Assembly: GCA_029838195.1 (NCBI GenBank)
Contig: JALGVJ010000022.1
Coordinates: 1 to 63,537 of the forward strand
From: Promethearchaeota archaeon
GTDB lineage: Archaea; Asgardarchaeota; Lokiarchaeia; Sigyniarchaeales; SOKP01
DNA: 63,537 nucleotides
Reading direction: 5' to 3'
Shown: in pieces, positions 1-63,537 of the stretch
Numbering within the stretch: the stretch's first letter is position 1
Layout: each line of letters opens with the position of its first letter
Translations under genes and position numbers: made by a program
The notes under the pieces: model-generated
Told to the model about the DNA's origin: nothing
The model's database searches: none
The model's input: the letters and a program-made list of their open reading frames with translations, nothing else

Positions 1-243
1 TACCGGGACACGATTCCCGTGAGCCCGTTCACTTCGCAAGCGTGCGCAGCGTGCTTTCAGCAAGCGGGCACTCTGAGTAGGACGAGGGCGAACGGCATTC
101 CCTACCATGATTTCAAGTGCGATGCGTGCGGTCGCAACACGACAAGCGAGCCTCATCTCACGCGGCACTCGAATTCCGCCCGCCTCTCGGCATTATTACT
201 TCAAGCTCATCTCGAATGCGGTGGCCTCTCGCCGCCGCCGTAA
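1..243 (+). CDS. tnpB: C-terminal fragment of a TnpB-like (IS200/IS605/IS607) RNA-guided nuclease-family protein, 5'-truncated by the window edge
   Basis: Frame open from base 1: YRDTIPVSPFTSQACAAC...FKCDACG...RHSNSARLS matches the TnpB pattern VxPxxTSQxCxxC...FxCxxCG...RDxNAAxN; clearly GC-richer than the rest of the window. Confidence 0.7.
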   Translation, partial: YRDTIPVSPFTSQACAACFQQAGTLSRTRANGIPYHDFKCDACGRNTTSEPHLTRHSNSARLSALLLQAHLECGGLSPPP

Positions 244-310
244 TCCATCCATCACCCTCCCGTTTCCTCTAACGACGGGAGGAAAGTGGTCCAACATTTG
301 GCCAAATTTA
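244..310 (+). mobile_element. Probable IS right end / omega-RNA scaffold region with hairpins
   Basis: Inverted repeat CCTCCCGT(256-263)/ACGGGAGG(275-282); perfect palindrome ATTTGGCCAAAT (296-307); switch to AT-rich parA sequence at about 310. Confidence 0.55.
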
Positions 311-572
311 TAGTTAGAGCCAGCGATTTTGCAACTTCTTCCTCTCTACGTGATTTAAGAGCTTCTGATATCGGATTATAATATTCTATCTTGTATTTTT
401 TTTCCGTATATATATAAGCGGAAGCGGATGCTTGAGGGTCTATATCGATTAATAAAACCTTTAAATTCATACTTGCCCATTCAGCAGCTATATTTACAGC
501 ACACGTGGTTTTCCCCACACCACCTTTCCAATTAATTATACTAAGAATAATACCTGAAGAAGCATTCGGCAT
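310..572 (-). pseudogene. parA: ParA/Soj-family ATPase, N-terminal part, interrupted by the TnpB element
   Basis: [10 protein letters not shown] deviant Walker A and [10 protein letters not shown]; the ORF runs into GC-rich element sequence after about 87 aa. Confidence 0.8.
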
Positions 573-927
573 GGTTATTTGTACTTTATTTTTAAGAGAA
601 GTTGAAAATTATTAATGAAATTGAACTTTTTAATATTAATTATTAATTTCTTTTTCAATTAATTAAAGTTTTCCTCCTATTTAGAAAAAGAAGGTTAATG
701 TTCACAAAAATAATAGCTTTGAAGAGTGGAAATAATAGATTTCAATAATGTAATAAAAAAAAGGAAGAAAGGCTAAATTTAATTTTATTAATTTCTAAAA
801 ACATTTTTATTTATATACTGACATGCCGGAACTCCTAATTATTTTTCTTCATAATTCTGATTTCTATAAATCATTTAATTGAAAGAAATATTTTTATAGA
901 AGTTGATTAATCTATGTTGGATTAGAT

Positions 928-1269
928 TTTAAATAATTCATGATCCCTAGAAATTTTATATTGCCAATAGCATATTTCTCGTATATTTCTGACGTGTTGA
1001 TTCCTAAAATGCATGATTTGAAATCTTTAAAAGCGGCGATTCTTATCACGGGAAGATAATCCTCAATATCGCTAAAGTGGCCGCTTTTTTCAATTTCTAA
1101 CAATTGAAAAAATTCAGAACTCGATTCCTGGCATTATCCCTTTTCTAACAAATTATTAGCACCCTCTAAATCAGGATCGGGCTTGGAGAAATTGATGTAT
1201 TCTTCTTGAGAAGGAAAATAATTTCCAATGAAATTTAATAACAATTCATGAGCTCTTCGCAGGATATCT
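928..1269 (-). pseudogene. Degenerate copy of the 3' end of the NYN gene (4384-4809)
   Basis: High nucleotide identity to 4384-4809, with a 78-nt and a 6-nt deletion and a TAT>TAA nonsense change. Confidence 0.9.
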
Positions 1270-1460
1270 TAAATATTTAAATCCTAAGGCTGTTTTAATT
1301 AAATGAGAAGGAAATCTCTCCTGAATAATCATTGAAATGTTTTAGCTCATAGTAAAGAAATTGAAGAATTTTACTATTATAAAATTTTAATAAAAAAGGA
1401 AAATTCCCAAAACTAAAAAAATCCACTTACATTTTTACTAAAAAATAAATCATTTTAATC

Positions 1461-4220
1461 ATGCCCATTTTTAATAATTTATTTAAACAAAAATACGCCC
1501 TAATTGACCAGAAAAAAGAGTCATTTAATGAAATTGCTTCTAAATGGAATGATTTTCTTAAATTAGATACGTATTTAATAGCAGAGGAGAAAAGTAAATT
1601 CCTCGAGCGATTAAATCAAGAAACTAAAGTGTCAAATAAATGGATTTATAGGATAGTACCCGATTTATATAAAAAAATTGAAAAATACTCAAGAAAAATT
1701 GAAAACTTAAAAAATCAAATTAATTCCTTTAATGAGCAATTCATAGCTCGAAGATTAAAAGAACATGACTCTTTTTTCGAAGGAAAAGACGATGGAATTA
1801 AATTTTCCTCGACCATTGAACAGAGAATTGCCATTATTAAAGATGATAAGCATAATCTTGTAGTTGCAGGAGCAGGCTCTGGGAAAACAAGTGTTCTCAC
1901 TTCTCGAATTGCTTATTTAATAAGAAGAAAGGATAAAATTGATAAAGAAAAAATATTAGCGTTGGCATTTACTAGAGTGGCGGCAAAAGAGATGGAAGAT
2001 CGCTTAAAAAAATGGTATGGAATCGAAATTAACATATCTACGTTTCATTCTTTGGGCTATCAAATAATCCGTGAAGAAACAGGAAAAAAACCTCAGCTGC
2101 TATTTGATGGAAAAGCAAAAGAACTAAGGGAATTGATTAACCGGATATTTTTAGGAGCTCTTGATGAAGAAGAATTTCAAGGATTATTTATCGAATATCT
2201 TGCATTTCATATTGAGCAAGATCTTGAAGATGATTCTTTTGAAGATAAAGAAGAATATTATAAATATATGCGTAATAAAAAATATTCTACCTTAAACAAC
2301 ATTGAAGTTAAATCGATTTCAGAACGAGATATTGGAAATTTTTTGTTTTTGCATGGAATTACCTTCGAATACGAACCGATAGTTCAATGGGTCGATGAAA
2401 GCGAAGAGGGAAAAGAATATCGCCCGGATTTTTATTTACCCGATTATAACATCTATATTGAACATTGGGGCGTAAATGAACGTCATGAGGTGCCTTCTTG
2501 GTTCACTAAAACCACTGAAGAATATTTAAATTTAAGAAAATGGAAGTTATCTCAATTTGAAAAACATCACCAAACTTTAGTTGAAACTTGGGATTTTGAA
2601 AGAAATAATGAGGTCTTAATTCCCAATTTAAAACAAAATTTATTAAAAGTCAATCCGGAAATAAAATTCATGCCCCTTTCTTATGAAGAATTGATTGAAC
2701 GAATCCACGAATTCAAAGAAAAAAGGAATGAAGTTGCCAATCTACTTTTATCCTTTATCCAAATCGCTAAATCAAATTTCTATAAGGAAACTGACATCGA
2801 ACAAAAGCTAAAAAAGGGAAAATATTCCAAAAAGCAACAAATTTTCGGGAGAATGGCCTTAGAGATTTACCATAGATATCAAGATTATCTAAAAAAACAT
2901 GATAAAATAGATTTTAATGATATGATTAATCTTGCAGTTGATTTCATGAAAAAAAATCCCCAAAAATATATTAATCGCTATGAACACGTTTTAGTAGATG
3001 AGTTTCAAGATATCTCTTATCAACGACTCCAATTAATTAAAGGATTTGTAAATGAAAATTCGAATACAAAATTATTTTGCGTCGGAGATGATTGGCAAAG
3101 CATTTATCAATTTACAGGAAGCGATGTTAGATTTTTTATATATTTCCAAGATTATTTTCCAAATCCCGAAATTAGTTATCTAGAAAAAAATTTTCGGAGT
3201 TCTAAAAAAATTATTGAAGTTTCTAATGAACTCATTTCAAAAAATAGAGAGCAATTGAAGAAACAGGTACAATCTCAGAAAGAATTAGGTAATCCTCCGT
3301 CTCTTTTTGAATTATCGAAAAAAACCTCTTATTCTATTAAAAATCAAATACATCATGTATATAAATTAATTAAATTATTGCTTTCGGAAGGTATTCAAGA
3401 AAATGAACTTATGGTCCTTTCAAGATTTAATTACATCTTAAAACAATTAGAAATTAAATGTGGTGCAGATGGAATCGCTACAGAACGTAAAGTTAATGGA
3501 ATGCGTTTTTATAGTGCACACGCCTCCAAGGGTTCAGAAAGCGAACACGTGATTATAATTAATATTACGTCGGGACTCCATGGTTTTCCTTCTGAAATCC
3601 AAGATTCTTCAGTTTTAGAAGTGGTCAAACGTTTTGAAGCAAAAAAGTATTTAGAGGAGGAAAGAAGGCTCTTTTATGTAGCCCTCACGCGAGGAAAAAA
3701 ATTTCTCTTCCTTTTCACGATCGAAGGTAATCATTCTCTCTTTTTAGATGAAATTCGACCTTATTTGAAAATCATTCACGTATCTGATTCAAGCATGTGG
3801 GATGATATTATTAGCAAATACATGCCAAAAATATTACGGGGTGAGCAAATCGAACCTTCAGAATTCTGCCCCAAATGCGGCAAGCTATTAAGGAAAGTTG
3901 AGGGAAAGCATGGACCTTTCTTAAGTTGCTCAGGGTATCCTAAATGTACTTACACCATTGATATTATACAAGAAGACGATATCACGTGCCCCTTGTGTGG
4001 AAGGAAATTAGTTATTCGAAAGGGAAAATATGGTCCGTTTCTAGGTTGTATCGGATATCCAAAATGTACCTTCACTTTTAATTTAACCTTAACTATTAAG
4101 AATAAAGATCGAATCTATTGCCCCCGCTGCGGGAATTGTTTAATTTTTCAAGTAAAAAAAGAAAACAGGTTTTTAATCTGTACAAATTTTTCCGTTTGTA
4201 AATTTTCCTTAAAAATTTAA
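1461..4220 (+). CDS. UvrD/helicase IV-like SF1 helicase with inserted PD-(D/E)XK-like domain and three C-terminal topoisomerase-type C4 Zn ribbons
   Basis: AGAGSGKT, LVDEFQD, GDDWQSIY, EEERRLFYVALTR; insert KSISE...YRPDFYL...YIEHWG; CPKCG...CSGYPKC repeats. Confidence 0.9.
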   Translation: MPIFNNLFKQKYALIDQKKESFNEIASKWNDFLKLDTYLIAEEKSKFLERLNQETKVSNKWIYRIVPDLYKKIEKYSRKIENLKNQINSFNEQFIARRLKEHDSFFEGKDDGIKFSSTIEQRIAIIKDDKHNLVVAGAGSGKTSVLTSRIAYLIRRKDKIDKEKILALAFTRVAAKEMEDRLKKWYGIEINISTFHSLGYQIIREETGKKPQLLFDGKAKELRELINRIFLGALDEEEFQGLFIEYLAFHIEQDLEDDSFEDKEEYYKYMRNKKYSTLNNIEVKSISERDIGNFLFLHGITFEYEPIVQWVDESEEGKEYRPDFYLPDYNIYIEHWGVNERHEVPSWFTKTTEEYLNLRKWKLSQFEKHHQTLVETWDFERNNEVLIPNLKQNLLKVNPEIKFMPLSYEELIERIHEFKEKRNEVANLLLSFIQIAKSNFYKETDIEQKLKKGKYSKKQQIFGRMALEIYHRYQDYLKKHDKIDFNDMINLAVDFMKKNPQKYINRYEHVLVDEFQDISYQRLQLIKGFVNENSNTKLFCVGDDWQSIYQFTGSDVRFFIYFQDYFPNPEISYLEKNFRSSKKIIEVSNELISKNREQLKKQVQSQKELGNPPSLFELSKKTSYSIKNQIHHVYKLIKLLLSEGIQENELMVLSRFNYILKQLEIKCGADGIATERKVNGMRFYSAHASKGSESEHVIIINITSGLHGFPSEIQDSSVLEVVKRFEAKKYLEEERRLFYVALTRGKKFLFLFTIEGNHSLFLDEIRPYLKIIHVSDSSMWDDIISKYMPKILRGEQIEPSEFCPKCGKLLRKVEGKHGPFLSCSGYPKCTYTIDIIQEDDITCPLCGRKLVIRKGKYGPFLGCIGYPKCTFTFNLTLTIKNKDRIYCPRCGNCLIFQVKKENRFLICTNFSVCKFSLKI

Positions 4221-4364
4221 TTTTTTAAAAAAATTCTTTAAATTTTTTATAAAATGAATTAGAACTGTAGTTCTTCACTTGAAAGAGTATTTTTTAATTT
4301 TTCTAATAACAACCATCCTTGCAAAAATTGAAATAAAATAATTAAAATATTAAGATACTCGAAC

Positions 4365-5540
4365 TCATGCTTTTTTCATTGAATTTAAATATTTCATGAT
4401 CCCTAGGAATTTTATATTGCCAATAGCATGTTTCTCGTATATTTCTGACGTGTTGATTCCTAAGATGCACGATTTGAAATCTTTAAAACCGGCGATTTTC
4501 ATTACGGGGAGATAATCCTTATCACTGCTAACAATAGCAAAACCTTTAAGGGAACATCGTTCCAATAGAGCAACGGCATGTACAATCAAATAATTATCAA
4601 TATCGCTAAAGTGCCCGCTTTTTTCGATTTCTAACAAGTGAAAAAATTCAGAACTCGATCCCTGGCAATATCCCTTTTCTAATAAATTATTAGCACCCTC
4701 TAAATCAGGATCGGGCTTGGAGAAATAATGAATGATGTAGTCTTCTTGAGAAGGAAAATAATTTCCAATGAAATTTAATAACAATTCATGAGCTCTTCGC
4801 AAGATATCTAAAAAATTGTTAGGATATAATTTATGTAGGGTTCGAATGAAATTGGGAACGTCAACTAAGATCACGATCTTTTCTTTATGAGAACGTAAAT
4901 ATGTCTCAAATTCAATTTTATCCATAGTGAGTAATGAAATGCGATTCATTCTGGCGTTCTGAACTTTTTGTTTGGCTTTTTTCTTAATTTGTTTAGAAGG
5001 TCGATCTCCTACTTCTTCTGTAATCGCCTTATCCTTAATTTTCCGATGATTTGGTGCCTTTTTATTTTTAGAAGCTTTTCCCTCCTCCCATAAAATTTGT
5101 TCGGCATGTTCGGTAGAGTCTAATTGATCTTCAAATACCATGAATCGAGGAATTTGTCCCTTCCATGTTCTTTTTTTTAAATCATACACGCAGGGATTAT
5201 TATGTGTTCCACAAAATTTTTTTTCACATTTGAACAATAATAAATAGGTGCTTTCCTCTTTTTCCTCGCAGATTTTCAGTTCCCGTAAAAACGGTTCGCC
5301 ACACGATGGGCATCGGCCCTCAAAAAAATCTTCATTTGTAATCTTATCTTCAATGTCGGCAAACGGTATATCCCTAAAATCACATTCCTTGTTCCAGCAT
5401 CTATATGTAGTAAAATACTCATGTTCCTCGTTCTTATAGAGTTGGGATTTTAAACACTTAGGACAAAAAATGTTTTTTTCAAATATCCCTTTTCTCCTTG
5501 CTTTTTCATTACCTCGGATTTCAATAAAAATTCGATAAAT
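4365..5540 (-). CDS. NYN (PIN-like) domain protein with N-terminal double Zn ribbon; extends upstream of the ORF-track start at 5237
   Basis: LVDVPN...DID...VSSDKDY NYN motifs; frame is open to 5543 and encodes CPKC..CWNKEC..CPSC..CEKKFC; start codon uncertain. Confidence 0.75.
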   Translation of the reverse strand: MYRIFIEIRGNEKARRKGIFEKNIFCPKCLKSQLYKNEEHEYFTTYRCWNKECDFRDIPFADIEDKITNEDFFEGRCPSCGEPFLRELKICEEKEESTYLLLFKCEKKFCGTHNNPCVYDLKKRTWKGQIPRFMVFEDQLDSTEHAEQILWEEGKASKNKKAPNHRKIKDKAITEEVGDRPSKQIKKKAKQKVQNARMNRISLLTMDKIEFETYLRSHKEKIVILVDVPNFIRTLHKLYPNNFLDILRRAHELLLNFIGNYFPSQEDYIIHYFSKPDPDLEGANNLLEKGYCQGSSSEFFHLLEIEKSGHFSDIDNYLIVHAVALLERCSLKGFAIVSSDKDYLPVMKIAGFKDFKSCILGINTSEIYEKHAIGNIKFLGIMKYLNSMKKA

Positions 5541-5635
5541 ATCTCACCCTTTTTTTGTCATTATCGCTAATTTTATTATATTATATTTATTATTGATTGT
5601 TTCTTACTGAAGGGATTCAAAATATTCAATAAAAA

Positions 5636-7180
5636 TTAACATTGATATTTTTGACCATCCTTTAATAAAATGACGTTATCAAATTGATTTTTAAACCATG
5701 CGGGTGTGTCGGTATGAACAGGAATTATAACATCAGGATCTATCCGTTCAATAGTTTCTCGTAAATCCTCTCTATTGGCGTGTCCGGAAGCATGGAAATC
5801 CTTTGAAAATTTAGGCTTTTCTGTTCCATTTAGGCCAGCTTCGATTTTAAAACCATGAATTTCAAAGTTTAGAAAACGGAGCCATTGATTCAATCGCATA
5901 AAATCAAACACGTCTTCTTCTTCAAACGCTTCACTTGAGGAATAAATGTACACTCCTCCATTTAGCCTCATGTCTAATACATGTTTCATGTCGTATAGTG
6001 AAAAACACAAAATATATTCGTTTGGATACTTTGAAATCTGCGGAGGAGAAATATATTGCTCGTAGTGTTCTGCAAGGAAATTTACTTCCCAATAGTTTCG
6101 ACTCGATTTATATTTCCTGAATATGAGTACATCGGAAAGTCGATTAATTCCATCCGCTTGTTCTAATGCCTTTAATAAATAGGCTTGTTTTGCGGGAACT
6201 ACGATTTTCCTGCCCACTTTTTTCGCTATGTTATGAAAACATTCTAATCGTTCGAAATTTCTGGAAGTAAAATCCGCAATCACGAGCTCATCAGTATCAT
6301 CGATGAGGCTAAGGCAATTTTCTTCTACTTTTTCTTCCGATTCTTCAAAAACTTCAGCATTCGCACGCGTTCCTTCTATTATTAAAATAGAAGCAGATCG
6401 AGCGGCTTGAATGAAACTTCGCGTGAAATTACCATGTTTTCCGTGCAAGCGAAAATCTCCCATGTAGGCTATTGTCATGTCTCCTTTTAATAAATATCCT
6501 ACTGCACCATAAATCGAATGATCAACGGGAAAAGATTGAATTTCAAAAGAAAAAGGTTGTTCACTCAATTTCCGCATCTCTTGGGTTTCTATTTTCTTTA
6601 ATTCCCTTGTTCTCTTGTCCGGTGCAAGCTTCATGGCTGTTCGCATGAAATTTTCAAAACGCTCGTCAAGAAAATCAGTACATGCCATGGGACGCCCTTT
6701 ATATGAGGTGCTTTCTGATTTTATTGTCATTTCGTGAAATCCCATCTTTTTTTCTGAATAAAACGCTACTTCTAATTCTGAACTAAGCCTTGCTGTATCT
6801 TCCATGGCTTTAATTATTGCCAAAGTGATGGGAGAACCTACAACGAAAATATCGGTATCCAGAAAACCAATATTACCATAATGGTCTTGATGAGCATGCG
6901 ATATTAAAATTGCTTCTACATTCAAGGAGGGATATCGAGAAATATCAAGATCGGGAGGAACGAGGTCTTTCCGATAGATGTTTACTTTTGGAAGCAAGTT
7001 TAGTTTAATTAAATCATGAATGCCACGAGAACTTCTGGGTTGTAAATATTCCTGAAAAAATTGTCCATATTTCTTAAAATTTTTCCCAAAATCGAGGAAC
7101 AGCCCCCTATTATTTTCTTCCACGTAGATTTTATTTCCCCCTATGGTATTACTCCCATCAAATATCGTAATGGACGTCAC
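5636..7180 (-). CDS. MBL-fold beta-CASP (RNase J-like) nuclease
   Basis: IGGN, DFG, SHAHQDH, VDHS, GDFRLHG, IEGT, FHASGH, PVHT. Confidence 0.85.
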   Translation of the reverse strand: MTSITIFDGSNTIGGNKIYVEENNRGLFLDFGKNFKKYGQFFQEYLQPRSSRGIHDLIKLNLLPKVNIYRKDLVPPDLDISRYPSLNVEAILISHAHQDHYGNIGFLDTDIFVVGSPITLAIIKAMEDTARLSSELEVAFYSEKKMGFHEMTIKSESTSYKGRPMACTDFLDERFENFMRTAMKLAPDKRTRELKKIETQEMRKLSEQPFSFEIQSFPVDHSIYGAVGYLLKGDMTIAYMGDFRLHGKHGNFTRSFIQAARSASILIIEGTRANAEVFEESEEKVEENCLSLIDDTDELVIADFTSRNFERLECFHNIAKKVGRKIVVPAKQAYLLKALEQADGINRLSDVLIFRKYKSSRNYWEVNFLAEHYEQYISPPQISKYPNEYILCFSLYDMKHVLDMRLNGGVYIYSSSEAFEEEDVFDFMRLNQWLRFLNFEIHGFKIEAGLNGTEKPKFSKDFHASGHANREDLRETIERIDPDVIIPVHTDTPAWFKNQFDNVILLKDGQKYQC

Positions 7181-7318
7181 GGGCTTGTCTCGTGGAGGAT
7201 TAATTAATTTTGGAATGAAAATTAAATGTCTAAGAGTACTTAAATTAAAATAGATTAATACTATTTAAGTCATGTGATTCCGGCTTGATATAAATTTGTA
7301 TTTAACGATAAAAATTAA

Positions 7319-8839
7319 TTGGAGGGGTGGTTCACGCAGGTGAATCATGGCGTCCGGCTAATTTTCGTGGGCGGAGTGAATGAAATCGGAGGAAACGCCG
7401 TTTTATTAGAGGATTTTGAAAAAAATGTCAAGATTTTCTTGGATTTCGGGATCAACACGAAGCGCTATAATGATCACTACAAAAAAGGAGAATTTCCAAA
7501 AAATCTTGAGGAGCTTGTCCGAATAAATTTAATTCCCAATGAAGAAAAATTATCCCTTCAAGGTCTCTATACTAAAATGTTTAGTAAAATTACCTTTAAA
7601 CAAGAAAACGGGAAAAAAATGTCGGGCATGCTCCTTGATTACCACCAGTCATCTAATTTGGATGGCATCTTGATTTCTCACCCCCACAAGGACCATTATC
7701 TAGCATTGTCTTCCATAAATCGCATGATTCCCGTTTATACAGGAGTGGTCACTAAGGAGATCATCGAAGCTTTTTATAAATCCTCCAAACCTTCTTTAAT
7801 AAACAATTTTGGCAATTTAAACTGGAAGACGTTTCGAACAGGAGATATTCTCGATATTAAAGGCATGAAAATCGTCCCTTATCACGTGGACCATTCCATT
7901 CCGGCAGCCTATGGTTTTATTATTTATTCCTCCGTTGGACCCATTATATATTCAGGAGATTTTAGAATGCATGGTCCTTTATCTCGCATGACTGAAGAAT
8001 TCCTCCATGAGATTAAAACCCATGAGACCCTTTTATCTCGAACAGAAAATAAAATAGAATTAAAGGCAATCCGGGAGAAACGCATCAAGGCTCTCATCTG
8101 TAGCGGAACAAAAATAAATAAGAGCACGATTGAATCGGAAAAATTAGTCGAAGAAAACCTTAACCAATTGTTTTCAAATAACCCCTTCGATTTTATCTTG
8201 GTAAAACATGACCGAATTGATTGGGACCGATTCAGAACCTTCTCTAACTTGGCAAAAAAGTATGAGTGGAAATATATTATCACGGAAAAAGATGCTTATT
8301 TCTATTACCTTCTAAATAAGGACGTAATTCATGATACAATGCGAAATCCTAACATCCTTGAAGAGGACCACATTCATATTTTAATAAAAAAGCATGCAAC
8401 CAATACTTGGCAAAAAGAAATTAGACAAGCTTTCAAAGAATACAAAAAACACCATAGATTCATGAGTTATAAGCAATTAAAACAATTAGATGGCAAGTTT
8501 TTCGTTTATATCACTTATTTGGATAAGCAATTAAAAAAAAATTTGAATTTTAATTTGAAAGGTTTGTTCATTTCTTCCAGCATTGACCCCTATGCCGAAG
8601 AATTTTATGACAACACCAGCCATATTAGAAAAGAACTCGAAGACTACGGAATTCCAGCTTATAGAATACACGCCTCCGGCCACGCCACAGCCCACGATCT
8701 CATTAATTTTATAAACGAAATAAACCCGGAAATTCTTTTCCCTATTCATACCGAACATCCCGAATTTTTCCAAAAAATCTTTAGTTCCTCCCCCATAAAA
8801 GTCATTCTTCCCGAACCTTACGAGCCCATTATATTGTGA
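7319..8839 (+). CDS. MBL-fold beta-CASP (RNase J-like) nuclease, paralog of 5636-7180 (start possibly GTG 7340)
   Basis: EIGGN, DFG, SHPHKDH, VDHS, GDFRMHG, IHASGH, PIHT. Confidence 0.85.
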   Translation: MEGWFTQVNHGVRLIFVGGVNEIGGNAVLLEDFEKNVKIFLDFGINTKRYNDHYKKGEFPKNLEELVRINLIPNEEKLSLQGLYTKMFSKITFKQENGKKMSGMLLDYHQSSNLDGILISHPHKDHYLALSSINRMIPVYTGVVTKEIIEAFYKSSKPSLINNFGNLNWKTFRTGDILDIKGMKIVPYHVDHSIPAAYGFIIYSSVGPIIYSGDFRMHGPLSRMTEEFLHEIKTHETLLSRTENKIELKAIREKRIKALICSGTKINKSTIESEKLVEENLNQLFSNNPFDFILVKHDRIDWDRFRTFSNLAKKYEWKYIITEKDAYFYYLLNKDVIHDTMRNPNILEEDHIHILIKKHATNTWQKEIRQAFKEYKKHHRFMSYKQLKQLDGKFFVYITYLDKQLKKNLNFNLKGLFISSSIDPYAEEFYDNTSHIRKELEDYGIPAYRIHASGHATAHDLINFINEINPEILFPIHTEHPEFFQKIFSSSPIKVILPEPYEPIIL

Positions 8840-8951
8840 GAGTGTTCCTCTCTCAAATTAAAAGAACATATCATAGAAAGGGAGATTTCAAGCTTAAAGG
8901 TTCCATTCTGAGATAAAATAAAAATATGACCTTTTTTTTTTTAAAAATGGT

Positions 8952-9443
8952 TTAATCATCAGGAATGATCACGGTAGGATCTTCCTTAATCTTATCTAAA
9001 ACGAGTTGCGTTTTGATTTCTTCCACGCCCGGCAGATTGCGAAGGCACTCTATTAATTTTATGGAATCTTGATGGTCGAGACATTTGGCCATGATGAAAA
9101 GCGGATATTCTCCCGTGACGATATAAGCATATTTTACTTGTTCCATGCTCATGATTTTATCTTTCAGCGTATCTAAAGGCTGCGAAGAATTCACGCGCAA
9201 GGAGGCCATGACCATTTCTCTATACCCTAACTGGCGACAATCAATTAAGGTGACATATTGCTTGATGATGCGTTTTTCTTTCATGCGGTTTATGCGCATG
9301 CGAATTGAAGTGGTGCTCAAGCCAATTCGTTTTTCAATGTCTCGCAAGGATGCCTTGGCATCTTCTTGCAAGATTTTCAAGATTTCTTTATCGTAACGAT
9401 CTAAGTCTGCTATTTCAAAATTGTCTGCCATTTTATCACGCAT
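8952..9443 (-). CDS. Lrp/AsnC family transcriptional regulator
   Basis: LDRYDKEILKILQEDAKASLRDI...GLS HTH; VTGEY in C-terminal RAM domain. Confidence 0.9.
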   Translation of the reverse strand: MRDKMADNFEIADLDRYDKEILKILQEDAKASLRDIEKRIGLSTTSIRMRINRMKEKRIIKQYVTLIDCRQLGYREMVMASLRVNSSQPLDTLKDKIMSMEQVKYAYIVTGEYPLFIMAKCLDHQDSIKLIECLRNLPGVEEIKTQLVLDKIKEDPTVIIPDD

Positions 9444-9727
9444 TTGGGGTGGGAAATTAATTTTCGGTGAGTTTAGCTCGTGAATAAAGTTCGAACTTTC
9501 ATATTAAACCTACAAGTGAAAATATGTTTTTTGGAATTTAAATTTTGTGTTCGTGATATTTATTTAAATGTTCTTATTTTTGATCGTGAGATTTGGCGGA
9601 AATATTTTTATTATATGTGATGTAGATTTAAATAGGAGTTTACATTTATGATACTTGACATTATAATCTTTATGAATCCCGTCAACAACAAAACAAAAAA
9701 ATAACAAAACGAAAAAAGGTTGAAAAA

Positions 9728-9952
9728 ATGGGAGAGACCACGCTTAATTGTTTGGGACTGAAATGTCCGATGCCCGTTTTGAAGACTAAAAAAGAACTGC
9801 AAAAAATGAGTTCCGGGCAAACATTAAAATTATTGGTAGACGATAAAGGGGCGTTAAAAGATATTCCCGCCTTACTGAACAAGACGGGAGATGAGTTAAT
9901 CGATATGATTGAAGAAGGAGATAAAATTACTTTTATCATTAAAAAAGCATGA
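9728..9952 (+). CDS. tusA: TusA/SirA family sulfur carrier protein
   Basis: LNCLGLKCPMPVLK (CPxP), LLVDD...DIP, 74 aa. Confidence 0.9.
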   Translation: MGETTLNCLGLKCPMPVLKTKKELQKMSSGQTLKLLVDDKGALKDIPALLNKTGDELIDMIEEGDKITFIIKKA

Positions 9953-9969
9953 AATAGGGGAAGCATTCC

Positions 9970-10297
9970 ATGAAGACATACACAATCGTGATCAGCACGG
10001 AACCCTATAAATCTGAAGCTACGGATACTTTAATCAAACTCGGCTAAGCCATCCTCAAAAGAGAGAGTAGTACTCATTCATGATGGAGTACTTATGGCAA
10101 CTAAAAAAGGGGGTTATGAGGAGATAGTGAAAAAAATGGAATCCCTCGTAGAAAAAATCCACGTGGTAAGCCCCGATTTAGCTGCCCGCGGCATTTCGTT
10201 TGAACTTGTACATGAAAACGGAAAATACACGTTAATTAATCATGACGAGCCGGTTGACATTCTGGAAAAAGCAAATAAAATTGTTTCGTGGATGTGA
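9970..10297 (+). pseudogene. Collapsed dsrE'-'dsrH remnant (5' end of dsrE joined out of frame to 3' end of dsrH)
   Basis: MKTYTIVISTEPYKSEATDTLIKLG*AILK (TAA 10045-10047) aligns to the N-terminus of 12033-12401; VVLIHDGV...DLAARGI...IVSWM aligns to 11304-11684. Confidence 0.8.
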
Positions 10298-10466
10298 GAA
10301 CTTAATGAACCCTTTTTTAATGCAAGTACGAAAAAAAGGTGAAACCCTCATGAAAACCAACGAGCTGCCTTCGGTTAACTCTAAATTTAATAAAAAAAAT
10401 ACTCTACCAAAAAAATAAAAAAAAAGGCAAGTCATTAAAAATTAAAAACAAAAATAAAAATAAAAG

Positions 10467-10892
10467 GTGAGATATGTGGCAGATAAAATTTGTTTTATTG
10501 TAAAAGATAAATCGTTCGAAAAATTCATGATGATGACAATTCTCGGCACTACTGGAGCCGCCATGGACACGGAAATGAATTTTTTCTTCACGTTCTGGGG
10601 TCTTAGACTCTTACAGAAAAAATTCAAGCCGAAAGTAGCTGGCATGCCTTTTCCTATGAAAGGAATGGCTACTAAAATGTTTCTAAAACGATTAAAAAAA
10701 TTCGGCATAGAAAATCCCTGGGAACTCATCAAGGAAGCCATTGAATCCGGAAAAATGAAACTCTATCCATGTCAGATGACCATGGATCTCATGGGAATCA
10801 AAAAAGAACAGTTATGGGATTTCGTGGAAGAGCCCGTTGGAGCCGCCAGCTTCTTGGAAATGAGTGAAGGCGCCCGAATTGTATCATTATAA
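10467..10892 (+). CDS. DsrE2-like (DsrE/DsrF/DrsH-like) sulfurtransferase
   Basis: FFFTFWGL, LYPCQMTMDLMG, VGAASFL motifs. Confidence 0.85.
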   Translation: MRYVADKICFIVKDKSFEKFMMMTILGTTGAAMDTEMNFFFTFWGLRLLQKKFKPKVAGMPFPMKGMATKMFLKRLKKFGIENPWELIKEAIESGKMKLYPCQMTMDLMGIKKEQLWDFVEEPVGAASFLEMSEGARIVSL

Positions 10893-10930
10893 TTTTTTTT
10901 TTAATCTTATAAAAAAGGAGAATAAAAAGC

Positions 10931-11165
10931 TTGACGGAGGTAAAAGAAGAATTCCATCGAGAATTCAAACTTGATGAAGAATTTAATCCAGATTTTTTCA
11001 AGGAGGAAAAGATAAAGATATGAATAAAATTAAAGAGCGCCTTTTCCCGCTGCCTCCCGTAAAGTAGAACCGAGAGACTTGCCTAAAACCAAGCACAAGC
11101 ATTTAGGAACGGAACATAATGAAGAAGCAGAGCAATGGTACATGTATTTTGAAGTAGTAAAGTAG
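10931..11165 (+). pseudogene. Degenerate TusA-like remnant
   Basis: AAGGAG SD plus TTG; pieces in different frames: ...KERLFPLPPVK* and PRDLPKTKHKHLGTEHNEEAEQWYMYFEVVK*, resembling the TusA CPxP region, DIP motif and C-terminal strand. Confidence 0.4.
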
Positions 11166-11303
11166 TCACATGATAGGAATCGTCCATTTTTTTTACTGAG
11201 TTTTATTTTTTTTTATTTATTTGCTTCTCATTTTTAATAAATTGTCTTTTTCCAACAATTTTTATTATTCTAACTCCTTAATTAGTACCATTCATATTCA
11301 ATC

Positions 11304-11684
11304 TCATAGCCACGATACTATGTTAGAATGCGCAATTAAAAGATCCACCAAGGTTTCATGATCAATGACACGAATTGGCTCACGGATTTCGTCAGGATTA
11401 ATTCCTCTTGCCTCTAAATCGGATTTTAATGCGTGAAATGTAGCGGGGAGGGTGAGCAATTCTTTCATCTCTTCAGCAAGCCGGGAAGTTTTTGATAATC
11501 CCATCACGCCATCATGCATGAATACAAAACAGGCGGCTGCGCCCTTTTCAAGTTGGTGTTTTATAAAATTAACTAATTTGTCTAATCCCTTCCATGTATT
11601 AGCACTATATCCGAACAAGTATAAAATTTTTTTCGATTCCATGAGAAGAGCCCCCCATTTAATATTTAAAAGTAAAATCTGCAT
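11304..11684 (-). CDS. dsrH: DsrH/TusB family sulfur relay protein (start possibly ATG ~11642)
   Basis: HDGV, DLEARGI, LVDL...IVSW. Confidence 0.8.
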   Translation of the reverse strand: MQILLLNIKWGALLMESKKILYLFGYSANTWKGLDKLVNFIKHQLEKGAAACFVFMHDGVMGLSKTSRLAEEMKELLTLPATFHALKSDLEARGINPDEIREPIRVIDHETLVDLLIAHSNIVSWL

Positions 11685-12024
11685 ATAATATTAATTCGGA
11701 AATCATCTCGTGATTCGCCACGGTAAGGTGTTCCAGGGGAAGTAAATCCTGTTCTGTCAATCCCAAGAACTCGAGATCTTCTCTCGATACGATGATCTCC
11801 ACTTCAGAAAGTTTTATTAGCTTCAAGATGTCATCGATGGGATCGACATTGAGAGCAGCTGGCTGGAGTCGCTTGTGAAGGACATGAATCGCATCCTTCA
11901 ATAATACCACCTGACAATCCTCTATGTCCCCCACGGCCAAAATTCCGGTGGCTAATCGTAAGGCTTCGAGCACGGCATTTTTTCCAAAAGGAGAATCCTC
12001 GCAGATGATCAAAATAGAGTGCAT
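11659..12024 (-). CDS. dsrF: DsrF/TusC family sulfur relay protein
   Basis: SPFGK..EALRLA, LLKDAI, EDLEFLGL; middle gene of the triad. Confidence 0.75.
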   Translation of the reverse strand: MHSILIICEDSPFGKNAVLEALRLATGILAVGDIEDCQVVLLKDAIHVLHKRLQPAALNVDPIDDILKLIKLSEVEIIVSREDLEFLGLTEQDLLPLEHLTVANHEMISELILYADFTFKY

Positions 12025-12032
12025 GAAATGGT

Positions 12033-12401
12033 TTACCTCCCGGGTCCGAAGAAGATGACCCGATCTGAATTAGTAATTAATTCTGATAATCCGCCTAATC
12101 CTTCCAAGCAGGCATTTTCTATGAATTCAGAGGATTTTATTCCCGTGATGCTTATCCACGTGCTACATGCTGCGATTTTTGCACCGTGTTTCTCACTAAA
12201 CTCGACAAGTTTTTTTGATAAGTCTCGCATAGAACTTCCTAGCTCTCGATTTCCTTTAATGCTATACACTCCACTGCCATAAAAGAAGATCCCCAAAACT
12301 TCATGCCCTTTTTTTATGATGGCCTCGCTTAAATTAAGAACCGTATCCAAGGCTTCCCGGGCATAGGGTTCCGCAGCTACCACGAATGAAAATTTTACCA
12401 T
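12033..12401 (-). CDS. dsrE: DsrE/TusD family sulfurtransferase
   Basis: EPY, GHEVLGIFFYGSGV, active-site Cys in AACST, GLGGL..SDRVIFF. Confidence 0.85.
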   Translation of the reverse strand: MVKFSFVVAAEPYAREALDTVLNLSEAIIKKGHEVLGIFFYGSGVYSIKGNRELGSSMRDLSKKLVEFSEKHGAKIAACSTWISITGIKSSEFIENACLEGLGGLSELITNSDRVIFFGPGR

Positions 12402-12459
12402 GGTATTATAAATTGAATTATTCTATTTTATATTAACGCTTTTATTATAGTCACGATTT

Positions 12460-12880
12460 CCTTATAAAAGCAGGCGGGAAAAGAATTTTAGCTCGTGCTC
12501 GGGAAAGCAAGCTCCAAACACGGGGATCTCTTGTAGGTATTCATATAGCAGCGAACTTTGATTCTGTAATAAATGAGTGCTTCAAAAAACTTCTCACGCG
12601 TGGGAAATATTCGGGCACGTCATCAAATATCCTAAAAATTACCTTCTCATCCCCGTTTTTGCCTTTTCTCACTTCTTTCCATTCCTCTAAAATGATGTCT
12701 TCGCATTTTTAGAGATTTTTGACTTTTTTGACAGCATGAATATCGAAAATAAAAAGTTCTATCATTAGTATCTCAAAAATTCTTTTTAAGTTTACTTGTA
12801 TAACGCTTTTAAGCATCCATCTCTTCATGTCATATTAAATACTCATGGACTTCTACTTTATCTGATTTTTCCTCTCATCC
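12460..12880 (-). pseudogene. Decayed gene of unknown family
   Basis: Protein-like segments (KCEDIILEEWKEVRKGKNGDEKVIFRIFDDVPEYFPRVRSF; YEYLQEIPVFGACFPEHELKFF) broken by stops and frameshifts. Confidence 0.35.
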
Positions 12881-12991
12881 TAAAAATTTTTGAGAAAAAG
12901 AGGAATGAATGCTAAAAAGAAATATATCTAAATTACTTGACTTTAACTCAATAAAAGTGTTGTTTAATTAGAAAAAATAAATTAAAAAAAA

Positions 12992-13759
12992 TTAATTTAA
13001 TACGGAATCAAAAAGTTTTCCATCTCGCATTCGCAACGTCTTTTTAGCCATAGCGCCTATATCAGGATCGTGCGTGACCATTATGGTAGTCTGTTTTAGT
13101 TTTTCATTTAATTCTTGAATGAGTCGAACGACTTGCATGCCCGTGACTGTATCTAATTCGCCAGTAGGCTCATCTGCTACGAGAATTGCCGGTTCATTAA
13201 CTAACGCTCTGGCAACGGCAACGCGTTGTTGTTCTCCTCCGGAGAGTTCGGAAGGCAGAAAATCTTTTCGATCGCCGAGTCCTACGAGATCTAAGAATCT
13301 ATGAGCTTTTTCTTCCCGCTCTTCCTTAGGTTTATCTGCAAAAACCAACGGCAATTCCACGTTTTCAAATGCCGTGAGTACTGGTACTAAATTATAGAAT
13401 TGGAAGATAAATCCGATCTTGTTTAATCGCATGTAGGTCCTCTCCTCATCATTCATGTGAGCAATGTTTATGCCGTTAATGTACACTTCTCCACTAGTAG
13501 GAGTATCCAAAGCTCCAATCATGTTAAGTAAAGTGGTTTTTCCGCTGCCAGAAGGTCCCATTACAGATATGAATTCTCCTTTCTTGACGGTAAGACTCAC
13601 GCCATCTAATGCTTTCACGATAATGCCTTCTGTTATCTGATAATATTTTTTCAAATCGAAGGTCTGAATCATTGCATCCGGATCTAACTCGCGTGGTCTT
13701 GCCTCTTCTCTCGTGGTAGCTGGGATTTTATCTCGCTCTTTTTTTTTAAGCTTCACCAT
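12992..13759 (-). CDS. ABC transporter ATP-binding protein (LolD/MacB-type)
   Basis: [24 protein letters not shown]. Confidence 0.95.
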   Translation of the reverse strand: MVKLKKKERDKIPATTREEARPRELDPDAMIQTFDLKKYYQITEGIIVKALDGVSLTVKKGEFISVMGPSGSGKTTLLNMIGALDTPTSGEVYINGINIAHMNDEERTYMRLNKIGFIFQFYNLVPVLTAFENVELPLVFADKPKEEREEKAHRFLDLVGLGDRKDFLPSELSGGEQQRVAVARALVNEPAILVADEPTGELDTVTGMQVVRLIQELNEKLKQTTIMVTHDPDIGAMAKKTLRMRDGKLFDSVLN

Positions 13760-14597
13760 TCATCTCCTCTCTGTTCAATTCAAATATCTTATCCAAGGGT
13801 TTGCCACCCTTTCGCTCATTAATGATTTGTCCATCTTTAAGTGTCAAGATCCTGTCAGATGCTTCAGCTATGCGTAAATTATGCGTTACCATGAGAATGG
13901 AATGCCCTTTTCGTATAAGATCGAGGAAAATCTCCATGATTTGGGTCGAAGTTTCCGTATCGAGCTCTCCCGTAGGCTCGTCGCATATGATGAGTAAGGG
14001 ATCGTTAGCCAACGCCCTTGCAATGGTCACTCGTTGTTGTTCCCCTCCCGACATCTGCGTGGGATAATGATGCATGCGTTTATCTAATCCTACCATTTTT
14101 AATAGCTCTTTCACGCGCTTATCTCTCTCTGAAGGAGGGATTTTTTTTAATAACATGGGAAATTCAACATTCTCATAAGCCGTGAGCACGGGAAAGAGAT
14201 TATAAAATTGAAAAATTAATCCAATCCGATTCAATCGCATTTCTTTCAATTCTTGATGATCCATTTCCGTAATGTCGTAGCCCTTTCCATCTCCATTAAT
14301 GTTATAGATAATGTTTCCTGAATCCGGATAATCTAATGCCCCCAAACAATTTATGAGCGTCGATTTCCCCGACCCAGAAGGCCCCACGATGCTCACGAGC
14401 TCTCCATGTTTTACGTGAAGATTCAAATTTCGCAAGGCAGGCACTTTATACTTCCCCGTAATATAAGTTTTTTCGAGATTTCTTACCTCCAACACTACAT
14501 CTTTTTCCATGGGATGCACTTTCACTTTTCCCTTTTCAATTTTTCGGGAAAACGAGTCTATTTTTGCTTCATTTTTATTTTTTAAATTTATTTTCAT
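13746..14597 (-). CDS. ABC transporter ATP-binding protein (LolD/MacB-type)
   Basis: GPSGSGKS, MSGGEQQR, CDEPTG. Confidence 0.95.
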   Translation of the reverse strand: MKINLKNKNEAKIDSFSRKIEKGKVKVHPMEKDVVLEVRNLEKTYITGKYKVPALRNLNLHVKHGELVSIVGPSGSGKSTLINCLGALDYPDSGNIIYNINGDGKGYDITEMDHQELKEMRLNRIGLIFQFYNLFPVLTAYENVEFPMLLKKIPPSERDKRVKELLKMVGLDKRMHHYPTQMSGGEQQRVTIARALANDPLLIICDEPTGELDTETSTQIMEIFLDLIRKGHSILMVTHNLRIAEASDRILTLKDGQIINERKGGKPLDKIFELNREEMNGEA

Positions 14598-14619
14598 GTC
14601 AGCACCTCATTTTATACAT

Positions 14620-17600
14620 TTAACGAGTCCTCACGGCATCTATGATATTAAGATTGGCGGCCCATCTCACCGGGTAGCGAGAACTTGCAATTGCTGCCCC
14701 GATGGTTAATAGCAATAAGAGTGAAATGGTAAGCCACGGAATTGACAGGGTAGAGGTAAAAAATCCACCAGATGGCATTGCCGATACAGTTAGGATCCCT
14801 TGAATTAAGCCCGCAAAAATTCCAACTAGCACACCTAATAACGCAACGATTAGTGTTTCTCCCGAAATGCTTCGAATGATTCCTTTTTTTGTCAAGCCAA
14901 TCGAGCGGAGCATACCAATTTCTCGCCGGCGGGACATCGTCGTGAGAAGGCAGTGCAAGGCTAATCCAATGAGCGAGATCAAGATTGCCAGGAATAAAAC
15001 ACCACTTATGATGAAGTTCATTAAATCCGTCATGGTACTAAAGGCAGAAGTCATAAAAGACTTGGTAAAGCCGAAAATCACGAGATAACCCTCTTCTTGA
15101 AGATATTCTTGCGTCGCATCTAACACGTCTTCATCAACGTATCCATCCTCAATCCACACGTACCAATTATATACGTTCAATCGAGATTCCAAGGCACTCG
15201 TCTTGAGATCTACGATGCTCCACGTGCCATGTACTTTATTATTAAACTCTTCAGTAAGTTCTTCTTTCGTGGAATCGAGGATTTTTGGGTTTTCGCAATG
15301 AATAAGAATGGAGGTCACCCGATCGCCCCAGTAATCATTTCCCCTATAATCTTTATATACCATATTCCTAGCTTTATCGTAATTTATATATATTGCATTT
15401 CCTCCTACATCCGCTCCTTCTTCATATCCGGATAACCAGAAATATCGTTCCGTGTTATATAGCGTAGGACTGGCGATTATTCCCACGACTTTGAATTTAG
15501 GCCACGTAGCAGTATTCATCGTGTCATGAACGGATTGAGTGAGGTTCACGGACAAGAAATCCATGCTAAAATTGAAATTTTTGCCGGTATTGAGATTGCT
15601 TCCCACAATTCTTAGCTGTAAGGGCTTTCCAGTTAAAAGATCGACATAGGATCTTTCTTCATTAAAGTAAAATGTTTGATTGGTTTCTGCGGTGTTTGAG
15701 ATATCTCCAATCATATCAAATTCATTAGCGTAATAATTAAATGCTTGAATTTCTAAAGAATCAATCGACATGTTCACGCTCGTCTCAACGTTCAATATTG
15801 CTGCTTTAATTATTTTCGTTAGCAAGGTAAAAGGCAAGGATGCGAGCGAGATGTTTACTTTCATGATGAGCACGCCATCTTCGCTAATGGCAGACATGTT
15901 TACATTGTCAGAGCGAGTCAAATTAGCTGAAGATCCCGAGATTGCAACCCCCTTTTCTAAAATCACGGTGGTGTTGGTTGCTCCTGCTCGATATAAAAGT
16001 TGAGTCGGGTCGGTCTCCAGGGGAAAAAGTGCAATGGTAGAATCTATTCCGAAATCAGGGTCTCCATTCGCTCTCTGCTTCGCTACGAATTCCTCGTCCA
16101 CGACACACACTAACTCTGTAGTGTTTAATAATTCTTCTAACGTATCTCCTTCATATCCTTCATTAACTTCAATGAGATTATTACTCCCAAAGTTTGCATC
16201 CGATTCATAAAATTGGTTAATATTTTTTGTTTGAATGCCCACCACCGGCGTCTGATAGTTCGTATAATAACTATCATTACTCAACGTGTAATAATCCATG
16301 CGGGCAGTATAGGCAGTGATGTTTTCATTATCATTCAAAATGGTCCTCACGCGGGAAAAATTAACCCAACCGGCTTGAATGCTGTCCAATTGAGAATTAC
16401 CCGTGTCCGCCTCTTTTCTAAGAATGAGATCCGTATATCCTCCCGGTAAATTTTTAACCGCAAGACGTTCATAAGCATTCCAAGAGATGAACAAATTATA
16501 TTGCGTGACTGAGCCTCCTCCGAATCCCATGAATCCTCCACTCGTAGAAAATCCTTGAATCTTGGAAATAATAGCTATTACCTTCATGGACTGAGTTACC
16601 GTATTTTCTTTCGCATTTTTCGTGTTCCCTTCTAACATTCTCTGCAAGGAGCTATACGTTACTCCTAAAGAAATTTTTACCGGAATATAATCACCTACCT
16701 GAACGTGATACTCTTGAGCAAATTCTTCGGTGATGATGATATTATTTCCTTGGTCGAGTTCCGTTAACATTTGAGCTAAAGTAATATTCGAGGGAGCAAT
16801 GATTTCTGAAGTGGATATGTGCCTTTTCATGACATCCGTATCTAAGGCGTAGATAGAAATTGAAGTATTGTATTCCTCCTCGAAAGTGCCGTGGCCGATC
16901 CACTCATTACCTATTTTCACACGAGCATTCTTGGAGTTCACGCCCATAGCATCTTTGACGCCTTCAATAGAAGCGATTTCATATTGAACAGACTTCGATG
17001 TTCCATATGTAAAGATTCTAATGTCGCTTCCAATCGTATCATCGATGGAAGTTCCAATACCAGCTCTCATGGACTCCAGCATCACGCTCATTCCAATTAA
17101 AAAGCTAATGGTGAGGGCAATCATGGAATAACTAAGGATCGTCCGCTTTCGATATCTCAAGATATTTTTCTCCGTTAAAAGCTTGGTTTGCTTTAAATAG
17201 GGTCCGAAAAGTTTCACGAGACCTTTAGCCAGATAACGCACGAATAATGCCGTAAGGATGATGATGCCGAACAATATAAGAGTTGGAGCGGTCATGCCGG
17301 AGATTAATCCGACGGACGGCCCCCCAAAACCGGTTCCCGTTGAGGAAAGTGTGGAATTAACTCCCAAATAAATGAAGAAAATTCCAAGGAGGGCATAAAC
17401 GATTCTTTTTTTGTACGGCTTTTTTTCTCGTTCACTTTTTTCTTCGATGGGGTTCAAGCATTCAATTAATGGCTTTCTACTAGCTTTATAACTGGGATAT
17501 ATTGATCCAATTAAACACGAGCCAAGCCCAACTATGAAAGTCATTATTAGCGTGGTGGGCAACAAGACTATTTGAAATCCCGAAGGCGAGAAACTTCCCC

Positions 17601-18822
17601 CGGAACTCTGGGCAATACTCTGCATGGAATTGATCGTGACCGAAAATATAATGAAAGAAATGAAATACGAGGCAATCGTGCCAATACCACTGCCTAACAA
17701 GCCCATGATTAGACCTTGCGTGAGAAATAGCCGAAAAGTCTCAGATCTTGAAGCGCCAATGGCTTGAATCATGCCCGTTTCATATTCTTGCTCTTCCCGA
17801 ATGATGTTAAAGATATTCCAAATGAGCACAATAGAGAGAATGAGTGCTACTAACCCGAACATCAAGAACATGGTTCTCTGGGTTTCCATGGAGATATCAA
17901 TTTGTTCGAGATAATCCGTTTTTAAATCACTGACTTTCCAATCTTCCCCATGCTTTAATTGGGACAACGATTTTTGAATTTCTCGTGCGGCTTGTTCCAC
18001 GTTGTAAATATCATTCACGCCGACAACGGCTAGATTATACTCGCCCCGGTGGTTTTGGGTTCCGTCCACGAGTTCATGTGCATTATTTATATCGCAGAAT
18101 AATAAAGCTCCTGCCTGGGAAACGGTGCTTGATTCATTCGTTTCTGGATCAAAATCTACAGCTTCTGCATTATCTCGAATTATCGCAGTGACTGTATATT
18201 CCGGCCACGTTCCCGTATCTTCTTGTTTAAAGCCCAGAGCGCCTCCTTTCACGGGAAAAATTCTCACCCGTGAGCCTGCCTTTATATCTTCATTTAACAG
18301 GATTTGAAGAGATTCCGTGATCACTACTACTTTATTCCCAGTTTTAACATCTTTATAAGTGAGTAAATCTTCAATGGACTTGGCATTTGACAATCCATCG
18401 ATGACATCTAAGATGTAAGGATTCGCTCCTAAATCTTTCTCATCATCGTTTGAAATATCCAATCCGTAGACGCCGGAATAAGTACTATTTTCCACTTGGT
18501 TTCCTTCATCCGTTCCAGATACGAACACGTTAAATCCTGAAATGCGATATGATACATCAATAACATTATCTATATCTTTAAGCAGATTATCGATTTCTTC
18601 CGGATGAAACCATCCATCATCTCCATCATCGTAACGAATAAGGAGATCTGCCGTGCCAAGTTGTTCATCAATGGTATTTAACATCATGGCATTAAAAGAA
18701 TCAGAAACGATGTTTATACCGCCGAAAAGAGCCACGCCAATGATTAGCGTGATAGTAGTTAAGATATAGCGTGTTTTTCTCCGTTTCATATTGCGTAGAG
18801 CTATTTTTAGGATTACTCCCAT
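14620..18822 (-). CDS. Very large FtsX/MacB-family ABC permease (two FtsX modules, expanded extracellular region)
   Basis: ALRNMKRRKTR, EYETGMIQAIGA, RRREIGMLRSIG; multiple TM segments; upstream of two ATPases. Confidence 0.9.
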   Translation of the reverse strand: MGVILKIALRNMKRRKTRYILTTITLIIGVALFGGINIVSDSFNAMMLNTIDEQLGTADLLIRYDDGDDGWFHPEEIDNLLKDIDNVIDVSYRISGFNVFVSGTDEGNQVENSTYSGVYGLDISNDDEKDLGANPYILDVIDGLSNAKSIEDLLTYKDVKTGNKVVVITESLQILLNEDIKAGSRVRIFPVKGGALGFKQEDTGTWPEYTVTAIIRDNAEAVDFDPETNESSTVSQAGALLFCDINNAHELVDGTQNHRGEYNLAVVGVNDIYNVEQAAREIQKSLSQLKHGEDWKVSDLKTDYLEQIDISMETQRTMFLMFGLVALILSIVLIWNIFNIIREEQEYETGMIQAIGASRSETFRLFLTQGLIMGLLGSGIGTIASYFISFIIFSVTINSMQSIAQSSGGSFSPSGFQIVLLPTTLIMTFIVGLGSCLIGSIYPSYKASRKPLIECLNPIEEKSEREKKPYKKRIVYALLGIFFIYLGVNSTLSSTGTGFGGPSVGLISGMTAPTLILFGIIILTALFVRYLAKGLVKLFGPYLKQTKLLTEKNILRYRKRTILSYSMIALTISFLIGMSVMLESMRAGIGTSIDDTIGSDIRIFTYGTSKSVQYEIASIEGVKDAMGVNSKNARVKIGNEWIGHGTFEEEYNTSISIYALDTDVMKRHISTSEIIAPSNITLAQMLTELDQGNNIIITEEFAQEYHVQVGDYIPVKISLGVTYSSLQRMLEGNTKNAKENTVTQSMKVIAIISKIQGFSTSGGFMGFGGGSVTQYNLFISWNAYERLAVKNLPGGYTDLILRKEADTGNSQLDSIQAGWVNFSRVRTILNDNENITAYTARMDYYTLSNDSYYTNYQTPVVGIQTKNINQFYESDANFGSNNLIEVNEGYEGDTLEELLNTTELVCVVDEEFVAKQRANGDPDFGIDSTIALFPLETDPTQLLYRAGATNTTVILEKGVAISGSSANLTRSDNVNMSAISEDGVLIMKVNISLASLPFTLLTKIIKAAILNVETSVNMSIDSLEIQAFNYYANEFDMIGDISNTAETNQTFYFNEERSYVDLLTGKPLQLRIVGSNLNTGKNFNFSMDFLSVNLTQSVHDTMNTATWPKFKVVGIIASPTLYNTERYFWLSGYEEGADVGGNAIYINYDKARNMVYKDYRGNDYWGDRVTSILIHCENPKILDSTKEELTEEFNNKVHGTWSIVDLKTSALESRLNVYNWYVWIEDGYVDEDVLDATQEYLQEEGYLVIFGFTKSFMTSAFSTMTDLMNFIISGVLFLAILISLIGLALHCLLTTMSRRREIGMLRSIGLTKKGIIRSISGETLIVALLGVLVGIFAGLIQGILTVSAMPSGGFFTSTLSIPWLTISLLLLLTIGAAIASSRYPVRWAANLNIIDAVRTR

Positions 18823-19492
18823 ATCAATTGTCTCTTAACTTTTTTTTTAAATTCATATTAAGGAGTTTAAATAAAGATTGAAATTTAAATGCTTTCGCAC
18901 CATTGGTACGTGAACATTTTCGAATTCAATGTTTTCATGAGAAATCTTCACATAGAAGCCCCCCACCCTCTTGAATGGATAATAAAAAAGCTACACGCGA
19001 ATTGTTATTCATATTTTTCCGCCAAAAAGAGTACCGGGCAAGGTCAAAATTTTCAAAAGAAAAGAGGAGTTTTATTAAAACCATAAACATGGAGCTATTT
19101 GATGCAATAAGAATCATGGATGGAGGAGGTTAAATAATTTAACATGGATATTTTAACAAGGAACAAGAGGTTTCATGGAGTTAAACATTCATTTATAAAA
19201 GCAAATCCGAAGTATTGGAGACCGAATCGAGTAAGGGTCAAAATCAAGCAGATGATAATGAAAAACGGCTCATGAAAACCATATTATTAAAGGAACATGC
19301 TTGTTTTTCAGACCTTTCCACGAAAATTGAATGAACTTTTATGTTTAAGATTATTTTTTCCTGAAAACTTTGTTTTTAATTCGATCTTGGTTTTCGTGTT
19401 GCTGATTTCTCTTTAAACAAAACCAGAAATATCAAATAATTTGATTTTTTATTTTCCCATAATAAAAATAATTTAATGACTTGAATTAAACC

Positions 19493-20524
19493 GTGGTAGA
19501 TTACACCTTAGAAATAAATGAAATCAACGGTGTCATTCAGATAAAAATAGACGTGCCCTTTCCGGTCAAGCATGCTTGTGTTTATCTTTTTAGCACGGGA
19601 GGGTCTCATGTTCTTTTTGACTCCGGCTTGAACATGGGAAACTGGAAAAAATTATTTTTTTCTGCCCTTGATAAAGTTGGTATTTCTATCAAGGAGGTGG
19701 AGTATTGTTTTATTTCTCATGAACACTTGGATCATCAAGGATTAGCCAATGTTTTCAAAAAAAAGAACCCCTACATGAAAATCTTGATGCATGAGATTAC
19801 CCATGAGATTCTTAAATGGGAATCCGACAAAACAAACATGAAAAGTATCAAGAAACAAGCTGAAGAATTAGCTAACATCATGCTCAAGTACGGAATCACT
19901 GAGGAGCAAGGAGAAAAATTAATACAATGGTTTACAATGTGGCCAAGTTATAGAACTTACGTGAAACCTGATATTCTCCTTCAAGACAATGATGAAATTC
20001 CCGTGGATGATCATGTCTTGAAAGTGATTTGGACGCCCGGCCATGCCTTGGGACATATTTGCGTTTTTGATAAAAAGACAAGGTATTTATATGCGGGAGA
20101 TCATATATTATCCCGCATTACACCCCATATCGGAAATTTTACCATGAATCCCTTAATTTTACAAAAATATGCGTCGCATGATTTTCATGACATTTTAAAG
20201 CTATATCTCGAATCCTTAGATCGAATTGAAAAATTAAATCCTGAAATTATATTTCCTGCTCATCAGGAGATCATATTTAATCCTCATAAGCGCATTAGGG
20301 AGATAAAGAAGCACCATAAAAAGAGATTAAAGGAAATTTCTGAACTCATTAAGAATAATCCAATGACGCCTTTTGATATTTCTTTTGCTCATTTTGGAAA
20401 TAATTTAGATGATATTAACCGGTATTTAGCCGTGAGCGAAGTTTTAGGTCATCTGATCTTCTTAGAAAATCTTGGTCAAGTGAAAAAGATAGAAAAAAAT
20501 GGAAAAATCTTTTTTGTAAGTTAA
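19493..20524 (+). CDS. MBL-fold metallo-hydrolase with probable C-terminal winged helix
   Basis: SHEHLDH, TPGHALGH, AGDHIL, PAH. Confidence 0.85.
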   Translation: MVDYTLEINEINGVIQIKIDVPFPVKHACVYLFSTGGSHVLFDSGLNMGNWKKLFFSALDKVGISIKEVEYCFISHEHLDHQGLANVFKKKNPYMKILMHEITHEILKWESDKTNMKSIKKQAEELANIMLKYGITEEQGEKLIQWFTMWPSYRTYVKPDILLQDNDEIPVDDHVLKVIWTPGHALGHICVFDKKTRYLYAGDHILSRITPHIGNFTMNPLILQKYASHDFHDILKLYLESLDRIEKLNPEIIFPAHQEIIFNPHKRIREIKKHHKKRLKEISELIKNNPMTPFDISFAHFGNNLDDINRYLAVSEVLGHLIFLENLGQVKKIEKNGKIFFVS

Positions 20525-20731
20525 GTATTATCAATCACTCAGGATTTCTAATTTAAGGATATTTTTTTTAACCCTTTTAACTTTCAATCTTCCATCTATA
20601 CATTTAATCTTGAGTTCTTATTACCTTATTAATAATTCTTTAAATCAACTCAGAGTACTTAATTAAAATTAATAGCGTAATTTTATCTTTAAATATATGA
20701 ATAAACAACTACATCAATTTTAATAATTTCA

Positions 20732-22054
20732 ATGATCAAGCTTTCATATTTGAAAGGAACACTACTAATTAACGGAGATTACAATATTCCCCATGTAGTT
20801 TATGATGAGAGAATAAATAAGTATCGAGCAGAAGCTTTTTATTACGGCGATATTATCAGGTATTTAAAAAATTCTGATTTTTATCATGAAGATAATGTTT
20901 TAAACTTAATTCCTTGTCCTAATTTTACCGCTAAAATCAGATTAAGGAAATACCAAAAAGAAGCCTTCAAGCGATGGATGCAAACCAAGAAAGGCGTGAT
21001 TGTCATGCCCACGGGTTCCGGAAAGACAATTATTGCAATGAAGATTATTGAAAAATTAAACACATCCACTTTCATAGTAGTCCCCACCTTAGATTTAACG
21101 TATCAATGGAAAGAACAACTTGAAAAAGAATTTTCCATGAAAATTGGAGAGTTTTCAAGTCGGCAAAAAGAGCTCCTTCCTATCACGGTATCCACGTACC
21201 AATCTGCTTATATTCATGCTGAGAATCTCGGAAATAAATTTAAATTATTAATCTTCGATGAGGTCCATCATCTTCCCTCAGAGAGTTTTCGACATATTGC
21301 CGAAATGTTTGCTTCTCCATTTCGATTAGGTCTCACGGCTACATATGAAAGAGCAGATGGTCTGCACGGAGTATTGCCCAAGCTGGTGGGGGGAAAAATA
21401 TATGAAATTGAACCGGCTTCTCTAGCAGGCACGTTTCTTGCTGATTATGAAATAAAAAAAATCATGGTTTCTTTCACGGAGCAAGAGCAGCAAGAATATA
21501 AAGCTGCACGTGGAATTTTCACGAATTATTTAATTTCACACCACATAAAAATGCAATCTCCGTCTGATTTTAATAAATTGGTGATGCGAGCGGGAAGGGA
21601 TCTGGAGGCGAGAAAAGCATTGTTAGCCAAGAATAAAGCGGACAAAATTGCTTTTAATTCTGAGAATAAATTGAAAATGCTTAGTAGTTTATTAAAGAAA
21701 AGTAATAAAACAATAATTTTCACGCGTTATAATAGCATGGTTTACAAAATCTCAAGGCAATTTTTTATCCCGTGCATCACTCATGAGACCAATAAAGAAG
21801 AGAGAATAAAAATCCTGAATAAATTTAAAGAAGGAACCTATTCCGCCATTGTTTCTTCCCAAGTACTTGATGAAGGTATTAATGTCCCCGAGGCTAATAT
21901 CGGTATCATTTTTAGCGGAACGGGAAGTTCCAGAGAATACGTGCAGCGGTTAGGAAGATTATTGAGACCCGCAGAACATAAAAAAGCAATTCTCTATGAA
22001 ATGATAACGAAAGATTCAATAGAAATAAGAACTTCTTATCGGAGGCGATCTTAA
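20732..22054 (+). CDS. xpb: XPB/Rad25-like SF2 DNA helicase
   Basis: LRKYQ, PTGSGKT, DEVHH, LTAT, DEGINVP, QRLGRLLR. Confidence 0.9.
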   Translation: MIKLSYLKGTLLINGDYNIPHVVYDERINKYRAEAFYYGDIIRYLKNSDFYHEDNVLNLIPCPNFTAKIRLRKYQKEAFKRWMQTKKGVIVMPTGSGKTIIAMKIIEKLNTSTFIVVPTLDLTYQWKEQLEKEFSMKIGEFSSRQKELLPITVSTYQSAYIHAENLGNKFKLLIFDEVHHLPSESFRHIAEMFASPFRLGLTATYERADGLHGVLPKLVGGKIYEIEPASLAGTFLADYEIKKIMVSFTEQEQQEYKAARGIFTNYLISHHIKMQSPSDFNKLVMRAGRDLEARKALLAKNKADKIAFNSENKLKMLSSLLKKSNKTIIFTRYNSMVYKISRQFFIPCITHETNKEERIKILNKFKEGTYSAIVSSQVLDEGINVPEANIGIIFSGTGSSREYVQRLGRLLRPAEHKKAILYEMITKDSIEIRTSYRRRS

Positions 22055-22055
22055 A

Positions 22056-23522
22056 ATACTTCCAAAAAATTTATTTTCGGGATCATTTAAACGAGGTAAA
22101 ATCATTCCTTCTTATCTTCATGATACTCACATTGCTGAAGAACTCATCTCAATTTTCAGAGATTTTGAAGGTAAAAAATATGATGTGTTAAGAAATAAAT
22201 TAAAGTCATTCGAAGAAGATAAGCATGATTTCAAGATCATTAGGGGTCTGGCCGAATTGTTGAAAAGAAGATGTGAATTTCACCCTAATTCATCACTCGA
22301 TAGTAAGGAGGTCCGCACTTTTCTATTTGATCATGGCTTCGTACTAAATGAAGAGAAGAGAAAAGGAGTATTGAAAGCGGCAGCAGATCATTTTGGGGTT
22401 TCGGAGCAAAAAATTGAGGAAGCAATGTTTATGGACTTATTAAAAGAACAAATTTTTACCATTCCGGATCCTCCCACGCCTCAAGAACTCATTCGTTCTT
22501 ATAACTTATCTCTCATTCAAACCCTCCTTTTTAATGCTGTAGAATTAACTTTTACGGTGTTTGATAATTTCCAGCAGATTTTTAGGATGATTAATTATTT
22601 AGGTTTAATGTACGAGATTGAGGATAAAAAAATTAAGGTATTTGGCCCCCTATCGATTCTAAAAAAAACCCGAAAATATGGTACTTCTCTTGCCAAACTA
22701 ATTCCATTAATTCTGCGAGCTGAAAAATGGTCTCTTGAAGCAAAAATTCTAATGAATAGGGGAAATCAACCTAAAATTTTCACTTTTGAATTAAATTCTG
22801 CAGAAAATATACTTTTTCCGAAATACAATGAATTTACTAGTGATGAGATCTTTGATAGCGAGGTAGAAAAAAAATTTTATAATGAATTCAAGATTTTTGC
22901 CCCGGATTGGGAGATAAAAAGGGAACCCACGTTCATTAAAGCCGGGAATCACGTGATCATTCCGGATTTTGGATTCTTTAAAAATGGAATAAAATTATAT
23001 TTAGAAGTTGTTGGATTTTGGACAGAAGCATATATAAAAAGAAAAATTGAAAAATTCAAGCAAACCGAAGAAGAAATCCTAATTGCATTAAATAAAAATT
23101 TAAAATGTTCAAGAGAAGATTTTAACGATGAAGTAATAATGTATGATAAATGGATACCCATTAAACCCATTTTAAAGATTTTGAAAAAAATGGAACAAGA
23201 ACAAGTTCAAAAAATTCTTAGTGAACTCAATTCCGTTAATATATCTGAAGATATCATTAATTTACGCGTCAAGGCACGTCAATTGAACATTATTCCTGAA
23301 GCATTAAAGGAATTAAGATTACCCAACCACTTTCTCATTGGAGAAATATTAGTCTCAAGAAAATTTTTATCGCGTCTGAAAGAAGAGATCGGAGATGAGA
23401 GGGATTTTTCCAAGATTAAAATTATATTAAATAAATACGGATTAACAAATAAGGCACTGGATTTATTGGGGTTTAAAATAATCTGGGATAAATTAATTCC
23501 CATTAAGATTCAAGAAATATAA
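22056..23522 (+). CDS. bax1: Bax1 / DUF790 nuclease, XPB partner (probable ATA start at 22056)
   Basis: YNLSLIQTLL, KYGTSLAKL, FDSEVE, IPDF, LEVVGFWT; open frame from ATA CTT CCA just after the xpb stop. Confidence 0.85.
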   Translation: MLPKNLFSGSFKRGKIIPSYLHDTHIAEELISIFRDFEGKKYDVLRNKLKSFEEDKHDFKIIRGLAELLKRRCEFHPNSSLDSKEVRTFLFDHGFVLNEEKRKGVLKAAADHFGVSEQKIEEAMFMDLLKEQIFTIPDPPTPQELIRSYNLSLIQTLLFNAVELTFTVFDNFQQIFRMINYLGLMYEIEDKKIKVFGPLSILKKTRKYGTSLAKLIPLILRAEKWSLEAKILMNRGNQPKIFTFELNSAENILFPKYNEFTSDEIFDSEVEKKFYNEFKIFAPDWEIKREPTFIKAGNHVIIPDFGFFKNGIKLYLEVVGFWTEAYIKRKIEKFKQTEEEILIALNKNLKCSREDFNDEVIMYDKWIPIKPILKILKKMEQEQVQKILSELNSVNISEDIINLRVKARQLNIIPEALKELRLPNHFLIGEILVSRKFLSRLKEEIGDERDFSKIKIILNKYGLTNKALDLLGFKIIWDKLIPIKIQEI

Positions 23523-23624
23523 AACATGAATAATTTAACTTATCATTAACGTGATTAGGGATTGAAATATCCATTTAAAATTAAACCTGGATCTGCAATT
23601 TTAACCTAACGAATAATAAAAAGA

Positions 23625-24083
23625 TCAAACGCGAAGTGAGGTAGTATCTGGTTGCTTAATGGGCTTGAGAACTACACATACGCGTTCCACGCTCTTCACA
23701 TCACTTCTTGCTTTAAAAGATTCGATGAGAGCGTCTAATTCATTAATTTCTGGCACTACTACTTTTATCAACACTCCGCATTCTCCTGCAAGGAAATAGA
23801 CCTCCTCGCATTGCGGTAAGACTTGGGTTTCTCTCAATAATTCTTTTATTTCAGCACTACTCTTAGGAATTACTGTTATGAACGCCATTATACATTTTTC
23901 TTCTTCCCTACACACGCGAATAGTAAACCGCTCAATTACACCATCTTCTTGAAGCCGTAATACTCTTTTTCTCACCGTGGATTCGGACAAATCAACGGCT
24001 TCAGCAATCTCTCTATAAGGTCTTCGGGAATCCTCTATTAACATTTCTAAAATTCTTTTATCTTTATCATCCAAATTTTTCAA
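23625..24083 (-). CDS. Lrp/AsnC family transcriptional regulator
   Basis: LDDKDKRILEMLIEDSRRPYREIA...SESTVRKRV. Confidence 0.9.
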   Translation of the reverse strand: MKNLDDKDKRILEMLIEDSRRPYREIAEAVDLSESTVRKRVLRLQEDGVIERFTIRVCREEEKCIMAFITVIPKSSAEIKELLRETQVLPQCEEVYFLAGECGVLIKVVVPEINELDALIESFKARSDVKSVERVCVVLKPIKQPDTTSLRV

Positions 24084-24159
24084 ATATTTTTTTCACCTCA
24101 CGTTCAACTTTTAAAAAAAAAATAAAAAAACATGGTTTTTAAAAAAATTGAATTAGTGT

Positions 24160-25098
24160 TTAAAAATCTTTAAGCAACGGTGCGAATAATCTTTCGTATT
24201 CTACCGCCATGCAATGAATTCCTGCAGCTTTCGTGGTTTTCTTAATTTCTTTGATGAAGGGCTCAAAAAATTCGATGTTAATTTTATCGATAGCGGCATA
24301 TTTCGCTTGCTTGTTACCTTTATTATCTTTTTCTGCCTTCTTCAAGGATTTTAATAGATCTTTTGGAACGGAAACACCAGGGATGTAGTTATCAAAATAC
24401 CATGCAATTCCGTATGATTTTAAGGGAAAGATGCCCAAGAGGACAGGAACATTGAATTGTTCCAACTCTTTTAGGAAATCTTTCGCTTGATCGATATCAA
24501 AGGCTGTCTGGGTTTGAATGAAATCGACTCCTTGTTCCACTTTTCTCCCTACTTTTAAGATTTCCGGCTCGCGTGGATTGCTATTGGGATTAGCGACACA
24601 TCCATAATTCATTTCGATCTTGCCTCCTTGTAATTCATTTCCTTCATAATCCGTCCCCTCATCAATCATTTTGGATAACATTTCGCAAAATTGCGTGCTA
24701 TCTATATCATAAACAGGCCGGCCTTTTTTATGATCGCCTAATGCCGTATGATCTCCTGTTAGAGTTAGAATATTTTTCAGTCCTAACACCGCACCTGCCA
24801 GCACGTCTCCAAACAACGCCACGCGATTGCGATCTCGTACCGTGACTTGCCATACTGCTTCTAACCCTACTTTTTCTTGCACTAAATAACTGGGAACTAA
24901 GGATGACATGTATGCATCGCCTTGCGGCCCGTCTGTCACGTTCGCTGCCACGATCTTGCCGGTTTTTTTCATTTCTTCCGCACCATGAAGAATGTCGCTT
25001 AAATCCAAGATTTTCTTGGGTTCTAATTCTCCCGTAATGACAAACTTTCCTTTCTGAATTTCTTTACATAAATTACTATATGCTGGTCGTTTCGCCAT
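24160..25098 (-). CDS. metF: Methylenetetrahydrofolate reductase
   Basis: ELEP, NVTD, RDRNR, LTGDH, GVDFIQTQ, GIHCM. Confidence 0.9.
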   Translation of the reverse strand: MAKRPAYSNLCKEIQKGKFVITGELEPKKILDLSDILHGAEEMKKTGKIVAANVTDGPQGDAYMSSLVPSYLVQEKVGLEAVWQVTVRDRNRVALFGDVLAGAVLGLKNILTLTGDHTALGDHKKGRPVYDIDSTQFCEMLSKMIDEGTDYEGNELQGGKIEMNYGCVANPNSNPREPEILKVGRKVEQGVDFIQTQTAFDIDQAKDFLKELEQFNVPVLLGIFPLKSYGIAWYFDNYIPGVSVPKDLLKSLKKAEKDNKGNKQAKYAAIDKINIEFFEPFIKEIKKTTKAAGIHCMAVEYERLFAPLLKDF

Positions 25099-25794
25099 TT
25101 ATTGACTCGCCTCCTCCTTTTCTTCTTGATTTCCATATTCTTTATATATCTTAAGATAGCTTGGACTTGTTGAAAGCCGATAATCTCTTGGCGGCCGATA
25201 TTTCTTAAATAAATCCAACCGATTGAATTTCTTCAAGCGTTTCCACATTTCAACCCAGGCACAAGGTACCGTATATCCCCCCACTTCACACATGCCATCC
25301 ACCATTCCACCGCAAGGTCCATTGCTCAAGTGCTTAGCACATCCAGCTCTTGGACATACGCCCCCTGTTTCTCCGAGAATGCATTCACCACATGTCTCGC
25401 AAAATTCAATGAAATTATTTTCGCTGTTATATTGAGCACCCCCGAAATGACTGTTCTGTGCAGGGTACGTCATTATATCAGGAAGTACTTTATTCATCAT
25501 GACGACACCTAAACCACACGCTAAGGAAACAATAGCGTCATATTCTTCTATTAAAGGGCGCACGGTGGTTGCAGCAATGCGGTCATCACATTGACGCAGA
25601 ACGGTAATTGCTTTCCATTTTAATTCCTTTCCTTCTGTTCTTGCTTTTAATTCTAATAATTGTCCAACCATTTTTGCCTCATTCAATGAACGGGGCGGCT
25701 GACAGCAACCATCGCAACCAGCAATTAAAACCTTGTTGTATGGCTTTATTAATTCATATATTTCTTCAATATCTTTTAGTTGGGTTATGATCAT
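25099..25794 (-). CDS. metV: MetV / MTHFR C-terminal-domain Fe-S protein
   Basis: GCDGC, RQCD, ACGLG, CETCGEC...GGVCP...CAKHLSNGPCGG...CEV...CAW. Confidence 0.9.
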   Translation of the reverse strand: MIITQLKDIEEIYELIKPYNKVLIAGCDGCCQPPRSLNEAKMVGQLLELKARTEGKELKWKAITVLRQCDDRIAATTVRPLIEEYDAIVSLACGLGVVMMNKVLPDIMTYPAQNSHFGGAQYNSENNFIEFCETCGECILGETGGVCPRAGCAKHLSNGPCGGMVDGMCEVGGYTVPCAWVEMWKRLKKFNRLDLFKKYRPPRDYRLSTSPSYLKIYKEYGNQEEKEEASQ

Positions 25795-25886
25795 TTTTTT
25801 CTTTCACTTTTCTTTTTTTCATGAATTTTTTTGATTTTTTTTTAATTATTCATGACTTTAATTTTAAGGATAAAAAATACCTTTAT

Positions 25887-26771
25887 TTAGGAGGTTAATT
25901 TTTCAATTAATTTTTGGGGTTTCACGGATCTTTTGGTCAAATTTAAATCTTCAAGGGGCACGCCCAATGCAATAGCCATGATCTCGGGAAGATATAGCAC
26001 GGGAATATCGAATTCTTTTCCCGTCCTTCTTGCTATCAATTTCTCTTTACGATCATACTGCGTGATACAAGCAGGACAGACAGCTATAAGAGCATCAATA
26101 TCCTCTCCTCTTTCACTTAATTCTGTCATTTTTTCTTCCACGAGATGTTCTCCAATCTCATCTTGAAGGCGAGCGCAATATCCACAGCACTCCAACTTAG
26201 TGGCAAAATCGATGGTTCTAGCACCTAATACTTGAAGTATCTTGTCAATTTTTTCAGGTTTTTCCGGATGATCAAATTGCATGATTTTACTTGGTCTTAT
26301 TAGGTGACAACCATAATGAACAGCAAACGTTAAATTGTCTAAAGGTTTCATCACCATCTTTTCTATTTTTTCTAAACATTCCGGCTGGGTAAAAAGTTCG
26401 ACAAAATGGTAAACTTTTGTCTTTCCACTATAATGATGATTGATTTTTTGAAGGACTCCATTGATCTTGTTTAAATACTCCTCATCTTCTTCTAAAAGCA
26501 CGCTTACCGTTTTCAACGTTTCATAACAGCCCGAACATATCGTGAGCATGTCCAATCCCATTTTTTCCGCAATAGAAAGATTTCTTGCTCCTAAAGTTAT
26601 CCACGTGTCAATATTTAAGGATTGCAGCGAAACGGGTTCTGGACAACAGCTCACGCCTTTCATTTCTCTCAATTTCACGTCTAAAATATTCGCCACGTCC
26701 CTAAATGCCTTTTCAAGTTGAGGCAATTTCAAGGGAATTGTACACCCTAAATATAATGCAAATTCATTCAT
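25887..26771 (-). CDS. hdrB: Heterodisulfide reductase subunit B
   Basis: YLGC, SCCP, CSGC, HYGCH, ECCG, CPAC (two CCG-type domains). Confidence 0.92.
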   Translation of the reverse strand: MNEFALYLGCTIPLKLPQLEKAFRDVANILDVKLREMKGVSCCPEPVSLQSLNIDTWITLGARNLSIAEKMGLDMLTICSGCYETLKTVSVLLEEDEEYLNKINGVLQKINHHYSGKTKVYHFVELFTQPECLEKIEKMVMKPLDNLTFAVHYGCHLIRPSKIMQFDHPEKPEKIDKILQVLGARTIDFATKLECCGYCARLQDEIGEHLVEEKMTELSERGEDIDALIAVCPACITQYDRKEKLIARRTGKEFDIPVLYLPEIMAIALGVPLEDLNLTKRSVKPQKLIEKLTS

Positions 26772-27304
26772 TTAATCTTCCCCTCCTCTTTTCTTATTAA
26801 AGCTCCTAATCCTGTTTCATCAAAAATTATTTGAATTTCCTCTAACGGAGGTGGCATGATTTCTGGAAGCCCTAAACGCTCCCTCCGTTTGTCAATGTTT
26901 TTCTTCAAACCCCCTGTATAGGGAACCACAAAGCCATTATTATATATAGTTTCTACTGCACCCGAATATTCTTTTGGAATTTTGCCCTCCGAAGCAGCCA
27001 TGTTTCTTAATAAGGCTAAAATAAAGGAATAATCCACGTTCTTTGGGCACCTTTCCGTGCATCTGTGACACAGGCTACATGTCCATATCGCTTTACTACT
27101 CAATACTTCTTCCTTCAGGCCTAATAGACAAGAAGCCACCACCCGATGAGGCTGTATATCTACATATTCAGTTACGGTGCAGCCTGAACTACATACACCG
27201 CATTGGATGCATTTTAATAAAGATTTAGCCCCAATCTTCTCGGCAATTTCATATCGGAATTTTAAATCTAATTCGCTTGATTTTTTTTTAAGCATTTCAG
27301 TCAT
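26768..27304 (-). CDS. hdrC: Heterodisulfide reductase subunit C
   Basis: CIQCGVCSSGC and WTCSLCHRCTERCP 4Fe-4S motifs. Confidence 0.92.
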   Translation of the reverse strand: MTEMLKKKSSELDLKFRYEIAEKIGAKSLLKCIQCGVCSSGCTVTEYVDIQPHRVVASCLLGLKEEVLSSKAIWTCSLCHRCTERCPKNVDYSFILALLRNMAASEGKIPKEYSGAVETIYNNGFVVPYTGGLKKNIDKRRERLGLPEIMPPPLEEIQIIFDETGLGALIRKEEGKIK

Positions 27305-27305
27305 T

Positions 27306-30300
27306 TCATACCGCCACCTCTTCTTTTTTTTCTTTTTTCATGATTTTATCACCCGTTTTTGGCAAGGGGCCTAATTCCTTTATCTGCTTGACGAAATCCG
27401 TAACCACCTCAGCAAATCGTTTACCTTCGCTAGCAGAGACCCACTCCAGTCGGAGGCGCTTCGGATCAATTCCTACTTTCTCTAATATTTCTTTAATTTC
27501 ATTGTAACGTTGTAGCATGTCGTAATTTCCTTCTAAATAATGGCAATCCCCTAAATGACAGCCTCCGATAAATACGCCGTCAGCGCCTTCCAAGAATGCT
27601 TGTAATATGAAATGCTTGGGGATTCTTCCCGTACACATGACCCGAATAGGACGAATATTCGTGGGATATTGAAAACGACTCACTCCGCACGTGTCAGCTC
27701 CCGCATAACTACACCAATTGCATAAAAATGCCACGATTCGGGGTCTTTCATCGATAAAATCTCCTTTAACGGCTTCATGGATCATCGGATATAATTGCTC
27801 ATCCGCAAAATGGCTCATGGTAATGGCTCCCGCCGGGCATGCGGCCGCACAGTCGCCACAACCCTTGCAAAGTAAGGGATTTGACTCTGAAACCATTATT
27901 TCATTATCAAAATTTACTCCAATGGCGCCAAAATTGCATGCTTCTTCACATTTTTGACAAGCAATACATAAAGCGGGATTCACGACAGATACGAGCGGTT
28001 CATTTTCCACCTCGCCCGAAATAAGCGGAATTAGCGCATGAGCTGCCGCAGCCCTGCCTTGGGCGATGGAATCGGCGATTCCTTTTGGACCATGGCACGT
28101 ACCTGCAAGATAAATTCCATCCGTGGCAAAATCCACGGGACGTAATTTCACGTGAGCTTCCAAGAAGAAGCCATTTTGATCTCGGGCACACTTGATCATC
28201 TCTCCCAATTTTTCCGTTTCATTGGGAACTAACGGCGTGGAAAGTACCACGCGATCTGCGTTAATCGTGAGATCGACCTGAGTCAAGATATCTTTTACAT
28301 TCACGGTAAGATGATCGTTTGTAATATCTACGGTGGGATAGTCATTGAACCGAATGTAGTTAATATTTTCCCGAGCTTTCCAATAATAAGGTTCCTCATC
28401 CGTACCCACTCGGATATCTCGATATAACACGAAGATATTCGAATTGGGGTACTGTTCTTTCACGTATAAGGCATGTCGTATGGACTCAGAACAACAGATC
28501 AACGAACAATATGTGACGCCATTTCCGCCTTCCGGTTGCCGAGATCCCACGCAATGAATGAACACCAGCGTTTCGCCATCTTTTAATTCATTATTTCTTA
28601 ATTTTTCCGATAATTCAAGTTGGGTCATGACCTTGTCTTCCATTCCTTCTTCCCCATAATGATACCATCCCACGGGCTTATACTCATGAGTACCCGTTGC
28701 CATAATAATCACTCCCACGTTTAACTTGATTTCCTCGTTTTTTCCATTATCTTTCACTTGTACCTTGAAATCACCAATAGACCCTTTCACGCTCTTTATT
28801 TCCGAATTCAAATACGCCGTGATGAGCTTCTGAGCATTGAGTTCCTTCAATGTCTTCTCTAAAAACTCCGCAGAATCAATTCTATCAAAATTAATCTTAT
28901 AAATGCGATTTAATTGCCCGCCCAATTTATCTTCTTTTTCCACGAGATGGACTTTAAACCCTTGTTTTGCAATTTCCATCGCTGCACTCATGCCGGCAAT
29001 CCCTCCTCCCACTACTAGCGCCTCGGGAACGACTTTCCCCTTGATTTTGAATTCGGGTTTAAGGGCACGTGAGCGAGCTACGCCCATGCGGATGAGATCT
29101 TTTGCTTTATCCGTGGCTTTTTCTCGCTCCGTCATGTGTACCCACGAATCTAATTCGCGTATGCTCACGAAATTAAACAAATATTCATTTAGTCCTGCTT
29201 CCCGGATGGTATGCTGAAATAAAGGCTCATGAGTGCGCGGCGTACATGCGGCTACCACCACACGATTCAAGTTTAACTCTTTTATCTTCTCTTTAATTAT
29301 ATCTTGAGTTAAACTCGAGCAACTATATTTGTTATTCATGGCAAAAACTACATTAGGCAAGGTTTTTGAATATTCCACGAGGGCCGGAACATCCACGTAT
29401 CCCCCAATATTAACGCCACATTCGCATACAAATACTCCAATCCGAGGTTCATCCCATTCAGAGACCTCTCTGAGGGGAGGTAATTCCACTTTCATTTCCT
29501 CCTTGCTCAAGGGAACCGCATGTAATGATGCCAAAGCTGCCGCTCCTCCCGCTTTCGCAACGGAGTTCGCTATATCGTCGGGAGATTGACACGATCCCGT
29601 GATGTAAACGCCTTCTCTTGTAGAACGTAAATCCTCCGTGGAATCCGGTGTTCTATAAAATCCTAATTCATTTCTCTCTATCCCTAAGATTTTACTCATT
29701 TCCTCAGCATCCGTGCGAGGAATGACCGCACTTGCTAATACCACCAAATCAAACTTGTTCGTTTCCACCTCTCCCGTATCCAAATTCGCATGCTTTACGT
29801 ATAAATCATGCGTTTCCGGATCCTCCCGAATATCTCCCGGAATCCCGTGATAATACGTGAGTTTGTACTCTTCTTTCGCACGTTCTATGAACTCTTCTTG
29901 ATTTTTCCCAATCACCCTCACGTCATTGAAAAATATCGTTACCTTCGTATTGGCCGCATGTTCTCGCGTGACTACGCCTTCCTTTGCCATGTACATGCAA
30001 CAAAATTTCGAACAATACGCACATAAATCTTCATTTCTCGAGCCCACGCAAGCTATGAAAGCTATCTCATGCGCATGCTTTCCATCCGAAGGTCTAAGGA
30101 TTTGCCCGCCAGTGGGGCCAGACGCACTTAGTAGCCGTTCATATTGCATAGCCGTTATCACGTTGGGGTATTCTCCATAATGATACCGAGTTAAAACGCT
30201 AGGATCTAAAAGATCATATCCCGTTGCGACGATGACTGAAGCGACCTCATATTCTACTTCCTCGTCCTCCATCTCGAAATTAATGGCATCCGCTTCACAC

Positions 30301-30803
30301 GCTTGCAAGCAGAGTTTACATGCTCCTTTCGTTAGATATAAGCATTTATCTTTATCTATCGTGGCTTTTCGAGGAACCGCTTGAGGGAACGGAATGTAAA
30401 TGGCTGTTCGCATGCCCATGCCCTCTTCAAACTCATTAGGAATTTTTTTCATGGGACATTTTTCAGAACACGCCCCACAGCCCGTACATTTATCGATATC
30501 CACGAATCGGGATTTCTTCAAGATTTTTACCTTGAAATTTCCCGCCTCTCCGGTCAATTCTTTAATTTCTGAATAGGTCAATAATTCTATGTTAGGGTGC
30601 CGTGAGACTTCGACCATTTTTGGAGCAAGGATGCAAATGGAGCAATCTAGAGTAGGGAAAGTTTTGTCTAGTTGAGCCATGCGTCCTCCCACCGATGGAG
30701 TTTTTTCTACCAAGATAACGTGATATCCTTCATCTGCGAGGGTCAAGGAAGCTTCAATGCCACTTATGCCGCCGCCAATCACTAAAATATTGCTATTTTT
30801 CAT
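27306..30803 (-). CDS. hdrA: Tandem HdrA modules fused to a C-terminal MvhD domain
   Basis: Two GGGIxG FAD motifs, DKTFPTLDC, two CVGSR...CSxxCC clusters, ferredoxin motifs; MvhD CNWCSY, RVMCTGR, GCHLGDCHY. Confidence 0.92.
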   Translation of the reverse strand: MKNSNILVIGGGISGIEASLTLADEGYHVILVEKTPSVGGRMAQLDKTFPTLDCSICILAPKMVEVSRHPNIELLTYSEIKELTGEAGNFKVKILKKSRFVDIDKCTGCGACSEKCPMKKIPNEFEEGMGMRTAIYIPFPQAVPRKATIDKDKCLYLTKGACKLCLQACEADAINFEMEDEEVEYEVASVIVATGYDLLDPSVLTRYHYGEYPNVITAMQYERLLSASGPTGGQILRPSDGKHAHEIAFIACVGSRNEDLCAYCSKFCCMYMAKEGVVTREHAANTKVTIFFNDVRVIGKNQEEFIERAKEEYKLTYYHGIPGDIREDPETHDLYVKHANLDTGEVETNKFDLVVLASAVIPRTDAEEMSKILGIERNELGFYRTPDSTEDLRSTREGVYITGSCQSPDDIANSVAKAGGAAALASLHAVPLSKEEMKVELPPLREVSEWDEPRIGVFVCECGVNIGGYVDVPALVEYSKTLPNVVFAMNNKYSCSSLTQDIIKEKIKELNLNRVVVAACTPRTHEPLFQHTIREAGLNEYLFNFVSIRELDSWVHMTEREKATDKAKDLIRMGVARSRALKPEFKIKGKVVPEALVVGGGIAGMSAAMEIAKQGFKVHLVEKEDKLGGQLNRIYKINFDRIDSAEFLEKTLKELNAQKLITAYLNSEIKSVKGSIGDFKVQVKDNGKNEEIKLNVGVIIMATGTHEYKPVGWYHYGEEGMEDKVMTQLELSEKLRNNELKDGETLVFIHCVGSRQPEGGNGVTYCSLICCSESIRHALYVKEQYPNSNIFVLYRDIRVGTDEEPYYWKARENINYIRFNDYPTVDITNDHLTVNVKDILTQVDLTINADRVVLSTPLVPNETEKLGEMIKCARDQNGFFLEAHVKLRPVDFATDGIYLAGTCHGPKGIADSIAQGRAAAAHALIPLISGEVENEPLVSVVNPALCIACQKCEEACNFGAIGVNFDNEIMVSESNPLLCKGCGDCAAACPAGAITMSHFADEQLYPMIHEAVKGDFIDERPRIVAFLCNWCSYAGADTCGVSRFQYPTNIRPIRVMCTGRIPKHFILQAFLEGADGVFIGGCHLGDCHYLEGNYDMLQRYNEIKEILEKVGIDPKRLRLEWVSASEGKRFAEVVTDFVKQIKELGPLPKTGDKIMKKEKKEEVAV

Positions 30804-30985
30804 GATCTATCAAATTTTTAATTTTTTTTTCCCAATTTAAATACGTTCCTAAGGAATAATTTCCTAATTTAGTAAATATGTAGATATCCTTTAAATATCT
30901 TTCTTTTTATTTAAAAAACTGTTTAATATTTAAAGGAACTGATCTGAATATAGAAAATTTAAATGGAGAGAATGAACAATTGCGG

Positions 30986-31029
30986 TATATACCATTAAAT
31001 TCTTCAATATATACCATTAAATTCTTCAA
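30986..31029. repeat. Perfect 22-bp tandem duplication
   Basis: TATATACCATTAAATTCTTCAA at 30986-31007 and 31008-31029. Confidence 0.9.
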
Positions 31030-31457
31030 TATACGACTATTTTTAGCATTAAATTACTGAAATTGTATCAGAATAATGACAGAAAGAGTCATTAATTGCT
31101 AAATTTAGTGATGAAAAAAGGAATCATTATCGTTTCATGTAACAACTATTATAAAAAAGAATTATTTTTCATCATATAAAAAATTTAAAGGATCGTTTTC
31201 AGTACATGATTTTTTCTTTTCGGCAATTCAAGTAGTCATCCTTTCAATTATAACTAAGAAAAACTTGCACGTATTATCAAGATTGAACATTCTTCCCCTT
31301 CTTATTATTATAATAGGGTGCTTGAAAGGATTCACGCTCTTTTATGAATTTTAAAAAAATTTCATAAATATTAAAATCCATTAACCATGATTTTAAGTCA
31401 AGCATTAATGAATACATGTAACAAGAGTTAAATCATCAATAAAAAAAGGAGAAAACC

Positions 31458-32840
31458 ATGAAAGAAGAAAGCGAAGAGGGAATGGAAAATAGAAAATATT
31501 CGTGGTGGTATCACATTCAATTCAATCTCGTAATGTTCATGCTACCGGGAACGTACGGCATTTTTGGTACTCATTTTTTCTGGTATTATGAAAAAGAAGT
31601 ATTATTACCGGTTATTTTCGTGGGAATTGCGAATGTAATCTATTTGTTATGGGACGCTATCAATGATCCCCTCATAGGATACCTATCTGATCGTCCTACA
31701 AAATGGAGTAAGAAATATGGAAGGAGATTTCCATACATCGCAATAATGGGGATTCCAACCGCACTCACAATGATGCTATTATTCATTCCACCGTTTACCG
31801 ACGCACGAGTAAATCCTATTCCCGTATTTCTTTATGTAGTCATCATCCTCGTGATTCATGAAACGGGATATACATGTGTAAGCCTTACAAGAGCTCTATT
31901 TCCTGAGAAATTCCGTTCAGACTCAGAACGGAGAAGGAATGCCGGAATTGGTTTATTAATTTATAACATGGGCTATCTTTTCGGATTTTTAATCCCGATG
32001 CTCATTGTTACTCCAGGAGATATTCCCTCTTATTTTTTAGGAGCTATGATATTGACCATTCCTAATATCTTGACCTTTCTTATAGGATTGCCGGCCGTGC
32101 GAGAAGAGAAAGAAATGAGAGAACGCATCTCCTCTATAGAAAAAGTATCTTTTTTAGAAGCATTGAAAAATGCGGTTTCTAAAAAAAATGTGCGCGCCCT
32201 TATCCTAGTTCGGATGGCAAATCAAACCTTAGGCGCATGTATCATGGCATCCATCTATTATTTTGCAAATTTTATTTTACTGAATCCTGATGCAGATATT
32301 CCGGTAATCTTGGCTTGGTTTGGAGCGGGTTTGATTAGTATTCCTTTTTGGATGAAAATGCATGGCAAGGTAGGAAATCGAAACTTACAAGCCATGGCGA
32401 TACTCGCCTATGTTTTTGCTCTTATCCCCTTCATGTTTGTTAAAACATTGACAGGAGCGGCTATTGCAGGTTTTATTTTAGGGTTCATGATGGGGGCGAT
32501 TAGCTTCATTACATACCCTATATATTCAGATGTAGTAGATGAGGCTACTATCATTGATGGGAAGCGACAAGAAGGGATATATCAAGGCGTATTGGCATTT
32601 TTTGACCGATTTGGGATAATAATGCAGCCCATATTATTTACTATTGTTCATATAATCACCGAATTTGATCCTGAAGCAACCACTCAAACACCTATTGCTC
32701 AACAAGGCATAATAGCTTTAATGACTTGGATTCCCGGAGCAATTGCGCTCATAGCATGCATTATCTTTTGGTTAAAATATGATTTGACCAAGGAAAAACT
32801 TATAGAAATACGGAACCAATTACAAGAATTAAAATTGTAA
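31458..32840 (+). CDS. MFS transporter, GPH (MelB-like) family
   Basis: WDAINDPLIGYLSDR, GRRFPY, DVVDE...RQEGIY. Confidence 0.9.
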   Translation: MKEESEEGMENRKYSWWYHIQFNLVMFMLPGTYGIFGTHFFWYYEKEVLLPVIFVGIANVIYLLWDAINDPLIGYLSDRPTKWSKKYGRRFPYIAIMGIPTALTMMLLFIPPFTDARVNPIPVFLYVVIILVIHETGYTCVSLTRALFPEKFRSDSERRRNAGIGLLIYNMGYLFGFLIPMLIVTPGDIPSYFLGAMILTIPNILTFLIGLPAVREEKEMRERISSIEKVSFLEALKNAVSKKNVRALILVRMANQTLGACIMASIYYFANFILLNPDADIPVILAWFGAGLISIPFWMKMHGKVGNRNLQAMAILAYVFALIPFMFVKTLTGAAIAGFILGFMMGAISFITYPIYSDVVDEATIIDGKRQEGIYQGVLAFFDRFGIIMQPILFTIVHIITEFDPEATTQTPIAQQGIIALMTWIPGAIALIACIIFWLKYDLTKEKLIEIRNQLQELKL

Positions 32841-33095
32841 TTAAATATTCAATTCTTTTTTTTTTAATAATTTTTTGTTAATTTTTTTATCGGGCTATTT
32901 ATCTAGTAGATAAACCCCGGAAAGTTAAAAAACTTGAAGAATATGGGGAGCTTGAAACGCCGTGAAGAAGCCTTTTTTTCCTTAGAAAAAGGAAAAAATG
33001 ATATTCTTATATTTCATTGGAAAAATTAGCATATTACATGGATTTAAATAGTATTAAGGAGATGATTTTTTTAATAACATTTAAAAATTAATACC

Positions 33096-33779
33096 ATGAA
33101 GGTTGTTGTCTCAGGACCCCTTGGTTCGGGAAAATCGAGCTATGTCCGACTTTTAGACTCGAAAGCGTTGAACATTGAAGCTGAAAGCAAGCAACTTGGT
33201 TTTAAGACCACGGTAGCTATGGACATGGGCATGATTAGGTTAAACGGTTTTGATGTCTTTTTATTCGGAACCCCTGGTTTGCTTCATTTTAGCGTGATGA
33301 GAGATATTGTTACAAGTGGAGCAGACGGCGTGATTTTCATTTTTGACGCTTCGCAACCCGAAAAAGACAAAGATGCCATCATTATCTTGAATTCGATTAG
33401 GAAAGTATTGGAGCCTAATACGCCCATCGTATTTTTAGCTAACAAACAGGACATTAAAAACGTGCGGAGTCCAGAAGTCATAAGAGCGCAAAATTCCTTA
33501 CCGAAGGAAGCCAAAATTTTTCCTTCCAGTACGAGAACGGGGTTAAATGTAAGAGAATCGCTTAAATATTTAGTCAATACGATATTTGATAATTATTCTG
33601 AATTGCTTCAAGTACTTCGCACGTATCAGGATGACATTAAGGGATTGGCAAAACGATTGAATAAGAACAAGGCACAAATGCGGGATTTCTTGAATAGTTT
33701 AGAGATCAAGCGGTTCATAGAGCTCGATCGAATTAATCAATGCTATAAAGTGCGGGAAGGTTTGAAAAACTTGATTTAA
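33096..33779 (+). CDS. Small GTPase (MglA/Arf-like) with C-terminal HTH-like extension
   Basis: GPLGSGKS, TTVAMD, FGTPG, ANKQD, SST. Confidence 0.85.
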   Translation: MKVVVSGPLGSGKSSYVRLLDSKALNIEAESKQLGFKTTVAMDMGMIRLNGFDVFLFGTPGLLHFSVMRDIVTSGADGVIFIFDASQPEKDKDAIIILNSIRKVLEPNTPIVFLANKQDIKNVRSPEVIRAQNSLPKEAKIFPSSTRTGLNVRESLKYLVNTIFDNYSELLQVLRTYQDDIKGLAKRLNKNKAQMRDFLNSLEIKRFIELDRINQCYKVREGLKNLI

Positions 33780-33780
33780 T

Positions 33781-34449
33781 TTGTCAATTGAACAGATTGG
33801 TTTTAACTTCCGCAAGTTGGGATTTAAAAAATCATTTTATTTTTATGCCTCCTCCCTGCATCCTAATGAATTAACCTATTGTAATTGTCTCAATTATGGT
33901 CCAAATGACGGATTAGATCCCCGGCAATTGACCAAGGGAGAGATGTATATCCGCTCCTTACTACTTGACCTAATAGAGTTTTTTAGAAAAAATATTGATG
34001 GATGTCAAGAATGTTACGCTGCGGGAGCAGCTCCCTATATCGGACAGCGGCGGGGTCGATCGGTCTATTGCGAATATGAACTAACTCGGGAAGACTGCAT
34101 TGAAGGGAAACAATTTGAGGATCAAATTGGATGCGCATCGTTTATCGATTTAGGTAATATTATCGTGAAAAATTCCGGTGCTTTTGGCATTCTTTATCGG
34201 GCCATAATACCTTTAAAGATAAAAAATCTTCTTGCGGCCAGCTGGACAATTTCACCCGATAACATTGCATTTGCTGCAACGAGAAATACCGTACCTTCCA
34301 TGATCACTGGTCAAGCGGCGGGTACTGCAGCGGCTATCGCCATCAATAATCGTTGTACTCCTCACGAAATTTCCATTAAAACGCTCCAAGGCAAATTGAA
34401 AGAAGGAAATGCTCTTTTAAAGCCTGTTGAATTTGATATTAAAAATTAA
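33781..34449 (+). pseudogene. C-terminal part of an FAD-dependent oxidoreductase, lacking the N-terminal Rossmann motif
   Basis: YELTREDC, GILYRAIIP..KNLLAA..IS, TGQAAGTAAA; no GxGxxG. Confidence 0.6.
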
Positions 34450-34629
34450 TGGATATCGGGATAAAGTGAATAAAACCACTCAAGAGTATTCAATTTTTAC
34501 ATGACTATAAAGGGAACGAAGGAAAGGAAGTACTATAATAATAAAATCATGGGCATGGATAAAATTAAACACGAAACTTTGCCGGTAAAGGCAAAATTTT
34601 TTGCTTAATTACTAAAAGAAAAGAAGAAT

Positions 34630-36504
34630 TTAATAGAACTCAAAAGGCGGGATGATATTTTCTTTATAATTTTCTTGTAAATCCTTCAATTCAGTTCTCT
34701 GATTTTTTAATATCTTCCAGAAGAATTCAGGAGTATTCTCTTCTTTTTTGAAGAGATTTTCAATGCGATCTAATTTTTCCAAGAGTTTTTCCGTTCGGAG
34801 AGAAAATTGTTGTACGTACTCTTCCTTGGAATAGGCCTTGTTTAAAATAGTTTTAAATAGATGAACGAGATCGTCATAACGTGGAATGTGCCCAATGGGA
34901 GTGCGAACTGCCTCATGTTCGCCATGAGCTCGACTTTCTGCCCATAAAAGCCATACTTTTTTATCTAGCATTCCCGTGAGATAATTCCCATTTCCATCCT
35001 TTAGAAAGTAATTTGTAGCAAACACTTTTGGAGGATGTTTTAATGCTTTTCCAAATTTTTGATGATTTGTTAAATATTTACTCAAGGGAATCACCATGAA
35101 ATCTAAATTCGCCATGGGGTTTGATTTTTTCATGCCCATTTTACCTAAAGTGGCGAACGTGGTTTCTGATTCGATGGAAGCGCCTAGAAAAATACCGTGC
35201 TCCCAATCAAAACTTTCTAAAACGGGAACCATGGTATCTGAATCTCTTCCTCCATAAAAGATTCCTTTAATGGGCACGCCTTTCGGATCGTTCAAATGAG
35301 GATCTGCATTGGCTAAATCGACAATTCGAATGGTATATCTAGCATTCGGATGGGCTAATGGTATTTCCTTTCCTTCATCATCTTTTTTTCCTACGTGCCA
35401 TTCTCCGGAGTGATTAAATCCTTTTGCCGGTGTCTTTACTCCCATTCCTAACCAATAGGGCTTCCCCTCATTTATTAAAACATTAGAAAAAATCATTTCT
35501 TTAGGAGTCGTGAGGGCTTCATAAATGACGGAATCATCACGGGGATTCACATCCTGAATTATGCCAAAAATTCCGCATTCAATATTTACCGCATGAGCAT
35601 GTCCATCATCCCAAAGGCGAAGATAGGCTATATCATCCCCCACGATCGTTTGCCCCGGAATCATGGCAGTGGATGTCTTGCCACAAGCGCTGGGATAAGC
35701 TCCACAAAAATAGCTCACGCGATTCTTGCCCGGAGGATGAACTCCCATTATAAACATGTGTTCCGCAAGCCAATCTTCATTATTCGACTGATTTATAGCT
35801 AAGCGCAGGGCAAGTTTTTTCAATCCTAAAGAATTCCCCGCATATTGATTGTTTACGGTTAACACGCGATTTTCTTTTAAATCAATGTAAATTCTTCTCT
35901 TATCAATATTTTTCGTTACGGGGGGATTTCCGATGAGCTCTCCTGCAGAATGGATGAAATAATAAAAATTTTCCGAACCATTTAATTTTTTGAACTCTTC
36001 ATATCCTTGACGATATAATAAATCTTCGCTATGTCCTACATAAAACGAATCCGTTAATTGGAGTGCGCAGATAGTAAATTTCGAATTTTTTGGACCTAAG
36101 CAGAAGAATCTCACCAAGCATTCCTTTCCTTTCATGGAGCCCTCCATGATGCTCAAGATTTCTTTTAATCCCTCATCTCTATCAATCGTATTAATCCAAG
36201 GTGACCTATATTCTCCTTTTGGTATTAATGTTTTCGTATTTGCTTTATCACGAGCTTGGTCCAAATAACTATCATAATGCACGGTGGCGCCTTCTAATTT
36301 TAAAGGAATCTCCTCTCCTAATTCTATTGCCTTTTTCCTCACGTATTCCAAATCTTCGGGCGAATCTGTTATTACCGTGACTTTACTTGGCTTACATAAA
36401 CGAGTAAACTCGTCTATTATTCTTAAAACCTTCTCATTTTTAAGAGCGTATAATTTTTCTAAATTCTTCTGACCAATAACATCCAATTTGAGTTGATATA
36501 CCAT
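34630..36504 (-). CDS. pckG: GTP-dependent phosphoenolpyruvate carboxykinase
   Basis: YAGNSLGLKK, WLAEHM, PSACGKT, VGDDIA, HPNARY, YGGRD. Confidence 0.95.
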   Translation of the reverse strand: MVYQLKLDVIGQKNLEKLYALKNEKVLRIIDEFTRLCKPSKVTVITDSPEDLEYVRKKAIELGEEIPLKLEGATVHYDSYLDQARDKANTKTLIPKGEYRSPWINTIDRDEGLKEILSIMEGSMKGKECLVRFFCLGPKNSKFTICALQLTDSFYVGHSEDLLYRQGYEEFKKLNGSENFYYFIHSAGELIGNPPVTKNIDKRRIYIDLKENRVLTVNNQYAGNSLGLKKLALRLAINQSNNEDWLAEHMFIMGVHPPGKNRVSYFCGAYPSACGKTSTAMIPGQTIVGDDIAYLRLWDDGHAHAVNIECGIFGIIQDVNPRDDSVIYEALTTPKEMIFSNVLINEGKPYWLGMGVKTPAKGFNHSGEWHVGKKDDEGKEIPLAHPNARYTIRIVDLANADPHLNDPKGVPIKGIFYGGRDSDTMVPVLESFDWEHGIFLGASIESETTFATLGKMGMKKSNPMANLDFMVIPLSKYLTNHQKFGKALKHPPKVFATNYFLKDGNGNYLTGMLDKKVWLLWAESRAHGEHEAVRTPIGHIPRYDDLVHLFKTILNKAYSKEEYVQQFSLRTEKLLEKLDRIENLFKKEENTPEFFWKILKNQRTELKDLQENYKENIIPPFEFY

Positions 36505-37077
36505 TTTTAAAATTTTCTCTTGTTATCTTTTAAGAAATAAGATTTTGAACGAAATATCAATAATCATAATTAAAAAATGTACATTAATATAAAAACTTTA
36601 GAAAAATTGAAAAATGTTTAGAGAAAAAATAATTTTTAATAAAAATTTTATTCCATCATTTCATCCTATTTGAATTTTCTTGTTTTTGATGAAATTTTTT
36701 TAGAGAACATGAAAAAGAGTCGAGGAGAAGAAATTTTTTTCGTAAGATCTTCATACCATTATAAGAAAGGTTTAATAAAATTTTTATTGTTCTATTTTGA
36801 TTTAAAAATTTAAAATTAATTGAGATAATGGACCCCCGGCTAAATAACCATGTAATTTAATATTTATATTGAATGTTCTTTTATCCTTTTTCCCGGGAGA
36901 AAGGCAATTATATCAAGGCGATAAATGAGAAAAAAAAAATGAATGGAACAAGCACTAAAAGCAACCCATGAATATCTGTTCCAAAAATATTTTTTTTAAT
37001 ATGGATTAATTTCGATATTCTGCTAATTATTTATTTATTTTTATTATTCCCTTATTCGGGGGATAAGTTCGTGAATA

Positions 37078-38289
37078 ATGATGACATCAAAAAAAAAGAA
37101 AAAAATCACGTTTCCCGAATGGCCCATTCATGATGAGGCAGAAATTCAAGCCTTGAAAAATGTCATTACATCGGGTAAGTGGTGGTGCGGCTCTCCGACT
37201 AATCCTGAAGGAAAGCACGTGTGGAAATTTCAAGAAGAATTTGCTAAATTTCATCGGGCAAAAGAATGTGTGGCCGTATTTAATGGAACCGTCGCACTCG
37301 AAATTGCATTGTCAGCTTTGGGAATTGGTTTAGGAGATGAAGTAATCGTTCCTGACCTCACGTTTGTAGCAACTGCATCTGCTGTCGTGGCTACTAATGC
37401 CGTTCCAATTTTTTGCGACATTGATCCCGATACCTTGGTAATGGATGTAAATAAAATTGAAGATTTAATCTCAGAGCGGACAAGAGCCATCATTCCCGTT
37501 CATTTAGGAGGAAATCCCGTTGAAATGGATAGATTAATGGAAATCGCAGAGAAGCACGATTTGAAAGTCGTAGAAGATTGTGCTCATGCTTATGGCTCTA
37601 TTTATAAGGGTAAAATGGCGGGAAATTGGGGTCACGCCGGGACTTTTAGTTTCCAAGCCTCAAAAGTATTAACTGCTGGTGAGGGGGGTGCCATCCTCAC
37701 GAATAATGAGGAATTGGCTGATTTGATGTACACGTTATCAGATTGTGGAAGGAAAAAAAAGCAACTCTCTTATCAGCATTTCATTCATGGAAATAATTAT
37801 CGCATGACCGAATATCAAGCGGCCGTGTTATTGAATCAAATGAAAAAATTTCCCGCTCAACATGAATTACGGAATAAAAACGCTAAATATCTAAGGGAAA
37901 AATTAAATGCCATGAAAGGCATTTCCACCATGAAACCCACGCCAGGGACTGAAATGCTTGGGTATTACATTTTTCCGTTCTTATATGATCCTAACGAGTT
38001 CGAAAATTTAACACCAGCGCAATTTTATGGCAAATTAATCAGATGGAAAATCCCATTTCAGCCCTCCTATTTACCGCTACACCAATTAGAATGCTTTAAA
38101 AACGTGAACTTGAGAAAAGGAATCGATTATAGTAATGCAAATTGGGGAGGCAAGAAAAGTAGCGACGTGAATTTTCCCATCACCTCCTCAGTGATCAAGC
38201 GAATTATTCAATTCCCCCATCAAATTTTACTCTCTACAAGAGAACAATTAGATTATATTGTCGATGCCATCTCATCCTTGCATTCTTGA
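37078..38289 (+). CDS. DegT/DnrJ/EryC1/StrS PLP-dependent aminotransferase
   Basis: NGTVAL, TFVATA, PVHLGG, EDCAHA, FSFQASK, GEGG, NYRM. Confidence 0.92.
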   Translation: MMTSKKKKKITFPEWPIHDEAEIQALKNVITSGKWWCGSPTNPEGKHVWKFQEEFAKFHRAKECVAVFNGTVALEIALSALGIGLGDEVIVPDLTFVATASAVVATNAVPIFCDIDPDTLVMDVNKIEDLISERTRAIIPVHLGGNPVEMDRLMEIAEKHDLKVVEDCAHAYGSIYKGKMAGNWGHAGTFSFQASKVLTAGEGGAILTNNEELADLMYTLSDCGRKKKQLSYQHFIHGNNYRMTEYQAAVLLNQMKKFPAQHELRNKNAKYLREKLNAMKGISTMKPTPGTEMLGYYIFPFLYDPNEFENLTPAQFYGKLIRWKIPFQPSYLPLHQLECFKNVNLRKGIDYSNANWGGKKSSDVNFPITSSVIKRIIQFPHQILLSTREQLDYIVDAISSLHS

Positions 38290-38629
38290 AGTTTCCGCAG
38301 TTAAATAAATATTCCTCTTCAGCTCAGAATTCGATTATTTTTTTTAAATCATTATATCTTTAATTTTAAGTTGGTAAAAAGAATGGTTGCTTGATTTATC
38401 AAGTTCTTCTCGGCCATTAAATTTATTTCTCAAAAAAATGAGTATCATGTATAAGTGAGTTTGAATCTCACAGATTTTCAACTTTTCCTTTAAATTCCCC
38501 GCTCCGTGAAATTAAAAGAAAAGAAAAAAGAGTCATAGAAGGAAAAAAAATATATGTGAAAAAAAAAAGAATAATTAATTAAAAAATAAAAGTAAGCTCA
38601 CGGCTTTTCATGTAAATGAGGAGGCTTTT

Positions 38630-39646
38630 TCAAGGCTCGACTAAGATTTTTATATCCTTCGTTTCAGGGTCGATTGCGGCTTCAAATCCCTCTTCCACGA
38701 TGTCCTGTAGAGGCACTATTTTCGTGACAATCGGGTCGGGGTCAATCAATTTCTTCGCCACCAATTCCACTGCAAACTCGAAATCCTCCCGCACGTACCC
38801 GTATACGCCTTGAATTCGAATTTGGTTCATGACATACTTTAATAGATTAATTTCCAAGGGCTTATCCCATAGTCCAATCTGAACAATGGTACCCCCCTTT
38901 CTCACTACATCTATTGCCGCATTTACCAATACGGGAACTCCGGAACATTCGAAAATGTAATCTAATCCTGCCACCCCTTTTTTGTTGGCTCGCTTAATCT
39001 TGGGAAAGATTAATTTTTCCATAGCTAAATCGGGCTCGAATTTCTTGGCAATTTCTAAACGAAATGGATTTTTCTCCACCACCACGATGGTTCTCGCTCC
39101 CGCTAATTTCAATACCTGAAGAGAAAATTGCCCAATGGTGCCCATTCCTAAAATCCCCACGGAAGAGCCCGGAATAAAGCTTGCTTCTCGAAGAGCCAGC
39201 AAGGATGTCGCAATTTGATCGAATACGGTCCCATGCTTATCAGGTATCGAATCCGGCAAGGCCACTAAATGATGGTCTGATACCAAAACATACTCAGCAA
39301 ACCCACCATTTGCGCCTATACCTATTGCATCTTCATACACACAGAGATTTGTCAGCCCTTGTTGACAATACCAACATTTCCCCCCACAATGAAGCGTGGG
39401 AAAGATGGTCACCCGATCGCCTTTTTTCCATTTTTTGACTGCGGGTCCCATTTCTTCCACATAACCCATTATCTCGTGACCGAGTACCACGTGTGCCGGA
39501 TACAAGCCCGTCTTGTAAGCTTCGAGATCCGAGCCACATATACCGGCATATTTTACTTTTACCAGAACCTCTCTTTCTTTTGGCACGGGTTTCGGTATCT
39601 CTTCGAGAACAATGGTTTTTTTTCCTTTATACCTTGCGCCCAGCAT
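38630..39646 (-). CDS. Zn-dependent medium-chain dehydrogenase (butanediol/sorbitol dehydrogenase-like)
   Basis: GICGSD, GHE, CGGKCWYC...C, GMGTIG. Confidence 0.9.
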   Translation of the reverse strand: MLGARYKGKKTIVLEEIPKPVPKEREVLVKVKYAGICGSDLEAYKTGLYPAHVVLGHEIMGYVEEMGPAVKKWKKGDRVTIFPTLHCGGKCWYCQQGLTNLCVYEDAIGIGANGGFAEYVLVSDHHLVALPDSIPDKHGTVFDQIATSLLALREASFIPGSSVGILGMGTIGQFSLQVLKLAGARTIVVVEKNPFRLEIAKKFEPDLAMEKLIFPKIKRANKKGVAGLDYIFECSGVPVLVNAAIDVVRKGGTIVQIGLWDKPLEINLLKYVMNQIRIQGVYGYVREDFEFAVELVAKKLIDPDPIVTKIVPLQDIVEEGFEAAIDPETKDIKILVEP

Positions 39647-39662
39647 GATTCATCGTACTCCC

Positions 39663-41480
39663 TCATAGATTCTTTTTGGCAACTTCTAAAACCACTTCTT
39701 CGGCTACTTTTTTTACCTCGCGCTCGTAGGCGGACGGCTTATATGCGCCCGCTCCAAGATAATCCATTACCGTGTTAACTTTAGGATTCACTCGCACGTC
39801 TATTACCGCAGGCACGCCTGAATCAAAAGCCCGCTGGAGGGCAGGCTTAATCTCCTTAGGATCGGTGACTAATTCCCCATGACAATTAAAGGCTTCCGCA
39901 TATTTATCATAACGAGTCTCATCACTTAATGAGGATGCTAATCCGAAAGCTTTCTTTCCATGAGCCAATTTTTGAATACGAGCAACCATCCCCCACAATC
40001 TATCGTTATTTATTACAACAACAAACGGTAAATCATGACGCCGAGCCGTATCTAATTCCTTTCCGTTGAAGAGAAAGCTTCCATCTCCCGTCAGGACCAA
40101 AACTTTTTTATCGGGATGAGCATACTTGGTAGCGATGGCACAAGGAACTCCTCCGCCGAGGTGCTGAATACCCAGGCTACCAGCAAAATAAAGCGATTTT
40201 GGAAATCTTGCTTTTAGGAAAAGATATGTAAGTCCCCATACTGTCGTATCTCCGCCATCCAAGATGATATAATCATCGTCATTCAGGAATTCGCCAATTT
40301 CTTTCATGAGCCTCTGGGGTTGAATGGGAATTTTGTCAGAAGAGCCTTCTTTTTCAATTCGGGCTTTGAATTTTTTTAATTGGTCTTGGATGGTTTGTAG
40401 CCATGGGCTTATATCTTTTCCGGGTGTGGTGTTTTTATCAGCGAAATCAAGCAACTGGGTGAGAACGCCACGCACATCCCCCACGATCGGAACATCGATG
40501 GCTCGATTTCTTCCTATTTCTTCTGCCTTGATATCCACTTGAATTATTTTAGCATTATCAGAAAAGCAAGGCATGTAGCCAAAATTCAGTAATTCTGTAA
40601 TTCGGACACCCAATAGCATGATAACGTCTACTTTTTGGAGAAGAACAGTACCCGGTCCATCTAATGGATTAGCGAGTCCAAAATAGAGAGGGTGATCGGG
40701 AGGGAAAGCTCCTAATCCAAAACCCCAGACTCCCACGGGTATTTGGGTTTTTTCTGCGAATTTTAAAAGAACATCGCTCGCTCCAGAAAAACTTGCACCG
40801 CTTCCAGCAATGATTAAAGGGCGCTCGGCATTCATTAATAAATCAAAAGCTTCTTCCACGAGTTCTTGATTTCCTTGCGGTCCTTTCATGGCTCTCAATT
40901 TTTCTCTGGGCTTGAAGGCTTGTTGGACGATATCTAATTGGTCATCGCATTCTTTAACCATGACATCAACTGGCACAAGGAGCAAGACCGGACCGGGGCG
41001 TCCCGTGCTTGCTATGCGAAATGCCATGTTCACATATTCCGGCAAGCGAGCCGTCTCATAGCAATAGCCCGTCCATTTTGTTACTGGGCTGAAGGCTGGA
41101 GCCACATCAATTTCATTCATGGATAACTTTTCAAAATTCATCATGGGAGTGGACGTACAAATCGCAACAATGGGAATGCTTGCATCCCAAGCAATGGGAA
41201 TTGCCGGAAAAAGATCAGTTATTCCGGGTCCTGATTGCACGGAACACACGCCTACTTCGCCTGTGGCTAAATAATATCCCATGGCAGCGTGTCCAGTGGC
41301 CTGTTCATGTCGAAAATCGATGAGGTCGATTCCCGATTCCGTGCAAGATTTATCGGTGCAGTAATTATAAATTAGGTCATTATCTCCACAGAGAGTAAAG
41401 ATTACTTTAACTCCCTGGTTGCTGAGCGCTCGAACAATCAGTTGAGCACCATTAACTTTGGTCATGTTTTTCATTACCAC
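39663..41480 (-). CDS. Thiamine-diphosphate enzyme (acetolactate synthase / 2-hydroxyacyl-CoA lyase family)
   Basis: RHEQ, SGPG, GRPGPV, GDGSF...NN TPP motif. Confidence 0.9.
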   Translation of the reverse strand: MVMKNMTKVNGAQLIVRALSNQGVKVIFTLCGDNDLIYNYCTDKSCTESGIDLIDFRHEQATGHAAMGYYLATGEVGVCSVQSGPGITDLFPAIPIAWDASIPIVAICTSTPMMNFEKLSMNEIDVAPAFSPVTKWTGYCYETARLPEYVNMAFRIASTGRPGPVLLLVPVDVMVKECDDQLDIVQQAFKPREKLRAMKGPQGNQELVEEAFDLLMNAERPLIIAGSGASFSGASDVLLKFAEKTQIPVGVWGFGLGAFPPDHPLYFGLANPLDGPGTVLLQKVDVIMLLGVRITELLNFGYMPCFSDNAKIIQVDIKAEEIGRNRAIDVPIVGDVRGVLTQLLDFADKNTTPGKDISPWLQTIQDQLKKFKARIEKEGSSDKIPIQPQRLMKEIGEFLNDDDYIILDGGDTTVWGLTYLFLKARFPKSLYFAGSLGIQHLGGGVPCAIATKYAHPDKKVLVLTGDGSFLFNGKELDTARRHDLPFVVVINNDRLWGMVARIQKLAHGKKAFGLASSLSDETRYDKYAEAFNCHGELVTDPKEIKPALQRAFDSGVPAVIDVRVNPKVNTVMDYLGAGAYKPSAYEREVKKVAEEVVLEVAKKNL

Positions 41481-41518
41481 CTTTTATTTTATTTTTTTTG
41501 GATAAAAAGATGAAAAAT

Positions 41519-42205
41519 TCACGGATGTCCCATTCGAAGAGAGGAGAGAATATTTTCTAAAAATTTTCGGATGAGTTCCTTGGGGCTGGCTTTAAATTTA
41601 TCTTCACTTAATCTCAGCTCTTCAAGGATCCTCGAGTTATAAAGAGAGAGCATCCCATGGAGCTCGCACCAGATTTTCAATGTCAAGAATTTGGTATCCA
41701 TGCCTTTTAATTTCGGATTGGTCTGAGAGTACCGGAACATGAGGTCATTGGCAAGCTTCCAAATTTTTAAGGCTTCTTTCACTTGATTAAATGCTACTTC
41801 TTCGCTTTCCGTTCCGATGTAATCCGTCGATTTTGGAGAGAACCGATTAAACATCATGTCATAGCGGAAGGGATATCTTAGGCCAAATTCAATGTAAGCG
41901 GAAAAACAAGCCTTGATTTTTTCTTCAATGGAGGGTTGCTTGCTGATTGCTCTCACGATCATTCCATGCAATTCTTTATAACTTTCATTATCTAAGTATA
42001 GATAAAGCTCTTCTTTATTAATGAAATAATTATAAAGGTTAGCGGCGGTCATGTTCATCCGTTTAGCGAGCTTTCTCATGGTTAATTTGTCAAATCCTTC
42101 TTCAATAATGATATCCAAGGCTTTTTCCAAAATTCTTTTCTTGACATTATCTATTTCCAGAGAACTTCTTCTTGTTTTAGGCATTTTCGCGTGAGAATGG
42201 GACAT
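41519..42205 (-). CDS. TetR/AcrR family regulator
   Basis: ILEKALDII.EEGFDKLTMRKLA...AANLYNYF..KEEL; WCELHG. Confidence 0.9.
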   Translation of the reverse strand: MSHSHAKMPKTRRSSLEIDNVKKRILEKALDIIIEEGFDKLTMRKLAKRMNMTAANLYNYFINKEELYLYLDNESYKELHGMIVRAISKQPSIEEKIKACFSAYIEFGLRYPFRYDMMFNRFSPKSTDYIGTESEEVAFNQVKEALKIWKLANDLMFRYSQTNPKLKGMDTKFLTLKIWCELHGMLSLYNSRILEELRLSEDKFKASPKELIRKFLENILSSLRMGHP

Positions 42206-42226
42206 TCATTTTTTCAACATGTAATG

Positions 42227-42249
42227 AACGGCGTTAAGTTAACGCTGTT
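42227..42249. promoter_or_regulatory. Candidate TetR operator
   Basis: AACGGCGTTAA-G-TTAACGCTGTT, an 11-1-11 inverted repeat with one mismatch, about 21 bp upstream of the tetR start. Confidence 0.7.
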
Positions 42250-42669
42250 AAAATTATTATTGATTCGATCCTATTTAAAGATTTCTATCTAATAAAATCG
42301 AAAAACTAAAGGGAAGAGACTTGATTCATAGTATTAAATAAAATGAGCTTCGATGAGTGATTTGCATTCTTGAAAAGAGTAGCGATTAAAGAGGCTAAAA
42401 ATTTTACTTTTTAGATGACTGATAAAGGGATTTAAAAATTTACAATAGGAAAAATTGAGAGATGAGAAATCTCAATCTTAAAAAAAGAGATAAGAGAGAG
42501 GGGATAAGAGATAAATAATAAAATTAAGATAAGAAAATACTTGAAAGAAAAAAGAGAAAAAATATTTTCCTAGGAAGGGAGTTTCATTTCATATTAAAAA
42601 AGAGCTGGATGAAAAATTTAAGAAAAGATAAAAAAACATGAAAAACAAAAAATTCATGCTTTCTTGTAA

Positions 42670-44271
42670 TTAATCGGCGCCTTCAGATTTAGCGCCTTTG
42701 GCATTAATGATCCGGTCTACTCTTAAAACGAGGTTTGCTAGTTCCGTTCCCGATTTAATGATTTGCGAGACTAATCCTGCCGGTTCGATGATCCCTTTCT
42801 TGAAATTATCTCCAATTTCATTATTAATCGTGTCAATGCCAATCCACTTGTCGGCGTCAGATTTATGAGCTGCTCTTAACGACGTGATTTTCTCGATCTC
42901 ATCTAAGCCTGCATTCTTTATCAAGGTAATTGGAATTTCCTCTAGCGCCAGGGCGAATGATATCACGGCGATTTGTTCTTTTCCACTAATTTCATTAGCA
43001 TAACTTCTAATACGTTTTGCCAATTCAACCCAGATTGCGCCTCCTCCGGCTACTACTTTTTTAGTGTCCATGATTTTTGCGATAATGCAAAGAACATCAT
43101 GAAGGGACGTTTCTGCTGAATTGAGGATTTTTTCTAATCCACCTTTTAACAAGATGGAAACACTTTTTGGATTCTTGCAGCCTTCTAATAAGGTATAATC
43201 GTTATCACCGATTTTTTCAAATTTAACCCTCTCGGCATATCCTAAATCATCTTCGCTTAATGAATTAAGGTCATCCACGAGTTTAGCACCGGTAGCTTTC
43301 AGAACCGCTTTTATATCACTTTCTCCCAGGCTTTTAATAGCTCCGATGCCTTCACGGGCCAAATAAGCTCCAAATTTATCGGAAATGTCTTGACTATTGA
43401 TGACCATGTTAACACCTAACTCTTTAAAGATCTTGAGATAGTCCTTCAAGATCTGCTCTTCTCTATCCTTAAAAAGTTGAATGTCAGCAGCATTGGATAT
43501 CCTAATCTCGGCATCGAATTCTGTTTTCGTGACATCTAATTTCCTACGGATGACCGCAATCTTGGCATTCTTGATCACGTCAGGCATGCCGGCACTGACT
43601 TTCTCCTTCTCGAGATAAAGCCCATCGATCAGTTTTGAATCACTCAGAGACTTTCCCGGCGCTTTCACGATTTTAATATCATCAACCTTCGCAAAAGCAT
43701 TTCCATCTTCACCAGCCACTTTTTTAACGGCTTTTAATGCTAAATCGGCAAAAAAATGCTTTTGTCCCGCAATATCCTTGGAATTCATCGCAGTTATTGC
43801 AGCATTCTTTAATACCTCGTCATTATCGCTGGAAACGGTTTCAGCAATTTCATCAATGATTTGCAGCGCTTTTTGAGAAGCTAATCGATAGCCGTGAATG
43901 ATGTGTTTGGGATGGATTCCTTGTTCTGTTAATTCTAAAGAATTTTCTAACAATTTAGCTGCAAAAAGGACGGTAGAAGTAGTTCCGTCTCCCACCTCCT
44001 TGTCAGTGGCTTTGGCCAGATTTACCATCATATTGGCAGCTACGTTTTCAATATCAAGCTTGTCCAGAATCTCAGCGCCATCGTTTGTAATGGTAACATC
44101 TCCTAGTGAATCGACCAACATTTTATCCATGCCCTTGGGCCCTAAAGTTGAGCGAACGGTTTCTGTTATTGCCATAATTGCTTTAATATTCTGATAACGA
44201 GCTTCTTTTTCGCGAACATCTTCTGTTCCTTCTTTTAATATTATGATTGGTACGGATGACATGATTTTCAC
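42670..44271 (-). CDS. ths: Group II chaperonin (thermosome) subunit
   Basis: TLGPKGMDKM, TNDGAEIL, GDGTTS, AGGGA. Confidence 0.95.
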   Translation of the reverse strand: MKIMSSVPIIILKEGTEDVREKEARYQNIKAIMAITETVRSTLGPKGMDKMLVDSLGDVTITNDGAEILDKLDIENVAANMMVNLAKATDKEVGDGTTSTVLFAAKLLENSLELTEQGIHPKHIIHGYRLASQKALQIIDEIAETVSSDNDEVLKNAAITAMNSKDIAGQKHFFADLALKAVKKVAGEDGNAFAKVDDIKIVKAPGKSLSDSKLIDGLYLEKEKVSAGMPDVIKNAKIAVIRRKLDVTKTEFDAEIRISNAADIQLFKDREEQILKDYLKIFKELGVNMVINSQDISDKFGAYLAREGIGAIKSLGESDIKAVLKATGAKLVDDLNSLSEDDLGYAERVKFEKIGDNDYTLLEGCKNPKSVSILLKGGLEKILNSAETSLHDVLCIIAKIMDTKKVVAGGGAIWVELAKRIRSYANEISGKEQIAVISFALALEEIPITLIKNAGLDEIEKITSLRAAHKSDADKWIGIDTINNEIGDNFKKGIIEPAGLVSQIIKSGTELANLVLRVDRIINAKGAKSEGAD

Positions 44272-44745
44272 CTATTTTATTAATTTTATACGATCCTTCA
44301 ATTTTTATGATATAGAGATCTTTATATAATAAAAATTTTCCCAATATTAATATGTTTTTCAATGGCCTATAAAGGAGCGTACTTAAATTGAGATGTTAAA
44401 GATGGATTTAGATCATTTTCAGGAGGGGAGGGGAGTAATAAAGATGACCTCCATAAAAAAAAATCCCTTTTTCATAATAAAAATTCGGTCTATTTATTAG
44501 TGTTCCTTCTTTTAAATTCATGAGTGGCGTTAAACATGAAAGAACGTGGATTTTTTTCGACCAAGGGATGAAATGCAATTCATGGTAAAGGAAAAATATC
44601 ATGGAATGCACGCTTTACGAAGGAACTCAATCACCTTTATATCATTTCTTAGCTTGGAAGAAAGATGAAAAGTTTTTAATTTCATTTCATTTAAGAATTC
44701 AATAATTACACTTTAGAAAAAGAAAAAATAAGAGGTAAAAAATAA

Positions 44746-45402
44746 ATGATTTTACAGGCACTAAATAAGCCGGAAGCCACCACGCAAGCACTATCTATAC
44801 TTAGAAAGGGAGATAACTTCAATTTCTACGTGATTTTCATGTTAGTCGTGGTCATTTTTATTTATAATAGCGAAATTCAAAAGAAAAACTATAAGGGGAT
44901 TGCTGCGGGCATGATGCTCTACATGATTCATTGGTTTGTCGAAATCATTAATGCGCTCATCCAGAAATTTTCAGGGCATGCTTTATGGACCGTTCCTACG
45001 GGTACTGCCTTTTTAATTCTTGTAGGTGTTGGAATTGAATTGAGCTTGATGTTTTCAATTGCGGGATTAGCGGCTAGCAAACTTCTTCCCGATGATCCTA
45101 ACGAGAAATTATTTGGAATAAATGTTCGATGGGCGTTTGGTATAGGTTTTGCAGCTTTAGCCTCCATCATTGAAATTTTTCTCGTGATGACGCCGACATT
45201 CGTTTGGGTCTATTGGTGGTGGAATTCTCTTACGGTTTTCATGTTTGTATACATTCCTTTCTTTGTAGGGGCAAATTATGCATATTATTGGGAGCCAAGG
45301 AAGCAGAAATTAGTAATTGGCACTTTAGCGTTAATAAATGCTGGGTTATTGCTTATTTTTGCGGTAATATTACCCCTTGCAACGGGAGAAATTTGGATAT
45401 AA
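44746..45402 (+). CDS. Conserved hypothetical multi-pass membrane protein
   Basis: About 6-7 hydrophobic segments, GAGGT SD, oligo-T tract after the stop. Confidence 0.75.
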   Translation: MILQALNKPEATTQALSILRKGDNFNFYVIFMLVVVIFIYNSEIQKKNYKGIAAGMMLYMIHWFVEIINALIQKFSGHALWTVPTGTAFLILVGVGIELSLMFSIAGLAASKLLPDDPNEKLFGINVRWAFGIGFAALASIIEIFLVMTPTFVWVYWWWNSLTVFMFVYIPFFVGANYAYYWEPRKQKLVIGTLALINAGLLLIFAVILPLATGEIWI

Positions 45403-45580
45403 TTCTTTCTTTTTTTTTTTGGATTTTTTATTTTTTCTACCTCAATTGGCTTATATTTTATTAATTAAATTTCTATTATTTTTCCACGGGATAGAGGAAA
45501 AACCATGGAAAAAAGGGATTCTTTTTATTTTTGGATTTATAGGAAAAGAAGAAAGAAAGAGGGAAGCAATATTAAAAAAA

Positions 45581-45985
45581 TCACCCAAACATTCTTTCTT
45601 TAGTGATTTTAGTGATCTTTATCTTTCTAATCTTTCTAAATTGGAGTAAAATTAGAAAGAGCAGCATTATAACCAGAATTAATCCGATATGACCGTAACT
45701 TTTAGGCTTTACATAGAAAATAATAGCCGGATTTTGATTGGAATAATAATGCATCAATTGATAAATCATGATGATTCCTGTCAGAAACTCTAAGGGTATG
45801 AAAATCATGAAATAGAAGACAAATTCTAAAATGAATGATTTGTCATTTTCGGAGTCCCTCATCCCAATTGCCTTGAAATTAAAAAAATACCTCTAAAGAA
45901 TTGTTTAACTCTTTTTTTTTAACTGATTTTCCATCCGGATATTCTGGATGATGGAAGATAAATTTTGAACCCGGTTTGCTGCTCA
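45581..45985 (-). pseudogene. Degenerate copy of the 3' end of the ABC permease gene at 48545-50944
   Basis: Ends LQFRKIRKIKITKITKERMFG versus LQFRKIRKINIIKITKERMFG; upstream ELNNSLE match; internal deletion and frameshifts. Confidence 0.85.
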
Positions 45986-46264
45986 ATACATTATCTTGAA
46001 TTGAATTTGAATATTCAATGGATCTCAAGTGAAAATGAAAATTATACTTAAACCATTTAAAAAGCACGCAAAAAGGATTAAAAAAAAAACGCACAATTAA
46101 TTTCTTGAATTAATTTCCCTTGAATAATTTTTTATAGTAGTATAAAAAAAATTCCTTGCGAACTAAAATTCGCTTCTAATCACTAAAATTTTTTCCTTTA
46201 ATTATAAGATGGATTATATCAAGGAAAAAAAAAAAATAAATAAATATATGTAATTTTTTATTGT

Positions 46265-47737
46265 TTAACGTCCAACTTCTAGCAATTTTTGCGTGTTTTC
46301 TTTGACTTTCTCCTCTGTTAAATCGTATAAAAAGTAGAAAAGAATCCCCACAATTACTGTAGCAATTCCTAACACGATGGTTAAGTTGAATTTCAAGGAA
46401 AATTTCGCAAGAACAGTATTAGCTGTTCCGAGAGTCGGGTCGTAGCCAAAAATGGCCCAAATTGTTGCAAAAACAAACATTTGAATAGTAGTATTCGTCG
46501 AACGAACAGCCCCATTTATGGCACCATATTGAGCACATTCACGACTCCCGTGTTTCAATATGGAATCATCTAATGCATTTTTCATGAATACAGCTGATGC
46601 CGAATTTTGAATACCTAAACCTGCTGATGCTACGAAAATCATTAGCGTAAGATCCATGATACCGGTGGTAAATATAGCTAAAAAAAATGCAATCGCAGTA
46701 ATAACAATTCCAATTAAATAAGTCTTCCTTGCTCCGTATTTTTTTTGAAGGAAATAACCGATAGGGGCAAAACTTGATAAACCTAAAACAATTCCTACTT
46801 GTGGTATACTAGCCATGCTAATATTTAATCCAAGTCCATCTATTACATAATAAGATATACCTACCGTAGCACATGTGGAGCAAAAAGCCCAGTATAGGGA
46901 AGCTACCATCCAGGCAACCCAGTTTCGATCTGTAAATGCATGTTTTATAACTTGTAATAGGGGTGCTCGTTCGACTTTCTCATCCAGCTCTGCTGTAAAT
47001 TCTCGCATCTCTTTGGGGGGATATACAGCCCATGCCCTTATTGGTAAAAAGGCAAAAATCAATAATGCCAAAACTATTGCAACCGAAAAAAAAGCATTAG
47101 GATTACCAGCTCGACCATATTCATCATAAGCATTAAAGTAACTTAATAAAAGCGGCACTATTAACATACCTATCAATAATCCGACGAACATGTGCATTAT
47201 CCCGTATATTAATGAGGCTCGGCGCCGAGTTTCCTGATCTCGCATTAAATCAACTTCATACCCCACATCACTCATTTCTCCCATCGTAAAAAAGCAATCG
47301 AATATTGCATAGATGAAAGCAATATAAATTAAGGCAGGAATTTCCATATTTGGGTCAACTAAACCACCACCTGGCTTTATATTCCATGGAATATAGAGCA
47401 ATATTAAAAAGATAGCCATTCCTATAAAAGAGAGGATGAAAAAGATGAAGCGTTTTCCAAACCTTCTCGTGAATTTTGTATTTTTATCGGAAAGCCTTGC
47501 GAAGAGGATATCATTCAAGATATCTACTATAACGAAGATTTGCATGAAAATTGCTACCAAGAAGGGGTTTAATCCAAGAATTTTCGTACTATAGATTTGA
47601 ATTTGTTGGACAAAGGGGTATATCATCACCCATACGAGGCCTCCTGTAGATAGTGCAAGAAGTCTCACTACTGAAGGTTTTTGATACCTTCTATCTATCC
47701 CTGTAGGTTCTATTTCTTTACTCATTTTTCTGGGCAC
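46265..47737 (-). CDS. MFS transporter, GPH family
   Basis: DILNDILFARLSDK, FGKRF, DDSILKHGSRE; about 12 TM segments. Confidence 0.85.
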   Translation of the reverse strand: MPRKMSKEIEPTGIDRRYQKPSVVRLLALSTGGLVWVMIYPFVQQIQIYSTKILGLNPFLVAIFMQIFVIVDILNDILFARLSDKNTKFTRRFGKRFIFFILSFIGMAIFLILLYIPWNIKPGGGLVDPNMEIPALIYIAFIYAIFDCFFTMGEMSDVGYEVDLMRDQETRRRASLIYGIMHMFVGLLIGMLIVPLLLSYFNAYDEYGRAGNPNAFFSVAIVLALLIFAFLPIRAWAVYPPKEMREFTAELDEKVERAPLLQVIKHAFTDRNWVAWMVASLYWAFCSTCATVGISYYVIDGLGLNISMASIPQVGIVLGLSSFAPIGYFLQKKYGARKTYLIGIVITAIAFFLAIFTTGIMDLTLMIFVASAGLGIQNSASAVFMKNALDDSILKHGSRECAQYGAINGAVRSTNTTIQMFVFATIWAIFGYDPTLGTANTVLAKFSLKFNLTIVLGIATVIVGILFYFLYDLTEEKVKENTQKLLEVGR

Positions 47738-47955
47738 TTCGATTGTTTTATTTTTTAATTATTAATTTAATTTCCTTTTTTTTTTTCTAATCGATAAAAA
47801 TTTTTTAAAAAATTTTCAAAATATATAATAATAATATAACTTGCATTCAAATTCTATAAAAAGATATATTATTTTTCATTAAGTTAAGGATTTTTCAATC
47901 AAATAGAATTATTTCACTAATTAATTCAAAAAAGTCAATTGAACACCAAAATATA

Positions 47956-48333
47956 ATGAAACTCAACGATAATTTCTACGTTAATATGGATTTCATTCCC
48001 TCTAATTGGGTTAAAGAAGATTTAATTTTATTGATAAAAAACATCAGATCTGAAATTGAGCGTCAATTTTCGCACATTATAGTGGTTTATCACGAAAGAC
48101 GAGCAAACACGCGTGGATTAGAAATGGTGTCAAAACATCGCTATTTAATTTTAATTTTAGATCTTCTCAAAATTAATACTGCCTAAAAACTCGGTAGACC
48201 TGGCCTAATTGGGAAAGCTCGGACCTTTACCATAACAAAAGGTATTGATTTTTATTCGGTATTTCCTGAAATTGCAAAAAATGACGGTTTTCAAATTCTT
48301 TTACCCGATTACTCACGGAATCCGACAATTTAA
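47956..48333 (+). mobile_element. Transposase C-terminal remnant (DDE-type) with internal stop
   Basis: RSEIERQFS resembles the R(x)2IE(x)2F motif around the catalytic Glu; the frame continues past TAA 48184-48186 to 48333. Confidence 0.45.
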
Positions 48334-48544
48334 GGATTGGGATAATTACGATTTTAGGCGGAATACGGTTCAAAAGATTTTAAAATGAGATTTATATATA
48401 GTTTTAAAAATACTCTTAATTGAATCTCTATTATTTTTCTATAAGTAATAAGTAAGATGAGAAACGTGGAGAAAATATTATTTTTCTTCGATTTTTAATC
48501 CACAAGAAAGAAACGAGTAGGAAGGAAGCAATAAGGATAAAAAA

Positions 48545-50944
48545 TCATCCAAACATTCTTTCTTTAGTGATTTTAATGATATTTATCTTTCTAATTTTTC
48601 TAAATTGGAGTAAGAGTAAAATCACCATCATCATTACGAGTATTAACCCTACATTCCAATAGCTTTCAAGCTTAATGTGAAAAACAAGCCCCGGATTCTG
48701 AATAGAATAATACTGCATCAACTGGTAATTCATTAGGATTCCAAATAAGAATCCTAAGGGCACGGATATTATGAAATAGAAGATGCATTCTAGGATGAAT
48801 GATTTAACAATTTCGGAATCTTTTATCCCGATTGCTTTCAAATTAGCATAATCTTCCAAACTATATTCTACAATATTTTTAATGATGGTTGTCATAATTA
48901 GCAATCCAAATATCATGAAAATCATCGAAAAGGTAATGGTAAATAGGGAAAACAACTCCAATGAGTTGTTTAATTCTTCTTGTAGCTGATCTTTCATCTG
49001 GACATTCTGGACGGGAGCTAAATTTTGAACTTGATTTGCTGCTCTTTCAGAATCGTGTTTAATCAAGAAATAAATGGTATTGACTTGATTGGAAAGCTTC
49101 AATACTTTTTGAGCCAATTTTAAGGTGATGAAAACGGTGCGTTCAGTTAAATCATTCACCGTATCAATTATTTTTACGGCATATCCCTCCTCCGTTTCTT
49201 TAGAGGTATATTTTTTGAGATAAATCATGTCACCAATTTTAAGGTTAAAAGTAAATAAAACATCCTTAGAAACGAAAACGCCATTCTCGGAGGAAAGTGT
49301 TAAATTATTTTCAGATGGAACTTGGAACAATTTAGCATTTTCTTCATGAGCATTTAATAATAACGATCCGGCGGAGCTTCCTGCTTTTTCTTTGGAAAAA
49401 AGTATAGTATCAACTATTCCAAATTCAAAATATTTCACTTCAGAACATGTATCGAGCTTTTTTCTTAAAATATTCGCGTGTTCATGATTCCAAGTCTTAG
49501 CAACTCCGTCCCAACGTTCTATTTCTTCAATTTTTCTATTTAAGGAACGCTCTATCGAATCGGGAAGACCAAAAGAAAATAAAAGGAAAGTCGTGGAAAG
49601 CATTAAAGTGAATAAAATAAAAAGAGTTTGAAATTTTTTGCCAAAAATTCTGCGAATGACATATTTTTTAAAAGGAGGAAGGGAGATTTTCATTTTTAAA
49701 AGAATTTTTTCTACAAGATTTTTCTTTTCTAAAAATTTCATTTCTTGCTTAAGAACTTGCTGAACATCCATTTTAAATGATTTTTTAACAATTACGAGGG
49801 TTAACAAGAAGGAACTTAAATATAGAATGGTAAAAATTAATAGAAGATTATTAAGATTAAATTCTGTTTGAAAGGCAAAGGGATATCCTAAAAGAGAAGC
49901 TAAAGCACTGCTAAGGGGGATGTTGAGCAAATTTCCGATAATTGAGCCAAATCCAAGCGATATTCCATTTATCAACGAGTTAAAAATGAGATAACTTAAA
50001 ATTATCTCTTTTTTATTCGCACCAAGGCTCTGAAAGACGGATATGAATTTTAAATCATATTCGATGAGCCGGTGAATCACGGTAATTAGGATTACCAAAG
50101 AGCCCCCAATAAAAATGATTGATAGAAGTCCAAGAAATTGTCGATCTGATTCTTCATCTTCTCTCATGGTTTTAAAAAAGGGATGATCTTCTCGAAAAAT
50201 AATAGATTTAACACGATCTCCCAGAACCTCTTTCACAGCATTTTTTATTTCTTCTCGTGATTTATTTTTCTCTGATTTATATAATACCAAATTAACCAAA
50301 GGTACTTTTTCTTTTAAAAAATATTTATTTATATAATCTAGACTAACATACAAAACAGGATACGGTGTAAATTGGGGAAAAGCCATTGTTTCGTGAAGAG
50401 GAACATAGCGAAATTCTGGGTTATACCCTACATTTTTAATAATGACCCGTTTTTCTTTATTTCCAAATCTAATGGTAATTTCCTCTCCTATAGATACGTT
50501 GTTCTCTTTAGCAAATTCTGCATTCAAGCAAAATTCTTGCTCCTGGATTTCGTTTTTATTTTCGCTTAAAAGCACGTTAATGTGAGCATTCGAGTGAGAA
50601 TCAATACCCACTACAATTCCTTGATACTCCACTCCTTTAATTAGGAATTCGAATTCTAGAACCATGCGCACTTGATATTCTTCTACATATTTGTTCAATA
50701 ATTTATTCATGCTATTTTTAATGATATAATCCCGTGATGGATTAAGATTTACCATGCCATCTGCAAAATCGGTCATCTCTACCATTTCATTAACAAATTT
50801 GGAACGTGCATCTTGCATATCAAACATTACGGAACTAAAGGAAATGGTGAACATGAGGATCACGATAAGCGGGATCGTTTTTCCTTTGTTTTTACTAATG
50901 GTCCGATAACCTTTTTTCCACGCGAACCATTTTGAAAAGTTCAT
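48545..50944 (-). CDS. FtsX-family ABC permease (two modules)
   Basis: Two 4-TM modules, FQSLGA and LKAIGI motifs; downstream of an ATPase. Confidence 0.85.
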   Translation of the reverse strand: MNFSKWFAWKKGYRTISKNKGKTIPLIVILMFTISFSSVMFDMQDARSKFVNEMVEMTDFADGMVNLNPSRDYIIKNSMNKLLNKYVEEYQVRMVLEFEFLIKGVEYQGIVVGIDSHSNAHINVLLSENKNEIQEQEFCLNAEFAKENNVSIGEEITIRFGNKEKRVIIKNVGYNPEFRYVPLHETMAFPQFTPYPVLYVSLDYINKYFLKEKVPLVNLVLYKSEKNKSREEIKNAVKEVLGDRVKSIIFREDHPFFKTMREDEESDRQFLGLLSIIFIGGSLVILITVIHRLIEYDLKFISVFQSLGANKKEIILSYLIFNSLINGISLGFGSIIGNLLNIPLSSALASLLGYPFAFQTEFNLNNLLLIFTILYLSSFLLTLVIVKKSFKMDVQQVLKQEMKFLEKKNLVEKILLKMKISLPPFKKYVIRRIFGKKFQTLFILFTLMLSTTFLLFSFGLPDSIERSLNRKIEEIERWDGVAKTWNHEHANILRKKLDTCSEVKYFEFGIVDTILFSKEKAGSSAGSLLLNAHEENAKLFQVPSENNLTLSSENGVFVSKDVLFTFNLKIGDMIYLKKYTSKETEEGYAVKIIDTVNDLTERTVFITLKLAQKVLKLSNQVNTIYFLIKHDSERAANQVQNLAPVQNVQMKDQLQEELNNSLELFSLFTITFSMIFMIFGLLIMTTIIKNIVEYSLEDYANLKAIGIKDSEIVKSFILECIFYFIISVPLGFLFGILMNYQLMQYYSIQNPGLVFHIKLESYWNVGLILVMMMVILLLLQFRKIRKINIIKITKERMFG

Positions 50945-50964
50945 TTCTCAACCTCCTTGTCTAT

Positions 50965-51735
50965 TTATATGGATTCTTGATAAATTTTCTCATGCGATGT
51001 TTGTTCATCTTCTATAATGCTCCCATCCCTAATATGGACATGATCTTTTGAAAATTTATTCGCCATATCCTCATCATGAGTTACTATTAATACCGTTTTT
51101 CCATATTGTTCAGAAAGAGATTTTAACAACTCATAGATCTCCATGGACCGCTTCGTATCTAAATTTCCCGTAGGCTCATCAGCAAGGATGATGAGAGGAT
51201 CTTTGATTAATGCCCGAGCAATTGCGACTCTTTGTTGCTCCCCTCCACTTAATTGATGTGGATATCGATTTAGTTTATCTCCCATGTCAAATTTTTCTAA
51301 AAGCGCTTTAGATGCTTCACTCGGGTTTGGAATATTGGAAAATCGAGCCGCTAATTCCACGTTTTCTAAAACTGTTAGCAAGGGGATGAGATTATAAAAC
51401 TGGAAAATAATTCCAATCTTTTTGCGTCTATATAAAGTCAATTGATTTTTAGAAAATGTAGTGATATCTTTAAAACCTCCCTCTTCTCCAAAATTTATTA
51501 ATATTTTTCCAGAATCTGGAACGTCCAATCCACCGATGACATTCAAGAGAGTAGTTTTTCCGCAACCTGAAGGCCCTAAAATCATTTTAAAACTCCCTTT
51601 TTTAATCTTGATGTTCACACCATTTAATGCATTTACCGTGAGATTATCCATTTTGTAGGTTTTTCTCACGTTTTTAAGTAATATTTGAATAGTATTATTG
51701 AAAAATTCTTTAATAAAATGCTCATTTTTATTCAA
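50965..51735 (-). CDS. ABC transporter ATP-binding protein (LolD-type)
   Basis: [25 protein letters not shown]. Confidence 0.95.
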
Positions 51736-52032
51736 AAAAGTTTCACTAAGCTCTTTATTTGTAAATTTTTTTTAATATTTAGGCATATCTAATTCATCAA
51801 TGAATAATTAGGATTTTTTTTTATTTAAATTTTATGAACTCTGCTTTTTTTAACGTTTTCAACAAAAAATTTTTATTTAATTTAGTTTCTTATGTTTTAT
51901 GAATTATATTTAATTAGATTTTAGAAAGAATAAAGAGTATCTCGATTTGTGGATTGGTGTTTATTCCGAATGCATTAAGAAGTCAATTTTTAAATAATTT
52001 TTTATTGTTATCTAACTTAATTTAGTATTATT

Positions 52033-54216
52033 ATGGTCAATCAAAATCAAGAAAATACTCCAATCTATTTAGATCCTTCTCAGCCCTTGGAGAAACGGGT
52101 CGAGGATTTAATTTCCCACATGACCTTGGATGAAAAAATTTCGCAACTGCTCAATGATGCTATCGCAATTGAGCGATTAAATATTCCAAAATATAATTGG
52201 TGGAATGAGTGCTTACATGGGGTGGGATTTGCAGGCATTGCTACAGTGTTTCCCCAAGCCATAGGATTAGCCGCCACGTTTGATTTACACTTAATGGAGG
52301 AGGTTGCGAAAGCCATTTCCGACGAGGCAAGGGCCAAACATCACGAGGCTATAAGGAAAGGCGAGAGAAAAATCTTTCAAGGATTAACGTATTGGTCGCC
52401 AAATATCAATATTTTTAGAGATCCGCGATGGGGACGGGGCCAAGAAACTTATGGCGAAGATCCTTTCTTGACTTCAAGGATGGGCGTCACGTTTGTAAAG
52501 GGTTTACAAGGAGATGACCCTAAATATTTGAAATTGGTGGCGACCCCCAAACATTATGTTGCTTATAGCGGCTTAGAAAGCGAGCGCCATCACTTTGACG
52601 CTATAGTTTCTAAGAAAGATTTATGGGAAACATACTTGCCTGCTTTTAAAGCTTGCGTGATTGAAGGCAAGGCGGAAGCCATCATGGGAGCATACAATAG
52701 AGTGAATGGAGAGCCATGCTGCGGAAGCAAGTTTTTATTAGAGGAGATCTTACGAAAAAAATGGGGATTTGAAGGCCACGTGGTGTCGGATTGTGGAGCA
52801 ATTAGAGACATCTTTAAATTTCACGAGGTAGTAGAAACGCCAGAAGAGGCAGCAGCCATGGCAATTAATGCGGGATGCGATTTATTTTGTAGCGTGGGAA
52901 TTTTTACTAAGAAAAAGAAAAAAATTCGATGGAATTGGATTCGAGGGGCAATAGAAAAGGGTTTATTATCAGAAGAGCCCCTTACTAAATCTGTAAAACG
53001 GTTATTTCGTGCTCGTTTTAAATTGGGCATGTTTGAACCGCCCGAAATGGTAAAACATGCACAAATTCCTCCCGAAGTAATTGATTGTGAAGAACATAGA
53101 AATCTTGCACTAAAAGCCGCTAGAAATTCTATTGTATTATTAAAGAATGAAAATAATCTCTTGCCCTTGAAAAAAGATCTTGAAAGTATCGCAGTTATTG
53201 GGCCAAATGCAAATAATCTTGATGTCTTACTCGGGAATTACGCAGGAACCCCTTCTAAATATACCACGATTCTAAAAGGAATAGAAAATAAAATAGGATC
53301 TACCGCAAGAATATATTATTCCCAAGGGTGTCCCTTAAAAGAAAAATCGAAAGAAACGTTTAAAGAGGCTCTTGAGCTGGCAAAAAAAGCTGAAATTATC
53401 ATTTTAGTACTTGGGCTTTCCCCGCGGCTCGAAGGAGAAGAAGGAGAAGCAATAGAATCGGATTTGAACGGAGATCGTGTGGATATTTCGCTTCCGGAGA
53501 TTCAAGATGAATTATTGAGAGAAATCCATGGCATCGGTAAACCGATTATTTTAGTACTAACTGGAGGAAGCGCTATAGCTGTCAATTTTGCTAAAGAAAA
53601 AATTCCGGCTATTCTTTTTGCGTGGTATCCTGGAGAGGAAGGAGGCACTGCCGTTGCTGATGTTATTTTTGGAGATTATAATCCGGCGGGCAGGCTTCCC
53701 ATTACTTTTTATAAATCCGTAGAACAACTTCCTGATGTCCGAAATTATAGCATGGAAGGGCGTACTTATCGGTTTTTTCATGGAGAACCTTTATATCCTT
53801 TTGGATTTGGACTCTCTTATACTACTTTCAGGTATCACGATCTTCAAATTACCCCAGAAAAAGTAAAAACTACTGAGGCAATCATGGTTTCCGTAGAGGT
53901 AGAAAATGTGGGAGAAAGAGACGGGGAAGAAGTTGTCCAAGTTTATATCAGTAATTTATCCACTCCAAATGCATATCCTATCAAAGAATTGCAAGGGTTT
54001 CAGAGAATCTTTTTAAAAAAAGGGGAAAGCAAGAGGGTGAATTTCAAGCTCTTGCCGCCTCAATTTTCACGAGTAAATGAGGATGGGCAACGATTAGTGG
54101 AACCAGGAAAATTTTCCTTGACCGTGGGAGGAGGACAAAAAGAATATAGTGAACCCGGCATGAATTGTTTAGAAGGGACGTTCGAGGTAATCGGAGAGAT
54201 TAATTATTTGAATTAA
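52033..54216 (+). CDS. Glycoside hydrolase family 3 (beta-glucosidase/xylosidase) with Fn3-like domain
   Basis: WWNECLHG, RDPRWGRGQETYGEDP, KHY, VVSDC, EGEE, PFGFGLSYT. Confidence 0.95.
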   Translation: MVNQNQENTPIYLDPSQPLEKRVEDLISHMTLDEKISQLLNDAIAIERLNIPKYNWWNECLHGVGFAGIATVFPQAIGLAATFDLHLMEEVAKAISDEARAKHHEAIRKGERKIFQGLTYWSPNINIFRDPRWGRGQETYGEDPFLTSRMGVTFVKGLQGDDPKYLKLVATPKHYVAYSGLESERHHFDAIVSKKDLWETYLPAFKACVIEGKAEAIMGAYNRVNGEPCCGSKFLLEEILRKKWGFEGHVVSDCGAIRDIFKFHEVVETPEEAAAMAINAGCDLFCSVGIFTKKKKKIRWNWIRGAIEKGLLSEEPLTKSVKRLFRARFKLGMFEPPEMVKHAQIPPEVIDCEEHRNLALKAARNSIVLLKNENNLLPLKKDLESIAVIGPNANNLDVLLGNYAGTPSKYTTILKGIENKIGSTARIYYSQGCPLKEKSKETFKEALELAKKAEIIILVLGLSPRLEGEEGEAIESDLNGDRVDISLPEIQDELLREIHGIGKPIILVLTGGSAIAVNFAKEKIPAILFAWYPGEEGGTAVADVIFGDYNPAGRLPITFYKSVEQLPDVRNYSMEGRTYRFFHGEPLYPFGFGLSYTTFRYHDLQITPEKVKTTEAIMVSVEVENVGERDGEEVVQVYISNLSTPNAYPIKELQGFQRIFLKKGESKRVNFKLLPPQFSRVNEDGQRLVEPGKFSLTVGGGQKEYSEPGMNCLEGTFEVIGEINYLN

Positions 54217-54325
54217 ACTAAAAGTCTTCATGAGACCACCTCCTCAAGAATCATCAAAAAGTAAAAAAAGAACAATTGATTCCCTATATGTAGTGAATAT
54301 TTGAAATTCAAAAACAAAAAAAGAG

Positions 54326-54529
54326 GTGATACAAGCACTGATCCCAAAAGATGTCCTTGAAAAAATCTTGAATAATTACGTGTATGTCTACGTGAAAAAT
54401 ATTAGTCGGGAATTCGGGGGCGTGTTGAAAACCATTTTAGATGATAAGATAATCGTAGTAGAAGATAAAAATAATAATTTGAATTATATTCCCATCTCAG
54501 AAATTAGTGTGATTACTGAAAGGAGATAA
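54326..54529 (+). CDS. Small Sm/Lsm-like fold protein
   Basis: 67 aa; N-terminal helix then V.VYVK...FGGVL...IVVED...YIPISEISVI beta-strand pattern. Confidence 0.55.
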   Translation: MIQALIPKDVLEKILNNYVYVYVKNISREFGGVLKTILDDKIIVVEDKNNNLNYIPISEISVITERR

Positions 54530-54924
54530 GGAGAGAACAAATTAGAAAAACATTTCAATTCGCTCGATTAATCTCCGTTAGATTAATTGAAAAGAAATAA
54601 AAAAATGAAAAATTTAATCATTAAAATCTTTTTCCGCTTTTGATCAAGAGACATCTCCTAATCTGTATTTCCAAAACATGCTAAATTCGATTCATGAGAA
54701 CCCTTAAATCGGGGTTCCGGGTCATTTTCTATTCATTCATTCCACGTTCATTGAAGGAAAATCAGGTTAAAAAAAAAGATTTTTATTATTTTTATTTTTC
54801 CTATTAATAGTTAATTGAAAAAAGAGAAATAGAAGCACGGTAATACGATTTAACCAATGCTTTAAGGAGAAAATAAAAATTTTAAATATATAAAATTTCT
54901 TGGCTCTTATAATCTTAATTCCCT

Positions 54925-56310
54925 TTAAATTCCTAATTCTAACAACTTTTCCTTGATCTCCTTAGAGCGCTCGGGGGTAATCGGATAAAACTTCCAAAAG
55001 ATGAGCACGCCAATCACTAAAATTATCGAGGGAATTATACCCGTGTGTAAGTGAATTCCTAGTAATGCTGATTCAGGTTGCACGTCAGCACCCTCAATAA
55101 AACCCGTATACGAATGAGTAGCAGCAAGAATGACAGAAGAAATCACCCGCGATAAATTCGCGTCGAGAAAATTGATCGATTGAAAGAATCCTTCCCTACG
55201 CTTTTTGGTTCGAATTATGGACTCATCTATGGTGTCAGCAAGCACGGGATCCATTATGGCAATAAACCCTCCAAGGCCTAACCCATAACCGAAGGCTATT
55301 CCCATAAAAACAAAGATATTACCAATAAACGACATTAAAAACCCAAAAACAATCATGACACACGCTGCCAACATGATTGTTTTCCGATAATTCTGGATTT
55401 TTTTGGAATATCGATACCAAAAAGGCACGGCAACTAAAGAACCAATCATCAGCATTACAGATACAAGCGTCATTATATCTGCAGGTTCATTAAGAATAAA
55501 TCGAATGTAATAAGCTAAAGAAGCCGTGATAGTGTTATTGAGCACATGATAGGTCAAAACGAAAATGATATAAATGACAAAAGATTGCTGAGAAAAAACC
55601 TCTTTTAACGCCACGATAAGGGATTCTTTTTTCTCTTTATCATACTTTTCCAGATAATGATCAATGATTTCTCGATCTTCTTTTACGCCCGGGATGAGCA
55701 AGGGAAAAGGAATAAGACATAACACCACGGTAAGCCAAGCCATTAAAATGAAGGAATCTATGTCGCCAAATACCACAATCATTGGAGGGATGATAAATCC
55801 AAAGACAATACCAATCATTGAAATATAAACTGAAAAACTAGCTGATGTTAACCGCTCTTCATTAGTCCTAAATTTATAGGGAAATAGGGAATAGAAATTA
55901 ACGCTAAATATGGTCTCGATCGTGTCGAATAAACAAGTTGAAAAAACTAACCAGCCAAAGATTTCCATGGGTGCTTCTTGCGCACTAATTTTAGGGGGTG
56001 TGAATATTAACAAGAAAGAAAAAACCATTGGAACAAATGCAATCACGATCCAGGGAAATCGACGTCCCCATCTTTTGGTAAATTTATTTGGGCGGTCAAA
56101 AACATAACCGAAAAGGATATCATTAACAGCATCCCATAAGGCATAAATTATAAGTCCCAGACCGACAAGCCAGCTATCTAAACCGATTTCAGCTTCATAA
56201 AAGTAAAATAGCATAAAGGACTGAACGAGGTTAATGAATTCCATGAAATAATGGCCCATGTTATAAGAGAGGATATTTTTTTTCGAGTGTCGAACTACTA
56301 TCGTATTCAA
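54925..56310 (-). CDS. MFS transporter, GPH family
   Basis: WDAVND, WGRRFPW, DTIDE...RREGFF. Confidence 0.9.
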   Translation of the reverse strand: MNTIVVRHSKKNILSYNMGHYFMEFINLVQSFMLFYFYEAEIGLDSWLVGLGLIIYALWDAVNDILFGYVFDRPNKFTKRWGRRFPWIVIAFVPMVFSFLLIFTPPKISAQEAPMEIFGWLVFSTCLFDTIETIFSVNFYSLFPYKFRTNEERLTSASFSVYISMIGIVFGFIIPPMIVVFGDIDSFILMAWLTVVLCLIPFPLLIPGVKEDREIIDHYLEKYDKEKKESLIVALKEVFSQQSFVIYIIFVLTYHVLNNTITASLAYYIRFILNEPADIMTLVSVMLMIGSLVAVPFWYRYSKKIQNYRKTIMLAACVMIVFGFLMSFIGNIFVFMGIAFGYGLGLGGFIAIMDPVLADTIDESIIRTKKRREGFFQSINFLDANLSRVISSVILAATHSYTGFIEGADVQPESALLGIHLHTGIIPSIILVIGVLIFWKFYPITPERSKEIKEKLLELGI

Positions 56311-56552
56311 TCACCTTTTATTTTTAATTATTTATTAAATTAAAATATTGATGAGAGTATTTATATAGTTTTATAGGGGGGGATTAAATTTCATGAAATA
56401 AAGGGGGGTGTCTTTTCCAAATTCCCCATAAAAAGGGATATAAAAAAAATTGCGAAATTAATGAGATTTCTATCCCGTTTTCATTACTTTTTTTGAGAAA
56501 ACGATGATGATGAGAGGTTTATTAGGGCGTCATTGTTTTTTATTGTTAAAAT

Positions 56553-57686
56553 TCATCCCACGACGGTTTTAAAGACTCTCATGAAATTTTCTCCCGCTAA
56601 TTTTTTAATTTCTTGTTCGCTATATCCTCGTGAAGCCAGTCCTTTAATGAGGTTGGGAAATTCCATGTAAGAGCTAAATTTCTCAGGTTTCAATTCAAAG
56701 GAGCCTCCTTGGTCAGGTCCCATGCCCAGTTTGCTTAAATTTTGGTCTATTTTTCTTGCGAGGGGCACGGGCAAATCAGAGCCGAAAAAATCTGTTCCAA
56801 TTCCAACGCAGTCAATTCCCATGAGATTGACTAAATAATCCACATGATTGAGCCATTCCTCGATAGTAGGATGGAGGCTTTTACTTATAAATCCTTGAAT
56901 GAAAAATACGCCTATATATCCTTTCTTGTCGGCGATAGCCTTGAGAATTTCATCGCTTTTTGCTCGGGGGTGGTCATGCACAGTTTTTGAAGAAGTATGA
57001 GTTGCCATAATGGGATTACCAGAATACTGAATTGCGTCAAGGCTGGTTTGAGGCCCACAATGTGAAATATCCACGATCATGCCCAATTCTTCCATTTTAT
57101 CGATTACTTCTTTTCCGAATTGAGTTAAACCCCTATCTCTTCTTGCGAGGCAACCTGTTCCGATTTGATTTTTAGTATTTAGGGTTAATTGAGCGATTCT
57201 AATTCCGAGCATGTGAAAAAGTTCCAGCATGTTCAAATCACGTCCGATAGGCTCGAGATTTTGAAGATTCATGATGATTCCTTTTTTTCCTTGCTTCACG
57301 GCATCAGTAATATCCTTAGTTTTCAGCACTTTAACGAATAGCTCAGGATGATGATCAATGATGTAGATAAGAAAAGCAAGATTATGAAAAATTCCGTCAA
57401 AGGTATAGGGTTTTTTATGGATGGGTCCTATTGTCCAGCTCACGCAATCTACCTTGCACTCTTGCCATGCTTGTTTGTATTGTTGGTAATAGGAATCATC
57501 ATTAACTATTTTCTTGGCAACCAACAAGATGAGTTCTTGAACGATTTTCCATGGATCTATCTCTTGGGAAAGCTTCTCATTGGTTAAATCGATGAGGTCT
57601 TGGGACCATAAAATGGGTCCGTGACTCAAGGAATCAATGATGATGCTAGAATCTACCAGATTTTTAATTTTTTGATTATTATTCAA
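56553..57686 (-). CDS. Membrane dipeptidase family (M19) metallopeptidase
   Basis: GLTQFGKEVI, VDISH, ATH, HPR, GIGTDF, GENFMRV. Confidence 0.9.
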   Translation of the reverse strand: MNNNQKIKNLVDSSIIIDSLSHGPILWSQDLIDLTNEKLSQEIDPWKIVQELILLVAKKIVNDDSYYQQYKQAWQECKVDCVSWTIGPIHKKPYTFDGIFHNLAFLIYIIDHHPELFVKVLKTKDITDAVKQGKKGIIMNLQNLEPIGRDLNMLELFHMLGIRIAQLTLNTKNQIGTGCLARRDRGLTQFGKEVIDKMEELGMIVDISHCGPQTSLDAIQYSGNPIMATHTSSKTVHDHPRAKSDEILKAIADKKGYIGVFFIQGFISKSLHPTIEEWLNHVDYLVNLMGIDCVGIGTDFFGSDLPVPLARKIDQNLSKLGMGPDQGGSFELKPEKFSSYMEFPNLIKGLASRGYSEQEIKKLAGENFMRVFKTVVG

Positions 57687-57793
57687 AATGAAAATTCACT
57701 TTTGATATAATTTTAATTCCATCAAGGATGTACATTTAATATATTTTAGTTTAAAGGATTTAATGTAAAAGTTTTTTTTCATTTCAATAGAAT

Positions 57794-59560
57794 TTAAGAG
57801 GCTTGCACCCAAATTGGGCCGATCCAAGCAGCGCCTCCATTGGTAAAAGAGATACGAATGTAATAATAATCAGCTCCCCTCGTGTTGAGTTCAGAAGGAT
57901 TCACGGGTTTAATAGAATGTTTATTAATATACCATTGGCCATCTTCTTTTTGAATGCAATAATCATAACTTGCTCCGGTTAAAGGAAATTTATCAATAAT
58001 CGTTATATCAATGATCGGAGTATCGATATTCTTGAAAGATTTCCACACCTCAGAATTTTTAATGATTTGGATTTCTTTAATGTTGGTAATGGTATTGGGA
58101 GTCATAGAAACTCCATCCGCACAAGCCGTGATATGAATGGTGCGCGGGGCATTTTTTCTTGGGATGATGACGGTAGAATCGTGCTTTCCTACAGTAATTC
58201 CATTAATTGTAAATTCCAAGAACGGTCTATTAACACCGGTAGAAGCATAACATGATCTTAATTTTAAAGCATCAAAAATGGAAGTTCTTTCTAATTCAGA
58301 AGCAATTATCGCTGCGAGACCATTTGGGTAATCATGTCCTAATCGATATCCCGAGAGCGTGTATGGATATTGATTATAGGCTTCCGCTTCAGTATGCGAA
58401 ATAGAATGCCCAGGTCGTCCATCATGACTGTCACCGGAGGCAATGATTCCGAATTTTCTTCCCATTCTTAAAGCATCTCTAACGGAGTATCCCCGAGAGC
58501 CATTGGGAAGAGAAGAAAGCTGATCATAAAACTTTTGCCCTTCTATATTTTCACAGCTCCCATGAACGGAATAAATCTCGATTAATGTATTTATTTCTTT
58601 ATCATAAAAGGCAAAATCTGAGGGATAATCACGGCGAAGCGTGTGATGTCCCCATGCAAGAAATTCATAGCGGGAATCATTCTTTAAAAATGCATATAAT
58701 TCGTCTGGCGTGTGATGCGTGAACGTAGAAAAATAGGGCATGGTATCTCCTTTAAAATAAAAATTTAAATGCCCAGTTGCGGTATTTTCACCTCGAACCA
58801 CGTAGTTTGGAGTCCATTCGGTTGATACTAACGTGACAAACGTGCCTGGCTGGTTAAATTGATTAGTTTTTTGAATATAATTGGAGAACATGTTAAAAAG
58901 ATCGAGATCCCCTACATAAGTAAAATGTTCTGAGTGATCTGTTAAAGCAGCAAAATCTAACAGAGCGACATCTCGAGCAAATTCGTAGGCTTCCGTAATT
59001 AAGCCTGAACCATCAGACATCAGCGTGTGAGCATGAATGTCCCCCCAATAAATTCGTTCTTTAATTTTTTTTTTTACAACGATGGGATTGCTACGATAAA
59101 CGTTTCCCGTTTTTTTTTCAATTACCTTGATGTAATGAATTCCTTCGGTACCTATGGTAATTCCATTAAAAGTTTTTTTTCCATTATCCGCACCTTTAAT
59201 TTTATAAGCAGGAACAATACCTTGACTTAAAAAATTTGAGGTAAATTTATAATCATTGGGTTTGTTCCATGTAGTAGATTTAATCGGGTTGAGATTCGTT
59301 AAATCATAAGATTCTATATCAAAAGTAATTTCTCCCTCATATCCTCCAGCCAATCTTTCATATCTATCCCAGCTTTCCACAGTTAATTCAAAATTTTCCC
59401 CGCATTTTACGATTGTGGGGGCATGAATCCAAAGCGTGATTTTTTCATTTTCGCTCATGACTTTAAAATCTAAAAGAAAGAAGCTCCATGTAATGAGAGG
59501 CAATAGAAGCAAGCAGATCTTAAATATTAGAACAAGTTTATTTTTCTGCCTGGGAATCAT
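57794..59560 (-). CDS. Membrane-anchored DUF3604 / PHP-like metallohydrolase
   Basis: N-terminal TM; WGDIHAHT..SDG, LDFAALTDH, EIYSVHG, GDSHDG, YYYIR...AWIGPIW. Confidence 0.8.
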   Translation of the reverse strand: MIPRQKNKLVLIFKICLLLLPLITWSFFLLDFKVMSENEKITLWIHAPTIVKCGENFELTVESWDRYERLAGGYEGEITFDIESYDLTNLNPIKSTTWNKPNDYKFTSNFLSQGIVPAYKIKGADNGKKTFNGITIGTEGIHYIKVIEKKTGNVYRSNPIVVKKKIKERIYWGDIHAHTLMSDGSGLITEAYEFARDVALLDFAALTDHSEHFTYVGDLDLFNMFSNYIQKTNQFNQPGTFVTLVSTEWTPNYVVRGENTATGHLNFYFKGDTMPYFSTFTHHTPDELYAFLKNDSRYEFLAWGHHTLRRDYPSDFAFYDKEINTLIEIYSVHGSCENIEGQKFYDQLSSLPNGSRGYSVRDALRMGRKFGIIASGDSHDGRPGHSISHTEAEAYNQYPYTLSGYRLGHDYPNGLAAIIASELERTSIFDALKLRSCYASTGVNRPFLEFTINGITVGKHDSTVIIPRKNAPRTIHITACADGVSMTPNTITNIKEIQIIKNSEVWKSFKNIDTPIIDITIIDKFPLTGASYDYCIQKEDGQWYINKHSIKPVNPSELNTRGADYYYIRISFTNGGAAWIGPIWVQAS

Positions 59561-59599
59561 TATTTTTTCACGTTTCTCTTATTTTCATTACATTATTTT

Positions 59600-59899
59600 T
59601 CAGGAAAGATATGCCGAAATGATTAAATATAACGATAGTAATTGGACGATAATTAATAGAATCCCTGCGATGTTCGCTTTTTTATTTTCGTGGAATAATA
59701 AAAGGGCGGAGCATACAAGTCCAAAAGGGAGAACGGTAGGATATGATAACCCAATGCCCATGACGAAAGTGAGAGCCAATAAAGGTCTTTCATGACGCTT
59801 TAAAGATTCAATTATTAACCGGAGCCCTCTTTTTATTCCATTAAATCTCGGAAAAGAGTATTTATCTTGTACTTTAATTAACTTTTTCATGGAAACCAC
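59600..59899 (-). CDS. Small hypothetical membrane protein
   Basis: Hydrophobic C-terminal half; 40 bp upstream of and co-oriented with the DUF3604 gene. Confidence 0.5.
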   Translation of the reverse strand: MVSMKKLIKVQDKYSFPRFNGIKRGLRLIIESLKRHERPLLALTFVMGIGLSYPTVLPFGLVCSALLLFHENKKANIAGILLIIVQLLSLYLIISAYLS

Positions 59900-60013
59900 A
59901 TGATAAATAACTTAAAGAAGTAAATTAATAAATGATAATTAATAAATTAATTAAAAATATTGGTAAATTGTGATGATTATATCATTCAGAATTATAAATC
60001 GAATTAATGAGCC

Positions 60014-60463
60014 ATGATTCCTTTCTATAATTTGCCAAATTTACGTTTTAATGAAGTAATATTATTTGAATTCATTCATACTTCTTTCCATTACGTGTCT
60101 TTATTAATTCTACTTCAAGTCGGATTATATATACTTCTAAGGGACATTAATCTAATCAATAGAAGATACATGCTTATTACTGGAGTAATTATTGAATTAA
60201 GTGAAATTTTCTTTGGATTTTTTTCAAGTTTTTTTCTCATAGGAGGGGCCATTGCCTTATTATATAACGTTGGAATGACGTGGTCCTCGGAATTTCTCAT
60301 TTTATATTTGAGATATTATAAAAAAGAACTAATTTCGTTAAAGGGAATTTTCTTTTTATTTCTTCTAATTTTCCCCGCAACCTACTTTTTCAGTTTGAAT
60401 CTGACGATTGTATTTTTTAATCTTTTTGGAAAACCGAATTCTTATATTGGAATATTCTATTAA
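60014..60463 (+). CDS. Hypothetical membrane protein
   Basis: 149 aa, about 4 TM segments. Confidence 0.55.
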   Translation: MIPFYNLPNLRFNEVILFEFIHTSFHYVSLLILLQVGLYILLRDINLINRRYMLITGVIIELSEIFFGFFSSFFLIGGAIALLYNVGMTWSSEFLILYLRYYKKELISLKGIFFLFLLIFPATYFFSLNLTIVFFNLFGKPNSYIGIFY

Positions 60464-60513
60464 AAAGAGACGAAATTCGAGGTTTAGAATATTCTTTTTC
60501 ATCTAAGTTCACG

Positions 60514-61389
60514 TTAAGGAAGGAAAGCGGAAGCCATTAATAAAGCGCCCTCTATTTCTGAACTATGGCCTACTCGGGACGTGTCAATGATCGGTTTATT
60601 TAATCCCATATATATTGCACCATGAGCTTTCCCACCACCTAAATGAACGAGTGTTCTGTAGATGAGGTTTCCCGAAATTCCTTCAGGTGCGATGATTAAA
60701 TTAGCTTTATTTTTAATCGCATTTTCGATCAAAATATGATCATGAGTCAGAGAAAGGGAAGGAACATTTTTCTTAAAATAATCAACTATTGCAAGAGCTT
60801 CCCGAATGGACGTATCAACCGCCTCCATACGACCAATATCATCCTCGCGGCCACCACTCAAAATGCTAACCTTAGGAATGATTTTTAATAAGCTCATTAA
60901 ATGCATGGCGGCTTCAATGAATTGGATTTTCGAGTCAAAATCATAACATTCATCAATGCCAACGGGACCGTAGAAAAATTGATATCCCTCATGGGTTTCC
61001 AATAATGCTAAACGCTTAATTTGGTCTATTTTAAACTGTGTTTTAACTTGCTGAAGAAATTTGCTAGAGCTCAAGGCACCTCTAATAATGGCATTAATTT
61101 TGTTTTCTTTTAGATATTCAACTATGGTTTTTGAGGGAGTGTCACTTTTGATTAATTGAATTTTTTCTTTCAAGAGTAGGGAATTCATTTTCTTAGAAAA
61201 AAGATTTTGAGCATTTTCATCCCCAAAAAGAAAGATGGTTGTATTCTTCGATTTCGCAAATTTGCTTGAAATGGTCAAAATTTTATCGTTTTGGTGTATA
61301 TCCGTTCCGAGGCCAATCCCAAGTATTTTAGGATTATTGGATGCTAAAGATTCAAACCTTTGGATGATGTTCATGTTTTTTAAAGGCAA
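60514..61389 (-). CDS. mtxX: MtxX / methanogenesis marker protein 4 (phosphotransacetylase-like fold)
   Basis: IRGALSS, GPVGIDE, LSGGR..DIGR, IAPEGISGNLIYRTL, DTSR. Confidence 0.75.
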   Translation of the reverse strand: MPLKNMNIIQRFESLASNNPKILGIGLGTDIHQNDKILTISSKFAKSKNTTIFLFGDENAQNLFSKKMNSLLLKEKIQLIKSDTPSKTIVEYLKENKINAIIRGALSSSKFLQQVKTQFKIDQIKRLALLETHEGYQFFYGPVGIDECYDFDSKIQFIEAAMHLMSLLKIIPKVSILSGGREDDIGRMEAVDTSIREALAIVDYFKKNVPSLSLTHDHILIENAIKNKANLIIAPEGISGNLIYRTLVHLGGGKAHGAIYMGLNKPIIDTSRVGHSSEIEGALLMASAFLP

Positions 61390-61395
61390 GCACGT

Positions 61396-62598
61396 TTAAG
61401 GATAATTTCGATTTAAAAAGAAATAAATCCCTAAAGAGGCGATAGCAGTCGCGACGAGTAACGCATAGAGAATTAATATGGCTCCGGGAAAAGAAAGAAA
61501 AATGAATGAAGTAATGAGAGTAATTGAATTATATACACCATGAGTAATAACCACGGCAATTAAATTTTCTTTTCGCCACGTGTAAGTTAGCCCGAGTAAA
61601 AGAGAAATGGCTAAATAAGGCATGAATAACAATATGAAGAGGATCATGAATACGAACACGCTCTCAAAGAGGTATAAAAATAGAGTTATGAGATGAATGA
61701 AGGCAAAAATCAAGGCTGTAATTAAGAGACCTGCTTTTTTCCCAATGCTTCGCATTAATCCTTTTTGCATATATCCTCTAAATAAAATTTCCTCCGTTGG
61801 CCCGACAATAACTATCATCATCACAGCCATTAAAATTAAACTGAGTATATCTGCTCCGGATATGAGAATTTCGGCATCATTTGAAGGCACGCTTGCGCTT
61901 TCTTCCACGATTTCTATATTAAAAATGAACTCTAACAACAGTTCCGTCGAAATTGATACGATTCCTACCAAAAAGACCCCAATAACAGCAAATCCTAAGC
62001 CAATTAAGATTTCCTTTATTATTCCGATTCGATCATAGCCTCTCGTGGTAAATCCTAAAATGATCAAGCTATTTTTAAAACTGGGGGTCTGGAGATAAGT
62101 TCGAGAATGTACTATGGGAAAAATGATTAATAACAATTCAAATAAGGTACTTAAAATGATAAAATAGGGACTGTTTAACATGTTTAAAAGGGCATTTAAA
62201 TCCAGCGTAAAAAGTACTAATAAAATGAGAAATCCAAATAAAATAACGTTCATTAGGATGAACGCTAATATGGGAAATCCGATTGAAGCTAAAGGCCCCC
62301 ACAATTTTATTTCTTTATTTTCTAAAATTTCCTCTACTGTAAATTTAGGTTTAAAGGCACGAGGGGGCGCATGGGGGGGATAATAAATAGTACCGGTAGG
62401 AGGTGGAGAATAGGGTTGAGCTGTTGATGAAAAAGTAAATCCCGGTGGTAATTGTTTATTTTCTTTCAAGTAAATGAGATCAAGCCCGCAATTAACGCAA
62501 AAACGCAGATTATTAATTTCAGGTAATTTTATCCCGCAGACCGGGCAATATTTCCAAATAATTCCATCCTTTCTAGAGGTATTTTCAGAGTTGGTCAT
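61396..62598 (-). CDS. CPBP/Abi (CAAX type II) intramembrane protease with N-terminal Zn ribbon and Pro-rich linker
   Basis: CPVCG...CVNCG; EEILFRG, FAFIH, HGVYN. Confidence 0.9.
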   Translation of the reverse strand: MTNSENTSRKDGIIWKYCPVCGIKLPEINNLRFCVNCGLDLIYLKENKQLPPGFTFSSTAQPYSPPPTGTIYYPPHAPPRAFKPKFTVEEILENKEIKLWGPLASIGFPILAFILMNVILFGFLILLVLFTLDLNALLNMLNSPYFIILSTLFELLLIIFPIVHSRTYLQTPSFKNSLIILGFTTRGYDRIGIIKEILIGLGFAVIGVFLVGIVSISTELLLEFIFNIEIVEESASVPSNDAEILISGADILSLILMAVMMIVIVGPTEEILFRGYMQKGLMRSIGKKAGLLITALIFAFIHLITLFLYLFESVFVFMILFILLFMPYLAISLLLGLTYTWRKENLIAVVITHGVYNSITLITSFIFLSFPGAILILYALLVATAIASLGIYFFLNRNYP

Positions 62599-62894
62599 TT
62601 CTAAGTAAGATAAAGGATTTAAGATAATAATATTTTTAGATTAATTTTTATAAAAATGGGAGAATTCAAGAAGTAAAAAAATAATGTGATTTGATATAAG
62701 ATTTTTATTCCGATAGGGATAATTAAATGCCTCTTAACCCGAGATAAGTGAAAATGGGATGGGTTGCAATTCCAATTCTTAAAAGAATTACCTATTAGGC
62801 AGGCGCAATCAATCAATCCATTGCTATCGTGTATTTCTTTTTTTATAAAATTGTGGATATTTCTCTACCCCAAGTTCATACTGAAAACGAAATT

Positions 62895-63430
62895 TCACGT
62901 TACTGGTTTTAGACCAACAAAGATGAACAAGCTATAGACAACCATGCCCGCCCGAATGAAAATAAGACCAACCCCCGGAGCTATCAAGCTATTTAAAACC
63001 CCACAAACAACGAATATAATAAAACCTAATGAGAGAGAAAGAAATTTCTTTCGTAATAAACCAGTGGATTGCCTATTCTTAATGAAACATCCAATTCCAT
63101 TAAAGAAGAGGTTCGAAAGTAAAAAGATGATAATTAAAATGAACGTGGGACTGCCTGTAACAAAATTAACATCGCTTAATTCTTCTTGAGGATTTTCTAA
63201 ACTGATATTAAAAGAGGCCTGGGGAAAAGCAAATAAAAAGATCTCAAATATTAAAGCTAATACAAGATATATTCCCAAAATTAACCGTTTTCTTTTCAGC
63301 TCTAAAAGATTTACTCCTAGATACATGGCTAATAAGACGGCGGGAGCTACCCAACAATAGGCGAGAATTCCTTGCAATCTATAGAAAGGATCTAAATGTT
63401 GAGAGAAAATGATGAATGAGAGAATGAGTT
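62895..63430 (-). pseudogene. Multi-pass membrane protein, probably 5'-interrupted by the terminal element
   Basis: Hydrophobic frame continues upstream of 63377 (LSFIIFSQHLDPFYRL) until GC-richer sequence at about 63433. Confidence 0.55.
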
Positions 63431-63432
63431 CT

Positions 63433-63537
63433 TGGCATCATCGTCAGCTTCGAGAATGCCTCAAGGAATTTCCCTGGCTCCGCCCTTATAGGCGCACGGT
63501 GGTGAAATTTTATTATCAATTTCGGCTTCCTCCCGAG
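63433..63537. mobile_element. Possible IS terminus at the window end
   Basis: Abrupt GC increase beginning GGCATCATCGTCAG; interrupts a coding frame; lies at the window edge. Confidence 0.35.

Follow-up and report, generated by a model that had tools for sequence, protein, structure and literature searches.

The right end of a probable Asgard IS607-family transposon with a large TnpB/Cas12-fold protein, a RuvC-III histidine and a predicted guide RNA

The window (the whole stretch of 63,537 nucleotides analyzed here) is contig C76 of a 4.5-Mb metagenome-assembled genome (MAG) with a GC content of 33%, and its position 1 is the contig end. GC content is about 60% up to position ~300 and then steps down to about 33%. 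The features at this end of the window are as follows.

1-319, plus strand: right end of an IS607-type transposon, present in multiple copies and here splitting a partition-ATPase gene.
1-243, plus strand: 3' part of the nuclease gene, i.e., the last 80 codons and the TAA stop (241-243) of a gene for a ~900-aa TnpB/Cas12-superfamily protein; the start of the contig cuts off the rest.
43-129, plus strand: C4 zinc ribbon (TNB domain), with CAAC at 43-54 and CDAC at 118-129.
163-180, plus strand: RuvC-III motif R-H-S-N-S-A, with the His codon (166-168) at the position of the catalytic Asp of DRDxNAAxN.
158-319, plus strand: predicted reRNA (omega-RNA) scaffold, its 5' limit estimated from deletion derivatives.
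256-282, plus strand: conserved stem-loop, with arms at 256-264 and 274-282 and a 9-nt loop, UCCUCUAAC, at 265-273.
267-273, plus strand: loop half of the predicted pseudoknot, CUCUAAC, the exact complement of 313-319.
287-307, plus strand: second stem with the TTTG(G/T)CCA motif, a candidate TnpA-binding repeat, including a palindrome at 296-307.
313-319, plus strand: element terminus GUUAGAG, the 3' half of the predicted pseudoknot, ending at the boundary common to all copies.
320-~339, plus strand: predicted guide, lying in the host flank antisense to parA, its length assumed by analogy.
320-572, minus strand: 5' part of a ParA-family ATPase gene (residues 1 to 84 of a 317-aa type), with a Walker A motif (Pfam AAA_31/CbiA).

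Copies of positions 1 to 319 recur in the MAG, at the start of contig C23 with 96% identity, at the ends of C70 and C72 with 93 to 95% identity, and as shorter internal copies on C72, C1, C84 and C35 with 81 to 88% identity; the last ~56 nucleotides have further copies on C1, C26, C47 and C35. Four element copies are located at contig ends, as is expected of a repeat that breaks assemblies. Comparison of the copies, run to define the ends of the element, yielded a shared right end and a shared left end. All of the right ends, 13 aligned ones from this genome (~16 were found by short-query BLAST) and those of 15 foreign loci, terminate in ...TTATAG(T/A)TAGAG and diverge immediately beyond it. 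The window copy, like the other aligned copies, ends in ...TTATAGTTAGAG with its last base at 319, which puts the boundary at 319/320 rather than near 310, where the first-pass annotation had placed the junction with parA. At the right ends on C70 (43840-43912) and C72 (197648-197725), the TTTGGCCAAA motif is duplicated in tandem relative to the window copy, and the number of putative recombinase-binding repeats thus differs between copies.

A step from 60 to 33% GC at a contig end, in a MAG with a contamination estimate of 7.9%, would also be seen if a GC-rich foreign contig and an AT-rich host contig had been joined chimerically or if the bin were contaminated. However, the same end meets different AT-rich host sequences in the 13 aligned copies, with unrelated flanks beyond the shared terminus and several copies deep within long contigs. 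The break point is exactly the family-wide terminus, and relatives in other hosts show the same GC excess over their flanks. Since the same terminus is found at many loci, the element was genuinely inserted into parA and not fused to it during assembly, and we regard an artifact as extremely improbable.

The other end of the element was defined from the internal copy on C1, in which the 3' ~210 nucleotides are joined to a different 5' part that starts an open reading frame (ORF) with a MerR-type helix-turn-helix (HTH). This left end, AG-TCGCCGACTAGTCAAACC... with AC directly before it, occurs nine times in the genome. A search for tnpA, which is of the IS607 serine-recombinase type, found the gene or stubs of it behind the shared left end on C3, C62, C5, C24 and C1. 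It is not visible in the window because the contig ends. In all seven homologous contexts shown, a tnpA gene of ~200 to 212 codons (MerR plus Resolvase) lies directly upstream of the nuclease gene; it scores 168 bits on the NCBIfam model NF033518 ("IS607 family transposase"; cutoff, 110). The element thus combines a serine recombinase with an N-terminal MerR-type HTH upstream of an accessory gene with defined ends at different sites and no long target duplication (9 left and ~16 right ends, unrelated flanks).

Every left end begins with AG, and AC precedes this AG at all 13 left ends examined. On C26, a right end abuts a left-end tip, with a single AG common to both. The presence of AG at every right-end terminus and left-end start, and of one AG where the two ends abut, identifies the final AG (318-319) as the probable crossover dinucleotide; the target or TAM would be of the AC-AG type.

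Several derivatives share these ends. A 758-bp element on C3, lying between the left end and the shared right-end terminus, has the serine recombinase as its sole coding content, and mini-elements on C1 (384 bp) and C72 (~240 bp) are bracketed by the same ends. These derivatives argue for past mobility. There is also a family of ~395-bp mini-elements with an ACAGTCG-type left end, the hairpin/pseudoknot right end and no ORF, present in four copies that are 92 to 98% identical (C1:47063-47454, C35:75906-76302, C26:68915-end and C47:1-280); they look like MITEs that retain just the guide-RNA-like module.

The only assembled 5' part of a full-type element in the MAG is at C5:3-1208 (minus strand; locus L015, protein P0001), where the left end leads into a tnpA stub in frame with >300 residues of a GC-rich ORF left incomplete by the contig end. 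The stub (the HTH and the catalytic-Ser motif YGRVSS) has been joined to the N terminus of the TnpB-like ORF after an internal deletion. The tnpA copies at C3:48560-49140 and C62:5222-5646 (L016 and L018) are each in two frames, with the same break at an A-run in ...HEKKKV..., and the C5 copy reads across this A-run in a single frame. The split could reflect decay, homopolymer sequencing error or slippage-controlled expression of the transposase.

The first-pass annotation had suggested an element still mobile in an Asgard-like host. The Asgard host was borne out, and the multiple copies with shared ends at many sites speak for mobility in the past. No demonstrably intact full copy was seen in the MAG, where the body of the element is unassembled, tnpA on C5 is deleted and tnpA on C3 and C62 is frameshifted. 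Past mobility of the element is clear; its present autonomy is not. With the deletion on C5, the frameshifted tnpA copies and an in-frame TAG in a near-identical nuclease gene from another assembly (see below), the lineage may be decaying in this genome.

Because position 1 is the contig end, the window holds only the last 9% of the nuclease gene. Its ORF (1-240, frame 1) encodes CAAC ... CDAC ... RHSNSARLSALLLQ, the zinc finger followed by an RHSNSA motif with His in place of Asp that had been read from the sequence at first pass. This is not a chance ORF, as 78 aa of it align with the very C terminus of a 942-aa homologue, P0004, at 63% identity (E = 2e-30). With the C5 ORF as the query, we found a family of 880- to 940-aa proteins from Asgard archaea and sediment metagenomes that have no Pfam domain. 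A near-identical copy of the element (L027/P0047) lies on a 1.7-kb contig of another assembly (ENA ERZ27248118), and there the frame extends upstream through LGVDFNRIG (RuvC-I) and AWDSIGG (RuvC-II). RuvC-I and RuvC-II are likewise present in the full-length relatives, as anticipated for a true TnpB-type protein. In L027, a TAG at positions 769 to 771 takes the place of the Trp found in all homologues (FLxAW) and divides the ORF into parts of 256 and 254 codons.

A profile search of 1.8 billion representatives turned up 159 relatives. The distant ones (350 to 800 aa) score above the cutoff for PF07282 and have NTHxNAAxNI as their RuvC-III motif; those with names come from Hel-, Heimdall-, Hod- and Odinarchaeota. 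The ~900-aa family comes from Asgard MAGs, metagenomic contigs and one 3.7-kb contig in a Bathyarchaeia bin. Its distribution is patchy: it occurs in 32 of 301 sampled genomes of the phylum, and full-length forms occur in only a handful. As far as the data searched show, the family appears to be restricted to Asgard archaea. The nuclease gene is neighbored by tnpA and unrelated host genes, and no CRISPR array was found in the first 6 kb of the window or in three long homologous loci. Shorter His-type relatives at L048, L049 and L050 (365 to 646 aa) are mostly solo genes, the one at L049 lying behind a 49-aa MerR fragment; they may be domesticated copies or the remains of IS607 elements. At L020, L036, L039, L041, L044 and positions 1 to 319 of the window, the GC content of the element lies 10 to 25 points above that of the host flanks (41 versus 30%, 39 versus 26%, 65 versus 50%, 68 versus 52% and ~60 versus 33%), in hosts ranging from ~26 to ~52%.

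Membership of the family in the TnpB/Cas12 superfamily emerged only after the distant relatives had joined the profile. PF07282 gave 16 bits on the window fragment, against a cutoff of 26.3, and 9 of 16 family members fell below the threshold; a genome-wide scan with PF07282 revealed no above-threshold copy in the MAG. No NCBIfam model, including IS607_TnpB and guided_TnpB, matched the window fragment or the ~900-aa family. Pfam matches of the fragment to C2H2 zinc fingers were noise, and a 16-sequence family profile compared with the PDB gave nothing else. A 113-sequence profile, by comparison with the PDB, matched ISDra2 TnpB (E = 3.4e-10), Cas12f (E = 9e-10) and Fanzor2 (E = 6e-9), with the His of the family aligned to the catalytic Asp of DRDENAALNI (ISDra2 TnpB, Cas12f) and its RuvC-II position aligned to the catalytic Glu.

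Structure prediction agreed. The AlphaFold2 model of a full-length homologue (pLDDT, 95.5; pTM, 0.90) comprises, in order, a beta strand, a helical lobe of ~470 residues, a beta-rich WED-like region and a RuvC domain into which the zinc ribbon is inserted. The 24 best Foldseek matches of this model were all Cas12, TnpB or Fanzor proteins, and every significant match in the PDB was to Cas12f, TnpB, Fanzor2 or another Cas12 protein. The model of the C-terminal 254 aa of the window lineage (pLDDT, 93) matched Cas12f (9nzs) with a Z score of 13.0 (190 residues aligned, 4.1 Å), Fanzor2 with a Z score of 11.6 and ISDra2 TnpB (8h1j) with a Z score of 11.2. In both models, the His sits at the start of the last RuvC helix. 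Given an RNase H-fold RuvC domain with a zinc-ribbon TNB domain set into it, significant matches of broadened profiles to TnpB and two confident models, the ~900-aa family belongs to the TnpB/Cas12 superfamily. The TnpB identity proposed at first pass therefore stands at the level of the superfamily; with ~900 aa and a ~470-aa helical lobe, these proteins are Cas12 sized, whereas a typical TnpB has ~400 aa.

We counted the catalytic columns among 113 cluster representatives with ≤50% mutual identity, all named ones of which are from Asgard archaea. RuvC-I is D in 103 of 106; RuvC-II is D or E in 98 of 99, the ~900-aa family having D and the shorter relatives having E; and RuvC-III is H in 90 of 97 (D in 2). 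The four zinc-ribbon Cys columns are C in 95/96, 42/49, 95/96 and 87/89 relatives, and the three catalytic positions are conserved as strongly as these ligands. The substitution is thus not private to the window copy, and conservation of the His on a par with the other catalytic positions and the zinc ligands marks it as an ancestral, selected state rather than a lesion of this copy. The family departs from the canonical D-E-D triad by a conserved variant rather than by loss.

Altered RuvC-III sites have precedents. In the census by Altae-Tran et al. (2023; PMC10691335), six large TnpB branches with altered RuvC-III are reported, and His-type branches among them are predicted from their conservation to be active, with rearranged active sites. 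The first-pass annotation had asked whether His might be normal in active relatives: it is normal in the relatives, and the His-type branches already described are predicted to be active (PMC10691335). A His also serves in the related RNase H-fold active site of Argonaute, as part of its DEDH tetrad. We know of no TnpB or Cas12 protein with a RuvC-III His that is known to cleave. From the conservation pattern, we infer that the His is a working active-site residue in place of the RuvC-III Asp and not the mark of a dead enzyme.

The first-pass annotation had drawn an analogy to the nuclease-dead TldR repressors, and a wider version of this idea is that the His, together with the Glu-to-Asp change at RuvC-II, abolishes cleavage and leaves an RNA-guided DNA binder that steers the transposon or represses its target, like Cas12k or TldR. 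The departure from D-E-D and the enlarged REC lobe, which shows functional divergence, would suit such a binder, and the census records inactivated TnpB and Cas12 lineages (PMC10691335). Yet all three catalytic positions are held as firmly as the zinc ligands across representatives of ≤50% identity, neither the zinc ribbon nor the RuvC-III helix has been lost, and the gene remains within IS607 elements at varied sites rather than beside a regulated host gene; moreover, the census reads conserved His substitutions as rearranged active sites (PMC10691335), and the Argonaute His works in a related fold. With His family wide and active His branches already predicted, a TldR-like dead repressor is unlikely, and we judge the wider version of a noncleaving binder unlikely as well.

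The noncoding right end (~76 nt) is conserved in 15 loci whose proteins share down to ~35 to 36% identity with the reference homologue. The hairpin at 256-282, noted at first pass, is real: it is the RNAalifold consensus of the 15 loci, with compensatory changes in 4 of its 7 pairs, and pairing is maintained through CCCG/CGGG, GCGGG/CCCGC and CCCCA/UGGGG variants. Its loop pairs with the element terminus. All 7 pairs of this pseudoknot form in 15 of 15 loci, and L038 and L040 carry the compensatory change CUCUAUC/GAUAGAG, so that covariation in the pseudoknot amounts to one compensatory event. For the hairpin and pseudoknot together, about 99 to 99.5% of cells were paired across the 15 loci, and the observed covariation score was reached by 0 of 500 shuffles. 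Just the last ~155 to 160 nt are left in three derivatives that arose independently by deletion or as solo remnants (C72:176874-177031, C84:110814-110967 and C35:140770-140915; 81 to 88% identity), and the scaffold is therefore likely to be about this long.

The second hairpin that the first-pass annotation had drawn at 296-307 is instead a loopless, perfect 12-nt DNA palindrome (ATTTGG/CCAAAT). A weaker stem, 287-291/300-304, matches one that covaries by eye in relatives, where GGACA/UGUCC is replaced by GAACA/UGUUC in L021 and L033 (a change not formally counted). Each right end has one or two copies of the TTTG(G/T)CCA motif, and each left end has the motif in inverted orientation. A search of positions 1 to 600 with Rfam at permissive E values returned nothing. 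Two other candidate structures were discarded: pairing of the terminus with CUCGAAUU in the codons of the His motif shows no covariation and fails in L038, and a hairpin predicted for the extreme 3' end of the ORF is not conserved in other copies.

In ISDra2, the nucleotides flanking the guide pair with the apical loop as a pseudoknot, and, according to the headline of the same report, a conserved pseudoknot is required for the activity of the TnpB protein of ISXfa1, an IS607 element (Yoon et al., PMC10711439). By analogy, the pairing of the hairpin loop with the terminus is probably the guide-adjacent pseudoknot of a predicted reRNA, and the guide would begin at 320. A guide drawn from the parA flank, as first proposed, is therefore the expected architecture, although with its predicted start at 320 and not at 311.

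The hairpin and the complementarity of the terminus could instead be features through which the serine recombinase recognizes the DNA, with no RNA structure involved, given that TTTGTCCA-type repeats are present in both ends and that the terminus contains the probable crossover dinucleotide. Serine recombinases act on duplex DNA, however, where covariation that preserves the pairing of a stem has no obvious role, and the complementarity of loop and terminus with its compensatory change fits the pseudoknot described for TnpB reRNAs (PMC10711439). The tnpA-only element on C3 separates the two: it has kept the terminal TTTGTCCA repeats and lacks the hairpin, so that the latter belongs with the nuclease/RNA module and not with the recombinase. 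We consider recognition at the DNA level quite improbable as the explanation of these features.

Taken together, these results favor the view, to which we give a probability of roughly 0.7, that positions 1 to 319 are the right end of an Asgard IS607-family insertion sequence encoding a large His-type TnpB/Cas12-fold protein and a predicted guide RNA from the right end and its flank, inserted into parA. As reconstructed from relatives, the full element would run from a left end, AG-TCGCCGACTAG..., through tnpA (the MerR-HTH serine recombinase) and the ~900-aa nuclease gene to the noncoding right end of ~76 nt. The protein would consist of a WED domain, the REC-like helical lobe of ~470 aa and a RuvC domain split by the C4 zinc ribbon. 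A transcript of ~158-319 continuing into the flank (320-~339) may form the guide RNA, and the protein-RNA complex might recognize an unoccupied site (an AC-AG-type motif plus flank sequence) and cut there. Such cutting of the empty site would favor retention or homing of the transposon, as for the TnpBs of IS605 and IS607 elements. We also considered a group II intron whose maturase has an HNH-type tail, as this too would be a GC-rich structured repeat in an AT-rich genome, but rejected it: Rfam intron domains are absent, and the IS607 ends and tnpA are clear.

The closest characterized counterparts are the IS607 elements ISXfa1 (PMC10711439) and ISFba1 (PDB 8iaz). They share with the element described here a serine-recombinase tnpA upstream, a nuclease gene that runs into the right end, a right-end RNA (predicted here) with a guide-adjacent pseudoknot, and insertion at matching dinucleotides (PMC10711439) without evident target duplication, AG being the probable dinucleotide here. 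ISFba1 TnpB also has the RuvC plus zinc-ribbon fold and ranked 8th in the Foldseek search. The differences lie in the protein, which has ~900 aa with a ~470-aa helical lobe against roughly 400 aa for IS607 TnpB, in the triad (D-D-H against D-E-D) and in the probable core (AG against GG).

Among the RuvC-III-rearranged branches described in the census, RIIIr-4 and the archaeal RIIIr-6/Ser-6 resemble this family in having a clade-conserved Asp-to-His change and being predicted to be active; some such branches are described as nearly exclusive to archaea and some as serine recombinase associated (PMC10691335). RIIIr-4 is described there as having His at RuvC-III, lacking the C4 zinc finger and including some members with MazE/RHH (PMC10691335), whereas the present family retains the C4 finger, is neighbored by an IS607 tnpA and so does not fall into that branch as described.

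TldRs are likewise derived from TnpB and have an altered RuvC site. The analogy breaks down on each defining feature, however: TldRs lack catalytic residues or the C-terminal part, do not move and lie beside the host genes that they regulate, whereas this family has a complete C terminus and conserved triad positions and is encoded in a multicopy transposon. Cas12f and other type V effectors give the best structural matches (Z scores of 12 to 13 over ~190 residues of RuvC plus TNB) and share the WED-REC-WED-RuvC order and the Cas12-like size, but no array or cas genes lie nearby here, the guide is predicted to come from the transposon flank and the RuvC-III position is His. Fanzor2 (PDB 9b0l) has the same fold (Z score, 11.6; profile E = 6e-9), and an IS607-related ancestry has been proposed for it (PMC10711439). 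Unlike the present family, Fanzor2 is eukaryotic or from giant viruses, and since it is no closer than bacterial TnpB or Cas12f in any score, these comparisons show no special link between Asgard archaea and eukaryotes.

TnpB-family nucleases are the ancestors of Cas12 and a source of compact genome editors. To our knowledge, no family has been characterized that combines a strictly conserved RuvC-III His with Cas12-like size while residing in an IS607 transposon and with confinement, in the data searched, to Asgard archaea. We tentatively raise a bolder possibility, which we hold to be doubtful: that the Asgard-centered D-(D/E)-H clade is a working RNA-guided nuclease with a different active-site chemistry (e.g., altered metal use, nicking or substrate choice) and that in its ~900-aa members TnpB has grown to Cas12 size independently, within a transposon and without a CRISPR array. 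If true, large RNA-guided effectors would have evolved by a second route as well, and the family would offer a new scaffold for editors. The main value of the element is as a test case for whether and how His-type RuvC sites cut DNA, and it makes a convenient test system, with defined ends, a clear predicted guide boundary, a predicted pseudoknot with a natural compensatory variant and mini-elements that appear to carry the RNA module alone. Under standard annotation, the ~900-aa proteins are "hypothetical."

For the host genome, the element accounts for several contig breaks and for the loss of a ParA-type gene. The disruption of parA called at first pass was confirmed, the minus-strand N terminus of ParA abutting the element terminus. 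Over its full length (100% coverage), the ParA fragment is 70 to 75% identical to orthologues of 317 aa that are annotated as ParA in MAGs of Promethearchaeota and Thorarchaeota, and the insertion cuts the 317-aa type after residue 84. The C-terminal two-thirds of the gene was not found in the MAG with Pfam AAA_31, among paralogues, by tblastn with a 317-aa orthologue or beside the left ends on C5 and C24. The insertion has presumably inactivated this ATPase gene. Further into the window, positions 1461 to 4220 (plus strand) encode a 919-aa UvrD/REP-type helicase (Pfam PF00580, 2.9e-50) with three C-terminal topoisomerase-type C4 zinc ribbons (PF01396, three times).

Follow-up and report, generated by a model that had tools for sequence, protein, structure and literature searches.

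The window analysed here is a 63,537-nucleotide stretch of contig JALGVJ010000022.1 from a Promethearchaeota archaeon of the Lokiarchaeia (Asgardarchaeota). On its minus strand, the ORF list contains six genes in the same direction (Table 1), separated, in order from hdrA, by 1, -4, 92, 0 and 76 bp, which is exactly the co-orientation and spacing given in a preliminary description of this DNA. Gene families were assigned by Pfam and NCBIfam profile matches, and the names proposed in that description, hdrA(x2)-mvhD, hdrC, hdrB, metV and metF, proved correct. The sixth gene, which had no name in its title, encodes an Lrp/AsnC-family regulator (PF13412, PF01037).

Table 1. Features of the hdr-metVF cluster and their positions in the window
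Feature	Position	Strand	Assignment
hdrA(I)-hdrA(II)-mvhD fusion gene, 1165 aa	27306..30803	-	Pfam, NCBIfam, matches to 5ODC_A and 5ODC_D
HdrA half I, residues 1-440, FAD/TrxR-like domain with inserted 2x[4Fe-4S] ferredoxin domain	29484..30803	-	Alignment to 5ODC_A 145-513
HdrA half II, residues 451-935, N-terminal cluster domain (451-585) and second FAD/TrxR-like domain	27999..29453	-	
Ferredoxin domain (2x[4Fe-4S]) at the C-terminus of HdrA half II, residues 936-1010	27774..27998	-	
Fused MvhD/FlpD domain, residues 1020-1150	27354..27746	-	
hdrC, 178 aa, 4Fe-4S dicluster protein	26768..27304	-	Pfam, NCBIfam
hdrB, 294 aa, both CCG cysteine motifs intact	25887..26771	-	Pfam, NCBIfam, 8RVU_b alignment
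hdrB-metV spacer, T6 run (25872-25877) just past hdrB stop	25795..25886	-	
metV (type A), 231 aa	25099..25794	-	PF12225
metF (type A), 312 aa, MTHFR-fold subunit	24160..25098	-	PF02219
metF-lrp spacer, T7, T7 and T10 runs, then GGTGA Shine-Dalgarno-like site	24084..24159	-	
Lrp/AsnC-family regulator, 152 aa, HTH and RAM ligand domain	23625..24083	-	PF13412, PF01037
Intergenic region upstream of hdrA, common to divergent MFS gene	30804..31457	.	

The largest product carries two HdrA-type FAD domains, 4Fe-4S domains and a FlpD/MvhD domain (PF02662, 180 bits), and its best NCBIfam model is HdrA2 (NF040770, 1194.7 bits, cut-off 1100). HdrC (TIGR03290, 97 bits) and HdrB (TIGR03288, 267 bits, two CCG domains) scored under the cut-offs of these models. 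MetV matched PF12225 at 98.7 bits and MetF matched PF02219 at 91.9 bits. No hydrogenase or formate dehydrogenase genes were found in the cluster.

Domains and cofactor motifs of the fused HdrA and of HdrB

The fusion protein aligned with HdrA in the PDB (5ODC_A) in three stretches and with MvhD (5ODC_D) at 170 bits, and HdrA and MvhD segments cover its whole length. Half I retains Cys54/Cys57 (C194/C197 of 5ODC) and the cluster motif C252/C264/C268/C269. Its E222/K274 correspond to E356/K409 (5ODC numbering), the criterion for a bifurcating HdrA flavin site (PMC9430772), and are invariant in 14 sequences. The inserted ferredoxin domain is present in half I only, with C106, C109, C112, C116, C154, C162, C165 and C169 invariant, while this half lacks the N-terminal domain and the C-terminal ferredoxin domain of HdrA. 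In half II, residues 451-616 align to 5ODC 2-167, and self-alignment of the halves showed that its FAD domain lacks both the inserted ferredoxin domain (about 85 aa absent) and an equivalent of Cys197; the E/K signature positions are occupied by S/R. Judged from sequence, the two fused halves make up an asymmetric pseudo-dimer with the bifurcation signature on its first flavin domain only, in contrast to the HdrA dimer of methanogens.

HdrB aligned over its full length with methanogen HdrB (8RVU_b, 238 bits); its cysteine motifs are kept, and PF02754 was matched twice, with both CCG motifs for non-cubane clusters present. HdrA, HdrB, HdrC and MvhD are close sequence relatives of the subunits of the methanogen HdrABC-MvhAGD and HdrABC-FdhAB-MvhD complexes (5ODC, 7BKB, 8RVU; 735, 238 and 170 bits), with flavin signature, cluster ligands and CCG motifs kept. 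Unlike those complexes, the Asgard cluster contains no hydrogenase or formate dehydrogenase, and its predicted donor-side partner is MetVF. CoM-S-S-CoB was considered as the Asgard substrate and is unlikely, because methanogens form the heterodisulfide with Mcr and McrA was not found in the genome; HdrB and HdrC also fell under the equivalog cut-offs. The F420H2-dependent bifurcating HdrA2B2C2 of Methanosarcina acetivorans (PMC5296606) likewise has an HdrA::MvhD fusion in HdrA2, but the Asgard protein has an extra N-terminal half-HdrA, and its presumed donor is MetVF rather than F420H2.

Linkage of hdr and metVF and the predicted MetV docking site

The preliminary description claimed adjacency of metVF to hdr, to be checked by synteny across Asgard genomes. 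This adjacency is strongly conserved: an hdr gene lies immediately upstream of metV in 44/44 related loci, all from Promethearchaeota, which also agrees with the Asgard-like host suspected there. The lrp gene follows metF in 42 of the 44 (63-87% identity), and at these frequencies the arrangement is not due to chance. Two arrangements occur, both with a double-HdrA::MvhD fusion ahead of metV-metF-lrp. In the second, a paralogous HdrA-HdrA-MvhD (47-49% identity) stops 30-40 nt ahead of metV, and the spacer contains just a GGAG site. In 15 of 41 order-level genomes, among them this one, type-A MetF and orthologous HdrA (at least 71% identity) share a contig and are about 2.2 kb apart; beyond these 15, the pairs are split at contig ends.

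Complex prediction for MetV with HdrA residues 451-1165 gave a score of 0.67, compared with 0.00 for the best of three controls. The mark used for such scores was reached by 58/80 solved complexes and 2/110 mismatched pairs, counts that are only approximate since our own alignments were used. The runs agreed in at least 98% of contacts, with a partner pLDDT of at least 85. The predicted contacts lie on the C-terminal ferredoxin domain (HdrA residues 945-954 and 989-992) and on the MvhD domain (residues 1062-1071, 1106-1112 and 1149-1151). The prediction supports docking of MetV on this part of HdrA; for the MetV-Hdr complex that the preliminary description proposed to check, the evidence is of this predicted kind.

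Type-A MetVs keep 17-23 of 25 predicted contact residues, whereas type-B MetVs keep 3-4, compared with 37-42% identity elsewhere. On the other side, metVF-linked HdrA paralogues keep 15-17 of 24, and unlinked MvhD paralogues of the same genome keep 1-5 of 12-15 contacts despite 53-58% overall identity. The exception is an unlinked paralogue on contig C1, beside an FrhB-like gene, which keeps 14/24, so that the contact surface may serve for docking more generally. Apart from this paralogue, sequence comparison indicates that the predicted contact residues are selectively conserved in metVF-linked copies.

The gene order, strand and linkage of the proposed six-gene operon all stood, but a single hdrACB-metVF transcript is put in question by the T-run after hdrB, which is present in all 14 arrangement-1 loci aligned. 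Such a run may signal termination or attenuation in archaea, and here it could stop transcription before metV; the spacer is purine-rich ahead of the metV start. Together with the 92 bp spacer, the T-run would fit a very unlikely alternative in which hdrACB and metVF are separate transcription units that form no complex and owe their proximity to shared regulation or history, with Hdr using another donor (a hydrogenase or FrhB-like protein) and MetVF acting alone. This alternative is also in keeping with the 13 MvhD domains of the genome and its many HdrA paralogues associated with other partners. However, metV follows hdr in every related locus of both arrangements, one of them with a spacer of only 30-40 nt, and both the predicted MetV-HdrA binding and the selective conservation of its contact residues argue against this alternative.

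MetVF types and the one-carbon pathway

Type-A MetV has 12 invariant cysteines (C27, C30, C69, C93, then C132-C178 inside PF12225) and an acidic C-terminal tail that type-B MetV lacks; no sequence relatives of MetV were found in the PDB. The genome carries a second MetVF pair (type B, 45%/37% identity) without Hdr, on contig C24, adjoining an MtaA/MtbA-like methyltransferase gene. In the MetF tree, which has a midpoint root only, Asgard and Bathyarchaeota sequences form a clan apart from bacterial representatives.

No other relatives of the archaeal ancestor of eukaryotes are as well sampled as the Lokiarchaeia, whose energy metabolism is disputed between hydrogen-dependent acetogenesis and syntrophic fermentation. 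A gap at the Mer step has been noted in their tetrahydromethanopterin (H4MPT) Wood-Ljungdahl pathway (PMC8027215). Searches of this genome found Mtd, Mch, two Ftr copies, CdhC and RFAP synthase. FolD was also present and Fhs was not found, which answers the comparison of fhs/folD with mer/mtd suggested in the preliminary description: Mer appeared only below its cut-off, with a best genome match of 149-152 bits against 348.7 for TIGR03555, and none was found among the 41 relatives at E <= 1e-60.

Since the genome encodes Mtd, Mch, Ftr and RFAP synthase, whereas Mer stayed below its cut-off and Fhs was not found, the substrate is likely methylene-H4MPT rather than the folate form; a folate pool is also possible, given FolD. 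For the coupling to folate/pterin C1 chemistry claimed earlier, the genome favours the pterin part over the folate part. The methylene-THF couple lies at -200 mV in acetogen energetics and the methylene-/methyl-H4MPT couple at about -320 mV, and since the genome points to tetrahydromethanopterin, acetogen energetics need not apply.

MetVF probably fills the step left by the absent Mer, and with two pairs in the genome, either type A or type B may be the replacement. Type-A MetF was found in 22/28 genomes with Mtd and in 1/13 without it. Type-B-like MetF is the sole MetF in six Mtd-bearing genomes, and this, together with the existence of the second pair, suggests that MetVF without this Hdr cluster may be enough for the Mer step. 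An unlikely alternative follows the same line: the Mer step would be carried out by type-B MetVF, which adjoins the methyltransferase gene, or by an F420-dependent luciferase-like protein on contig C50, and the Hdr-linked pair would serve another C1 task, such as a folate-bound methyl group, conceivable with FolD present, or one delivered by a methyltransferase. The best family match of the C50 protein is indeed Mer (152 bits), and a protein of this kind has been suggested to stand in for Mer, as a distant alternative, in Lokiarchaeota (PMC8027215). However, its score is less than half of the Mer cut-off and near its scores for other F420-dependent luciferase-like classes. Type-A MetF, moreover, tracks Mtd, which is present in 22/23 type-A genomes, whereas type-B-like MetF also occurs in 7/13 genomes without Mtd, and a folate task for the type-A pair is at odds with the lack of a detectable Fhs in the genome.

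Candidate mechanism, known relatives and regulatory signals

On balance, and with moderate confidence, we favour type-A MetVF as part of one multi-subunit enzyme encoded by the cluster, an Hdr-type methylene-tetrahydropterin reductase. In this enzyme, MetF (flavin, MTHFR fold) would interconvert methylene and methyl C1-pterin, and the cysteine-rich, iron-sulfur MetV would relay electrons. The N-terminal CxxC domain of MetV is predicted to dock on the C-terminal ferredoxin domain and fused MvhD of the double HdrA, at the site where hydrogenase or formate dehydrogenase feeds electrons into methanogen Hdr complexes. Electrons would then reach the half I flavin, the only one with the bifurcation signature, and part there, one branch reaching ferredoxin by way of the inserted ferredoxin domain and the other running via HdrC and the two non-cubane HdrB clusters to some thiol/disulfide. 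With H4MPT as the probable substrate, given the H4MPT branch and the failure to find Mer, the methylene-/methyl-H4MPT couple would take the middle-potential place in a bifurcation or confurcation with ferredoxin and a disulfide, unlike methylene-THF in acetogens, for which a high-potential role has been proposed. The domains and motifs of the double-flavin HdrA claimed earlier are in place; its bifurcation and energy conservation, like the direction of the reaction, we infer from sequence.

The system is not categorically new: Sporomusa ovata and Moorella thermoacetica have the Hdr-type (fourth type) methylene-THF reductase HdrCBA-MvhD-MetVF, of which it represents an archaeal variant (Kremp et al. 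2022, PMC9430772, and Mock et al. 2014 as described there). It shares with these the six protein functions in one gene cluster and a cysteine-rich MetV, and its MetF may likewise be of the MetVF type. The double HdrA repeats the domain order of S. ovata: an extra N-terminal TrxR-like flavin domain bearing the E/K signature comes first, and the C-terminal part consists of a cluster domain of the N-terminal type, a TrxR domain that lacks the ferredoxin insert, and a ferredoxin domain at the C-terminus. Unlike the bacterial systems, the Asgard cluster has MvhD fused to HdrA, the order hdrA-C-B instead of C-B-A, a conserved downstream Lrp regulator and a MetF in an archaeal clade with only 36-40% identity to clostridial MetF, and its host has an H4MPT rather than a folate methyl branch. 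The ferredoxin insert retained in half I has no counterpart in S. ovata, and no GltD-like NAD(P)H-binding domain, as in the Moorella form, appeared among the Pfam/NCBIfam matches of the fused HdrA.

The preliminary description called the system uncharacterised, and it is less so than this implied: besides the bacterial type, MetFV-HdrA-MvhD clusters in Candidatus Syntrophoarchaeum and ANME-1-type MetF in Asgard MAGs have been reported, and the ANME-1-type clade, including Bathyarchaeota and Asgard, has been put forward as a Mer substitute acting on H4MPT (Chadwick et al. 2022, PMC9012536). The Asgard cluster resembles that of Syntrophoarchaeum in having archaeal MetF/MetV of the same clade linked to HdrA and MvhD, and differs from ANME-1, where metFV is not beside hdr (PMC9012536); it retains hdrCB and has a single fused double HdrA::MvhD.

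In S. ovata, pull-downs revealed MetV-HdrA, MetF-HdrA/HdrB and MvhD-MetF contacts, although the bacterial complex has never been purified intact (PMC9430772). Bifurcation was not demonstrable for the Moorella or Sporomusa enzymes, and HdrA-containing complexes without it exist (PMC9430772); stand-alone MetVF of Clostridium ljungdahlii, as summarised in PMC8515935, runs on reduced ferredoxin. The Asgard complex might accordingly form without bifurcation, its Hdr module acting as a wire from ferredoxin (or from thiol via HdrBC) to MetVF in a simple ferredoxin- or thiol-dependent methylene-pterin reductase. We consider this quite unlikely, since half I retains the E/K signature together with the ferredoxin insert and every cluster ligand, and HdrB both CCG motifs, and none of these features varies between two paralogue groups; three retained redox ports are a requirement of a bifurcating enzyme.

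Conserved Hdr-wired MetVF is a concrete, testable candidate for the Mer step and suggests a way in which that step could be linked to the ferredoxin and thiol pools. We suggest more tentatively, as something possible but short of probable, that the Asgard complex catalyses a new bifurcating reaction, in which MetF-bound methyl-/methylene-H4MPT is wired by MetV into the MvhD port in place of H2, formate or F420H2. If true, this would account for the missing Mer and for the many Hdr/MvhD paralogues of Lokiarchaeia. The predicted docking site and type-A-specific contact residues are direct targets for co-expression, cross-linking and cryo-EM, and work on the Asgard complex could settle the mechanism of the bacterial Hdr-type reductase.

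The Lrp-family protein may have a regulatory role at this locus. Its gene is probably transcribed separately from metF, as suggested by the T-runs and Shine-Dalgarno-like site in the metF-lrp spacer. TATA-like sequences rich in A and T occur in the region upstream of hdrA, as does a perfect tandem repeat of 22 bp at 30986-31033.

Gene content and conservation of the hdr-metVF cluster

The preliminary description had reported six co-oriented genes separated by gaps of 1, -4, 92, 0 and 76 bp, which matches the ORF list exactly, and the names it assigned, hdrA(x2)-mvhD, hdrC, hdrB, metV and metF, agree with Pfam and NCBIfam. The best NCBIfam model for the 1165-aa fusion was HdrA2 (1194.7 bits, over its cut-off).

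Genes of the cluster, with positions in the window
Gene	Product	Position	Strand	Basis
hdrA-hdrA-mvhD	1165-aa fusion: two HdrA-type FAD domains, 4Fe-4S, C-terminal FlpD/MvhD	27306-30803	-	ORF list, Pfam, NCBIfam
hdrC	HdrC	26768-27304	-	ORF list, Pfam, NCBIfam
hdrB	HdrB, two CCG domains	25887-26771	-	ORF list, Pfam, NCBIfam
metV	MetV (PF12225)	25099-25794	-	ORF list, Pfam, NCBIfam
metF	MetF (PF02219)	24160-25098	-	ORF list, Pfam, NCBIfam
lrp	Lrp/AsnC regulator; sixth gene, absent from the title of the preliminary description	23625-24083	-	ORF list, Pfam, NCBIfam

A scan with MetV recovered 44 loci (72-90% identity), all in MAGs whose record titles carry an Asgard name such as Promethearchaeota or Promethearchaeia, and their layouts were read from tblastn and ORF mapping of the window proteins. 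Arrangement 1, that of the window, runs hdrA-hdrA-mvhD, hdrC, hdrB, metV, metF, lrp, with HdrA ~80-87% identical. In arrangement 2, distant hdrC and hdrB genes lie ~8 kb upstream and are followed first by a single HdrA::MvhD and next by a double one; the latter, a paralogue at 47-49% identity, stops 30-40 nt before metV with a GGAG site alone in between. The extra single HdrA::MvhD, located between hdrB and the double one, is ~816 aa long (G006:C147:11300-18857; L040-L064). In genomes with arrangement 2, the window's HdrA had no orthologue of the 80% type. An hdr gene directly preceded metV in 44/44 loci, and lrp followed metF in 42/44, indicating that the metVF-hdr adjacency noticed in the preliminary description is kept across Asgard genomes in both arrangements.

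Among 41 order-level genomes, type-A MetF (that of the cluster and its relatives; at least 62% identity) shared a contig with the orthologous HdrA, at a distance of ~2.2 kb, in 15 genomes, including the window's, and the other type-A MetF/HdrA cases were split by contig ends. The wider frame was also conserved, in the order PEPCK, small GTPase, hdr/metVF/lrp cluster and metallo-beta-lactamase. Two insertions set the window apart from this frame: an XPB helicase/DUF790 pair after lrp (20732-23522), and an MFS transporter gene before hdrA (31458-32840). The best 120 matches of a large protein search were all ~80% identical Asgard orthologues, with no bacterial ones among them, and one orthologue, LCGC14_0648630, goes back to the 2015 sequences from Loki's Castle sediment. 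We also considered the TusA/DsrE sulfur-relay locus (window 8952-12401) as a substrate source for HdrBC and rejected it as linked, since none of its genes was syntenic with the cluster in the 44 loci.

Transcription and regulatory sequence

An oligo-T run directly follows the hdrB stop (window 25872-25877) in 14/14 aligned arrangement-1 loci, often flanked by short complementary bases, and could act between hdrB and metV as a partial terminator or an attenuator. Transcription in arrangement 1 may end at this run or read through it from hdrB into metV. Folding of the hdrB-metV spacer gave a weak signal only (z -2.1), and we do not claim a structured element. In arrangement 2 there is no room for a promoter ahead of metV. 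Long T-runs follow metF, so lrp is probably a separate transcript. An alignment of the 180 bp upstream of hdrA from 14 loci revealed no conserved promoter or operator. In the divergent intergenic region of the window, a 22-bp unit is repeated perfectly in tandem (2.2 copies, 30986-31033), ~185-230 bp ahead of the hdrA start. The repeat may bind a regulator or may have arisen by recent duplication, and the upstream alignments showed no conservation of it in relatives.

Fused HdrA and predicted docking of MetV

Alignment of the fused HdrA with the solved HdrA 5ODC_A equated residues 5-378 with 145-513, 451-616 with 2-167 and 875-1009 with 513-647, while residues 1020-1151 matched MvhD. Half I (residues 1-440) consists of a FAD domain with an inserted ferredoxin domain, Cys54/Cys57 (= C194/C197) and the near-flavin cluster motif, without the N-terminal domain and without the C-terminal ferredoxin domain. 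In the same alignment, its E222/K274 are the equivalents of E356/K409, the residues by which bifurcating flavins are recognised (PMC9430772). Half II (residues 451-935) comprises the N-terminal cluster domain and the second FAD domain; the C-terminal ferredoxin domain and MvhD come after it. Its FAD domain is ~85 residues shorter at the inserted-ferredoxin site, lacks a Cys197 equivalent and has S and R in place of E and K. These HdrA ligands were invariant in an alignment covering both paralogue groups, and the window's protein shows the complementary, symmetry-breaking pattern described for fused HdrAs (PMC9012536). The alignment of HdrB with its methanogen counterpart (238 bits) spans the whole protein, and both CCG motifs are intact. 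MetV has 12 invariant cysteines in its alignment, and a sequence search of the PDB returned no relative of it.

We then predicted the complex of MetV (own alignment A1) with HdrA residues 451-1165 (own alignment A2), together with three controls. The score was 0.67, and that of the best control was 0.00; the score mark was met by 58/80 solved complexes and 2/110 mismatched pairs, counts that are only rough given the use of own alignments. Prediction runs agreed in at least 98% of contacts, with partner pLDDT of at least 85. For the MetV-Hdr complex envisaged in the preliminary description, the model thus supports binding of MetV to HdrA 451-1165, which includes MvhD. The predicted interface involves the N-terminal CxxC region of MetV (residues 8-10, 28-29 and 33-55), and on HdrA the cysteine loops of the C-terminal ferredoxin domain (945-954 and 989-992) and three MvhD segments.

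Conservation of contact residues was counted as a separate check on the prediction. Type-A MetVs kept 17-23 of 25, whereas MetVs of type B, the second MetVF pair, encoded without Hdr, kept 3-4 of 25 despite 37-42% identity elsewhere. On the HdrA side, metVF-linked arrangement-2 proteins kept 15-17 of 24, and unlinked MvhD paralogues in the window's genome kept 1-5 of 12-15 despite 53-58% overall identity. One exception, a selenocysteine-type HdrA/MvhD encoded on contig C1 beside an FrhB-like gene, kept 14/24, suggesting that the predicted MetV-contact surface may be a general donor-docking site. This C1 cluster (~88900-93000; L073:6900-10996) encodes a 669-aa HdrA with two in-frame TGA codons, an MvhD with one, and an FrhB/FdhB-like protein; it looks like an Hdr module that contains selenocysteine and has a donor subunit of the F420 type. 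In-frame TGA codons occurred in 4/13 MvhD matches of the genome; a nearby MttB-family methyltransferase frame (L073:13959-15566) also has two, which may be selenocysteine codons, sequencing errors or signs of a split gene, and adjoins a Cys/Met PLP enzyme.

Pathway context, proposed mechanism and related systems

RFAP synthase is the committed step of methanopterin synthesis. The window's genome encodes this enzyme, a second Ftr, CdhC and FolD, in addition to Mtd, Mch and a first Ftr, which lie together on contig C22; neither Fhs nor McrA was found in this 96.6%-complete genome. The best match to the Mer model in the genome reached 149-152 bits, where the cut-off is 348.7, and Mer was found in 0/41 relatives at E <= 1e-60, compared with 28/41 for Mtd. 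Thus, where the preliminary description had set fhs/folD against mer/mtd, FolD and Mtd are present, Fhs was not found and Mer falls below its cut-off. A missing Mer has already been described for Lokiarchaeota, where a protein of COG2141 was put forward as a distant substitute (PMC8027215). An F420-dependent luciferase-like oxidoreductase on contig C50 (L003:1294-2418), whose best family match is Mer (152 bits, cut-off 349), agrees with the 'distant mer alternative' that has been suggested in Loki-3 MAGs.

The potential of methylene/methyl-H4MPT is ~ -320 mV and that of methylene/methyl-H4F ~ -200 mV; ferredoxin lies at ~ -500 mV and heterodisulfide at ~ -140 mV. Because ~ -320 mV falls between the ferredoxin and heterodisulfide values, the H4MPT-bound couple would occupy the middle potential of Hdr-type bifurcation. 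MetVF would take the role of the hydrogenase or Fdh module, and HdrBC would pass electrons to a putative disulfide partner. This mechanism is proposed as an inference.

The system had been put forward as a candidate for an uncharacterised energy-conserving system. Moorella and Sporomusa are known to have Hdr-linked MetVF enzymes of this type (PMC9430772), and archaeal MetFV-HdrA-MvhD clusters have been reported in Syntrophoarchaeum, with the MetF clade noted in Asgard MAGs (PMC9012536); we found no published description of an Asgard hdr-metVF operon in the literature searched, whose limited coverage is not proof of absence. The Moorella and Sporomusa HdrAs were compared through published description, not direct alignment. 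On this basis, S. ovata HdrA has the same domain order as the window's protein (PMC9430772), but the latter retains the inserted ferredoxin domain, has a fused MvhD and has no NAD(P)H-type GltD domain. Chadwick et al. give the opposite order of halves for HdrA3/4 and Moorella (PMC9012536), whereas the order given by Kremp et al. is that of the window (PMC9430772).

In the maximum-likelihood tree of MetF, which was midpoint-rooted only, type A (100/100) and the group holding type B joined at 95/93, and a Bathyarchaeota representative adjoined them (95/87). All of these grouped apart from the bacterial representatives, Clostridioides MetF among them. Type-A MetF occurred in 22/28 genomes with Mtd versus 1/13 without, a co-occurrence that is a lead and not a test because kin are not independent. 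Type-B-like MetF occurred in both groups and was the sole MetF in six genomes with Mtd. The type-B pair of the window's genome lies on short contig C24, is 45% and 37% identical to type A and adjoins an MtaA/MtbA-like gene; in three relatives the type-B locus is 4-6 kb from the type-A cluster. Directly upstream of type-B metV-metF is a gene for a 499-aa protein with no Pfam/NCBIfam match (L023:4859-6358), which is kept beside the pair in G016, G017 and G024 (60-63% identity) and may act with type-B MetVF as a partner or as an additional subunit not recognised so far.
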